DNA from: Octopus vulgaris
Taxonomy: Eukaryota
DNA length: 64,000 nt
NCBI GenBank assembly: GCA_951406725.2
Contig: OX597821.1
Location: 60,264,001-60,328,000, forward strand
Direction of reading: 5' to 3'
Made by a program: the position numbers and the translations under genes. Shown one piece after another: positions 1 to 64,000 of the stretch; the first letter of the stretch is position 1; each line of letters opens with the position of its first letter. A model generated the notes under the pieces. The model ran no database searches. It had not been told where the DNA came from and saw only the letters and a list, made by a program, of their open reading frames with translations.

Positions 1-799
1 ATGCATATGCACATATACACGTGTGTAAAAGATTGAATGTGGATTCGTCCTTTAGTTGGAGTGGTTTCCAAAAAGATTTCTAACATTGATTCTTGATACT
101 TTGCTGAGAGTTTACTGGTGTAAATTGGCAAATTTATGAAAAGTAGTATTAGTATATTAAGTGTATGATTAATTTATGGAATGAAGTTCAACAAATCCTA
201 TCATATTTGTCAAAAATGGAGGAGATAAGATGTTAAAAATTGTAAGAAGTTTATTCCTGCATACAATTGTTTCAAACATAGACATAAATTCATTTTAGAA
301 TTTGCAAATATCATAGTGCTCATCAGTGCAGAGAAAAAAATAATAGAAACTTTAAAAAACAGCAGAGAAGTTGGATCTATGAGTTTCATGTTTATTTGTT
401 CCTATCTATGTGTGATAGGTAAGTCTAGAGATATATCAACAGATATGCAGATACAGAAATATATTAGTATATGTACAAACAGATATATGGAGCTGAACTG
501 AAATGAAATGAAAATAATCTCAATTGGTAAATAATTTTGATCTCACACACACACACATATACAAATAAATGTTATCATTTTAATTCATCCTTTATTTCCT
601 TAAACTTTGAAGCACATAATATCTGTCAAACATATTAAAAGAAGGAAAATAAGCAATACCTTTTAAGTTCATTTTGATTATATTTAATAGTAGTTTTGAT
701 TAAATGGCAGGATTTCAAAAGAACTTTTTGAAATTCCTTGCTTGAGTAGACCCAATAAGACATAGGACGCAGTGGTAAGAAAGGTCTTCAAATGTTGGG

Positions 800-1235
800 C
801 CTCAAAAAGCTGACAAGGGACCAAGATTTCTGGTAGTTTGCTGTGCTTGAAAAGACACATCAATCTAAGAGAAATTGTGGCCATCCGTACATACAAGCAT
901 GTCCTTTATGACCATGCCTCCCACTCCTTCTCAGCCAAGAAACCCTTGTCTTGTGGGTTTGCAGGCATTACATAAAAGAACTTGTGCTGGTGTCATGTAA
1001 ATGCACCTGTACCAGTGCCATGCAAGAACACCTATGTTGGTGTTATGTAAAAGCATCTGTGAGTACCATTTAAAAGCACCCAGTACACTTTGTAAAATAG
1101 TTGGCATTAGGAAGGGCATCCAACTGTAGAAATCATAGAAACAGACAAAGTGTGGGCAGCTCCCTGTCAAACCATACAACCCATGTCAGCATGGAAAACG
1201 GACGTTAAATGATAATGATAATGATGATGATGATA
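800..1235 (+). mobile_element. Degraded 3' end of RTE-clade LINE (3' UTR with AAAAGCACC repeats, (GAT)n tail)
   Basis: Shares 'ttaggaagggcatccaactgtagaaa...aacccatgtcagcatggaaaacggacgttaaatgat(gat)n' with copies at 4735, 42220 and 45232. In the 45232 copy the upstream part encodes the RTE C-terminus (..SD*DLWRYAVLEKT..). Confidence 0.65.
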
Positions 1236-1543
1236 AATGTTTTCAAATATGCTGACTCACACTCTGGAATTTCCACAGGTCCTGCAAGTTATTATTATTG
1301 TGTAGAACAGAATCATTATAACTCTATTTTAGTTACGTCCTTCCGTGTTCTAAATTCAAATCCCAACAAAGTTGATTTTGTTTTTTATTTATTATATACT
1401 AGTTTAATCAGCCATGCTTCCTATAAATTGTTTTAATTGACATCACCCACTCCAAAATATATTGTCTTGTAACTATGCTAGAAATCATCATCATCATTGT
1501 TGCTGTTGTTATTGTCGTTGTTGTTATTATTATTATTATTATT

Positions 1544-1819
1544 AAGTGAGAGAGTAGTGCATGCCATCAAAGTGACACTAGGGGAAAATATATGAAGCCC
1601 AGTATACCCATCATGACTACCTGTCTGATAAGGGTACACCAGGTACATGTATCACAACCATATGTGTGCGACATGGTGATCTCATATCAAGATTAACAGC
1701 GCATGACCTTGCAGGTGGGGCCCAGTTAGAATTTTCTTCAGGTCAAGTAGCCCATCCCGCTCAAATGGTCCCTGAATAAGCGTTGTTTAGGGCTGTTGAA
1801 GGAAATACCCATGTTTCCA
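1544..1819 (-). mobile_element. 5'-truncated copy of an unclassified non-coding retroposon embedded in (TTA/TTG)n
   Basis: Reverse complement of about 47306-47583. Both flanks are trinucleotide (tta/ttg)n tracts. Confidence 0.75.
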
Positions 1820-2605
1820 TGTTGTTGTTGTTGTTATTATTATTATTATTATTTCCATGTTGTTATTATTATTGTTGTTGTCAGCAATAACAACAACATT
1901 AGTACGCATTTCAGTTCCTGATCTCAACCACTCCTTAGATTTGAAAAGTCACATACACCAAATCTATTTTAAATTATAAACATGAAACTAAAAAATCCAA
2001 ATTATTTTCAACTCCAGCACAAAAACTAGTCAAGTGGGAATTTGATAGATGTCACATGTTATTGTACTTGTACATTACAATAGAGTATTATGTGTTAGAA
2101 TAAACTGGAAGGAGTGTAGGCTCAAAATTTAGAAGTTGCATAAATAGGTGTGAAAACTTTAAAGGAAGCATTTACTGAATCTTAGAGCTGTATATGTTTG
2201 GCAATGGTAGGAAGTGATGGCAATAATGTGTTTGTTCCTCAAATGTTTTCAAAGTGAGACCATTGGGTGCAGTCGTTTGGACACTGAAAATTTGGTGTGA
2301 CTGACTGGACATTGAACCTGTTTTGTTGACAGTACTTTTTATCACTGGAAGCAAGCACACACAGACACACACACACATGCATGTACACACAGGAATATAC
2401 ACATACAGATTTGAGAAAGTGAGAGAGAAAGAGAAAGAGAGAGAGAGATTGATTACAATTTATTAATTGAACATGGTTGCTATAAACATTTTCTTTCTCC
2501 TTATATGTATAAAGAGAAATATATTCACAAAGATAAACAGAGAGAGAGAGAAGGAGGTGAGACAGAGAAAGAGACAGCGAGGGAGGGAGGAAGGGAGAGA
2601 CAGAA

Positions 2606-2636
<31 letters not shown>

Positions 2637-2930
2637 AAGAGAGAAACATTAAATTGTCTGATATCAAATAAGTCCTTATTGAACCACCGCCAAAAAATAG
2701 TTGGTGCCAAAATAGCCCTGCCAAAATATTTTATGCCCAAAATGTTTTGTTGCCATCACCTCCTACTCCTCCAAACATGTACAATTCCAAGATTCAGTAA
2801 GTGTTTCCTTTTAAGGTTTCCCACCACTTTATGCAACTTCTAAACTTTTGAGACTGCAATGTCGCAGTGGAATTGTGTCACTGATCAAGTTACTGAACTG
2901 TGACCGATGGATAGTCTTAATCCATATATA

Positions 2931-3092
2931 TGAGGGGTTGCTAAAAAGTTCCCTGCTTTAAAGGTATTGCAAAAGGTCTGGTTGGAGGCCTAACCATCCA
3001 AGTTTTTTTATAGGGCTTAGAAAAACTACTGAAGGGTCATTGCAATAAGTATGTGAATCTAAGAGGGAAATATGTCAAAAAAAATCATAATT
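2931..3092 (+). mobile_element. Mariner-derived non-autonomous element (left TIR plus transposase C-terminal remnant)
   Basis: TA|TGAGGGGTTGCTAAAAAGTT resembles mariner TIRs (TACGAGGGG..). Downstream reads FFIGLEKLLKGHCNKYVNLRGKYVKK, like the mariner C-terminus (..KCVELKGEYVEK). Right TIR not seen. Confidence 0.6.
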
Positions 3093-4410
3093 GTGGTCCA
3101 TAATAATGTTTGTAGATTGATTCCATCATAGGATAGATAAACCTCTATCTTCAGGGAAGAGATCTTATATTTGAGATGTTAAAGGAGAAAACTTTCAAAG
3201 ATGGAATAATTGAATGTGGAGAGCTAAATGTAATAGAGGGGAGGAATTGATGGAGGAGGTTTATAATTGCGAGGTGACTTTTTTTTTCATGAATGGATAC
3301 TCTTTCTGTTGCCAACCATCACCTGTTTCCATATTTTCAGGGAAGATTGGAAAATCTATTTGTCGACAGAAAATTTTTCATGGAAGAGTTTTCATGGAAG
3401 ATTGGAAAATCTATTTGTCTACAGAGAAAATTTTTCTCCATGACAAAATACAGTGAATGACTGTCTCACAAATAATTTCTGTTTTTACAGGTATCACATT
3501 GAAAGCTATCAAATTACAAAGTGTTTGTGTTGTTTGTAATAAGTTTTATTTTACATTTCTTGTCCACCAGAGATTATGTCCGATCTTTAGCATACTGCTG
3601 TATGTCTTCTCAAATTACGATTACAGGATAAGTTGTTGATAAGAATTACCAACAAAAACAAAGCTGATAAATATGCACAGGTGTTGCAAATTAAGTTTAA
3701 TTACCAATAAACATCAGCTTGGATGACACTTTACTCAACTGACAGAGGAAGGTGACCGATTAAACTGATTATGTAAACAGAATTATTTTCTGCTTATTCT
3801 TGTTGGAACCTTTGATACTTTAAAATTTGTCATTACAGTTATTGTCAGTATGGGCAGAACTTATGAATTGTTTACTGTGAAGGGGAAATTAAATATGCTA
3901 AATATGCATTTGAATGTGGCAACAGAGCTGCTGGGAGGCATTTTAATGTTAATGAATCCAATGTTTGAAATTGGTGTAAACAATATGACAAACTTGAAAC
4001 TGTGCCTGGTATAAACAGACATAAATAAAAACATTCAATCAAGATTATCCATATCATTACATTTTTTTTCAATCAGGAATATCCATATCATTATGTCTGT
4101 CAATGTTGCTCCATTGTGATAGGCAGAAACTCCAACCAATGTAAAATATGGCCCAGACTGTATTTACCAACATGAACATCAGACTTCAAAAAGTAGTTAG
4201 CCATTTAATGATTCTAGTAAATTCATACAGAAAATGTAAGCATTATACCATCCAGCATTAATAAAAGTCAACTTCATTATATTTAAGCCATTACTTTTTT
4301 CAGTAGAAACCTATTCTCACATTACATAAGTCAACTTCTGGTACAAATGTTTACGTTTTGCACGTTTTTTTTTCAACAAAAAATATCAAAACAAATTCTG
4401 GAAACAATCT

Positions 4411-4490
4411 ACTCATGTAATTTATGCACCCACAAAAGTTTATTTTTATTTTTGCGAAAAAGTGCATAAATTACATGAGTTTTTACATAC
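4411..4490. repeat. 19-bp perfect inverted repeat, probable end of a pogo/Tc2-like MITE
   Basis: ACTCATGTAATTTATGCAC (4411-4429) and GTGCATAAATTACATGAGT (4462-4480), followed by ttttac, resembling Tc2-type subterminal palindromes. Confidence 0.5.
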
Positions 4491-4734
4491 TCATCAGGAC
4501 AACGATAACTTAATTATATGAAGGTTACATTTATTTACATTCATAGCAACTCTAGTTGCTGACAGTGAGCTATACAGAAATTTTCAGCTTATCAAATTTT
4601 CTTGTAACTTCAATATGGGAAAAAGTGTGTAACCTTTGACATCAATAAATTGTTACTGTTCCTGAACCTACATGGTTTACTTTTAATTTTCTGTACTTGC
4701 CACAGACTATTTGAACCCTTGGATCTTACCCTTA

Positions 4735-4975
4735 CGTAAAAAGCACCATCCGTCCGTGGCCGTTTGCCAGCTCTGTCTGGCAGCTGTGCGGGTGGCACGT
4801 AAAAAGCACCCACTACACTTACGGAGTGGTTGGCGTTAGGAAGGGCATCCAGCCGTAGAAACACTGCCAGATCAGACTGGGCCTGATGCAGCCTTCTGGC
4901 TTCACAGACCCCAGTTGAACCGTTCAACCCATGCTAGCATGGAAAGCAGACGCTAAATGATGATGATGATGATAT
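4735..4975 (+). mobile_element. RTE LINE 3' end (young, CpG-rich copy)
   Basis: gtaaaaagcacc repeats, 'ggagtggttggcgttaggaagggcatccagccgtagaaa', (gat)n tail. Confidence 0.75.
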
Positions 4976-5496
4976 ATATATATATATCTAATATGATAAA
5001 TGTGAAAACTAATTTCTGTGTGTTAGTGTGTCACCACCCTCTCTCGCTTTTCAATGACACTTCTACTATTCCTCATGCTGGGGTGAGAGTAATAATAGGC
5101 ATAGAGATGGTGAGGGCAGTGGTGAAGACAGACAGAGAGTGACAGAGAGAAAAGAAAAAGAGAGGGAGAGAAAGAGAGACAAAGAAATTTAGGGTGAGGT
5201 GATGATGTTTTATGAAAAGTAGTAGTGTTGATGGTGGCAGTGGGAGTAATAATAAGAGAGGGAGAAAGAGTAGGTATGTGAAAGAAAGAGGGAGATGATG
5301 TACAACTTTGTTTAATCATGTCTCTTTGGCAGAAATTCCTGTGGCCAACATACTGAACATTGAACCAACATACTGAACACTGAATTCTTTTACCCACATA
5401 TTCAGGCTTTTGCTTTTATTACTTTTGTTTTATTTTTTGCTTTCTTTAATACACACACACACATATATATACATATGCACACACACACACATCATA

Positions 5497-6301
5497 TCTA
5501 ATATAATAAATATGAATGTCAGTGTGTCACTCTTTTTCAACTTTAATAAATCTTTTCTGCTAGAAACACAAGGCCTCAAATTTTGGGGGAAGGGATTAAG
5601 TCGATTACATTGACCCCCAGTATGTAACTGGTACTAACTTTATTGTTCCCAAAAGAATGGAAGGCAAAGTTGACCTCAGTGGAATTCAAACTCAAAACCT
5701 AACAGCAGACAAAATATCGCTAAGCATTTCACCCGGTGTGCTAAGAATTCTGCCAGCTCACTACCTTAATATAATATAACAAGTGTGAATGTCAGCGTGT
5801 CACACTTTTTCAACTTTACTCTTAGAAGCCGTAGGCCAACATATCATGCCATTCTGGAATCAGGCTGACTCAACGAGTAACTTGAAAACATTCTGGGCCA
5901 AATCCAAACCCACAATCCTGAAATTTTGGATTCTCAAATTTTCCTTACTGTGACTGTTTTCAGTGATTATTTTACATGATATTTTGCGACAAATCTTTTT
6001 GTACTATAACAATTTTTATATTCTAAAGGCTAACTCTATGAGTAAATTAAAAACATTCCAGGCCAAATCTGAACCTGCAATCCTGAAATTTTGGATTCCT
6101 ATGTTTTCATTACTGTGATTGTTTTCGGCGATTTTTTTCAACGAATATGATCATCATTGGGACATTACTCTGGAGGAAGCAATTGCAACAAATTCTCCAA
6201 AACAAGTCATTGATCTGTTTGCAGATCTTCCCATTCAGGATCAGTTGCTTAAAATCTATATACTAGCTTAAAAGCCACCCAACAAGGCAGCTTCTAAACT
6301 A

Positions 6302-6302
<1 letters not shown>
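5497..6302 (+). mobile_element. Non-autonomous Helitron with Rep/Hel coding remnant, interrupted by a SINE
   Basis: 5' A|TCTAATATAATAAA at 5497; 3' decayed GC hairpin (gccacccaacaaggcagc) then CTAG|T at 6299-6302. About 6152-6223 translates HHWDITLEEAIATNSPKQVIDLFA, like the Helitron 'HW..TL.EA....SP.Q.R.LFA' motif. Internal duplication (about 5880-5985 vs 6045-6140). Related 5' heads at 4987 and about 5769. Confidence 0.75.
5560..5768 (-). mobile_element. tRNA-derived SINE family B
   Basis: Reverse complement of the head 'aaggcggcgagctggcagaa..gagttcaaattcc..gactttgcctttcatcc' seen at 11080. Confidence 0.8.
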
Positions 6303-6354
<52 letters not shown>

Positions 6355-7929
6355 TGCTTACAATTAAACTATAATAAATTGAATGAAGTTAGATATGATG
6401 TCAGTGGTTTTGAGGAAGAGACAAAATGTAGTTTATTTCTTTTATCTGTTAATAGCTAGAGATAGGAGTGGGGAGGAAAGAAAAACGAAATAGAACAATC
6501 AAATGGACAAGAGGTGACATTAGATAGTGCAGTCCCTCAAAATCTATTTTAAATATACTAATTACGTTGTTATTATCTATTCATTAGATGTCATTACAAC
6601 ATGACGCAGTCATTACCTATATTTGATGAACATTTAATCTGTTCTTTTAACATGTTAGTATTATAATTTGAATTATGAAATTAACCTCAATATTATAGTC
6701 ATATTTTGGGGTCATTACCATATCTAAAACTATGTTGATATAAACTATAAACCTCTTTTTGTAATATTTATCCTTGTACATGTTCTTGTATTTTCGTTTT
6801 AATTTTGGTGCAGATTGGGTCAAATTTTAAAAATGAAATTAATTTGTCCAAAAAGAAGAACTAGTCTACATCATTGGATACAAATGAACTTACAGGTGTT
6901 ACATCAGAGTTTTCCCTCTCCTAGAGATGTCTAAACAAATATTAGGAGTCTCTCACTCTCAACTGTTGGATGGCCATTGACACAACAAAGTCTATCTGCC
7001 CTTTGATCAGTTTTGCTTTTTGTCCTGTAGGGTGTCCAACGAAAAACACCCTCCTTATTCAGCAGGCCTAGTAGGGTTGCTTGATCAAAGGCCCAGTTAT
7101 GTGACAAGCTGTACTGTGTTACGAGTTACTAATAACACTAAGACCTGACACATACATATGCATTGTGTAATGCATGTATTTAGTAGTGAGTTAGCAAAGG
7201 AACCAACAGAACATGTATGTATGTGTTTGTATAAAGATTTTGAATGGATATAAGAAGGAATAAACCATTTATGTATGTGTCAGATTAAATGGTCCTGCAT
7301 GACTTGTGTGCAGTAGTACAATTGAATTGTAGAACTCTTGTGTATTCAAAGTACACATGCATAAATGATTTTATGTTTATAACCACTACATGTTCTCAAC
7401 ATGTTACAAATCAGTGACTGAACTGGTTTGTAAAGTGGAAGGATCTGTTGGACTGTATGGACTGAGAAACACTTCTTGCAGTTAATGAAGTAAGCACACT
7501 AAACTGATTGATTGAGTAGAGTACAGATGTACTGAAGTCCTGGCAACAGCCGTCCTGTGTGGAGATTCAGCTGCTGGTTATATCAAATTATACAACTGTG
7601 GGTTTACTTTCGCGTTACTGGCCTACAACAATATACTGTCACCAGATACTCGATCCAATAACAAGGTACAGAAGAAACATGTTAATGTAGTCATTCAATT
7701 TGTCAATATAGTAACCAATTAATAAGTCCCTCCACTAGTAATATTTTTAGTCGCCTCTTTCTTGTTATCAAGACTGCAATAAGATAACAGAAATACATTC
7801 AGAAGTATTGGAAATAAATTCATCTATTAGAAATACTATATTATGGAAAATGTTTTTCTAGAATTTTTTCTCTTTTTTTGGAAGTCTTTAACTCTAGTTT
7901 TAGGTTCATTCTATTTTGTTATTCTGTAG

Positions 7930-9720
7930 TACGACATTGAATTTACTGAAGGCGCAATTAATTGTTGGCAGTTGTGATGGTGAAGATCGTTAAAATGAAT
8001 TGTAACATCCCGTCGCCTAAGTGTAGGCAATTACTATCGCTACCATTTTGTTCCTTTGAGACAATGTCTCCCAGTAAATGGTAAAAAAAGAACATTTTCT
8101 GCTACAAAAATTACTCAAAGCATTCTTAATACTTGAATTAATTATTTTGAAAAGATATTCTATAAAGTAATTTCAGGGTTAAATATAAAATGTGTGTGTG
8201 GGGTGCGTGAATAAATGATAACCTACATTCGTTTTACTTTAGACCCCCCAACCTCTACTGTTATATATGTTGCGATGGAAATCATTTTATGATTCATTGC
8301 GATAGTGTGCTAAAAAGGAGACGGGGGTCGTTATGATACAGCCTTCCACGCTCTTTGCTTCGTATTTTGTTCATAGAAAGATTCGACCTCAGCTCTGCAA
8401 GTTATGTTGTTTTTGACTCCCTATAGTATTTATTCCCCGTTTAGGTAAATGTATGTCACATCTCATTCCCTTCTCTTTAAATTCGATACTTTGCTAAGTA
8501 AAACGAAATTAGTAATTTTAATTAAAAGTTATAAATATGGTGCCTTTCTACATTTTACAAAAATATAACTATAATAACGCCTTTAAAAAAAAATCAGAAA
8601 CGCTTTATTTTATAATCATCAAGATATAGTCGTAGTAAAGTGGCAAAACAAGAGGTGTACTGGTGGTGTCTGTCAGTGGGTTAATATGATACAGCACTAT
8701 TGGGACAGCTAGTTGAGTGCTTTCTAGACGCCATGAAGACAAGCTACTTCGTCACGTCAGTCAGCAAGAAGAGTACAATGTCGGGCAAAATCCCGCTTGT
8801 TTACGTCATAACCTAAAAAAACCTAACGGTAAAAGCAAGTATTGCTAACTCCCACCAATTTTGACTCCTTGTCGAGAGACTTTTACTCTCATCTCCGAGA
8901 TATGGTGTCTTTATTTAATTCGACAACATCGAACAGTTTTATTGCGACAAATTGTATTGGGTACTAGCTGTATGTCAATAGAATTTTCATTAAAACGGCA
9001 TCGTCCAATATTAACATTTGATTGTTTTATGAGTGCCTTTTCCCGCGTATTATCTAATATAAACGATCGAAATATATCAAAGCGGCTGCAGATTTTCAAT
9101 CATCGTATCCTTCGTGTATGATTAATGAAAATATACAGCCGCTCAATTTTAATAAACCAAACCAATTACCATTGAATTTTTTCCTTCGGGATTAAAAATA
9201 GCTTTTTTTCCATGAGAAAAACGTTGGCTTATGAAAATGTCGAAGTGACAGTCACAGTAAAGTGCATTGAAGTAACAACCATTCCTTCTGTCCGCCTTTT
9301 TATTGTTAAAACCGCTGCTTCTCAAAAGTAGCTCGCTACCCAAGTTTGCCTAGCACTCTCATAGCATCTCATCACCCTGATTCCTTAAAACTTATTTATC
9401 CGTACCTCCTAGAACTGGAATTCCACTCACACCCATATTTCCCCCGCAGATGTTCGAACTGAACATTAAAAGACTTCATCTTAGAAATCTTGGATGTGGT
9501 TCTTAACCATTTTGCGGTCATTATAGCACCACTAAAGGAATTGAAAAGTGTGAGCAAAACAGAAAAGATCCAAAGGATCACCCAATATGTTCTCTGTTGC
9601 TACTGACGAAATCAATACGAATCCTTTCATAATAAGCCAACAGCATGATATAATTTTATATACATAGTACAGATGGAGAACTAGGAATAGGAAGCGGTCA
9701 AATTACAGGATTCTGTCGTT
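7930..9720. promoter_or_regulatory. CpG-retaining unique region, putative promoter/first-exon zone
   Basis: CpG is visibly frequent compared with the depleted flanks and no repeats were recognised. ACGTCA (CRE half-sites) at 8754 and 8803; TTTTCCCGCG (E2F-like) at about 9038. Confidence 0.4.
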
Positions 9721-9778
9721 TATATATACTCTTTTACTTGTTTCAGTCATTTGACTGTGGCCATGCTGTAGCACCGCC

Positions 9779-9832
<54 letters not shown>

Positions 9833-10199
9833 GAACAAAAAAATCAATAGACCGAGTCCCATACTTGCAGCTTTCAGATTTCCATGCGCACAGTTGAAAC
9901 TTGATCTGAAAAGACCTATATTATAGTTACGCTTTCTACTTTCGAATTGATATTAAAATTTTCTAGAATAGAGTGTGTTGTTAGAATAGAGTTTTGTTGT
10001 TAGAATCACCATTTACCCGATGTGAATAGTTATCGTGGTTGAATACCATCATATGAATGAATACTATGAACTGGCGAAGTGGAATGCAATAGTGATACAA
10101 AAATAAGGCTTTCTATACTTTTCTAGCGTGTACATCTGAAGAGAATAAGAATGTTAGGTTACTGCTTCAATTATAAGTGTAAGATTCTAGGATTATAGT

Positions 10200-10636
10200 T
10201 GTCAAGTTTCCAAAACGACGTTGTTGGTATGACGTTAGTAAAATAACTCCTTAAAAGGCAAAGTTTGTAAAAAGGGTCGGAAAATTGCTAAGCGACTAAA
10301 ATAGTAAATAATTAATTCAGAATCAGGTTGATTTCGTTAATGGCTATGATTACGGTATTTTTATTTCTATAGTAGCTAATATGACATGATGCTGACGTTA
10401 TGAAATAGTGAATGGGAGGAATGGACGTGCGTAAAAGTACGTCATGACAGAACGTGACCTTGTGACTGGCTTCCGAAAAGTAGGAACGTCATTAAGCGAT
10501 GATTTTGAACGAAAAATTGACACAGGAAATAATAAAAACAGTATTTATGAATTTTATGTTCCTCATCATTTCATTCTTCTGTCGTTGATAATCGAAGTGC
10601 CAGTTAAGTACTGCGTCTGACTCTCTCTCATTCACA

Positions 10637-10712
<76 letters not shown>

Positions 10713-10800
10713 ACATACTAAGCTGTGCTGTGAAGAGTTGAAGACCACTCGGAAAATTCTTTTCTCCAGAAAATGGGCCAGGGCAAAGCAACTGCTTCTC
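10200..10800. promoter_or_regulatory. Putative promoter with a cluster of CRE/ATF-like sites
   Basis: TGACGT/ACGTCA at 10230, 10393, 10439 and 10486 plus further ACGT cores; CpG retained; adjacent (CA)n(CT)n tract. Confidence 0.4.
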
Positions 10801-10847
10801 ATAGAAAAGTTTTCAACTTATATACAACTTAAACATAATAATAATCG

Positions 10848-10972
10848 TCCCTACTATAGTTGCAAGGCCTGAAATTTGAGGAGGCTGGGATAGTTCATTA
10901 CACTAGTGCTCAATTGGTACTTATTTCGACCCTGATAGGATAAAAAGCAAAGTCGACCTCGGCGGAATTCGA
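10848..10972 (-). mobile_element. SINE family B fragment
   Basis: 'aaggcctgaaattt..aattggtacttattt..aaagtcgacctcggcggaatt' is the reverse complement of the family B body. Confidence 0.75.
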
Positions 10973-11079
10973 CGTCGGAATAAGAGCCAAAAGAAATGTT
11001 GCATTATGCATTTGTTTTACAAAATTATTGATGTAAAATCGTGTGTTGAAACAGACATTGTTATATTTGAGGACGGTCA

Positions 11080-11629
11080 AAGGCGGCGAGCTGGCAGAAA
11101 CGTTAGCATGCCGGGCGAAATGCTTAACCGTATTTTGTCTGTCGCTACGTTCTGAGTTCAAATTCCGTTGAGGTCGACTTTTCCTTTCATCCTTTCGGGG
11201 TCGATAAATTAAGTACCAGTTACGCACTGGGGTTGATATAATCGACTTAATCCGTTTGTCTGTCCTTGTTTGTCCTCTCTGTGTTTAGCCCCTTGTGGGT
11301 AGTAAAGAAATAGGTATTTCGTCTGTGTTTACGTTCTGAGTTCAAATTCCGCCGAGGTCGACTTTGCCTTTCATCCTTTCAGGGTCGATTAAATAAGTTC
11401 CAGTTGCGCACTGGGGTTGATATAATCGACTTAATCCGTTTGTCTGTCCTTGTTTGTCCTCTCTGTGTTTAGCCCCTTGTGGGTAGTAAAGAAATAGGTA
11501 TTTCGTCTGCATTTACGTTCTGAGTTCAAATGCCTTTTATCCTTTCGGGGTTGATAAATCAAGTACTGGGTCGATCTAATCGACTGGCCACCTCCCCCAA
11601 AATTTCGGGCCTTGTGCCTAGAGTAGAAA
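11080..11629 (+). mobile_element. SINE family B with an internal 184-bp unit repeated about 3 times
   Basis: Head with pol III-like boxes (GAGCTGGCAGAA..; GAGTTCAAATTCC). The unit restarts at 11130, 11314 and 11498. Tail 'cccccaaaatttcgggccttgtgcctagagtagaaa'. Confidence 0.85.
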
Positions 11630-11989
11630 TATATATCTGAGGATGGTCATATTTTGGCAATTAAACACATATACTATCAGACTGGAGTCTGGTGCAGCTC
11701 CCCAGCTTGCCTGCTCTGGTCAAATTGTTCAACCCATTTCAGCACGAACAATGGATGCTAAATGATGATGACAATGACTATATATTTGATCTTCCCTTCA
11801 GCTTTATTACTATTATTTTAGGGTCTTTGTCAGAGCTTTTTCATTACACATCCATATCTAACAGGGATTCATATCACAGAAAGACAAAAAAGAATAAGGA
11901 GAGCAAGAGGAGACACATGAGATAGAGTTGCTGAAGAGGTCACAAGATGTGTGACAAAGGGCTTTGATAAAGAAACTAAAATAATAATA

Positions 11990-12349
11990 ACAAGAACACT
12001 CAGAGAATGGAAACCTCTGCCAAGGTAACACTAACAACGATTAGCTGGAGACGATTTTTAAAATGAGAATATCTGGAATAACTCGACTGCTCTCACAAAA
12101 GAGAATACTGAAAATGAACCCGACCGTTCTCAAAAACTGAGTAAAAAACAGGAAAAACAATCCAGAATCCTTAACCAGTATTGGATCAATCCCCAAATCT
12201 AATCAGTTCAACCCAGTCGTGAGGCCAAACATTCCTGAAAGTTTCATCCAAATCCATCCAGTGGTTCCCAAGATATCTTGTCTATGGATAAACAAACAAA
12301 CAAACATAACTGAAAACAATACCTCCGCCTTCACTAAGGAAGAAGTAAT
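11990..12349. mobile_element. Helentron-associated non-autonomous element (HINE/DINE-like)
   Basis: Subterminal motif 'acctctgccaagg' at one end and 'tacctccgccttcactaaggaagaagtaat' (decayed hairpin) at the other. Internal (CAAA)n and 'aagtttcatccaaatccatccagtggtt', typical of these elements. Confidence 0.55.
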
Positions 12350-12939
12350 AAAGCTGAAGTGAAGACCAAATATATAGTGTGTGTATTTAATTGGCAAAAT
12401 ATGATCATCCCCAAATATATAACAATAATTAAAATACTGCTTTTAATCACTAAAAATATCACATATCAATGTTATTTCCCTGACTTTGTTGCATTTTGAG
12501 AGGGTCATTATGGCAATAATAAACACACGCACTGGTTCTATTTCACTTCTTTATTTTTACTAGTCAATGACATGCTCCCTCTTCTCCAGATCTTCATGAA
12601 TCTTCAGGCTTTGGCAAGGAGGTCCGTGATTACCAACACATGTAAGCCATGAAGAAAGAAAGGAAGAAAGAAAGAGGAACAGAGAGACAGAAAGGAAAGA
12701 AAGAATTGAAAATTATCAAACAAACCCAGAATCAGCAAATTAAACCCCCCCACACACACACACAATGGATAAATTTACCCTAATTTAAAGCCCATGGTGA
12801 ATAGTAATTTTCGAAACCTTTTGAGATTGTCTGGAAATATAATTTTGTTTTTAATAATATTTTGCGAAATATTGAAACTTTGGTCAGATAAAACAGAAAA
12901 TTGAATAGATAATACTGATAACAGAATATACAATTTTAA

Positions 12940-13060
12940 TAATAGACTTTAGCTCAGCAATTTTTCCAACTGTTCTTTTGAAAGAGCTGTTTCTAAATTG
13001 ACTGATTCTCGTCATCAGATTGAACAGCTCAGCACAGAAGTAAGAAAATGATTGTGAGGC
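12940..13060 (+). pseudogene. Possible highly decayed hAT transposase dimerisation-domain remnant
   Basis: Reads ..FSNCSFERAVSKL.. and, after a frameshift, RLNSSAQK*END, resembling 'SNCSAERSFSKL...RLNSLALMSIEND'. Confidence 0.3.
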
Positions 13061-13294
13061 ACTTAAGCCTTTTTTTAATAACATTGACAACAAATCAAGA
13101 GAAATGACTACATTCACCAACTGAAACAGGTCATTGATATAATTTAACTGATGGTGCACTTATCTGTAATTTTAATAGTACTCTAAAGGGCTGTGGGCAG
13201 TCAAGTGTTATGTAAAGAGAACTGATATATGGTGCTGAGGGTACTGGGGTATGGAGGCACCAGACAGTCTTTTTAGTGTTAGACAATGGCACAT

Positions 13295-13700
13295 ATAGTA
13301 AATGGAGGAATTACAACCGTGTTTTGTGGTCTGCTACAACAGCTCCTTTATAGGATCCAGTTAGCTTGAGACATCATCAGGAGGAACCACGTCCGGTTTC
13401 AGCCCCTACTCCTCTACCATTTTGACGTGGTGGGGTCCCCCCTTTCGGAGGTGTCTTCAGCTCTGGTGTTGGGTGCATGTCTTCTTTCTTCTGTTCCCTG
13501 GCCTCTTTGATGTATCGTCAGCGAGTGTCAGCTGATGACTGACTGTCTTGTCAAATTTTTCCCTTTAAATACCTGCCACATAGACTCCAGCAGGCAGCCC
13601 CAGCAAGTTGTCACGTGACACTGTCTCACCTTAACTGACTAGTGAAGGCGCGTAGTTTTAGCCCGCGCTTTTTCTAAACGACCGTGTATTGGTGGTGAAT
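13295..13700 (-). mobile_element. GC/CpG-richer structured insert, possibly a Penelope-like terminal repeat with a decayed hammerhead
   Basis: Minus strand: CTGATGA, long imperfect stem, then (A)AAA CACGGTTG TA. Further stems CCACGTC/GACGTGG and CCTCC-GAAA-GGGGG. Confidence 0.35.
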
Positions 13701-14516
13701 ATGAGAGGGTGTTGAGAATGATAACAGATATGAGAAGTGTTAAGATGAAGTATTACAGAGAAGAGGTAGAGAGAACTGAAGAATATTATACCAAAACTAG
13801 ATTTTTGTTGTCTGTTAAGTCAGAACATCAGAATGCCAATTGTATTTAGCTTACCAAATCTAAACTGATCTTTTCTGTATTTTGTTGATATGAGTTAATA
13901 TTTACAGTTTTCATATGGGGATCATTAAAAAAATCTGTTATCTGCCCCTCTAATTTTTTTACTCTCAGAGTGTGTAGAAATTCAGTTAGATGCAGATTTT
14001 GTAAACACACATCCATGCAAGTGACCATTGCTTGAATTTCAGCAATTAAAAAACTTAGTTTCATCTTCATGACCTTGTGTACACACATTTTTTTTTCTTG
14101 TATGGTTAAGAATCTCGCTTTGCAACCATGTCTTCTACTATAGTCCTGGGTTGAGCAAAGCCTTGAGAGCAAATTTGGTAGAGGGGAAACTCAGTGGAAG
14201 CAATCATCATCATCATCATCATCATTTATATGTGCGTTTGTTCTTCCCCTACTGCATTACAACCAATGTTGGTTTGTTTACATTGCCTGTTACTTTGTGG
14301 TTCAGCAAAAGAGACCAATGGAACAAGTGCCAGATTTATAAAAAAGCGTAAGTACTTTGGCTGATTAGTTCAAGTAAAGCCCTTCAAAGCTGTGCCCCAG
14401 CATGGCTGCAGTTCAATAGCTGAAATAATTAAAAGATAAAAGATTTGTGCATGAGTTGTGCACATGCACAGCTTAGAGGAAATTCTGATTAGTATGTTAT
14501 ATCTGACCATCTAAAA

Positions 14517-15178
14517 CAATGGTTCCCAAACCTTTCCTGGCTGCTGGCCCCTTAGCACCCAGGCCAGACCCCCAGCACTCCCACACACCAAACTCACCAC
14601 CACAAACACAGACCACTTTCTGCAGCAAACTCAAAACAACTGTATTTCACGAATAAAAGTAAGACGCAGGAGTGGCTGTGTGGTAAGTAGCTTGCTTACC
14701 ACATGGTTCCAGGTTCAGCCCCACTGCGTGGCACCTTAGGCAGGTGTCTTCTACTATAACCTCGGGCCGACCAAAGCCTTGTGAGTGGATTTGGTAGACG
14801 GAAACTCAAAGAAGCCTGTCGTATATATGTATATATGTGTGTATGTATGTTTGTGTGTCTGTGTTTGTCCCCCTAGCATTTCTTGACAACCAATGCTGGT
14901 GTGTTTATGTCCCTGTCACTTAGTGGTTCGGCAAAAGAGACCGATAGAATAAGTACTGGGCTTACAAAGAATAAGTCCCGGGGTCGATTTGCTCAACTAA
15001 AGGCAATGCTCCAGTATGGCCGCAGTCAAATGACTGAAAGAAGTAAAAGAGTAACGTAATTAACCCATTGAGTTTTTTTTACATCCATTGCTTCATTTTG
15101 GGCACCCTATTATCACCCCACTTTTCTTCACTCCCCCCCCCCCCCGAGGGGCAGTACTACACACTTTGGGAACCACTG
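14517..15178. mobile_element. hAT (Charlie-like) MITE with perfect 8-bp TSD
   Basis: TIRs CAATGGTTCCCAAA / TTTGGGAACCACTG; TSD ATCTAAAA at 14509-14516 and 15179-15186; contains a nested SINE. Confidence 0.9.
14663..15053 (+). mobile_element. tRNA-derived SINE family A, full length
   Basis: A-box-like TGGCTGTGTGG, B-box-like GGTTCAGCCCC, central (TA/TG)n, tail 'ccagtatggccgcagtcaaatgactgaa..gtaaaagagt'. More than 15 copies in the window. Confidence 0.9.
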
Positions 15179-15334
15179 ATCTAAAACATCATTACAATAG
15201 TGTAGGTTGGCAATAAATTGAAAGTTGAGCAAGTAACATCAGTTAGTACCTGGTTGGAGCTTCTTAGGTATCACTGGCTACCTGGATACTTTGTGACACA
15301 GTGAAAAGCCAACCATGACTGCTCAAATGCGACA

Positions 15335-15722
15335 GAAGCCCAGGGAGTCTTGATAACATGCTTGTGATTGCTGGAACACATTTTCTCTTTCTTTGTACTT
15401 CTTTTCACTTGTTTCAGCCGTTGGGCTGTGGCCATGCTGGGGCACAGCCTTGAAGCGCAGATCCCACTATTTATTTTTTTAATGTCTACTAGTTTTCTAT
15501 CAGTCTTCAGGGATGTGAACAAACCAACACCAATTGTCAAGCTGTATGGGAGGCACACAGACTCAAAGACACACATAGATGACAGGGTTCCATACAGCTT
15601 TTACTGATCAAACTCACTCACAAGACAACGGTCAGCCCAAAGCCAGAGTAGAAAACACTTTCCCATGATACTGTGCAGTGGTACTGAACCCAAAGCCACA
15701 TGATTGCAAGCAAGATTCTTGA
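15335..15722 (-). mobile_element. SINE family A, degraded
   Basis: 'cttttcacttgtttcagcc..tgtggccatgctgggg' tail and a decayed head, in reverse. Confidence 0.7.
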
Positions 15723-16107
15723 CCATTTTAAGTTTTCTTATTTTTAACAACAACCTACAAATTTTCTATGGGTTTCTGGTCAGGCAAATTACATGTCAAG
15801 GAAACACGTTGCTGACATGATCAACAAACCAAGTAGTGGTTATTTATGATTTTGTTTGCAGGCGCCAAACCATGTTGGACCCCGACTAACATCTAACTTG
15901 AATATAATGTGTTAAATAAGAAATCATGGTTGCAAATGAACAATAAGATAACGATCTAGGCAGCAGTTTTGCTTCTATTTAAATAGTCAAGGTGGCTCAT
16001 AGACTACTGATCTCTGATTGGCTAAAAAAATCTCATATGACAATCAGTAATGCTAAATTGTCGTCTGCATGAGAACGCTACGAGTCTATAATCTATAATA
16101 ATTATGT

Positions 16108-16470
16108 TGGCAGACTCGTTAACACGCCGGGCTAAATGCTTAGTGGTATTTCGTCTGCCGCTACGTTCTGAGTTCAAATTCCGTCGAGGTCGACTTTGCC
16201 TTTCATCCTTTCGTGGTCGATTAAATAAGTACCAGTTACGCACTGGAATCGATATAATCGACTTAATCCGTTTGTCTGTCCTTGTTTGTCCTCTCTGTGT
16301 TTAGCCCCTTGTGGGTAGTAAAGGAATAGTATTTCGCCCGTTGCTACATTCTGAGTTCAAATTCCGCCGAGGTCGACTTTGCTTTCATCCTTTCGGGTTC
16401 GATTAAATAATTACCAATTACGCATTGGGTTCGATGTAATCGACTTAATCCCCTCCCCCAAGCTGCCCTT
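16108..16470 (+). mobile_element. SINE family B with duplicated body
   Basis: Same sequence as the 11080 copy; the body restarts at about 16329. Confidence 0.85.
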
Positions 16471-16499
16471 GAAATCATTATTATTATTATTTATAGTTT

Positions 16500-17631
16500 A
16501 TTATGATTTCTTGTTAATATGCAAGTCATTCATTGATATATTTTAGAGAACTCTTAAAAAATTCAGAATTGAGTGAAAACCGGAATATAAATTCTAAGTT
16601 TCATGATGGTCTTGGGAAAGAAATTAATCACGTTGATATTGAATAGCCGAAATAGAATTTAAGCATGAAACACGGCAAAATATTCAATGGTTAAACTTGC
16701 ATGTTTCAACGAAAGACATTCCCCAGGAAGAAGCAAAACATGTGAATTAATGGGCTCTTCTAATTTACAAATAATAACTAGAGATTTGTGCAAAGCAAAA
16801 ATCACTAGCACAATATTAAGCTCACAAAAAAAGTAAACAAATATTAATAAATGGCGGATAAGAATTATTGGAAACTGGAAAAAAAGTAGAGCAGGAAAGC
16901 GAGCATTCTAGTTTGATATCGAAGGGTGGAGAGAGAAAAGGATTTTGTCATAAATTAATGAACAAAAATGAATGGAAAAAAATTTTTTCCCATTCTTTAT
17001 TTTGTCGTACGTTCTAAAACCAAAATATAATCTAACATAAAATTGTAAAAAAAAAAGGTAATAGCTGATTAAGTTAACTTCCATTCATATATAACTTGAA
17101 GTCAATTTTTTTACCCGTTTTCCGGCAGAGGAGAAAAAGAAGTAGGAATGTGAAAGAAATATATATAAAGACATTGAAAGGAAGAAGGAACCATCTTGCC
17201 TGGAGATTTCTAATCTGTGTTTTGTAATAAATGAACAGAAAAAGAAAAAATAATGTAACTTAGATAATGAAAATAAAAACAATGTTATTCTACTATAATT
17301 AATAACGATCGGAATTGCGTCATTGCTAAAATTAATTTGTTTATGGCGAAAAATGCCTATAATGACATTGAATTATACGTATTTCGCCTGGCTCTGTATT
17401 CATTAACGTTAGCTCTACATGACATATGCGTATTTCTTAAAATGTATTTTTACATTGCATATTTAAAATAACGAAGAATAATAAAGAAACTATTCATATT
17501 TCGTAAAAAGATATAAATAAATGAATCAGTATTTTCTCTACACATATTCTATAGATCGTTCTTAACTGAATTTGATCAATGTGTTTTTCAATTCGTTAAA
17601 ATAATTCTCGTTGCTTATCAATCACGCCCGA

Positions 17632-17670
<39 letters not shown>

Positions 17671-17700
17671 GTTGCTAAATATGTTCGTAAAAAAGTGACC
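16500..17700. promoter_or_regulatory. CpG-retaining unique region, possible promoter
   Basis: CpG retained; AAATGGCGG (YY1-like) at about 16849; CCGGAAA on the minus strand at about 17120. No ORF. Confidence 0.3.
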
Positions 17701-19439
17701 GTGGTCTGTGCAAAATGAAAACGAAGCGTATTGACTAATGCCTTATAAACACCATAGGGTGGATTTCTGACATAACATGAAAAATTCCTTATATCTATCA
17801 GCATCAATACATACATTCATACCTACCTACCTACCTACCTACATACATACATACATACATACATACATAATATATATATATATATATATATATAGTGCAT
17901 GAATGTGAAACAAGGTGGAAAAAATAGTACTAAAATACCAGAGGTAGAGTAATATGCTTTATAAATATGTATTCCACAACAGTTTCGCATGATTGATCTA
18001 AAAAGTCACCCAATCAGTGTGAAGATGTAATGTGATTTGGCTTCTTGAATATTCTAGAAATGTGTGCCCTTTCACCCTAGTTAAACAATGTGGCACCTAA
18101 ATTATAGAAGACTGCAGTTAGCCTTCAGAAAAGAAAGGTTATGGTAGACTACAGCTAGCCATCAAGTAAGACAGATTACAGTTTTCTACTCCAATCTTTT
18201 AAAATGTGCAGCAGTATTTGTATCTATGATTTTCTCTTCCAAGTAAATAATGTCTAAGCCAACACCATAAATTTATTCCTACTTACTATCCTAATAACTA
18301 GTGAATTTGTGATAGTTTCCATGCTTATATGCACAGTTTTTCTATCAGTAGAATATGGCTGAACGTTTGGGAGTTTGTTTATTTTAATGTTACATGCAGC
18401 CAAACTGATCTTACATTCAATATTCTTTTTCTTTCTAGAAACCAACTACATGGCAATGGTCTTCAGCAAGCTTGTGACAATGGTGACCCAGACATTCAGT
18501 CTATCATCATACGAATATATCATCGTCATTGACCAGCATGACAATAATAACCCTGACAAGAAAAGGCCAGCAAAGAATAAATAAATAAATAAAAATAAAA
18601 AAAGCCTGTGACACACTCAAGAGAAATTTTGAAGAATTATTCTTTTATGTAGTTGAGTATTCTTGGTTATAGCATATAACTGATCAGAGAGTTATTATTG
18701 GTTTCTTATCTACTATTGCACCTGGCAATATAGACAACTCATCAAACATGCTGACCAGAAACACATAGCCTTATTAATGCTGGAGGCCAGTTTGGTAGAG
18801 AGAAAAAAAACAAACAAAATGAAAAAAACCCTTTCTGAGTGGAAAGGAAGAGTTGCCCACTCGCTTGTACAATTCCAGCCACGGCTGAAGTTATCAGCTA
18901 TGCCTGCATACAGTTTATTCCATTCCCTAGCCCATAAATGGGGGAAACCATGTTTTCAAAATGAATTTTCTGTCATAAAGGTGGTGGTTGAAAATTCCAC
19001 TTTTTAAATTCAAGAAGGCACCAATTTGTTAGGATCATTGTTCTCTTGACTAAGCAAAATTTGCACTGACTGCTTTTGTTGAGGTATGACTCAGGTTATT
19101 CCAGCAGTTCTGAGTTAAACATGTATGGTATCCCTACATCTTTTGTCATATAAAGCTGGGGACAATGTAATTGACTTACCACCTTTCCTGAAATTGCTAG
19201 CCTTGTGCCAAAATTTGGAATCAATATTATGTACTGTGTTTAACTATATTTTGTGATGTAATGGAAAGTGTATATGTTTAAAATTTTTTTTAAAGTTTCA
19301 AAGAGATTGGGTTTTTTTTCACACTGCCAATGTTTATTTTGATTATAAATAGGTCCATGTTTAGGTGCTGATGGATCTGGGGACTATACTGAAGTAGTTG
19401 GTGTTCCCTAAATTTAAAGATACAATCAGTAAGTAATTA

Positions 19440-20150
19440 ATAATGAAGTGAGAAAGCACAGGTTATATTATCTAGTTGTCTAATATTCACGTTGAACCAA
19501 AAAAAAATATCATTTTGTGAGAAAATAACTTCTGCATCTTGCTGATTGTAATTATAATACAGAGGTAGTTGCATGTAAGAGAGTTGATCAAGGAAGTGGA
19601 CTAAATTGAAATTACAGACAGAAGACTATGAAGTTGAGGTAAAGTTATAGAACTGAGAAAATATTGCACAAAATATTTTAATGCTAAAATTTATTTTTGC
19701 TGAATTTATTCCATATTCAAATGAACCAAGTTATTTTTGACAGGCACTCTGCAAATAATATACAAAGTTTGCTAACTTTTCCAAGTAACATTTTTAAACA
19801 TCAAAATTTTTTCAAATTCAAAATCTACTTGTGAGCAGCTGATTTAAAAATATATTCATCTAAAATCTATGCAAAGATTACAGATATTTTTTTTATTGTT
19901 ATTAAATCTCTCTAAATAAATCTGATTAACAAAGAGATTATATTGAATAAAATAACCTCTAGTTATGATCCTCAGCTACATTACATTAGATCCAACCAAT
20001 GAAATCGTTGCATGATTCTCAGCTAGACTGCCAAAATAAACTCTTAAGAAAAGCTGTGTAGTCTGATTAAAAACAACTCTGAGTATGTTGCCAGAAGCAG
20101 AATGTTATTTTCTGGAGAGAAACATCATAGCTGAAGCTGGTTGCTAATTA
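19440..20150 (+). repeat. Copy 1 of an inverted duplication with a highly conserved non-coding core
   Basis: 19905-20115 is nearly identical to the reverse complement of 39162-39375; the flanks align only weakly. Confidence 0.9.
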
Positions 20151-20459
20151 ATGTCGCACAATGACTGCTAATAATTTTACTTCAAGTCTTACTATAGTTG
20201 CCGAAATCTACTGCTTTGTGTTGTATTTTGAGAGGAAAAGATAGTGACATTATGCTTTGTACCAGATATGTCATTTTTGTGAATATAATATATATATATA
20301 TATACATACATATATGAAAATAATAAGAATGCAATATGTATGACTTCTGGCATACCTTTCAGTGCATGCTTATAGCAAAGAATGTAATTATTAATTAGAT
20401 CCTTTGTGATTAACAGTATTTTTAATGTAGGTGCACTCATACACTTGCACACATGTGAA

Positions 20460-20505
20460 TGTATATGCATGTGCGGGTGCATATGTACATGTATACATAC
20501 ATATA

Positions 20506-20553
<48 letters not shown>

Positions 20554-20672
20554 TACACATGCATATATATATGTACATATTGTATTGTACATATATATAT
20601 ATATATATGCATACACATGTATATATATATATATGCATACACATGTATATATATATATATATATATATGTAC
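20460..20672. repeat. Compound (TA)n/(TACA)n microsatellite
   Basis: Direct observation; source of the YIYI ORFs. Confidence 0.95.
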
Positions 20673-20892
20673 ATATTTTTTAGTTTATTTTTGTAATTAG
20701 AATAATGAGGGCAAGCTGACATTTCTGGAGATAGTTGCATAAGAAAGGAAAAGTCAAAAAGTATAATTAATTGAATTTAATTAAGAAGTTGGAATATTTC
20801 GAGCAAGAGGTACATATTTGAACAGTGTGTTTAAGTGTGCAGTAGACTTTGCTTCAGCATGAGACCAAAAAAATTATTGGTTGCTCCTGTTG

Positions 20893-21410
20893 GTGGCATG
20901 GCTTTGTGGTAAGATGCTTGTTCCCTAACCACATGGTTCTGGTTTCAGTCCCACTGCATGGCACCTATAGACTTCTGCTAGAGCCCTGGGCCAACCAAAG
21001 CCTTATGACTAGATTTTGTAGATGAAAACTATGTGGAAGCACATCACATATGTATCTTTTATCTTTTACTTGTTTCAGTCATTAGTATGTGGCCATGCTG
21101 GGGCACTAACTTCAAGAATATTTTCGTTGAATGAATTGACCCCATTACTTTTTTTTTAAAGCCTGGTACTCATTCTATCAGTTTCTTTTGCTGAACCACT
21201 AAGTTAGGGGATGTAAACACCTCAGTACCAGTTGTCAAGTGGTGGTGGGGGACAAACACAGACACAAAAGCACACACACAAGCACACACACAACAGGCTT
21301 CTTTCAGTTTTCATCTACCAAATCTACTCGCAAGGCTTTGGTCAGCCTGAGGCTATAGTAGAAGTCACTTACCCAAGGTTCCATACAGTGGGACTGAACC
21401 CAGAGCCATG
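20893..21410. mobile_element. Two SINE family A copies (head on +, about 20893-21050; near-full copy on -, about 21055-21410)
   Basis: Homology to the 14663 copy in both orientations. Confidence 0.8.
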
Positions 21411-21462
21411 TGTATGCAGACAAAAAGTGGGAGCTATAGATGCTCAATGTAGAAAACATGTA

Positions 21463-22150
21463 CAGGGCGGTCTGAAAGTCTTGTTACCCACTACATATTG
21501 TTTATTATTGTCATTATTATCATTGTTTTAGCACCCCAATCATTTAATGATTTGGGCTGTCATATCGAGTAAGCACCTGATAAGACCCTATTCCTTTGAG
21601 TGCACTGTTAACCAGCAATCTTACTTGGCCATGTTAAGGGAGTGGTTTGTTCCACAACTCCAGAGGTTGAATGTTGCCCTGAATGATTGTTGGTGCCCCA
21701 CCCCACTATGTTATGACTGTCTGGGAATACCTAAATGAAGTCTTTCGGGATAGATGGATAGGGCAAAAATTGCAACAACTTCCAGCATCTGTTGATTGGC
21801 CTCCCAGAAGTCCAGACCTCATGTTTTGCAATAACACTCTGTGGGGTATTATCAAGGAGAAAATTTCACATGTATGAGACCAGAATACCCATCAGTTGAA
21901 GGACACCATTCGGAGGGCCTTTGCAACAATCACCAAAGCACAGCTTCAAAATATATTTTGCAGCACATGGCGCCACATCATTTTGTGCTACGGAAATGAT
22001 TGTATTCATACAGACCTTCTCAATGTGTGACAGTGTCAATGAAAGGGAATAAACTAAATCCAGTTCATGCTTTGGATTACTGCATTACTTATTCTTCTAT
22101 TGTTCTCATTACATTTTGGTAGGGGATAACAAGACTTTCGGATCACCCTT
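21463..22150 (+). mobile_element. Internally deleted Tc1/mariner-superfamily transposon with both TIRs and TA target duplication
   Basis: TA|CAGGGCGGTCTGAAAGTCTTGTTACCC ... GGGATAACAAGACTTTCGGATCACCCTT|TA. Frameshifted transposase remnants MIWAVISSKHLIRPYSFECTVNQQSYLAML, GAPPHY, RWIG, WPPRSPDL..LWGIIKEKI. Confidence 0.92.
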
Positions 22151-23169
22151 TAGTTGAATTCAAATGATTTGAACACTGAAATCTTTATCAAGTACTAGGT
22201 CCATCAGGTAAAGAGAGGCTATAAGAGAAATCCAGGCAACCCAATATAGAAATAGTAATGCAGATAAACATGATAAGGCATTATATATATAAATATACAT
22301 ATATACATATACACTTATTTATACACATTGATATATAGAGAGAAATATAGAGATGCATATAACTAAATATATTCAGAAGATAAACACATACGTACAAGTG
22401 TATAGATATTTATATATACACGTAGACAAACAAATTTACAGATAGCATAGAAAATACTGAATATTAAGGAGAGAATGCATAGTACTTTTTTACTCGACAG
22501 CTGTTTCTGGAAACTCAGAATTATGTACAAATTGTAATGGTCATACTCACATATGTATAAGTGTGTGTGTGTGTTACTGTCTCCTTGTCTTCTCATCAAA
22601 TTATAACTGTAAACAAGTGTCATTGTCATGCATATAATTGACTTCCTATGTACAACTGACTTGAGAGTCAGGTGGAGAAAGAGTTTATTCAAAAACAGCA
22701 AGGTATTAATGCCATATATTACAAATGACTGCCTAAATTATGTGAGCTGTGTCTAAGAAAGTGATAGAGGAAGCCACTTCTCCGTAGCTAAGACAGAAGT
22801 AGACTGAAGTTGATATATGTTACACAGACCAAAGGATATTAAGCCTGGATAAAGATGAAAAAAAGAAAAGTAAGTATTAGAATGGTTATTAAGTAGTTTC
22901 AGCTTGCTAAAACCAACCTCAAATCTTTATTGGACTATGTCTACTATGGGGAATCCCTCATTACCAATTTATAATTAATTTACATTCACATTAACCTATT
23001 CCTACTTATCTCCTCTATGGAAAGGCACCTGTGCTTATCCCTCTGTCATATTTTAGTCTCTTAACACCAGGCATAAAGCCACCTTTTCCATTCAAATACT
23101 TCCCCATACACTTAGTTGTAGTGTCTTTTTCCCTATTTATTTTTATTTCTGTTACTTGGCAACCTCTCA

Positions 23170-23430
23170 AGTGCCAGTGACCCCCCCCCCCCCAAAAAAA
23201 AAGGTACCCAGAATACATTTTGAAGTAATTTGGTATCCAGCCATAGAAACCATGCCAAAGCTAGCATCAGAGCTTGACAGCCCTGCACCTCAATGTCTCC
23301 TGTTAAACTGTCCAACTCGTGACAGCATGGAAAATGAATGATAAATGGTGGTGGTGGTGATGGCAGAGACAGTGGTGGTGGTGGTGGTAATGATGATGAT
23401 GATGGTGGTGTTGATGATGATGATAATGTT
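23170..23430 (+). mobile_element. Degraded RTE 3' end plus (GGT/GAT)n tract
   Basis: 'gtatccagccatagaaaccatgccaaa..tgtccaactcgtgacagcatggaaaatg' followed by trinucleotide repeats. Confidence 0.6.
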
Positions 23431-24676
23431 GATGACACACCCTTGCCAATAATTGTGAGATCCAATAAATTTCAGGAAAATGATGCATGAAAAAACTAAC
23501 TATATGGGTAAATTCACAATTCTTAACAAACAAAGTTTTAACTTTGGATTGTTAGTAAACTGATACCAATCATGTTTTAATTTCAGGGAGGCAGCTCCTG
23601 GTAGGAAATGATTCTTGTTAAACAAATCTGTAAAAACACATTCTATAAATTAATGGTTTGTGGGGTAAGTTTGAAGGAAGTATTCAACAATGATGTGTTT
23701 CAAAGATTAAAAGGGAGTTTACAATTAATAATTTTAAAGATAGATTGATGTCATAAAGTACTCAATTCAGAAGAGGCAGCCGGCAGTTTCTGTAAAGAAG
23801 AAATAATCTTGAAATTGCTACCTGATATTTGCTGTTGAAAACAAAACACAAGCATTTCATTGTAAACCATTTGAGAAAATTATTGTTCTGCAGAAAGCTA
23901 TTCTAAATTCTAAGAAAAACCTTTAACATTACTGCAGATTATAAATGCTGTCAGAGAAAAGCCTGAGATTTCTCTAAACATAACTGTTTTGCTTGTTTGT
24001 TTGTTGATTTGTTTATATTTTAATTAATTCTCTCAGTATTCTTCATGTAGTTCTTAGTTCAGTATTGTGTTTTTTCTAGTATTTTACACTTTCGAATTAC
24101 TAACACTCTCTGAACAACAGATACATTTTTGTCAAGATAAAATATTGTTGTTTTTTTTTTGTTTTTGTTTATAGCTGTCTCATTGCAGTTGCTGTTGCAG
24201 TAGCTTAATCTTATTATTATTAGCGTTATCCTTTTATTTATTAATTTTTTTTTTTGGTTAGCATACTGAAATGACACAAGAAGAATAATGGTTTAGGAAA
24301 ACTAATCTGTGTGCATACTACACTTCAATATTTATACATCAACACGCATGGAACAAGCTTTTCCTTGCAGGTTTATGTTTTCATGCATAGAACTGTACAC
24401 TTGTACATATGCACACAATAAAAACCTGCAACTATATCAACATGCAACTATATGCATGACAATATATACACAGAATCAGAGAGCAAAACACATAATCCAT
24501 GCATACACAAAAAAGAAGCTGTAAGTTTAGGCATAAATATTTATGTATGTAGATACATACACAAGTTTATTTCTTAGAGAAAAGAAAGCATTCAACAACT
24601 GAATGTAAAGATTCAAGTTTATTCTCAGCCAGTGACATGTTAGGTTAATGACCGATGTCAAAATATTGGAATAAAA

Positions 24677-25039
24677 TAGTGATTCTCAAACAGTGTACCA
24701 CAATACACCAAAATGCAGTGGTACACCACAATGCAGCAGAGCACTGCATGGGTTATCTAGGTGTGTTGCAGATCTTTAAAAATATAATTTGAGCTTTTAA
24801 AAAATCCATACTTGTTCTTAAGCATTTTGAAAAATGTTTTATTTGTAAATTTGTAATATACAAGATTAGCAACAGTCTTCTATATTTTTACCTGAATTTT
24901 TAACTTTACAATATAGATTCTTTTTTAAACATTCTTATGAACTACACCAATAAATATTTACTTGATTTTTAGTTATTTATTTGATTGCCATGAAAGGAAT
25001 CAAACTGAGGACTGGTAATTTAGAGTTGGAACCAACTTG
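24677..25039. mobile_element. Possible decayed hAT-Charlie MITE
   Basis: Left 'tagtgattctcaaac' and right 'gttggaaccaacttg' resemble CAGTGGTTCTCAAAC TIRs; TSD not clear. Confidence 0.35.
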
Positions 25040-25089
25040 TCTAAAAGCGTTCTATAGATTTTAGTATTATGCATCTTTTAATATGTACA

Positions 25090-25545
25090 GGGCATGGCTG
25101 TGTGGTTAGGAAGACTGTTTCCCTATTGCATGGTTTCAAGTTCAGTTCTACAACATGTCATCTTGGGCAAGAGTCTCCTATTATAGTTCTGGATTGATCA
25201 AAACCTTGTGAGTGAATTTGGTGGACAGACACTGAAAGAAGCTTGATGTTTATATGTGGGTGTGTGGTTGCATGCATCATCATCTTTTAACGTCCACTTT
25301 CCATGCTGGCATGGGTTGGATGATTTGACTGAGGATAGGCAAGCCAGGAGGCTGCACCAGGCTCCAATCTGATCTGGCAAGGTTTCAACAGCTGGATGCC
25401 TTTCCTAACACCAACCACTGCAAGAGTGTAGTGGGTGCTTTTTGCATGCCACTGGCATGGGAGCCAGTCAAGTGGCACTGGCATCAACCACACTTGAATG
25501 GTGCTTTTTACATGCCTCTGGCACAGGAGCCAGTCAGGTGGCACT
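25090..25545. mobile_element. SINE A head (+) abutting RTE 3' end (-)
   Basis: 'ggcatggctgtgtggtt..' then '(cat)n..aacgtccactttccatgctggcatgggttgga..' with internal tandem units. Confidence 0.75.
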
Positions 25546-25729
25546 GATATATATAATACTTTTCTCGCTGGATTGCATGTTTGTTTCTCTTTTTCCCATC
25601 TGTAATTTTATTTTTGATCTTCTATATAAATGAAGATATTTCCTCTGTCTACAAAATTTCTGTCTACAAAATGAGAAGTTACATTGCAGAATTGTCATTT
25701 TAACAAGCTGTATTTATTTATCACCCAAC

Positions 25730-25870
25730 AAGATACATCTGCACCACTGGATGCTCCTGAACTAGTTGTTGAGTGTGTCCCCCATGAGGGATCGATGCAA
25801 GATGCGTCAAAACAATTGTTGTGATTATTAATAAATTCTCGTATATTTTATCTTCCGTCTTTCCTTTGCC

Positions 25871-25902
<32 letters not shown>

Positions 25903-25987
25903 CAGCATGGCCGCAGCTATGAGTTGAAACCACAGCAAATATATATATATGGCAAACGAAAGACGGAAGATGAAATATACAAGAATT

Positions 25988-25990
<3 letters not shown>
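25730..25990. mobile_element. Small (TA)n-embedded element with inverted terminal duplication (Penelope-like)
   Basis: taaattctcgtatattttatcttccgtctttcctttgccatat (25832-25874) is inverted at about 25947-25989. AATAAA lies just before the terminus, and both copies abut (TA)n. Confidence 0.55.
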
Positions 25991-26036
<46 letters not shown>

Positions 26037-27192
26037 AATTAAATACAAAGCTTAAAGAGCTATTAATAGATTTATACTATTATGATACTTGAACAAGGAT
26101 ATTTATAAAATACACCATGTATGCATAAATGTAAAGTTATTACCAGTTCAAATATGCTTGGGGTATATTCAAACTTGTAAGAAAGCCATTCATGTGTTTT
26201 CTCATGGAGAAAATTTCTCGCTCTAGACAAATGGTCTAAATACACCAAAGTCAACTCACAGCACCAAATGCATGCACACACACACACAGACATGCATTGT
26301 GCAGTAGTTCTAAATGGGCATCTCCATCGTATAAACAGTGTCTGTTTCCAATCGTCACAAGAAAATATTACCTTGCTCAGAGATAGGTGAAGAGCAGCAA
26401 TAGGAAGAGCATCCTGATGTAAAAAGTCTATCGCAGCAAATAACTATTTGATCCATGGAAGCATGGAAAAGTGGACAGTAAAACAATGATAATGAAGAGA
26501 ATAAGGAAGATGATAATGATGACTAGTCAGATCTGAGCTTTGAACCTTTTCTGGAGTTGAGATTAAATTTTTATCTCAAGTCATATCACTAACCCTACCA
26601 CAAGCATTCGTTCATTGATCCTATTGTTATAAGATCACATAAATAAGCTTACAGCAAGCATCTTATTGTTGGCTCTACCACCAGTATCACATTGTTATCT
26701 TCATCACCTGCATCGCATCACTCACTCTCTCACCAGGATTATAACCCTGATTTTACATCTGCCATTACACTGCTGATTCTTCTGCTGGCAGCTCATAGTC
26801 AACCGTATTACCTGGATCGTATTGTCTAAACTTACCACCTACACATCATGCTTAATTCCACCATTAGCATTTCAGAAACAACCCTATTGCTAGCATCACA
26901 AAAATGACTGCATTGCCAGATTCCCACTGGAGCATCATTAGTCAACCCATGGCTATATTAGAAGACACTTCTCCAAGTTGTCTCACAGTGGGATGCCATT
27001 AGCAAATGAAAAATGGAAAATGAGAAATGGGTACTATTGGCAAATAAAAGTGTATAACGTGATTCAGAATACAAAGCTTTACAAAAAAACATGTACAAAG
27101 TGTTACTTCGTCGTTGAATTTTTAGATAACAAGAAATAGGAGCATGACAACTAAAACTGAGCGTTTTTTTCTTTACAGTTCGGATCAAAGAT

Positions 27193-27990
27193 TACTCTTT
27201 TACTTGTTTCAGTCATTTGACTGTGGCCATGCTGGAGCGCCGCCTTTAGTCAAGCAAATCGACCCCAGGACTTATTCTTTGTAAGCTTAGTACTTATTCT
27301 ATCGGTCTCTTTTGCCAAACTGCTAAATTACGGGGACGTAAACACACCAGCATTGGTTGTCAAGCGATGTTGGGGGGACAAACATATACATACACATACA
27401 TGTATATATATATATATACACGACGGGCTTATTTCAGTTTCTGTCTACCAAATCCACTCACAAGTAGAAGACACTTGCCCAAGGTGCCACGCAGTGGGAA
27501 TGAACCTGGAACCATGTGGTTGGCAAGCAAGCTACTTACCATACACCCACTCCTACGCCTATGGAATTCACTTTTTAAAAGTCAACTGATCATGAAAAAA
27601 TGAAGGCTTTTTAAAAAAATCTTGTATCTTTTACTTGTTTCAATCATTAGACAGTGACCATTCTGGGGCAATTCTTTCAAGAATTTTAGTTGAAAGAATC
27701 AACCCCAGTATTCATTTTTATTTTTTATATCTGGTACTAATTCTGTTGGTTTCCTTGGCTGAACTGCTAAGTCACAGGGACATAAAAACACAAACACTGA
27801 TTGTCAAGCAGTGGTGGGGGATAAACACAAACACACACACACACGGTTTCAGATTCAGTCCCACTGCCCTGCACTGTCTACCAAATTCCCCTACAAGGCA
27901 TTGGTTGACCCAGCGCTATAGTAAAAGACGCTTACCCAAGCTGCTGTGCAGAGGGATTGGACCGGAAAGCATGTGGTTGCAAAGAGAGCA
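27193..27990 (-). mobile_element. Two tandem SINE family A copies (27193-27560 and about 27625-27990)
   Basis: Reverse complements of the 14663 sequence. Confidence 0.85.
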
Positions 27991-28545
27991 CCTTAATGAA
28001 TGCTTAATAGAATTTATTTTTGTACAAAGCTGAAGAAAAATGAAAAGATAAAAAGAAAAGCTGCAACATGTTTTCAAAGTTGCTAATAATAGTCTAACAC
28101 TTTTATATTGGATGGGAATACTGCTGGTGATTTAAAATCAAAACCCATGATTTATTGATCAGAAAGCTCTTCTGCTCTTGAAAGGTTCAGCAAATATTCC
28201 TTACTAGTTTATTGGAAATCAATAAAGAAGCTGTTTTGCAAAATCTTTATTTGGAGATTGATTCAAAAATTATTTCTTTCCTAAAGTTGAATGACCTTGT
28301 AAATCTATAAATTTAAATCTTAAAATATTATACATTTTAGAAAATACTTCAGATCTACTTTTTGATATTTTAGTCAGGAGGTAGGCATTGCCAATGACCT
28401 TTTCTTCATTCTTTCCACTTCATGCTTGGTAGCACATAAGGTTTCTACTCTCTCATCCCATGCTGCCCTGCCAATAACTGTGGCCTGCACGTGATTCCAT
28501 GTTTGTTTGTTTTTCTCTATGCTGATTAGGAATCACAACCTCTGT

Positions 28546-28760
28546 GAAGGTGCATAGCTTAGTGGTTAGGGTGTCAGAATCATGACCACAAGATTGTGGT
28601 TTCATTTTCTGGACCAGGTGATACATTGTGTTCTTGAGAAAAACACTTCATTTCATGTTGCTCCAGTCCACTCAGCTGGCAAAAATTGATAACCCTGCGA
28701 CCATCCAGGTGGGGAATATATAAGCCATGAAACTGGGCAACCAGCCCTAATGAATCAGCA
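28546..28760 (+). mobile_element. tRNA-derived SINE family D
   Basis: Head 'gaaggtgcatagcttagtggttaggg', body 'tgttcttgag..acacttcatttcatgttgctccagtccactcagctggcaaaaat'. Related copies at 34400, 41285 and 60855. Confidence 0.7.
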
Positions 28761-30389
28761 TGATTTGAGAAGGTAACTTTAACCTTTTTTTTTTTTTACC
28801 TTAACCACAGCCTTTCCAAGATATTGTGGATTCTTCTAAGTGTTTCAAGTTTCTGTTATCCTTTTTTTTTCATGATCAGATGATTAGCCAAATGCCCAAC
28901 CATCAAGATGTGAAATGGGGTTCGTTTTCTGTTTGGGTATCCTTCCATAAGACAACTGCAACACTGACCATGATCACAAGCTCAATCTGTCTGGAATTTG
29001 AAATTGAATTTTCTTTTCTAGGGGATTTTATTGGATCACCAACTGAACCAGACTAGTCTGTAATTTCTGTGAAATGGGGATGCCAACAACTAGCCTTTAT
29101 GTTGTAATGAACATTTGCAGCTGTGCTGTGTTAATCATGACCCAAGTTATGTCCACTTTGCCCCATATCTCAAGAGAACATCCACATAGATATAGTGTGG
29201 AGTGCAACTACAAAGTTTACTTCTTAGGGATGCACTGAGCACTCTAAACTGGGAGTTCTTAGCTGGGCCTCCAAGACTAATGGAAGGAAGGTACCCTTAA
29301 ACTGGACACTTGACTGCTTACTACAGACTGGAGTTTTCTTAAGGTACTTGATGAACCAAGTGACAGTGTTAAACTGGGTGATTGATTAAATCTACCATCC
29401 ACCCAGGTAGGTCACATCTGGATTTGAACTCAGAATAGAAAGAGCTGGAATAGATATCACAAGACATCTGGTTCAAGTTTCAAACAGTTCTTTACAAACC
29501 AGTGTCCCTGATTGTAACATTTTTTAAATCAATTCTGAAAGAACGAAAAGTAAAGCTGACATGGTAACCTGTGTTTCCAACTTGTCTTCATTAATTTATA
29601 TCAAAATATTAAGGCTGAATAAAAATCTGTTATATGCAACAGGATCAGTATTAAATTGAAATAGCCATCAGGGTATCATACTTAATGTTAATACATCATG
29701 GAAAACAAATTTATGGCAGTATTATATAATATCTTGTATGGATGTGCTGCATTTAAGAGCACAATATATATCAGAAGCAAATGAAAATTGTCCTGGCAAT
29801 GACTGGTAGGAATGTGAGATGTATATCTTCCTTGTTGGGCACTGTCAGTAACAAGTACTCACAGCCAACTGCATGGCAAAATAAAATTTGACATCGTTTA
29901 TATAGGAAAACAATGGCTTTAGCAATGTGCTTATTTTTTAGTATGATACACAGATAACTATCAATGTTATATTTTTACCACTGCATATGACATCAGATGC
30001 AGACAATAGATTAGGTGATAGCAACATTCAAGGCTTACTACTTAACGTCTTTGCATTTAAGCCAGCAATATCCGGTCAAAATATTCTACCTGCTTTATGT
30101 TCAGACTGGCCAGATCCAGAAGCAACACTAGATTCAGAAATACATTGTGTTCCAAAGTGGACAGTTAATACAAGGGAGATAATTATTTCTTCATAATATT
30201 TGGTGGGATTAGAAGTTTGGATTTGAAATAAAGAAATTGAAGAATATGAAGATGTATAGAATTCATATTTAGAATGTTTTATGCTTTTGTTGTTGTTTAT
30301 GTATTACAAAGTCAGTGCTAATTATGGGGTAATCAGTGGTACTACTTCATCCTATTTAGAAATTATCAGCATGACATAACCACAGGTTA

Positions 30390-30785
30390 TATCTTTTACT
30401 TGTTTTGGTCATTTGACGGTGGCCATGCTGGAGCACCGCCTTTAGTCGAGCAAATTGACCCCAGAACTTATTCTTTGTAAGCCTAGTATTTATTCTATCG
30501 GTCTCTTTTGCTGAACCGCTAAGTTATGGGGATGCAAACATACCAGCATCGGTTGTCAAGCGATGTTGGGGGGAAAAACACAGACATACAAACACACACA
30601 CATACAAACACACACACATATACATATATTCAACAGACTTCTTTCAGTTTCCGTCTACCAAATCCACTCACAAGGCTTTGGTCAGCCTGAGGCAATAGTA
30701 GAAGACATTTGCCCAAGGTGCCATGTAGTGGGACTGAACCCATAACCATGTGGTTGATAAGCAAGCTACTTACCACACAGCCACT
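30390..30785 (-). mobile_element. SINE family A
   Basis: Full-length reverse copy. Confidence 0.9.
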
Positions 30786-30799
30786 AAGCATTTTATTAA

Positions 30800-31020
30800 C
30801 CCTTTAGCATTTACACCAGCCATTACCAGCCAGAATCTTCTGCCTGTTTTATTGTTCAAGCTGGACTGATCAAGCCTTTCAGACCTACTCTACAATGTCA
30901 TCTTGAAAATAAACAGTCACATCATGAAAATCACAAAGCAACAAGACAATGCATGATTAATTCAAAACAGTCTGATTAATTAAACATTATATTTAACAGA
31001 GTAATCTGAATGCTATAGGG
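30800..31020. mobile_element. piggyBac-type MITE (about 220 bp) with TTAA TSD
   Basis: TTAA|CCCTTTAGCATT ... AATGCTATAGGG|TTAA. Further copies at about 30040 (partial), 32635-32850, 33957-34180, 39775-40420 and 44778-45008. Confidence 0.85.
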
Positions 31021-31044
31021 TTAAACAAGACATTTCTAGTTGAG

Positions 31045-32070
<1,026 letters not shown>

Positions 32071-32520
32071 ACACACACATACACTGGATTGTACTTGTCT
32101 AGCAAGTGATTTGATCTTACCAGTTCAACCGTTATTATTTGCACGAGATATTTTTTGTTTGGACTGCTTTATTTTCTTTAAATTTTCTTCATTCATCAGT
32201 ATAATGTTTCTTTTTTTTTTTTTTGCTTATCCGCAGCTATTTTAGCCATCAAAACAGCCCCATCCCCAGAGCAAAAACTGTTAAATTCGCTTTTCAATTT
32301 ACTTTTTGCTTCAGTAAATAAATGAGAAATAAACTTAACTATTTTTGTGTGTTTTTAGAAGGCTAAAATGTCCATCCAGACAATTGAAAAATGCAAACAA
32401 TAGGAGAAAATGTAATTAATCATACAAACTTTTGGAATAACTTCAACATAATGAAAGCGCTGGAAAATATTAATGACGCATAATGTGAGGTTACAACTGG
32501 CAATGAAAACTGGGAAAATA

Positions 32521-33341
32521 TACCACATTTATTTGAAAAATGTGTATTGTATATAACATATACATTCTTTCAAATAAACTATCTCAAAAAACTACCCCAG
32601 GCCCCAATTTGCAAAGTTGGGCTTCCCATAAGCTTTAACCCTTTAAAATTTAAACTAGCCATATTTTACCCATTTTACAGTGATATCAGCCTGATCTGGC
32701 CTCTCACAACTATCCTACAATGTCATTCTAAAAATAGATAGTTACCACATCAAAATATCAAAGTCAAAAGATAAGGCCTAGTTAATTCAAAACAATGTGA
32801 ATAAACAAGCATTACATTTGACAGGGTAATCTGGATACTCTGGGGTCAATGTATTAAAAACTAATTTTCTTGAATATGCTTTTTTGAAATTTGGGTGCAT
32901 CAATTATGGTCATCCATCTTTTATGCTATGAAATGTGTCACATTCCTTTGTGTGTTAGGCCAATAATATATGCTATAATGCATTGAAAAAACTATTTTTC
33001 CTGAATATATATTTATGAAATAGGGGTGCTTCTAACATGACCATGCACCATTTATACCATCAAACATGGTACATTCCTACATGCATTGACCCTACATTAA
33101 CAGTCAAGCTCATATTACATGCTTTAATTTACAAAAAAAAAAAAATTTCCTAATATGCACTGCTGAAATAGGGGTGTATCTAATATGAGCATGGCTGTGT
33201 GGTAAGAAGGTTGCCTACCAACCACATGGTTCCGGGTTCAGCCCCGTTGTGTGGCACCTTAGGGAAGTGTCTTCTACTATAGCATTAGGCCAACCAAAGC
33301 TTTGTGAGTGGATTTGGTAGACAGAAACTGAAAGAAACCTG

Positions 33342-33386
<45 letters not shown>

Positions 33387-33925
33387 TTGTTTATGTGTCT
33401 GTGTTTGTCCCCCAACCATTGCTTGACATCTGACGTTGGTGTGTTTACATATGCGTAACTTAGCAGTTCGGTAAAAGACACCAATAGAATAAGTACTAGG
33501 CTTACAAAGAATAAGTCCTGGGGTCATTTTGTTCGACTAAAGGCAGTGCTCCAGCATGGCCAGTCAAATGACTGGAAAAAATAAAAGAATAAAAGAATGC
33601 TCCAGTTGTGCCATCAAACATGGGACATTCCTATATGCATTGGGCCTACATCAATAGTCAGGCCTATATTACATATATTAATGGCACTAGGAAGGGCATC
33701 CAGCTGTAGAAACTCTGCCTGATCAGATTGGAGCCTGGTGCAGCCATCTGGCTTGTCAGTCCCCAGTCAAACCGTCCAACCCATGCCAACATTGAAAGCG
33801 GATGTTAAACAATGATGATGATGATGATAATATGCAAAAAAAACAAAACAAACAAACTGAATATGTATTGCTGAAATTGGGTGCATCTAACATGTTTGCT
33901 TCTATTATACAATCAAATATTGTAA
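32521..33925. mobile_element. Probable pogo/Tc2-like element with about 4 tandem ~150-bp units, carrying a nested piggyBac MITE, SINE A (33187-33598) and RTE tail (33683-33830)
   Basis: Unit 'aatat..tgaaat(a/t)gggtgc..atcaaacatgg.acattcct' recurs at about 32872, 33003, 33152 and 33860. 5' end 'taccacattt' is roughly inverted to 'aaatattgta' at the 3' end. Confidence 0.5.
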
Positions 33926-34399
33926 TTTTTTATTGTGTAAATAATTTAGGTTGATTTAACCCTTTAGCATTCAAATTATTTTGTCAAATGTATTTTATTT
34001 CTTTACATTGATTTGAATTAATCATGTTTTATCTCATGGCTTTGAAATTTCCATGACGTGATTATTTATTTTTAGAATGACATTGTAAGGTTCATGCAAG
34101 AGGCTGGATCTGGTCAGATTGAACGTGAAACTGGTGGAATATTTTGGCTGGACATGGTTGGTTTAAATGCTAGAAGGCTATGGTTGAAGATACTGGGGCC
34201 GCATTAGAAATCACTCAACTGAGCTCATTCCTGGGAATGTCTAGAATAAGATGACAGTGATGTCAAAGTATTATTTAATTAATATGTCTTTGACATCAAT
34301 CATGAAAACATTTTAAATCTAAGGTAACAGCATGTGTATCATGAAGATGATGCCAAAATGGAACAGATGGAGCTGTGATGCAAGTGTACACACACAACT

Positions 34400-34710
34400 G
34401 GCACTGCAGTGAGGGTTGCAGTTGATTCAATCAATGGAACAGCCTGCTCGTGAAATTAACATGCAAGTGGCTGAGTACTCCATAGACACATGTACCCTTA
34501 ATGTAGTTCGCTGGGAGATTCAGTGTGACACAGTGTGGCAAGATTGGCCCTTTGAAATACAGGTACTGCTCATTTTTGCCGGCTGAGTGGACTAGAGAAA
34601 CATGAAATAAAGTGTCTTGCTCAAGAACACAACGTACCACCACTGGGAATTGAACTCTCAGTCCTATGATCATGAGCTGAATAACCCAACCACTAAGCCA
34701 CATGCCTTCA
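34400..34710 (-). mobile_element. SINE family D, near full length
   Basis: Reverse head 'aaccactaagccacatgccttc'; body homologous to 60855-61105. Confidence 0.75.
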
Positions 34711-34735
34711 CAAGTGTACACACACACATGCACAC

Positions 34736-34816
<81 letters not shown>

Positions 34817-35134
34817 CACATGTATAGTTGCAGTATGGCTAAATAGTTAAGAAATTCATTTTGCAACCACCAGGTCACTGGTTCAATCCCACTGCATGAT
34901 AATTTGGGCAAATGCCATTTTCTCCAGCCTTGGGTTGACCTGTAACTTGTGGGAGAAATTGGGTTGATTAGATCTATTTAGAATCCTGTCAAATGAAATT
35001 TAAAGGTACAGCTTTGTCATATGAACTGTACACTGCTCTGGCTTTGCCTGAGAATTATGTTCAGGGTATGCGAATCTGTGGAATACTCAGCCACTTGTGT
35101 ATTTAATGGATAGGTAATATTTATTCATGTATAG

Positions 35135-35545
35135 AGGCAGCAAGCTGGCAGAAACATTAGCATGCCAAGTAAAATACTTTGTCTACATGCTCTGAGTTCA
35201 AATTCCACTAAAGTCAACTTTGCTTTTCATCCTTTTGGGGGCCGATAAAATAAGTACCAGTCATGCACTGGGGTCGATGTAAGCAACTTATCTCTTCTCC
35301 CAAACTTGCTGGCTTTGTGCTAAAATTTGAGATCATTAATTATACATGCATATATAGGCGCAGGAGTGGCTGTGTGGTAAAAACCTTGCTTACCAACCGC
35401 ATGTTTGTAGGTTCAGTCCCATTGCATGGCACCTTGAGTATGGATCACACGTGGGACTGAAGTATCTTCTGCTGTAGCCTCAGGCCGACCAAATCCTTAT
35501 AGGTGGATTTGGTAGACAGAAGCTGAAAGAAGTCTGTTGTATATA
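35135..35545 (+). mobile_element. SINE B (35135-35335) followed by the 5' half of SINE A (35357-35545)
   Basis: Homology to family sequences; SINE A runs into the (TA)n that hosts the ribozyme-bearing inserts. Confidence 0.8.
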
Positions 35546-35749
35546 TATATATATATAAAACAAATAAGAAAATGGAGAAACAAATTTAGTTTGTTCAACT
35601 TTCAGATATTATAATGTTGGATTATTTATTCATTTAACAAAATGAGAACCTCAGTACCATACATATATATCTTATAATTCAATACATATAAGATAAGAAT
35701 ACAAATTATAAAAGTCATAATATAAATTATTGAAATCATTAAAATCACT

Positions 35750-35876
35750 CCTTACAGCTGTTTCAGCCTATGGCTAAAAGTAGTTAATTTTATTTTTATT
35801 ACCTATAGGTGTCAACATAGTTGTAGGCATTTAAAAATAGGGTACTTATATATATAACCATTGGCCTCATCAGAGG
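35750..35876 (-). ncRNA. Type-I hammerhead ribozyme motif (palindromic stem III, long stem II)
   Basis: Minus strand: CCT-CTGATGA-GGCCAATGGTTA...TAGCCATAGGCT-GAAA-CAGCTG-TA-AGG. Intact core, stem II about 11 bp, palindromic CAGCTG, GUA cleavage triplet, 3-bp stem I. Confidence 0.75.
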
Positions 35877-36214
35877 TTATAAGGAACTTTAAAAATATTA
35901 ATATTAATACATTAAACATGATACACATATGTAATATATATAAAAAATATGAACAAATATCCATATAGACATATATATATGTAATAAGAAATATTGAATT
36001 TCTAAATCTCTCGTAGAGACCTGTACGGTGGTGGGGCGATAGAATGGTTGTATACTGTCAATCTAACAAGAACGTGACAGTAGGGGGTACACCACCGTTG
36101 TATAGCCCTAGGAGGCATCGAACGCCTCCTGACAGCTTCGACACATTTTTTTCCCCTGTGTCCTTATATACATATACGAAGGGGAGACGAACACCCCCAA
36201 CTGCCAGAACTGCA

Positions 36215-36260
36215 TCTAGGGACACCGTGTTTCAGGATCATTGTCCTTCATCGGCCTAGA
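36215..36260 (-). ncRNA. Type-I hammerhead ribozyme motif (compact, U4C core variant)
   Basis: Minus strand: TCTAGG-CCGATGA-AGGA-CAATGA-TCCT-GAAA-CACGGTG-TC-CCTAGA. 6-bp stem I, 4-bp stem II, short quasi-palindromic stem III, GUC cleavage triplet. Confidence 0.8.
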
Positions 36261-36482
36261 GTAGCAGACACCGGTCGGCTGGTGATATTTGTCTGGACTT
36301 CGTATCTGTATATATGTAAACTCAGTGAAGTCTATTCACTGATTATCAAAATATACATATACATATACATATGTACACACATATACATACATGAGCAAAG
36401 TGTATATACTATTTACATGTGTAAAATACATAAATAAACACAATCCCATAGTGGGTTACACCCATATTCCCTATCTTACTTT

Positions 36483-36525
<43 letters not shown>

Positions 36526-36689
36526 TCTTTACTGTTTTACTCTTTTACTTGTTTCAGTCATTTGACTGTGGCCATGCTGGAGCACCGCCTTTAGTCGAGC
36601 TAATCGCCCCCAGGACTTATTCTTTGTAAAAGAGACTGATAGAATAAGTACTAGACTTACAAAGAATAAGTCCTCAGGTCGATTTGCTT

Positions 36690-37369
36690 GACTTGGTCAC
36701 CTAGGTAATGGAAGCTATCAACTGCTTCTAGTTTTCCTCCCTGGAATGTGGTGGAAGTTGTCCTCTGTGCATTTTCAGTGTTTATTGCTCCTGAGCATCT
36801 GTCACATACAAAAACTATCTTCCCAGTTAGCCTTCCTTTGATATTGCTGCACATCTTATGTGTCCATAGCTTACTCTGAGTACATCTTATAGAGTTTCTA
36901 CCTAGGCCTCTACTACAGATCGAGCAGGGCCATCTACCTGATGGGATTTGTGGTTTGCCTGCCTTCCTACTTATTAGGACTTTGGTTATAGCTAGGTTGA
37001 CTCTAAGGCCCTTTGATTCTAATCCTTGTTTCCACACTTAAAACTTCTTCTCTAGTTCTGATAGTGACTCAGCAATTAGAGTAAGGTCATCAGCATAGCG
37101 GAGCTCCCAGGGGCATCCTGTCTTGAATTCCTCCGTTATTGCCTGGAGAACTATGATAAATAGAAGGGGCTCAGGACTGAACCTTGGTGGACCCCTACCT
37201 CTACCCTGAATTCTTCAGTGAACTCATTGCCAACCCTCAACTTACTGACAGCGTACCTGTACATGGCTTGACCGGCTTTCACTAACCATTCATCTAGCTC
37301 TAGTTTCCTCATTGACCACCAGATAAGGGATCGGGGTGGGGGGTGGACCCTGTCAAAGGCTTTCAACAT
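36690..37369 (-). pseudogene. RTE-clade LINE reverse transcriptase fragment with PHD-like Cys/His insertion
   Basis: KAFDRV..., GVHQGSVLSP, CPWELRYADDL, GLRVNLAITKV, CSIC..CTQSKLWTHKMC..CDRC, FHYLGD. Contains frameshifts and a stop. Confidence 0.92.
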
Positions 37370-37740
37370 AATGATGATAATGATGATGATGATGATAATG
37401 GTGATGATAATGACAACAATGACGATGATGTTACATGTGCTTGATCAGAGTTGACCTGGGGCCAAAATAACGATAAATACAACAAAAAACAATACATCAT
37501 GACAAGTATGACCATCACCACCACCAACACCACCACCACCACCACTGCCGCCGTCGCCATTGCTGCCACCACACATCACCACCACCACCACCACTGCCAC
37601 TACCCACCATCACCACCACCACTGCTACCACTGCCATTGCTGCCGCTGCCACTGCCCCCCCCCCCCTGCGCCACCACTGCCATTTTTGCTGCTGCCACTG
37701 CCGCCACCACCACCACCACCACCACCACAATGACAATCCA
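37370..37740. repeat. Compound trinucleotide tract (GAT)n/(CAC)n/(GCC)n
   Basis: Direct observation; explains the poly-H/P/T/G ORFs. Confidence 0.9.
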
Positions 37741-37958
37741 ATGAATTCCAAATGCTTATCATTGATACTGTTGTCTGACATGTGTGTCTTACACATTTAA
37801 ACAAAAGCCATACATGCAAACAACAAAATGGACATAAGCAGTCCACATCCACACTGGATATGTCATCGCTTCACATTATTAACCATCTGTCTCCTTAAGC
37901 CACATTAATACTTATAAAGCCAGCTAATAATCCAGATACCTCAACATATTATTAGCTT

Positions 37959-38001
<43 letters not shown>

Positions 38002-38319
38002 CCTCTCTTTCCCACCTCCTCTGTCTCCTTTACCTTTTCTTTCGCCTCACCTACTCACTTTCTCCCTCTCTCTCTCTCCTTCAATGCCGGAGGGGATGGT
38101 GGTGGCTTTTAATGTCTTTCTACTCCTGTCCCTTGAGTCTTTCTTCAGTCCTGTCCACACCCTCACCCCAACGATAAACTTTCATTCCTTCGTCCAATGA
38201 AACACACCAGGCTCTATGTCTGAGTTTGAAAAAATATATTTTTTTAAAAGTCAGGTTCTTTCACTTATATGCGTGCACACACTTTCAAAATCTTTCAAAA
38301 CTCATACGTATGGATGCAT

Positions 38320-38477
38320 ATATGTACACACATACACACACACAAACACATGCACACACACAAACACACACACGTATACATGAAGGAACTGGGATATCTC
38401 TCTTTCACTCTCTTTTTCTTGCCCTCACTCCTGATATTTATGTGTGTATATATATACACATACACACGCACACACAT

Positions 38478-38552
<75 letters not shown>

Positions 38553-38575
38553 CACATACACACGCACACACATAT

Positions 38576-38620
<45 letters not shown>

Positions 38621-38634
38621 TATGTATATACATA

Positions 38635-38694
<60 letters not shown>

Positions 38695-38912
38695 GTATAT
38701 ATATGTAGATATATATATATATATGTAGATACTAATGTATACTAATATATATATATTTATATATATGTGTGTGTGTGTATATACACATACATACATGCAT
38801 ACATACATACACACATACATGCATGCATGCATACATACATACATACATACATACATACAAAAATACATACATGCATGCAGGCATGCATACATACATACAT
38901 GCATACACACAT
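38320..38912. repeat. Compound (CA)n/(TA)n/(TACA)n microsatellite
   Basis: Direct observation. Confidence 0.95.
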
Positions 38913-39119
38913 CCCAATTTGTTTATGTGACCTTTTGAGAACTATCTGACATGTGAACACAGTATTGGCCTGTGGGAGATAAAATTTAGAGAAATCATGT
39001 TTGTTGTTGATATTCCTGAGTTACTAATGCATAGTGAACAGTAAACTAACCAGACAGCGAATTATATATACAAAAAGAAAAAAAAATGATAAAATCAAGA
39101 AATTTATATAAATTATTTA

Positions 39120-39680
39120 GTGAATACTACACAACAACTAGCTTCACTATTCTATTGCTACCCAGAAAATAACATCCATTCTGCTTCTGGCAACATATTC
39201 CGTGTTGTTTTTAATCAGACTACACAGCATTTCTTAAGAGTTTATTTGGCAGTCTAGCTGAGAATCATGCAACGATTTCATTGGTCGAATCTAATGTAAT
39301 GTAGCTGAGGATCATAACTAGAGGTTATTTTATTCAATATAATCTCTTTGTTAATCACATTTATTTAAAAGATATTTAATTTTTTTAAAAATGTTATATA
39401 TATATATATGTATACACACATATATATAACTTTCATTTTATTTGTAATCATTGCACAAATTCTCAAACTAATGTCTTTTTAAATCAGTAAATGGTGAAAT
39501 AGTGAGAAATTTTAGCATACAAAATGTTATTTGGAAAGTTTAGCAAGCTAGTTACAAATACGGTGATTACGACCAGTTAAGATACAGTGGCTATTTTCTC
39601 CTGTGAAAATATTTTTGGTTTGGCACACTTTGATAGTCAGACAACTAGACAATATAGCTTCTGTTTTTTCATTTGCAGTT
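39120..39680 (-). repeat. Copy 2 of the inverted duplication (partner 19440-20150)
   Basis: For example 39278-39350 reverse-complements about 19930-20003 almost base for base. Confidence 0.9.
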
Positions 39681-39945
39681 ATTTTCATTATTAATGACTT
39701 TTTTCAAGTTTTGTCTTTGCTATTCCTAAAAATATGTTCTGGCCATCTGTTATGGGGTTAGTCTGGGTCATTTTAACCCTCTAACATTTAAACTGTCCAC
39801 ATCTGGTCCAAATATTCTACTTGTTTTATGTTTAAATTGGCAGATTTAGCCTCTCACGCCTAACTTACAATGTTGTTCCAAAACTAAACAATCACATCAT
39901 TCAAATTTCAAAGCTACAAGATAATGCCTGATTAATTCAAAACAC

Positions 39946-40108
39946 AGCGTAGGAGTGGCTGTGTGGTAAGTAGCTTGCTTACCAACCACATAATTCTGGG
40001 TTCAGTCCCACTGCGTGGCACCTTGGGCATGTGTCTTCTACTATAGCCTCAGGCCTACCAAAGCCTTGTGAGTGGATTTGGTAGACAGAAACTGAGAGAA
40101 GCCTGTCG

Positions 40109-40163
<55 letters not shown>

Positions 40164-40382
40164 GTGTGTATATGTGTCTGTGTGTCTGTGTTTGTCCCCC
40201 CAACATTGCTTGACAACCAATGCTGGTGTGTTTACGTCCCCGTAACTTAGTGGTTTGGCAAAAGGGACTGATAGAATAAGTACTAGGCTTATAAAGAATA
40301 AGTCCTAGGGTTGATTTGCTTGACGAAAGGTGGTGCTCCAGTATGGCCACAGTCAAAAGACTGAAACAAGTGAAAGAGTAAA
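39946..40382 (+). mobile_element. SINE family A inserted in a piggyBac-type MITE (39775-40420)
   Basis: MITE sequence stops at 'ttaattcaaaaca' and resumes 'aagcattacttttgacagagtaatctgaatgctaaag' after the SINE. Confidence 0.88.
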
Positions 40383-40547
40383 GCATTACTTTTGACAGAG
40401 TAATCTGAATGCTAAAGAGTTATAAAAGAATTGGTGTGGGTGCTGGTGCTGTGTAAAAAGCACTGATGCTGGTGCTAATTAAAAAGCACTGGTGATGGTA
40501 CCACATGAAAAACGCCCAGTACACTCTGTAGAGTGGTTGGCATCAAA

Positions 40548-40841
40548 ATAATAATAATAATAATGAAATTATTGTATACAGTGCTCAGGTGCACCACAAC
40601 TTGTCAAAAGTGCGTATAAAGCATATGCAGTAATGTACAACTGTCTGGAAAGTGAACAGTGTATGAGTCAGATACATGCTTGCATGTGTATAGAGGGGAG
40701 AAAATCAGGTGTAGTGTTGGCGAATCTCAGGAAGCATGGAAGTTTTGAAGGATGCAGTGCTCCGTCAACTAACAACTGATGCTGGCAGTTTGTTCCATGC
40801 TTCAGTAACTCTTAGCATGAAAAAATGTTTCTGAAAGTCAT
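40548..40841 (-). mobile_element. CR1-clade LINE 3' end inserted in an RTE tail
   Basis: Minus strand DFQKHFFMLRVTEAWNKLPASVVS*RSTASFKTSM, then 3' UTR and (ATT)n tail. Host RTE tail at 40440-40545 and 40850-40980. Confidence 0.8.
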
Positions 40842-41731
40842 TAGAATGGTTTCTATATCTAGCTGTAGAAACCAAACCAAAACAAACTATGGAACCAGGT
40901 GCAGCCCTTGGCCTTATCAGTTCCTGTCAAAATGTCCAACCCATGCCAGCATGGAAAACAGATGATGATGATGATGATGGAGCCAAACTTCAGGTCGATT
41001 GTGATGTAAGTCTTAATAATTCTCTGTAATTTTGGCACAAGGCCAGCAGTTTTGACTTGACAGGTATTTATTTATCAAAAACCTGAAAGAATGAAAGGCA
41101 AAGTTGACCTTGGAAGAATTTGAACTCAGGATGTAAAGGACTGGAAGACATGCTGCAAAGCAATATGTCTGATGTGCTAACAATTCTACCTTAGCAATGT
41201 CTTAAGAAAGCTCTTTCAGATGAAATAGTCTAATAAGTTTCAGAGATTCTTAGCACATCAATTTTATAACTTCCTTATGTCTTGTGAAGGTGTATAGCCT
41301 CTTGGTTAGGATATTAAGCTCATGATCATAAGGTGATTGGTTCAATTCCTGTGCTGGGCAGTGTAATATGTTCTTGAGTGGGGTATTTCATTTTTGAAAA
41401 ATGAATAATGGCTAAGTGTTGCTGCAACTCTTCCTCTTCTTCCATCTGTCCCATTCTGGGTGAGCCGCTGAGTCAAAACTGGGACACCACCTTACAGGGT
41501 GTGTGTGTGTTTGATCACAACGACATAGCAACTTCAAACGAGTTGAAGGAGGCTCATCATCATCATCATCATACAACTCCCCCACCACCACCATCATCTT
41601 CAATTAATGTCTGTTTTCTATGGGCTGGGGAAGGTCTGATAGGAGCTGGTGAGCCAGAGGACTGCATCAAACCCTAATGTCTGTTTTGGCATGGTGTCTA
41701 TAGTTGAATGCCCTTCCTAATGCCAACCATT

Positions 41732-42175
41732 AGGCTGTACAAGCTACATACAGATATGTAGTAAATAAAGCTGAGATTCAACAATGATTTCACAGACAAA
41801 TTTAGTGCGAAGGTAGGAGTCCATCAATGTTCAGTCCTCAGCCCTCTCTTACAAATCACTGGGTCATCATTACGGACCATCACTGAGGAGTTTACCACTG
41901 GCTTCCCATGAAACCTCCTATATGATGATGATCTAGTTCCTATGGTTGAATTTCAACTGGAATTAGAGAGAAAATGCCAGGCAGAGAAGCTAAACCTAGA
42001 ATCGAGAGGTTTCAAGGTAAACTTAGCAAAGACTAAGGTTTTAGTAAGCAGGAAAGAAGTCAGGACCCTGTGGTTTTCAGATAAATGGCTTTGTTCAGTG
42101 TGCAGGAAAGAAATTGGTATAAACTCCATGTGCTGTATCCAATGTAAGCTATGGACATGCAAGAGGTGTGGAGTA
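41732..42175 (+). pseudogene. Second RTE reverse transcriptase fragment
   Basis: VGVHQCSVLSPLL, LLYDDDLV (decayed YADD), LESRGFKVNLAKTKV, WLCSVC..CIQCKLWTCKRC. Confidence 0.85.
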
Positions 42176-42898
42176 ACTGTAGCTCTTTCCAGCTGAGCAT
42201 CCCTAATCTCGTGGTCTCATAGGTGCTGGTGTCAGGTAGAAAGTGCCTTTGCTAGTGCTGCATAAAAGCACCCAGTACACTCTGTGGTTGGCGTTAGGAA
42301 GGGCATCCAAGCGTAGAAACCATGCCAAAACAGACAAGGAGCCTGAATAGCTCTTCAGCCTGTCAGCTTTTGTCAAACTGTCCAACCCATGCCAGCATGG
42401 AAAACGGATGGTAAATGGTGATGATGATGATGATGATGAATTTTACTAATAAGGGCTAATAAATCCGGAGAAATTAGATACTGGAAGACTCATTATGTGT
42501 GTGTGTGTGTGTGACCCTGTATTGACTTTGTGTGATGGTTCTAAATGAACATCACTGTCATGCAAGTGATATCCTACATTTCCAGTCTTCCATGAAAACT
42601 CCCTGGCCATTGGGAAATAGTTCCCTTGCTTAGAAACGAGTGCAGATTTATATGGCAGAATGTACGCTGGTATGAAGTTAGTGTGTAGAGGTTGAGACAT
42701 TTTGTATTCTGCAAAGTCTACATTTGCTGCCTCCTCCATCTTGCATCTTTGACCTCTTATTTTCTTATTGTTTACCCTCACCCACTCATCTTACCCATCT
42801 GTCATTGTCTTACATCCTTTCATCTCTCATCTTATCATTTGTGCTGACTGCATCATCATAATCCCTCTGGCCCACTTGCCCTTCACCAGGCACATGTA

Positions 42899-43463
42899 TT
42901 ACTCTTTTTACTCTTTACTTGTTTCAGTCATTTTGACTGTGGTCATGCTGGAGCACCGCCTTTAGTCAAGCAAATCAACCCCAGGACTTATTCTTTGTAA
43001 GCCTAGTACTTATTCTATCGGTCTCTTTTGCCAAACCGCTAAGTTACGGGGACGTAAACACACCAGCATCGGTTGTCAAGCAATGCTAGGGGGACAAACA
43101 CACACACGCATATATATATATACATATATACAACAGGCTTCTTTCAGTTTCTGTCAACCAAATCCACTCACAAGGCTTTGGTCGGCCCGAGGCTATAGTA
43201 GAAGACACTTGCCCAAGGTGCCATGCAGTGGGACTGAACCTGGAACCATGTGGTTGGTAAACAAGCTACTTACCACACAGCCACTCCTGTGCCATATATA
43301 CAACGGGCTTCTTTCAGTTTCCGTCTACCAAATCCACTCACAAGGCTTTGGTCAGCACTAGGCTATAGTAGAAGACACTTGCCCAAGGTGCCACACAGTG
43401 TGATTGAACCTGGACCATGTGGTTGGTAAGCAAGCTACTTACCACACAGCCACTTCTATGCCT
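42899..43463 (-). mobile_element. SINE family A with tandemly duplicated head
   Basis: Full copy at 42899-43293 and second head at 43294-43463. Confidence 0.88.
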
Positions 43464-44050
43464 ATTGAGTACTGTATCAGGCCATCTTCACCTCTCTACC
43501 ATACTCTCTGTCCCTAGGCCATTTATAAGAGACTGCATCAAACCATCTATCTATTACACACTAAGTTTGCTTTTTCTGAACTGTCAGCCATCACTCTCTC
43601 TCCCTTCTATATCATTTTTATTGTTACCCCTCACCTATTCTTATCCTTATCTCACCATCTGTTGTTACCTTTGTCCTTTTCTACTGTTGACAGTTACTTT
43701 TTTACCAATTCTACCCAACATAATCCTGCCTTTCTCATCAAACTTTTGTTCATTTCACCCACCCATTTCTGACATTTCTTTCTCTCTCTCCTTGGTCTAT
43801 ATACACATCTTAAGTAATTGAGTCCTCTCTACATTTACTATGTACAAGGCCCCTCCCTTTCAATGCAGAAAACTTCGACCACACCCCATCCCATTCCCAC
43901 ACCATGCTCTTAGAGTGGTTGGTGAATGAGAACTCTGTTGTGCTGGCACCATGATAAAATGTACCTATTACAAGCTTAAAAGCAGAGAAAACATGAGTTT
44001 ATGGGATCTCCTAAGGCTTGTTTTGCTGGAGACTATTCAATTTTTCTTGA

Positions 44051-44465
44051 GATGCAGGAGTGGCTGTGTGGTAAGTAGCTTGCTTACCAACCACAAGGTT
44101 CTGGGTTCAGTCCCACTGCGTGGCACCTTGGGCAAGTGTCTTCTACTATAGCCTTGGGCCAACCAAAGCCTTGTGAGTGGATTTGGTAGATGGAAACTGA
44201 AAGAAGGCCATCGTATATATGTATATGTATATATATATGTGTGTGTGTGTTTGTATGTGTGTTTGTCCCCCCCACCAACATCGTTTGACAACCGATGCTG
44301 GTGTGTTTACGCTCCCTTTACTTAGTGGTTCGGCAAAAGAGACTGATAGAATAAGTACTAGGCTTACAAAGGATAAATCCTAGGGTCGATTTGCTTGACT
44401 AAAGGCAGTGCTCCAGCATGGCCACAGTCAAATGACTGAAACAAGTAAAAGAGTAAAAAGAGAGT
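44051..44465 (+). mobile_element. SINE family A, full length
   Basis: Homology to 14663; inverted relative to the 42899 copy about 600 bp away. Confidence 0.9.
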
Positions 44466-44649
44466 ATAGAGAGATGAGAAAATGCATCCAGTATACTCAA
44501 GAAAGTGGTTGGTAATAGGGAAAGCATCTAGACACAGAAACCAAGGCTTACATGTACCAATCTATGAGAGTAATGGTTTCCAATGAGAAGTAACTTGGAC
44601 CATGGCAGCCTGCCTCACCCGTGCTAGAAATTGGATGTAAAAAAACTAC

Positions 44650-45110
44650 TATTATATACCTATGGTATGTCCACATAGTTTGCATTCTCAGTCTGGAGCC
44701 CTATCTTGTCCAGAATATCGATCTGCTGGAAACTGTACTGAGATATGTAACCAGACAAATATCTTTCGTCAGTCACATAACCTTTTATCATTCAGATTAC
44801 TCTGTCAAATGTAATGCTTATTTATTCACATTGTTTTGAATTAATCATGCTTTACCTCGTAGCTTTGAGGTTTTAACGATGTGATTGTAGATTTTTAGAA
44901 TGACATTGTAGCGTAGGTGTGAGAAGCTAGATTTGGTCAGTTTGAGCATAAAATTGGTGGAATATTTGGGCTGGTTATGGTTGGTTTAATTAAATGCCAA
45001 AGTGTTAACATGGCTAACTTCTTTGGGCCACAATACCACTACAGTGTTGACGTCTAGCATCTGACTTGTTAGAAGCCCACAAGATTATCCACCATATTTC
45101 CAATGACAAC
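44650..45110 (+). pseudogene. Decayed CR1 ORF2 fragment split by a piggyBac-type MITE (44778-45008)
   Basis: SVWSPYLVQNIDLLETVLRYVTRQI and RLASDLLEAHKII resemble CR1 'VWSPYLKKDIDLLERVQRRATR' and 'RLRGDLIETYKI'. Confidence 0.7.
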
Positions 45111-45231
45111 TTTGGTCACCTTTCTGAATTCAATATCTTTCACACTTGTTAATCCCTCCTAATATAGGCACAAGGCCTGAAATTTTGGGGAAGGTCAGTG
45201 AGGAGAAGGCTAGCCAATCACATCAACCCCA

Positions 45232-46098
45232 GTTGGGCTTCACGGAGGCGATGGTGAGTGACTGAGACCTTTGGAGATATGCTGTGCTTGAGAAGACCCT
45301 GCAAACCAAATGAAACCGTAACTGTGGCATATGCCAGTGCAGCATAACCAGCCCATTTAAAAGTACCTTTCAATCATTGGGCAAGAAACTGTGCTTAAGG
45401 CGGTGAGCTGGCAGAAACGTTAGCACACCGGGCGAAATGCTTAGCGGTATTTTGTCTGCCACTATGTTCTGAGTTCATATTCCACCGAGGTCGACTTTGC
45501 CTTTCATCCTTTTGGAGTCGATTAAATAAGTACAAGTTACGTACTGGGATCGATATAATCAACTTAATCCGTTTGTCTGTCCTTGTTTGTCCCCTCTGGG
45601 TGTAGCTCCTTGTGGGCAGTAAAGAAAAAAGAAATAAGAAACTGTGCTTGTGAAGACCTGTTGAGTCGAGTGAAGTCATTGTTGTGGCCAATGCCAGTAC
45701 CGCCTGTCTGGCACCTGTGTTGGTGGCATGTAAAAGGCACCATTCAAGCGTGGTTGATGCCAGTGCCGCCTGACTGGCTTCCATGCTGGTGGCACATAAA
45801 AAGCACCATTTGAGTGTGGTTGTTGCCAGTGCTGCCTGACTGGCTCCCATGCCAGTGGCACAAAAAGAGCACCATTCAAGTGTGGTCAATGCCAGTACTG
45901 TCTGACTGGCCCTCATGCCACTGGTATGTAAAAAGCACCCACTACACTCTCAGAGTGGTGGGCATTAGAAAGGGTATCCAGCTGTAGAAACTTGATACAG
46001 ATTGGAGCCTGGTACAGCCTCCTGGCTTGCCAACCCTCAGTCAAACCGTCCAACCCATGCCCGTATGGAATGCAGACATTAAAAGATGATGATGATGA
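45232..46098 (+). mobile_element. RTE 3' end (ORF C-terminus, 3' UTR with 4 x 66-bp tandem unit) interrupted by SINE B with a 14-bp TSD
   Basis: MVSD*DLWRYAVLEKTLQTK*. SINE B at 45397-45635 flanked by AAGAAACTGTGCTT (45383-45396 and 45636-45649). Units start at 45693, 45759, 45825 and 45891; (gat)n tail. Confidence 0.88.
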
Positions 46099-46240
46099 AC
46101 CTCTTCAAAGGATGAAGGACAAAGTTGGTGTCTGTGGGGTTTGAACTTGGTATACAAAGACAGTATGCTCTAACTTTGTCTGGTGTGCTAACGATTCTGC
46201 CAGCATACCACCTTCTGCTTATAAAATAATAATAATAATG

Positions 46241-46272
<32 letters not shown>

Positions 46273-46277
<5 letters not shown>

Positions 46278-46953
46278 CAAAATAGACAACACAGCAGAAA
46301 GTGATAAGTGCAGAATCTGTGGACAAAATGGTGAAACTGTATGGTATATTAGCAGCCAATGTACGCCACTAGCCCTGAAAGAATATAAGAGATGCCATGA
46401 CAATATTGGCAGGCTTGTCCATTGGACACTTTGCAACAAGTATGGACTTGTCAACAAAAAATTGGTGCGACCACAAACCTGAAGGCATTTTCGAAAACAG
46501 AAATGCAAAGATCCTATGGGATTTTATGATTCAGTGCAACCATGAGATAGAGAATAGGAAGCCAGACATAGTCCTAATTGAGAAAGAAAATAAATTATGC
46601 TGGATCATAGATATAGCATGCCCAACTGACAACAAGGTATGCAATAAGGAAAAAAAGAAAAGTCGAGAGATATGACAGGTTAGCTTGGGAAGTTAAGCAG
46701 TTGTGGTCGATGGAAAAGGTAGTAGTAGTACCAATAATTGTCAGAACTCTGGGAACAGTGAGCAAAAATCTCGAGAAGTATGTGGAACAAATAGGGACTG
46801 CAATAAGGGTGGAGCACTTGCAGAAAACAGCACTGCTTGGAACTGCTTGAATACTCCGGAAGGTGCTCGAAAAAAAAGAGATGTTACCTTAGTTCACTGG
46901 TAGTGAACAGCTGACACTGTAGTACATCTCCAGCGTTAGAAGCTGTGCAAAAG

Positions 46954-46956
<3 letters not shown>
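46273..46956 (+). mobile_element. 5'-truncated R4/Dong-clade non-LTR retrotransposon (zinc knuckle plus restriction-like endonuclease) inside (TAA)n
   Basis: CRICGQNGETVWYISSQC (CCHC with H to Y), CHDN (for RHD), ILWDF, NRKPDIVLI, IIDIACP, VPIIVRTLG, LQKTALLGTA. Frameshifts present; (AAT)n on both sides. Confidence 0.9.
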
Positions 46957-47024
<68 letters not shown>

Positions 47025-47027
<3 letters not shown>

Positions 47028-47583
47028 GCCCTGATGCAGTACCAGGCAGTGGCTCTCATGGCTTCTGATCTTAACTGATTGGAAGTGCTATCATGTACAT
47101 TGTTTTGTCTTGGTATAAAAGATGGGCTACAGCAAATATTCTGTTCAATACCACAGATTTGCTTGTCAGTTGTTTGACCTTAACCAGTTGAGCATGTCTC
47201 TTAGTGGCTGACGATATGTGCATCTCTGATCACGAGCAGAAGTAGTAGGGGAGCATCATAGCCATGTGTTGAGAAGAATTCTTTGGGGTTTGAATGATTC
47301 ACCTTTGGAAACATGGGTGTTTCATTCAACATCCTTAAACAACCCTTAATCAGGGACCTTTTGAGTGGGATGGGTTACCCAACCAGAAGAAAATTCTAAT
47401 TGGGCCCCCACCCTCAAGGTCATGTGCTGTTTATCTTGTTATGAGATCACCATGTCGCGCACATATGGTTGTGATGCATGTGCCTGGTGTACCCTTATCA
47501 GACGAGTAGTCATGATGGGTATACTGCGCTTCGTATATTTGTACCCCAGTGTCACTTTGATGGCATGCACTGCTCTCTCACTC
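47025..47583 (+). mobile_element. Unclassified 560-bp non-coding retroposon within the same (TAA)n array
   Basis: Flanked by (AAT)n on both sides; its 3' half recurs at 1544-1819; no tRNA head recognised. Confidence 0.7.
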
Positions 47584-47984
47584 AATAACAATAATAATAA
47601 CAATAATAATAATGATAATAATAAAACCCAGCACAGCATGCATGACATTTTGTGGCATTGGTTTCATGGTCAGAATTTTCAAAGCATGAAATAGTTAGCT
47701 GACACATCCCAAAATTCACCAACACTTTACTCCTGAGGTGCCTATGCATTCTTCTTTATGGTTCTTTTACTGGTCATTTTTCTGTCTTTCTGTGTTTTAT
47801 TCGGTGCACGAGTATGTGTCCATTTACTCTTGATTATATCATTGTTCTCCTTCTTCACCTGACTTATTACTGCTTTTTCTGCCCCTCTTTTACCCTTTTT
47901 TGATGGGTTGCAGTCTACCTAAGCATTGTATTTAATGAACTTATTACTATTTCCTTTCATCAACATTTAAAGCCCTTTATCCAT

Positions 47985-48275
47985 TCTGGCATGGGTTGGA
48001 CGATTTGACCAGACAAGCTGGAAGGCTGCACCAAACTCCAGTCTGATTTGGCATGATTATCTACGGCTGGATGACCTTCCTAATGCCAACTACTCCGAGA
48101 GTGTAATGGGTGCTTTTATGTGCCACCGGCACTGGTGCCATTTGCGTGACACCAGTATCTGCCACGACTACAATTTTACTTGGCTTGATGCGTCTTCTTC
48201 TCAAGCACGACATAATGCCAAAGGTCTCAGCCATTCGTCATTGCCTCCGTGAGGCCCAACATTCGAAAGATCTTT
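47985..48275 (-). mobile_element. RTE 3' end
   Basis: Reverse of the 45232 sequence ('cttctcaagcacgacataatgccaaaggtctcag'). Confidence 0.75.
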
Positions 48276-48428
48276 TTATAAAACAAAAATTAGCGAATAC
48301 ATAAGTGAGTAGGGGCATGGAGCAGAACAATAAAGACGAATTAAGTACCGCTGAAGACAAATTCTTCATTTACCGAAATTACTTCCGCTGCTAGCACACA
48401 CTCACACCCATTTATTTCTAACGCATTT

Positions 48429-48472
<44 letters not shown>

Positions 48473-48779
48473 GCTATATGATGTAAAAAAAAAAATTGTG
48501 GTCTAAGGGAAAAAACTCTTGTAAATTTATTTCAGTTGTATTACTTCCCTTGTCCATGTCTAGAAATTATGATCAAATGCATTCCAACCGTTATTCTCAC
48601 CCTTCCTCTTTTTAGATGTAGGGAATTGTGTCTTTCTTTCTTTCTTTTTTTTTACAGACATTTGGAATATTTCTAGTAGGTCTAGTGTCAACGCAATGAC
48701 TCCCTATTTAGCTTGGTTAGTTTTTGTATTAGTTTCTTTTATACTTGTTTAAGTCTTTGACCGACAGCTATGCTGAGGC

Positions 48780-50870
48780 AAGGGGTTGTAAATAATTGAT
48801 TCGAACCTTTCCAATGAATTATTTTCCAAGCAAACTTGGATTGGAACACAGGCCAATCAATTATTGCAATTAATTGTCAATTATTTTGCCGAACGTAAAA
48901 ACACCGTATATTTTGGAGTGTTTTAGCTTCGATTTAGATAAGAGCCAAAATGATAGGAAAATAAAAGGCACGTCTTATAGTTTCAAAATACTTGATTATC
49001 AGAAAACATTCAAAGTTCAATTTCATTGATTTAGAATAAGGAACAAACAACATGTATACTCTACATTGTACAGAAGTTGAAAAATAAATACGTTGAAAGT
49101 CTTTAATTGAAAGAGTTTCCCAAACGGGAAGCACAATTAAAATGTTCCAATATAGCAAAAGGTCATGAACGATTGCAGATTTCTGAAACTAGTTTTTCAT
49201 CCCAGAAAGTGAGATTGACTTTTAGAAATAATTGCATGTCTAAATTCATTGCCGAAAATCATTAAAAGCGTAAGCAGCTGAGCTGAAGAAACGTTCCACG
49301 ATGTTGGTAACAAAAATCTACAGCTCAGATATTGCTAAGGTGAAATTCGATCTTTTTTGTGTTATTTAAAACAAAGTGAAGCAAAATCACCATCTTCTAC
49401 AGGTAAATCAGACTGTTGTGACGTGTCTGTCGCCACTTTCAGGTGATGTAGAGTAGCCACTTCATCCACAGTTAGCTCTGCTTCTGCCTGTTGTAAAATT
49501 TTCATAAATCCACTTTCAAAATTTCGGCTGTGCAAAATGGCTGCCGATGGAAGCAAATATTTTAAAAACACCTCGTATGGATACAATGCGAGAATTTCGT
49601 CAAAAAGAATTCGAGCATCTCCCAAATCTGTTTCTGTTCTTTGCAAGGCGACTGTTACTGAGCGTAACTTTCCTAAACTGTCATTTAGAGTCTACAGATC
49701 ATTATGATCCCATGGAGACAACAGATAATCAACTAGCTTTGGATCGCCTTGAAAAGAGTCTAAAAACGGCTTGAGTTGGATGTACCTCTCAATCATGTCA
49801 TATGTACTGGACCAACGGGTCTTATTTCTTTGTATAGGTTGCAAAGGCGTTTTTTCCCAAAGTTTACAAGTTTTAATGATTTTAGCTTGTCCATCAACAT
49901 ATCAATTTAATCAAGTAGAACTTCCTGCTTGTCGAGATAAGCAGGAACAGCTAGATTGAATTTATGGGAGGCATATCCAATCAATGTTATTCTACATAAA
50001 TTCATCATAGACTTGTTCACTTCTGTATTATCTCCTACAACATTTTCTAAATTTTTTATTATAGACACTTACCACATTCTCTATAAATTCGAGATAATCA
50101 GAAGCAGTGAACGATGTTTCACGTACCATTGGTGAAAATGCCAGTAAAACAATACAATAGTAATTTTGATAATTGCATGAATAAGATGCAAAAAGTCCAA
50201 TGAAATGCGTTGAACTCTTAGTTCCTTCGATTACCAACGAAAATTTACTTGCAAGTTCATCAGATTTTTTTCTACCCCACGTCTTGAGTAAGTTTCTCCA
50301 CGTATCTCTTTATGGTCACATTCGTCATACTTCCACGAGTCAGTGGGTCTTCAATAAAGGAAAATGGTTTTAAGCCAAAACATACCCACTCAATCCAACC
50401 ATAAACATTTAAGACCGAGCAACTGACCAAACTACTTCTTGGTGAAAGAAAACCCAATGAAGATGGCTGCCCAGTTGGTTGTGTAGTAGAATACTCTGGA
50501 TGCTGGTTTTTTATATGATTCATAAGATTTGTCAATCCAGTTCTTTTTTGCTAGGTCAACTTTTTTCCGCACTTGCATTTTCCATATATGTTCACTGTCT
50601 GTTTGGTTGAAATATTTTCTGACGATTTGGGGGTTTTCATACGGCATACGTTAGTTTAAAATAAAAGATATTTTGCCACAGATTAAAATAGAAGATATTT
50701 CGCCACTCCACTAATGGAAGTCTGATTCAGTTAATATGTTGGAGTGGAATTCAAGATAAAACCATGTTGCAGGTGAAGTTATGATTGAAGACAGATGTAT
50801 AGAATTCATTCATTTATATTCTTTTATTTATTTATGAAATTCTTAAAATTTCTCACCATTGATAATTATG
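48780..50870 (-). mobile_element. hAT DNA transposon (boundaries approximate)
   Basis: Candidate terminus AGGGGTTGTAAATAATTG at about 48781 with CAATTA subterminal repeats; encloses a transposase pseudogene; second TIR not found. Confidence 0.7.
49163..50647 (-). pseudogene. Nearly full-length disrupted hAT transposase (BED finger, DDE core, dimerisation domain)
   Basis: Start MPYENPQIVRKYF; TNLMNHIKNQHP (BED end); VIEGTKSSTHFIGLFA (first D region); IGYASHKFNLAV (CxxH region); KTRWSSTYDMIERY; LQ..DARILFD; TNIVERFFS; NLDMQLFLKVNLTFWD..*. Multiple frameshifts. Confidence 0.9.
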
Positions 50871-51289
50871 TATAGTACTATTTCATTCTTTTTAGAAACC
50901 ATCAGCATGATAAAACTTCCATCTTTAATAATATATCCCACATCATAAAATGTTTAATTAGTATAGCTTCTCTGCTTCCTCAACACCACTTCTTGTCTTC
51001 TTCCCCTTTGACAAGCCATTACCAGCTACCCTGTCCCACACAAAACTATCCAACCCATGCCAGCAAAGAAGTTGGATTTTAAATGATCATATTACAATGA
51101 CGGTAATTTTAAATGACATATCCAAACTTTTGTTTCATTTAGTGTCACAGTAAAATCTAGGAAACAGAATAAATGTTCTGTGATTTCTGGAAAAATTGCA
51201 TGATTCCACAGTCAAATAAGTTCAGGAACCACCATTCTAGATAACAACTATGAGAAATATTTAACAATTAGAAATGCTAGGGAAAAGAA

Positions 51290-52045
51290 GGCGTGGCTGT
51301 GTGGTAAGAAGTTTGCTTCCCAACCACATGGTTTGGGGTTCAGTTCCACAGCATGGCACCTTATACATGTCTTTTATTATAGCCTCGGGTTGACCAAAGG
51401 CTGGTGAGTGGATTTGGTAGACGGAAACTGAAAGAAGCCCATCGTAAATATATGTGTGTCTTCGGTCCCCATTTCTGCTTGACAGCCTGTGTTGGTGTAT
51501 TTACATCCTCATAACTTATTGGTTTGGCATAAGAGACCAACAGAACAAGTACTAGGCTGGGGGGTCGATTCGTTGACTAAAGTTCTAGAAGGTGGAGCCC
51601 CAGTATGGCCACAGTTTAATGATTGAAACTAATAAAAGATAGAAGCCGATGATTATTGTTTTACTTATAAATAGGCACAAGTGTGGCTGTGTGGTTAAGA
51701 AGCTGGTTTCTCAGCCATGTGATCTTGGGTTCAGTCCCTCTGCACAACACCTTGGCCAAGTAATGTCTACTATAGCCCTAGGCAGACCAAAGGCTTGTGA
51801 GCAGATCTGGTAAGTGGAAACTGAAAGAAGCCAATTGTATTATCATTGTCATGGTTGTAAACAACCACCGTTATCATAGAAATGAAGTTGTTCGTTTCTC
51901 ATTTTCTGTGAACAATATGTATGGTTATGGAGATATTACCTTGCTTGGAAACAGGTGACAGTTGGCAATGAGAAGAGCATCTGGCCATAGAAAACCTACC
52001 ACAATGAATTCCATCTGACCCGTAGAAGTATGGGAAGCTGGATGT
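51290..52045 (+). mobile_element. Two SINE A-headed elements (51290-51642 standard; 51673-52045 with an alternative RTE-like tail)
   Basis: Shared head; the second ends 'ccttgcttggaaacaggtga..gcatctggccatagaaa..ggatgttaaa', like 58555-58935 (-) and 26300-26520. Confidence 0.75.
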
Positions 52046-52099
52046 TAAATGCTACTACAGATGAGGTGGAAAAAAAATAAGGCCAGTTAAAAATAATAA

Positions 52100-53300
52100 T
52101 CCTTTCTACTATAGGCACAAGGCCAGGATTCTGTGGGGAGGGGGATTGTCGATTACATCGACCACGATGTTTCACTGGTACTTAATTTATTGACCCTGAA
52201 AGGATGAAAGGCAAAGTCGAGCTCGGTGGAATTTGAAATACTGCTAAGCATTTTGTCCGGCATGCTAATAATAACAATAATAAAATTATTGTGTATAGTG
52301 CTCAAGTTGTTACTATTGATTTGAAACAGAAACCCAAGACATATTTTAGAGGAGGACAAAGGTGGACATCTCAGTACTTGTTTGGTACTTATCAGCCCCA
52401 GAAAAATGAAAAGAAAAGTAACACTGGTGACATTTGAACTTGGAATGTATGTGCAGAAGTGGCTGTGCAGTAAGAAGCTTGCTTCCGAACCACATGGTGC
52501 TGGTTCCAGTTCCACTCCAAAGCACCTTGGGCAAGTGTCTTCAACTGTAGCCTCAGGTTGACCAAAGCCTTGTGACTGGATTTGATAGATGAAAACTGAA
52601 AAAAAAATCCTATTTTATTCATCAATCATCATCATCATTGTTTAACGTCCGCTTTCCATGCTAGCATAGGTTGGACGATTTGACTGAGGACTGGCGAACC
52701 AGATGGCTGCACCAGGCTCCAATCTGATCTGGCAGAGTTTCTACAGCTGGATGACCTTCCTAATACCAACCACCCCAAGAGTGTATTTGGGTGCTTTTAC
52801 GTGCCACCGGCACGAGGGCCAGACAGGCGGTACTGGCAATGGCCACACTAAAATGGTAGGCACAAGGCCCGAAATTTTTGGGGAGCAGACCAGTCAATTA
52901 GATCAACCCCAGTACACAACCGGTACTTAATTTATCAACTGCGAAAGCATGAAAGGCAAAGTTGACCTCAGCGGAATTTGAACTTAGAATGTAAAGAACC
53001 GCTAAGCATTTTGCCCGGCATGCTAACGTTTCTGCCGCTCGCTGTCTTACATTATATAAATAATGTGTGTATGTCTGTGTGTCTGTCCACCACCACCACC
53101 ACCACTTGACAAGTGGTGTTTGTACATGTACATCCCTATAACTTAACGGTTTGGCAAAAGATATCAATAGAATAAGCACCAGGCTTTAAAAAAAATAAAA
53201 GGGATAAGTAGTGGGGTTGATTCATGTGACTAAAATTTCTCAAAAGCGATGCCCCAGCATGGCCATAGTCTCATGACTGAAATGAGACAAAAGATAAAAG
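52100..53300. mobile_element. Nested cluster of SINE B (-), SINE A (+) and RTE tail (-) fragments
   Basis: SINE B at 52100-52265 and 52855-53045; SINE A head at 52450-52600 and tail at 53060-53300; RTE tail at 52625-52850. Confidence 0.75.
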
Positions 53301-53349
53301 CTGTAACTAAACGCTTCAAGGTGTTTTGTCTGATGCTCCGTTGATATTC

Positions 53350-53759
53350 TTTTCTACTCTAGGCACAAGGCCTGAAATTTTGGAGGGTGGGGGCTCAGTT
53401 GATTAGACTGACACCAGTATGCAACTGGTACTTAAGTTATTGACCCCAAATGGATGAAAGGTAAAATCGAACTCAGCAGAATTTGAACTCAGAACGTAAA
53501 GACAGACGAAATACTGCTACACATTTTGTCCGGCGTGCTAATGTTTCTACCAGCTCACCGCCTTGAAAATATTTTCTACTCCAGGCATAAGGCCTGAAAT
53601 TTTGGGGGAGTAGGCCAGTCAATTAGATCAACTCCAGTATGGAACTGGTACTTAATTTATTGATTCTGGCAGAATTTGAACTCAGAACGTAAAAGACAGA
53701 GGAAAATACCACTAAGTGTTTTGCCTGGCGTGCTAACATTTCTGCCAGCTCGCTGCCTT
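53350..53759 (-). mobile_element. Head-to-tail SINE B dimer flanked by one shared 18-bp TSD
   Basis: Monomers at 53350-53564 and 53572-53759; TGATGCTCCGTTGATATT (53331-53348) and TGATACTCTGTTGATATT (53760-53777). Confidence 0.8.
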
Positions 53760-54011
53760 TGATACTCTGTTGATATTGCTCGTCTGGTATAAAATACGAG
53801 GATTGAAGAATCTAGTTGGGTTCTCCATGTGGAAACAAATATATTTTAGGAGGAAAAACAAACAATGAAAAAGATTGAGAGAAAAGACGAGGTTTCAATA
53901 TTTGGGTGAAAAATTTTCTTTTATTATTATAACCAAAAGTCTCAACCACCAATAAGGTGAAAAATATAGAAAAAGGCAATTAAAATAGATATTTGACTAG
54001 ATACATCTTAC

Positions 54012-54075
54012 CATGGTCAATTTGGCTTAAGCTTCCAGTCGACATATCTTTGGCTGTGGAGATGTACTCAGACAT
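54012..54075 (-). CDS. Candidate first coding exon of an unidentified host gene (MSEYISTAKDMSTGSLSQIDH, phase-1 end)
   Basis: Minus strand: weak acceptor ..gttaccag at 54115, ATG at 54075, open to a strong donor ATG|gtaaga at 54012/54011. Lies in a repeat-free block. No homology recognised. Confidence 0.25.
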
Positions 54076-56589
54076 AACACTGATGTTATATCCAGGATAC
54101 TACAATAGTTTGACCTGGTAACAGCATTTTATCTTTTCAAAGTTTTCAAAGAATAATACTTTGTACTCTTCTCACATTTATCATGATTAACAACAATAGT
54201 GTTCTGTCAGTGACACAAGTCAAAAATACTAATTCCTTCAATCAGGATTTTCCAATAAGGCCAGATGTAGATTTCTGTTCAGCTACCATTGGCCTTTTCT
54301 TTTTATTATTATTTTTTCTTCAATCAACTTAGAAAATATACAGATAGAAATCAAGGAAAATATAAAGCGAGAAAGGAAATTTCGGAAGAAAAAATTTAGC
54401 TCACCAGATACAAGAAAATATACTATTAGCTTTTATGTATAATTAATATGGACTCTATTTTTTTTTATTTTTCATTTTGGGAAAATGAAAATTGCATTGT
54501 TAACAGCTGCCATAAGTGAATAAGGATGCTTTTATTTTTTAAATCCAAATCTAATTTTTTCATTCAAACTAATTTAGGGTTTTATCCAAACTTTAAAAAA
54601 GAATCACAGAGGTTTTGAGGCAAGTGTTGCTTTCAGTAACACAAGAAAATATATTGATAACATTAAAAAAAAAAAAGCTTTTCTAACTGAAGGCTAAAAA
54701 TACAATATATATATATATATATTGGAATATATAACAACACAAAGCATCTACAACAAATTACTTAGAGAAAACTTTTGTCACATAGAGGAGAAGATTTTGA
54801 TCTATAGTGTTCAGAAGATAGATTCATCTTGGCTAATCTGAATGTAGAGTCCTGAATCCATCTTATTAAGATAGTTCACTGGTGGTATGGAAATTTATTC
54901 TGGTGAGAGCAGCTTGTGCTTTATGGTGATACAAGTTACCCTGAATGACATTTTTCTTCATGTATGTATGTATATTTAGAAATTGATATGGAATTGGTGA
55001 CTGAAAATGAGTACACATAAACAAGTAACTGATTGAAAGTATATTAATTTTTAGAGTACCTCTTGAAAGCACTTTCTTGAAGTAGAATATTTAAAAATCT
55101 TGGAAGTACCTCAACAAACTGGAATTGGTAAATTGTTTAATTACCCAGGGAATAATTATGAAACAAACTGATCTTTTACAATGGAAAACAAGAGAAGACA
55201 AAGAAAAAAAAAATAATAATAACAATAATAATTTCAACATTTTGGTCAACGATTCTAGATATATATTTTTTTTGTTAAATTGTTAACAAATTGTTAGTTT
55301 GATATCAGACTCTCTGCCTTTATTATTAATATAAATCTGAAGACGGCAGAAAATGGGGTGGGTGTGTTCTGCTGCTTCCATTTTCAACAGGTGGTTGTAG
55401 GGGTGTGGGAAGGAAGAAGGGGGGTGTTTGACAAGGAAAGAAGACAAAGTAATATGTGTAAAGGTATAAATGGAGAGTTAAAAACTGATCACAGATTTCA
55501 TTTCCATCTAGACATTAACAGCACTTCGGCTGCTCTCCTTTTTGGCGGTGTAGAATGGAAGAGTGTATGCAGCAATAGCAGTTATTCATTTATTTATTTT
55601 AGGCACGTCAATGTGCTCTGGCTTGGAAGGAATATGATTTGACAACTTTCACTACTATGATCGGAGATGAATTTAAAAATAGGAAACAATAAAAATAAAA
55701 AATAAAGTCAGTTTGGAAGTTGGCAGTAATAAATTTTGTGAGACAAATCATTCAGCTTATAATCATACTGTAATATATTAAATTTCATTCGCCTTATTTT
55801 TTTTCTTCTTCAAAATTCCTTCATAACGGAATTTCAAGTTCAATAGGAAATTATAGTTAATAATGATGATAATAATAAAAATAAGCGAATATTTTCAACC
55901 CACCAATTGTAACTTACAAAACTTTTGAAGGAGGGGGGAAAAATATTAAAAAAATAAAATTAAACTTATACATATATATACATATAAGTGTTAAACATGC
56001 ACAGACAAACAGACACGCAAATGCGTCTCTTAACATAGATTTACATTTATCATACAAAATTAATGTATCTTTGCATGAGTGATTGTGCAGCCTGGGAATG
56101 TGTCCCTTGGTTTCTATGGCTTAGAAACTTCCATATTATAAGTTCAAACATATGTCAGTCTCTCTCTCAGAAAAAAAAAAAAAAAAAGCATTTATAGTTA
56201 GTCAATATTTTGGAGCTAACAGACTGCTTAGCAGAATTTTCTCCTTTACTCTTTCTTTCCTTTCATTGTATGTTGAAAACAAAGTTCAAGCAAGAAAATT
56301 TCAGTTTTCATCCTTTAGTAAGATCTTAATGATTTGATTGATATGTACTGATTGGAAAATGCTAACAGGAGAAAATAATTGAAAGTGAAATGTTTGTATG
56401 TAAATGTATGCAACACAGACACACACTTACATATATATATATAAGCAAATATTTTGCAAAAAATATCAAGTTGTTGTAATCTCGTTTCACATTCTTCTAG
56501 AGAGATCATCTTAGGGTATTCAAATTTTGATAAATTTCTAAGGTTGCAACAAACGGCAACCATATGAAGGGTGATAACTCATCCATTTT

Positions 56590-57060
56590 CTTCCTGTCAC
56601 AGCTCTGGGGCTGATTTCTGTCTGTCGAACCTACTAAAGAAGTAGGAAATGATAAACGGGAGGTTTTTTCCCCCTAGAAGCGGATAATTGGACTTTACCC
56701 AAATTGCTTCTGTTGGAACCTCCACCAACATTAAAACCACCGTCAGTTGGTAGTTTTTTTTCGTATCAATTTTTTCTTCACATTTTCTTTCTGCTATTTT
56801 TTCTTCACTTTGGACACAATTTACAATTACTCTTAATTTCCACCACAGATCACGATTTTTTTTCACCTCACAGAAAACCCATACATGCATATAATATGTA
56901 TATATATATATATATAATGGATCAATGTGGGTGCATTCTTAAAAATAAAATAAAATAAGAGAAAAATTGATTTAAAGAGTTAATTTCATTGAATACTTTC
57001 AATTTTCGCGGCGAGCTTTCTTTTTATTCTTTGGTTTAGCTTCGGTCCAGTTATCTATGG
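56590..57060. promoter_or_regulatory. CpG-retaining patch at the end of a 3.5-kb repeat-free block, possible promoter
   Basis: Local CpG retention; TTTTCGCGG (E2F-like) at about 57003; upstream of the candidate minus-strand exon. Confidence 0.3.
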
Positions 57061-58125
57061 AATAAAATAAGAAGATGATTAATAGGAGAAAATAAAATAA
57101 ATGAAATTGCAAAATAATCAGAGTTTAATAAAACAAAGCATTGTATTTTTGCACAGCAGCTGGAATGAAGAATTCAGTAAGCAGAGCAAAATTTATTTCA
57201 AGTCCTTTACTGTAATTATAGACAAGAATCTGAACCAGCATCCTGATACCAGCTTAATAAAATTCATCCACTCATCATTATTGTGCTAACGTTCTCTTTT
57301 CCATGCTTGCATTGGGTTGGAATGAGTTAGTGAGGCAGATTTTCTACATCTAGATGCCCTTCAACCCTCACCTGTTTCCTCGGGCATGTGTTAGCCCCAG
57401 GCTAACCATTGCTTTGTGAGTGAATTTGGGATATGGAAACTGTGCGGAATCCCATTATGTGAATACATGTATATGTATGAGTCTTTGTATTCGTCCCCCA
57501 ACATTAGTTGACAACTGGTGTTGGTTTGTTAATGTCCTTGTAACTTTGCAGTTCAGTAAAAGAGACTGATAGAATAAGTACCAGGCTTAAGAAATAAGCA
57601 AAAGATAAAAGATGTCACAACTGGAAACTTGATCATCAATTTGAAACCCACAATAGGAATATCAGATGAAGAAAAACATACTTAAAGTGAATGTCACACA
57701 TGGAAATTAAAAAAAGGTCTCAAAACAGAATCTCGGGATACACTTATGAGATCAAAAACATCAGATATACATGTACCATTTATCTTTATAGTTGAACAGT
57801 TCACGTTATCCAATAGTAAACAGGTTTCCTAACAATTTTTAGCCAAACTTTTAGCCTCATCCGACCTACACTGACATAGTAAAACAGACGTGAAATGATA
57901 TTAAAATGACTTCAAAAATAAGAACATTAATACCCAGGCTTTAGAAATAAAGGTTCCCGGTTCAAGTTATGTCCCTTACCGTGCATGTCGTCATTGTTCA
58001 ATGTCCATGTAGCATGCTTGCATGGGTTCTTAGGAAGTATATCGCTAATCTGTCTCACTACAAGTTCGATGGTTTAACAAGATCCAACAAGCCTGAGGAC
58101 TGTGTCTGCTTTGGCAAGGTTTTTT

Positions 58126-58329
58126 ACAGCTGGATGCTCTTCTTATCACCAACCCCTCAACAGCTGGATGTCCTTCCTATCACCAACCGCTTTACAACTG
58201 GATATCCTTCCTATCGCCAACCCCGTTACAGCTGGATGCCCTTCCTATCGCCAACCCCGTTACAGCTGGATACCCTTCCTATCGCCAACCCCTCAACAGC
58301 TGGATGCCCTTCATATTGCCAACCCCATT
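58126..58329. repeat. Minisatellite, 6 x 34 bp, amplified from an RTE 3' UTR
   Basis: Unit ACAGCTGGATGCCCTTCCTATCGCCAACCCCGTT starting at 58126, 58160, 58194, 58228, 58262 and 58296. Confidence 0.92.
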
Positions 58330-60042
58330 ACAGTGTACACTGGGTATTTTTCATTTGTTTTTTTTTTTATGGAACCAGCACATGTGAAATAAAACACCTG
58401 ACAAAGGCTGGAGATCAAACCAATGGAAACTATTTGGATGTAAATACTGTAAAGGATATTTTAAGATGCGGTTAATAAGGAGAAAAATCATAATCTTATT
58501 ACCTTATTTTGATTAAGTCTAACATTATAATCTAACTTATCATTCTCCTCTTCACCATTGTTATAACATCCATTTTTCCATACTTCTGTGGATCAACAGA
58601 TTTTGTACTGTTGGATACCTTTTCTGTCACCAACCCTTACCAGTTCCCAAGCAAGGTAATATTGCCTTATGGCCAGACAAGATTTTGTGGAATACTGAAA
58701 ATGAACACTGCTTGAATGACAGTGATACTCATTTACAATTATCACATGATGGTAATTGTAAAGGAGACACAAACATATACACACACACACATATGTATAT
58801 ACATACATATATCCACTCACAAGGCTCTTGGGCCACACAGTGGAACTGTGTGACCGAAGGTACTACACAGTGGGACTGAACCGGAAATCAGGTGGTTGAG
58901 AAGCAAACTTCTGAATCACACAGCCATAACTGCACCTATTTAAAATATTCACATTAGCAGAGTGTAGTTAACCTTAAAAAGTAAATTATTATCATCAGTA
59001 TATAACAAGTATGTCAATGCTTATCACCTAGGTTAAATAAATTTGCTAAGATAAAACATAATCCATATATATATACACTAAACAGTTATGACATCTATAC
59101 TAGTAGAAGAAAAGAATGCTTCGATATCAGTAAATGGTAGTTGAAATAGTCTACGTTCACCAGAAAAGTGCTTTAATTTTCAGTAACATGTAAGCTGGGG
59201 GAATAACATTTTCTCTACTGACAGCTAAATGTATCTCGAACAAAACATGGTGTGTGTGTGTGATCTTGCGATTGGTGTGTTGAGATTGAAGTGTTTTTTG
59301 CTCCAGATATAACAGCTTAAATCTCTTTCATACTGAACAGAGAGCTTTCCAAAGAAAATTGCTGCTGATGGATAATCCAGCAGTTACAGCTGATTATGTA
59401 CAAGTGAAGACATTTTTGGAAAATGTGTAGAACAAATTTCACAGTAATGTTTTACTCAATGACTTAAACCTCAGCATATCTGGCTTTAAACAGGTAGAAA
59501 AGCAAATAGATTCCTCACACACTAGACATTAGGAAGGGAACCCAGTTGTAGAAACCATGCCAAAGCAGAGTTTGGAGTCTCCTGTTAAACCATCCAACCA
59601 ATCAACACCAGCATGGAGAACAGATATTAAAAGGTGGTGATGATTAAAAGGTGTTCAAGGTTATACATCTTTAAGGGAAGGGTTTATATTGAATAAGTCA
59701 ACTCCCTAATCCTTTTATTTGCTTCAGTAATTCGACTGTGGCCATGCTGGAGCACAGCCTTTAGTTGAACAAATTGACCCCAGGACTTATTCTTTGTAAG
59801 CCTAGTTCTTATTCAATCGGTCTCTTTTTACTGAACTGCTAAGTTACAGGGACGTAAACACACCAACATTAGTTGTCAAGCGATGTTGGGGGAGACAAAC
59901 ACAGACATATACATACATACAATATATACATACATACATACATATATATATATATATGAGAAGAAAATGGATATAATAACAATGGGACTCTCGTAGTTTT
60001 CACTGGTATGCCTTTAATTTAACTAGATAATGAAGAAGGTAG

Positions 60043-60090
60043 CATTTACAATCATTTCAATTTACTGGTTTAAGTAAATCTCTTCAGAAT
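60043..60090 (-). ncRNA. Hammerhead ribozyme motif, left arm (core intact, stem III decayed)
   Basis: Minus strand: ATT-CTGAAGA-GATTTAC-TTAAACCA-GTAAATT-GAAA-TGATTG-TA-AATG. Confidence 0.65.
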
Positions 60091-60137
60091 TCGAATATAG
60101 ATAGATGCATCCTAACTGATGCATCTATTTATATTCA

Positions 60138-60186
60138 CATTCTAAAGAGATGCACTTAAACCAGTAAATTGAAACGATCGTAAATG
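60138..60186 (+). ncRNA. Hammerhead ribozyme motif, right arm (G5A core mutation, palindromic stem III intact)
   Basis: Plus strand: CATT-CTAAAGA-GATGCAC-TTAAACCA-GTAAATT-GAAA-CGATCG-TA-AATG. Confidence 0.6.
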
Positions 60187-60435
60187 CTACCTTCATCTCT
60201 GCTTCTTCCTTCTTTGTTATCTAATTAAATTAAAGGCATACCAGCGAAAACCACGAGTTTCCCATTGTTATTATATCCATTTTCTTCTCCTATATAACCT
60301 AAACTATGGTTTACTAACCGAACCACCTGCTACCGTACAACCTTACAAAAGGCTGCACCTACTCAGGTAATAACCAGGAGCGACTTTGGATTTAATTATC
60401 CCTTAGAGGTATTAAGCCCCTCTAACTGACACCTA

Positions 60436-60474
<39 letters not shown>

Positions 60475-60854
60475 ATGGGTTTCTTTCAGTTTCCATCTAC
60501 CAGATCCACTCACAAGGCTTTGGTTAGTCTGAGGCTATAGCAGAAGACATTTGCCCAAGGAGTTATGCAGTGGGACTGAACCCAGAATCATGTGGTCGGT
60601 AAGCAAGCTACTTACTACACAGTCACTCCCCGCACCTAATTGCAGAGATTTATTACATTAATCCACCACCTTGAGAGATGAAAAGTAAAGTTTCAACTTG
60701 TGCTGACTTTGGTATGATTTCTATTTAAGAACATAAATGTATTATAAGGCATCTAGTTTGGTATGGTAAAGAATCTGGTGTTCAGCTGCATTAGAAGGAA
60801 ATGAAAATAACCAGACAGGTTTGCATGGAAGGCTGGTACTGTGGTGCTCTACTA

Positions 60855-61105
60855 CACTGGCACTCCGTTGGTTATGACGATGAGGGTTCCAGTTGATCTG
60901 ATCAATGAGCAAGTGCACAGACACATATACCCTTAATGAGCAAGTGGCACAGACACACATACCCTTAATGTAGTTCTCAAGGAGATTCAGCATGACACAG
61001 ACTGTGACATTTATTATAGTCTTTTTGAATTATAGGTATAACTCACTTTTGCTACCTGAGTGAACTGGAGCAATGTGAAATAAAGCATCTTGGTCAAGGA
61101 CACAA
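60855..61105 (-). mobile_element. SINE family D, 3' part
   Basis: Homologous to 34400-34630. Confidence 0.7.
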
Positions 61106-61239
61106 GACTATAATAAATAAAGCAAATGGGTTTCTATTGGTTTGGATGAGGATGCTTGATGAACTGAAGTCCCTACTCATTTTATTTGCATGTAAATGAT
61201 TGCGCATTCCACAGTAACAAGGTCACCACCACCATTTAA

Positions 61240-62281
61240 CCCTTTCGTTACCAAACTGCCCAAACCCGCCCGTATTTACCTATTCATATTTAAATGAGAA
61301 TATCAGAGCAAATCTCTTTAGTACATTCGTGAAAACACGTATTATACTTCGTAAACAGTTCAACTACAGTTTTGTACAACAATCGAAGTGTAATTTTAAT
61401 TCCGTGAATTTTGGGAGATTTTTTTCCGAAATTTGTTCCTATTGTGTTTTCAAAATTTGTAATTCTGACAAAAAATGGATACGAATTTCATTATATCAAG
61501 CAGCGAGTCAGAATTCGAAGGATTTTCTACTGAAGACCTTCATAAATCTAACTCTATGACTGAAAAAAAAAAGCACGTGGTATTTGATAATGAATCTGAT
61601 GTTTCATTTTCCAAAAGTGAAAACAGTGAATCCGAGAGCTCTGACAGCGATAAAGAAAATGAATTGGCACCTGAATGGAGTGAAAATTTAAAAACTGTTT
61701 CTTTCGGTGATTTTTCTGAAGAAACTGGACCAAGCCACAGACTTTCCCAGGAGAGTAAAGCCTTAGATTATTTCTTTTTACTTTTTCGAATGAGCCTATT
61801 TGAAATCATTACGGCGGAAACGAACCGTTACGCTAAATGTAAACAAAGCGAAAGAAAGGATAGTTAGTGGTTTCCCACAACCTTAAATGAAATTAAGACT
61901 ATTTTGCCATAAATATTATTATGGGTATCAGAAAGTTACCCAGAATAACAAATTCTATCGTAAAATTTTGTTGTATACCCAATTGAATATTAGCTAATAA
62001 CCCATTTTCTATAGCAATGTTTGAACAAAATTTTAATAATTTTATATTTTGTTGAATTTGCCTGTATCTACCTGCAATTAGAGTCACTTTGTGACAAAAA
62101 TTATAGTATAGAATTGGTTGAGAATATTTCATTAAATTATCTTCCAAAAATCACATTAATATATTGATAAATAAAAAAGTTATAGTTGTTTAATGAAACT
62201 AGACTAAATTTATGATTATGTTAGAAATTAATTGAAACACATAAGGGGTGTATTTTGGTCAGAAATATAGTAACGAAAGGG
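61240..62281 (+). mobile_element. Internally deleted piggyBac transposon with both TIRs and TTAA TSD
   Basis: TTAA|CCCTTTCGTTAC ... GTAACGAAAGGG|TTAA (12-bp perfect TIR). Confidence 0.93.
61475..61950 (+). pseudogene. N-terminal piggyBac (PGBD-type) transposase remnant
   Basis: Acidic N-terminus (SSSESEFEGF), ALDYFFLLF..IITAETNRYA, stop, WFPTTLNEIK, then IIMGIRKLPRI; catalytic core deleted. Confidence 0.88.
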
Positions 62282-62914
62282 TTAATGTCTGTGGTCTATG
62301 ATGGTATGGGTTGGACAGTTAGACAAAAGCTGGTAAGCCAGAAGTGGACTGTACCAAGTTCCACTGTCTGCTTTGACATGGTTTCTAAGGCTGGGTGCCT
62401 TATCTAATGCCAGCCACTTCACAGAGTGTGGTAGCAGCCCCAGTGAGGTCACCAAGCAATTCACAAGACAAGACTCCTCAACTGAATGGCATTTGTAATG
62501 TAATCCTCATGTAATCCTAATGATAAACAATATTAGTTGTAACATTTGTGTTACTGTCTCCTTAATGAATCACCCGCGGAAAACGGACATTAAACGATGA
62601 TGATGATTAATGTCAATAAAAGCATTTAGACCATTACATGTTCTTGTTTGTCACTTGCAATGGATTTACTTATATACTCATTCAATTTTTATCACATTAG
62701 GTAAACAACAGTGTTATCAGTTACAGGTTTCTATTGGTTTACTCAACGATTCGCCAGAATGACAAGGGTTTGTGTGTACAAGTTTATCGAAGGCACACAC
62801 ACTCACAAGTAAATATCACAGTGAATATTTTTATTTGAAAGTATCAATTTCCCAGTTTTCTTTGAGAAATGAATATACACCTATGTACATACATACACAC
62901 ATATATATATAGCT

Positions 62915-63400
62915 CAATCATCATTTTTAATCCCCATTTTCCCATGTTTGCATGGTTTGACCAGGTCTTCCCAGTAAAGAGTCTTGCTACTTGTCTGGTC
63001 ACTCACCATTTCTTCTGTGAGGTTTATCATCCTAACATCATCTTTCACCACTTCTGTCCATGTCTTCCTTGATCTTCTTTCATAAGCTTCTTCCATTTTG
63101 ATTAGTTAACCTTCTTTTACTGAACTGCCATCCCTTCAGAGCACACTCAGTTCTTTTCTAGTTTTCACACATATTCTAGATGCAATGCCCATGTTTTCAT
63201 TACCATGCAACATCACACACAGGCATCAGAGAAGATCCCTTTGTTGCTAGCAGTTGTATGAGGTCCTTAAGATTTCCTCCCCTTGTTCTTAGTTAGGTTG
63301 CTATGTTTTTGAAATACCCTCCTTAACTGTTAATTAGATCACCTTGTTAATGGAGAAGCTATCCTTCTACATAGCTTTCCAAGCATTTGGAGAAATTTAT
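62915..63400 (-). mobile_element. Degraded RTE LINE 3' coding end
   Basis: RSRKTWTEVVKDDVRMINLTEEMVSD resembles the RTE C-terminus 'GRPRKTW.EVV..D'; (GAT) tail at about 62915. Confidence 0.7.
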
Positions 63401-64000
63401 TTTGCATATACTCTTACCAATAACTATTTCTGTGTGTATCTGCCAAATACAGTCTGTTAGCCTGTCTGTGATCCCACAAGATAGACTTCTGCACTGTTTC
63501 CACTTAAAAAATTTCACTCAATGCATATACTGAAGAGGCTGTGTTGGAACTGAACCTGGAACCATGTGGTTGCATGCACAAGTCATGCTTGCACCATCCA
63601 TTGTTGTTATTTCCTCTCTCTTCTTTAAAAGAAATTTTTTTTTTATTTTGTCAGAGAAAGGATAGCACTTCATAATCTTCATAGACCTCTTAGAGTTTTT
63701 TTTAGCAGTATGTCACAGCTACATTACACAAAGTGTCTTTTCTTCACCTTAGATAGTATCATGTAATTTGACGGAGATTTGGCTACTATTTCTTGCAAAT
63801 CAAGTGATAATGTAAAGGTTCCTTTGTTGGTTCTGGCTTTCTGTATCATCTGTGGAAAATTTGATGAAGCCAAAGTGAAATTAGTCCGTTATACATTGTC
63901 ATTATCACCATTTTATTTCTGGTTTCCATACTGGTATGGGTTGGAAATCACAGCTCACTTGAATTTTCCATTTTTGGTATGGATTCTAAAGCTGGATGCA

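Follow-up and report, generated by a model that had tools for sequence, protein, structure and literature searches.

Two different hammerhead ribozymes lie on the same (minus) strand of Octopus vulgaris DNA, 380 bases apart and within one insert that is bounded by (TA)n, and this arrangement raises the question whether they belong to a single mobile unit or to separate elements that share a microsatellite. The window analysed here is the whole stretch of 64 kb, which is AT-rich animal DNA with many microsatellites and repeats. The ribozyme of the right half is referred to as HH1 and that of the left half as HH2, and the locus comprises the following features:

35347-35557, plus strand: multicopy repeat ending in (TA)n, flanking the insert
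35540-35557, 35971-35980 and 36487-36524: (TA)n runs, the short run at 35971-35980 lying between the left and right units
35558-36486: insert of about 930 bp, between (TA)n runs at the ends of two convergent multicopy repeats
35558-35935, minus strand: left unit, about 380 nt, GC 0.24, 5' boundary approximate (35935-35970)
35750-35876, minus strand: HH2, type I hammerhead, Penelope-type
35981-36345, minus strand: right unit, about 365 nt, GC 0.46, highly self-paired, 5' boundary approximate
36157-36322, minus strand: imperfect rod of about 70 bp, extending stem I of HH1 by about 60 bp
36215-36260, minus strand: HH1, type I hammerhead, canonical (Schistosoma-like), U4C variant
36346-36486: low-complexity TA-rich spacer of unassigned origin
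36487-36629, minus strand: (TA)19 and the end of the second multicopy repeat, flanking the insert

The two flanking repeats are presumably convergent octopus SINEs, and the outer (TA)n runs their tails. TA tails of this kind are repeated landing sites, so that the co-location of two elements between them needs no functional link. As the preliminary description had stated, the insert is bounded by (TA)n, is divided by a short TA run near 35971 and holds no credible open reading frame: the three insert frames that were tested, one of them in part only, gave no Pfam match. No reverse transcriptase plus GIY-YIG reading frame is present among the 137 peptides of the window, and at the locus itself a tandem repeat, a target-site duplication and a Penelope reading frame were all not found. 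Within the 64-kb window there is likewise no second copy of the insert or of either half, and the outer 87 nt of the spacer are devoid of homology to either unit. Two ways of treating the insert as a larger structure were rejected. The flanks that would have to form the terminal inverted repeats of a single element rank 136 among 1830 flank pairs, and a 10-nt repeat spaced at 369 bp, which might have marked the outer spacer as an earlier, now decayed tandem unit, gave p 0.19-1.0 in each of 12 tests. In a word search of sequencing runs, part of the stretch was present in 20 of 24 rows among the matches listed (10 studies, four organism labels), the best of these having 0.53 of the 91 words; no RNA run among them holds the stretch, and six rows guessed to be RNA stand at 0.18-0.21. 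Beside the insert, 36660-37444 (minus strand) contains a broken LINE reverse-transcriptase remnant with a PHD-like domain downstream; the Pfam matches to RVT_1 and PHD are both below cut-off, and by those tests the remnant is not Penelope. Minisatellites with periods of 66 bp and 34 bp are found at 45683-45939 and 58123-58333, and the scans detected no hammerhead motifs in them.

Both hammerhead motifs are real and beyond chance. A type I descriptor finds three loci in the 64 kb, which are HH1 (C3 at 36254), HH2 (C3 at 35873) and a locus at 60087, whereas 150 locally shuffled windows contain a mean of 0.087 descriptor loci per window. Loci of the grade of HH1 were seen in none of the 150 shuffles, and of the grade of HH2 in one. 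The claim of two co-oriented type I hammerheads at these minus-strand places is thus borne out by the sequence and the descriptor. Rfam reported no hammerhead in five scans, including scans of 76-151-nt stretches at E<=10, and HH1 and HH2 therefore rest on the descriptor. Descriptor scans of the opposite strand of the insert found no hammerhead, and a pattern scan of viral contigs gave no match for HH1 or HH2. Metagenome matches to the HH1 pattern were dismissed as chance in five of five cases, which lie in DNA of 61-64% GC and lack the stems; a degenerate match at 53803 and a 9-nt match near 54690 were also judged to be chance on inspection.

In HH1, stem I consists of six Watson-Crick pairs (36260-36255 with 36220-36215), the core starts with C3 at 36254 and reads CCGATGA, and a 4-bp stem II with a 6-nt loop is followed by GAAA and by a stem III of three pairs with a 3-nt loop. 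The predicted cut follows GTC (36223-36221), between 36221 and 36220. All core residues C3, G5, A6, G8, A9 and G12-A14 are present together with the A15.1-U16.1 pair, H17 and the three stems, and so are the 6-bp helix I, the 4-bp helix II and the tertiary-contact letters of loops 1 and 2. Two positions deviate from the consensus: position 4 is C instead of U, and the base of stem II is A10.1-U11.1 instead of G10.1-C11.1. U4C is a natural variant for which a considerably lowered in vitro activity is reported (PMC3088659), and an A-U pair at 10.1-11.1 is present in a published shrimp Penelope motif (PMC4209133 supplement). In the computed ensemble stems I and II form with near certainty, unlike stem III, and the active fold lies 5.4 kcal/mol above the minimum.

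These properties resemble those of the Sm-alpha ribozyme of Schistosoma mansoni, which has the same 6-bp stem I, 4-bp stem II, loop-1 U and UAC. Loop 2 has six bases of the form C...A in both ribozymes, CAAUGA in HH1 and CAAAUA in Schistosoma (PMC2632901). The Schistosoma loops are given as CAAAUA and UCCA:GUAC, with contacts made by loop-1 U1, loop-1 C8 and the last A of loop 2 (PMC2632901). All of these contact residues are present in HH1, with the U directly after stem I and UAC directly before it, and the agreement over the six loop letters compared with the published Schistosoma loops has a chance probability of about 3e-4. HH1 differs from Sm-alpha in C4, in the A-U pair at the base of stem II and in a predicted 1x3 internal loop that is followed by the long rod. 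A further contrast with Sm-alpha is that ARAGORN detected 0 tRNA genes in the window, which argues against a tRNA-derived head. A B-box-like word is located at 36123-36115, and by eye no well-spaced A box accompanies it. HH1 is therefore of the canonical tertiary-contact type, and the label of a minimal hammerhead, under which its C4 had gone unflagged, does not suit it.

The rod around HH1 contains, over both arms and stem I, 46 Watson-Crick pairs, 5 G-U pairs, 13 mismatches and 4 gaps. Its wobbles number 5 G-U versus 2 A-C on the minus strand, and its folding z is -4.4 on the minus and -2.1 on the plus strand. For the right unit as a whole (360 nt), the folding z is -6.36 and none of 100 shuffles folds as well; compared by strand, z is -6.2 on the minus versus -3.7 on the plus strand. 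The right unit thereby has the properties of a monomer of metazoan non-LTR retrozymes, being non-coding, within 150-450 nt, below 50% GC and self-paired. As in these retrozymes, a canonical type I hammerhead stands at the end of a long stem I in a unit of about 365 nt. It differs from them in being single, in its U4C and A10.1-U11.1 and in its position in (TA)n without a visible target-site duplication. The single copy at the locus is not part of a tandem array, and for this reason the right unit does not qualify as an active retrozyme; it is likely a retrozyme-like solo monomer. Solo monomers of retrozymes have been described (Li et al. 2026, 10.64898/2026.07.22.740005), and mussel retrozymes are reported as repeats of 350-390 bp (Cervera and de la Pena 2020, PMC7229834). 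The mussel ribozymes reportedly lack most tertiary-contact letters, whereas HH1 has them.

Some further details of the right unit are recorded as observations. By eye, 36108-36025 (minus strand) may form an H-type pseudoknot that encloses a hairpin, with possible pairing of 36108-36101 with 36041-36034 (7 of 8 pairs) and of 36098-36090 with 36033-36025 (9 bp). The word TATACAAC occurs twice, at 36104 and 36054. The segment 36203-36192 (minus strand) in the 3' arm of the rod has a second complementary partner downstream, at 36089-36078, and this partner could refold the RNA once cleavage removes the 5' arm. An 11-nt TA-rich word is present at both edges of the unit (36319-36309 and 35985-35975, minus strand, 334-nt spacing), which may point to a circular template with redundant ends or may have arisen by chance in such TA-rich sequence. 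At the 5' edge, 36341-36323 (minus strand) forms a perfect 7-bp hairpin with a 5-nt loop.

HH2 is organised differently. A 3-bp stem I precedes a core that starts with C3 at 35873 and reads CTGATGA, followed by a 102-nt stem II domain with a proximal helix of 12 positions, by GAAA and by a stem III made of the self-complementary ACAGCTGT, an 8-nt palindrome that closes just a 2-nt loop. The cut is predicted after GTA (35755-35753), between 35753 and 35752. We take a GTAAG that overlaps the cut site (35757-35752, minus strand) and is followed by AT-rich DNA to be splice-donor-like; Penelope pLTRs can contain an intron. The folding z of HH2 is -2.7, but in the monomer stems I and III are predicted to pair with a probability of about 0, and the active fold lies 11 kcal/mol above the minimum. 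The left unit (376 nt) has folding z values of -0.2 on the minus and -2.2 on the plus strand and so carries no minus-strand signal.

The short helix I, the palindromic helix III fit for a homodimer and the U/AU-rich flanks of HH2 are shared with the pseudo-LTR hammerheads of Penelope-like elements that carry an endonuclease, namely with their variants in which helix III is small and palindromic (Cervera and de la Pena 2014, PMC4209133). Differences from these are the G10.1-U11.1 wobble in place of G-C, the lack of an unpaired base after the core, between 9 and 10.1, and the lack of an adjoining reading frame; some published Penelope rows likewise have no bulge (PMC4209133 supplement). In addition, the 102-nt helix II domain is longer than that in any row of a 56-row published Penelope alignment. 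The left unit is likely a pseudo-LTR remnant of a (TA)n-targeting Penelope-like element, and it has the (TA)n target in common with the clades Neptune, Hydra and Naiad (Craig et al. 2021, PMC8557442), as has a third element of the window. Because no reading frame lies beside the left unit, its Penelope clade cannot be named. Five short motif strings of HH1 and HH2 gave no hammerhead match in the supplement of Craig et al. (PMC8557442). Octopus Naiads were rejected as the parent, the motif strings being absent from that supplement and the one 3' end shown being unlike by eye; Naiads reportedly have no canonical hammerheads. Hammerheads of the Penelope kind reportedly need dimers and cut poorly (PMC6765202), dimer cleavage being attributed to Lunse et al. 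in a review, and one such hammerhead is reported to depend on the protein of its element (PMC11167929).

The third descriptor locus belongs to another insert of the window:

59958-60438: third element, (TA)n-bounded insert of 481 bp, an inverted pair of decayed Penelope-type hammerhead copies
60090-60044, minus strand, and about 60139-60185, plus strand: hammerheads of the third element

It is formed by a 345-bp inverted repeat with arms that are 80% identical and a hammerhead in each of them. Arm 1 has kept the core and lost two CpGs in stem III, arm 2 has kept stem III and has a broken core, and the plus arm continues for about 140 unique bases. The third element is flanked by the same two kinds of multicopy repeat as the insert, and TA tails in this region thus took hammerhead elements at more than one site. 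Its inverted-copy build is a textbook one for Penelope-like elements, in the same (TA)n context; several of their clades have been reported to target (TA)n and to leave inverted, 5'-truncated copies (PMC8557442), and nearby hammerheads on opposite strands have been described for Penelope-like elements as well. The inverted build was seen only in the third element and not in the left unit.

The three hammerhead units are also connected by short words at their 3' ends. For this comparison, 45-nt flanks of TA arrays were used, of which 42 out of 96 were kept and 54 were dropped as repeats or microsatellite-like. Words of 9 nt or longer, in register to within 5 nt, connect 9 of the 861 flank pairs, and all three pairs among the 3' ends of the three hammerhead units belong to these 9. 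The shared words are TCCATTTTCTT for the left unit and the third element, TTTCTTATT for the left and right units and CTACGAGAG for the right unit and the third element. Two of them are placed as follows:

35566-35576, minus strand: TCCATTTTCTT, near the 3' end of the left unit and common to both arms of the third element
36008-36016, minus strand: CTACGAGAG, 27 nt ahead of (TA)n, in the loop of a hairpin

The first word occurs four times in the window versus 0.12 expected, three of the four at ends of hammerhead units, where two are the arms of one insert. The second occurs twice versus 0.07 expected, its other copy being in the third element, 30 nt ahead of (TA)n. These words are short (9-11 nt) and were found after the fact, with alignment p values of 0.011, 0.029 and 0.054, and a joint chance of 8e-7 overstates their significance because they overlap in TTTCTT. 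The hairpin with an ACGA loop is absent from the left unit and weak in the third element, with -3.3 and -0.8 kcal/mol for the whole ends. We regard the shared words as good support for two ends and a shared machinery, and as a candidate start signal for reverse transcription they provide a lead. One Penelope enzyme has been shown to start inside a stem-loop, which gives a tail of 30-40 bp (PMC11167929). As a separate observation, the fourth copy of TCCATTTTCTT is located at 56582, in a non-repetitive stretch of 455 bp (56444-56898) between (TA)n runs that contains no hammerhead.

We favour, with moderate confidence, the explanation that the insert records two separate insertions in one (TA)n tract, a retrozyme-like monomer on the right and a Penelope terminal-repeat remnant on the left. 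GC content is 0.46 in the right versus 0.24 in the left half, with a step from 0.12-0.32 to 0.46-0.54 near 36000; the folding z is -6.2 versus -0.2; and the 3' ends of the two halves abut (TA)n separately. Homology between the halves reached the 95th percentile of shuffles and was rejected as not significant. Two independent elements in one microsatellite had been offered in the preliminary description as the alternative, and this proves to be the better reading, with the refinement that the right half resembles a monomer of a retrozyme more than a plain Penelope end. A Penelope-like element that targets (TA)n and is encoded elsewhere would have supplied the reverse transcriptase and the GIY-YIG endonuclease by which both halves were copied. 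Such an enzyme would nick AT-rich DNA and start cDNA inside the RNA near a 3' signal, and two target-primed insertions into one TA tract would produce the observed order. In the parent family of the right unit, HH1 would cut tandem transcripts to monomers and a host ligase would close the circles, whereas the solo copy, with its U4C, would perform at most one slow cut of a read-through transcript. For cleavage HH2 would need either a second copy, with which to form a homodimer, or the help of protein, and at this site it is probably inert. Some findings count against two insertions. The window contains three hammerhead-like loci and 48 TA arrays, so that two loci in one tract are themselves uncommon, and neither half has a second copy in the window. 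The active-fold cost of HH1, its A10.1-U11.1 pair and its C4 also weigh against this explanation.

Alternatively, both insertions could be truncated pseudo-LTR ends of autonomous Penelope-like families, and the right half would then not derive from a tandem circle-maker. The words that the 3' end of the right unit shares with the Penelope-type third element, and its lack of a tandem arrangement here, agree with this possibility, as does the report that most Penelope insertions are 5'-truncated single ends (10.64898/2026.07.22.740005). Canonical hammerheads, moreover, are reported in plant Penelope-like elements and also in the Hydra clade (PMC8557442). We nonetheless regard it as unlikely, considering that HH1 has stems of 6 bp and 4 bp and tertiary-contact letters, features reported to be mostly missing from the hammerheads of metazoan Penelope elements (PMC6155905, PMC7761336), and that the size, GC content and strong self-pairing of the right unit match those of retrozyme monomers (PMC7229834).

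Also unlikely is a single insertion in which a Penelope reverse transcriptase jumped between templates and left a one-off, non-propagating chimera of two families. The halves are adjacent, lie on the same strand and have 3' words in common, and Penelope copies are reported to tend to land in or beside earlier copies (PMC6765202). However, about 45 nt of TA-like DNA with (TA)5 separate the halves, as at the outer ends, and the left unit has 0 CpG in 376 nt while the right unit has 15, which hints at different ages, with low GC as a confounding factor.

The main proposal of the preliminary description, a composite element with two unrelated ribozymes that would set free a 468-nt RNA for circularisation, is very improbable on the present evidence as an element that also spreads as a unit. 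The ribozymes are co-oriented, the distance from cut to cut is indeed 468 nt and within the size range of retrozyme monomers, and the 468-mer folds better than shuffles (z -4.3). Yet this signal comes from the right half, and in the predicted structure the 5' end is folded back on itself. From the fold, stem I of a type I dimer should be built across the two copies, with its 5' strand from one and its 3' strand from the partner. Upon swapping stem I, the heterodimer has 0/0 pairs versus 6/6 and 3/3 for the homodimers of HH1 and HH2, the 5' stem-I strands ending in AGG in HH1 and CCU in HH2; contiguous pairs in the dimer stem III are 8 for HH2 with HH2, 4 for HH1 with HH1 and 3 for the mixed dimer. 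With 0 bp between mixed stem-I strands no heterodimer is formed, and HH2, the stem III of which is near-unpaired in the monomer, remains unaided by HH1. The junction of the circle would set the CCU of HH2 against the CCU of HH1 and hence contain no hammerhead, so that any RNA copied from the circle would have a non-functional ribozyme and could not re-cut. One retrozyme-like unit built from two unrelated ribozymes is thus not sustained; the motifs and their connection to Penelope elements and retrozymes hold. Moreover, both cores have non-consensus letters, and eight of nine predicted retrozyme dimers were uncleaved in a published test (10.64898/2026.07.22.740005). Retrozyme circles are closed in vitro by RtcB and not by the ribozyme (PMC7229834), which makes a one-off circle chemically possible; a host ligase could close it if both cuts took place, HH2 being without a partner in cis.

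That the right unit is an integrated, reverse-transcribed copy of an infectious viroid-like circular RNA is hardly credible, because its long imperfect rod, length of about 360 nt and strong folding on both strands (z -6.2 and -3.7) are set against an opposite strand without a hammerhead, a Schistosoma-type fold of the genomic metazoan kind and an HH1 pattern that matches no viral contig and, in metagenomes, matched by chance in five of five cases.

As interpreted here, the locus is ordinary: the right and left units belong to the already known kinds of retrozyme monomer and Penelope end, which are present in thousands in many invertebrate genomes (PMC7229834). Penelope-like elements account for 6.83% of one octopus assembly (PMC13282606), and the accessible text and supplement of this repeat annotation do not mention ribozymes. 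Literature searches on hammerheads and Penelope in cephalopods and octopus brought up no description of cephalopod retrozymes, although supplements could hold one. Which enzyme moves animal retrozymes, and by which RNA signal, is an open question (PMC7761336); the hijack of a Penelope reverse transcriptase by retrozymes has already been proposed in print, and according to a 2020 review no conserved motif that points to a helper element is known. A 3' hairpin and an end word common to a canonical-hammerhead unit and a Penelope-type end represent a concrete candidate for such a signal. Tentatively, and as a possibility that we would not expect to hold, the right unit may represent an undescribed retrozyme family that shares its 3' signal with (TA)n-targeting Penelope-like elements, consisting of an ACGA-loop hairpin about 30 nt before the end and then TTTCTT. 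If so, a retrozyme with a canonical hammerhead would use this signal in cis to hijack the Penelope reverse transcriptase and, if the joint reading is true, HH2 would mark a Penelope family with a helix II of 100 nt that standard descriptors miss.
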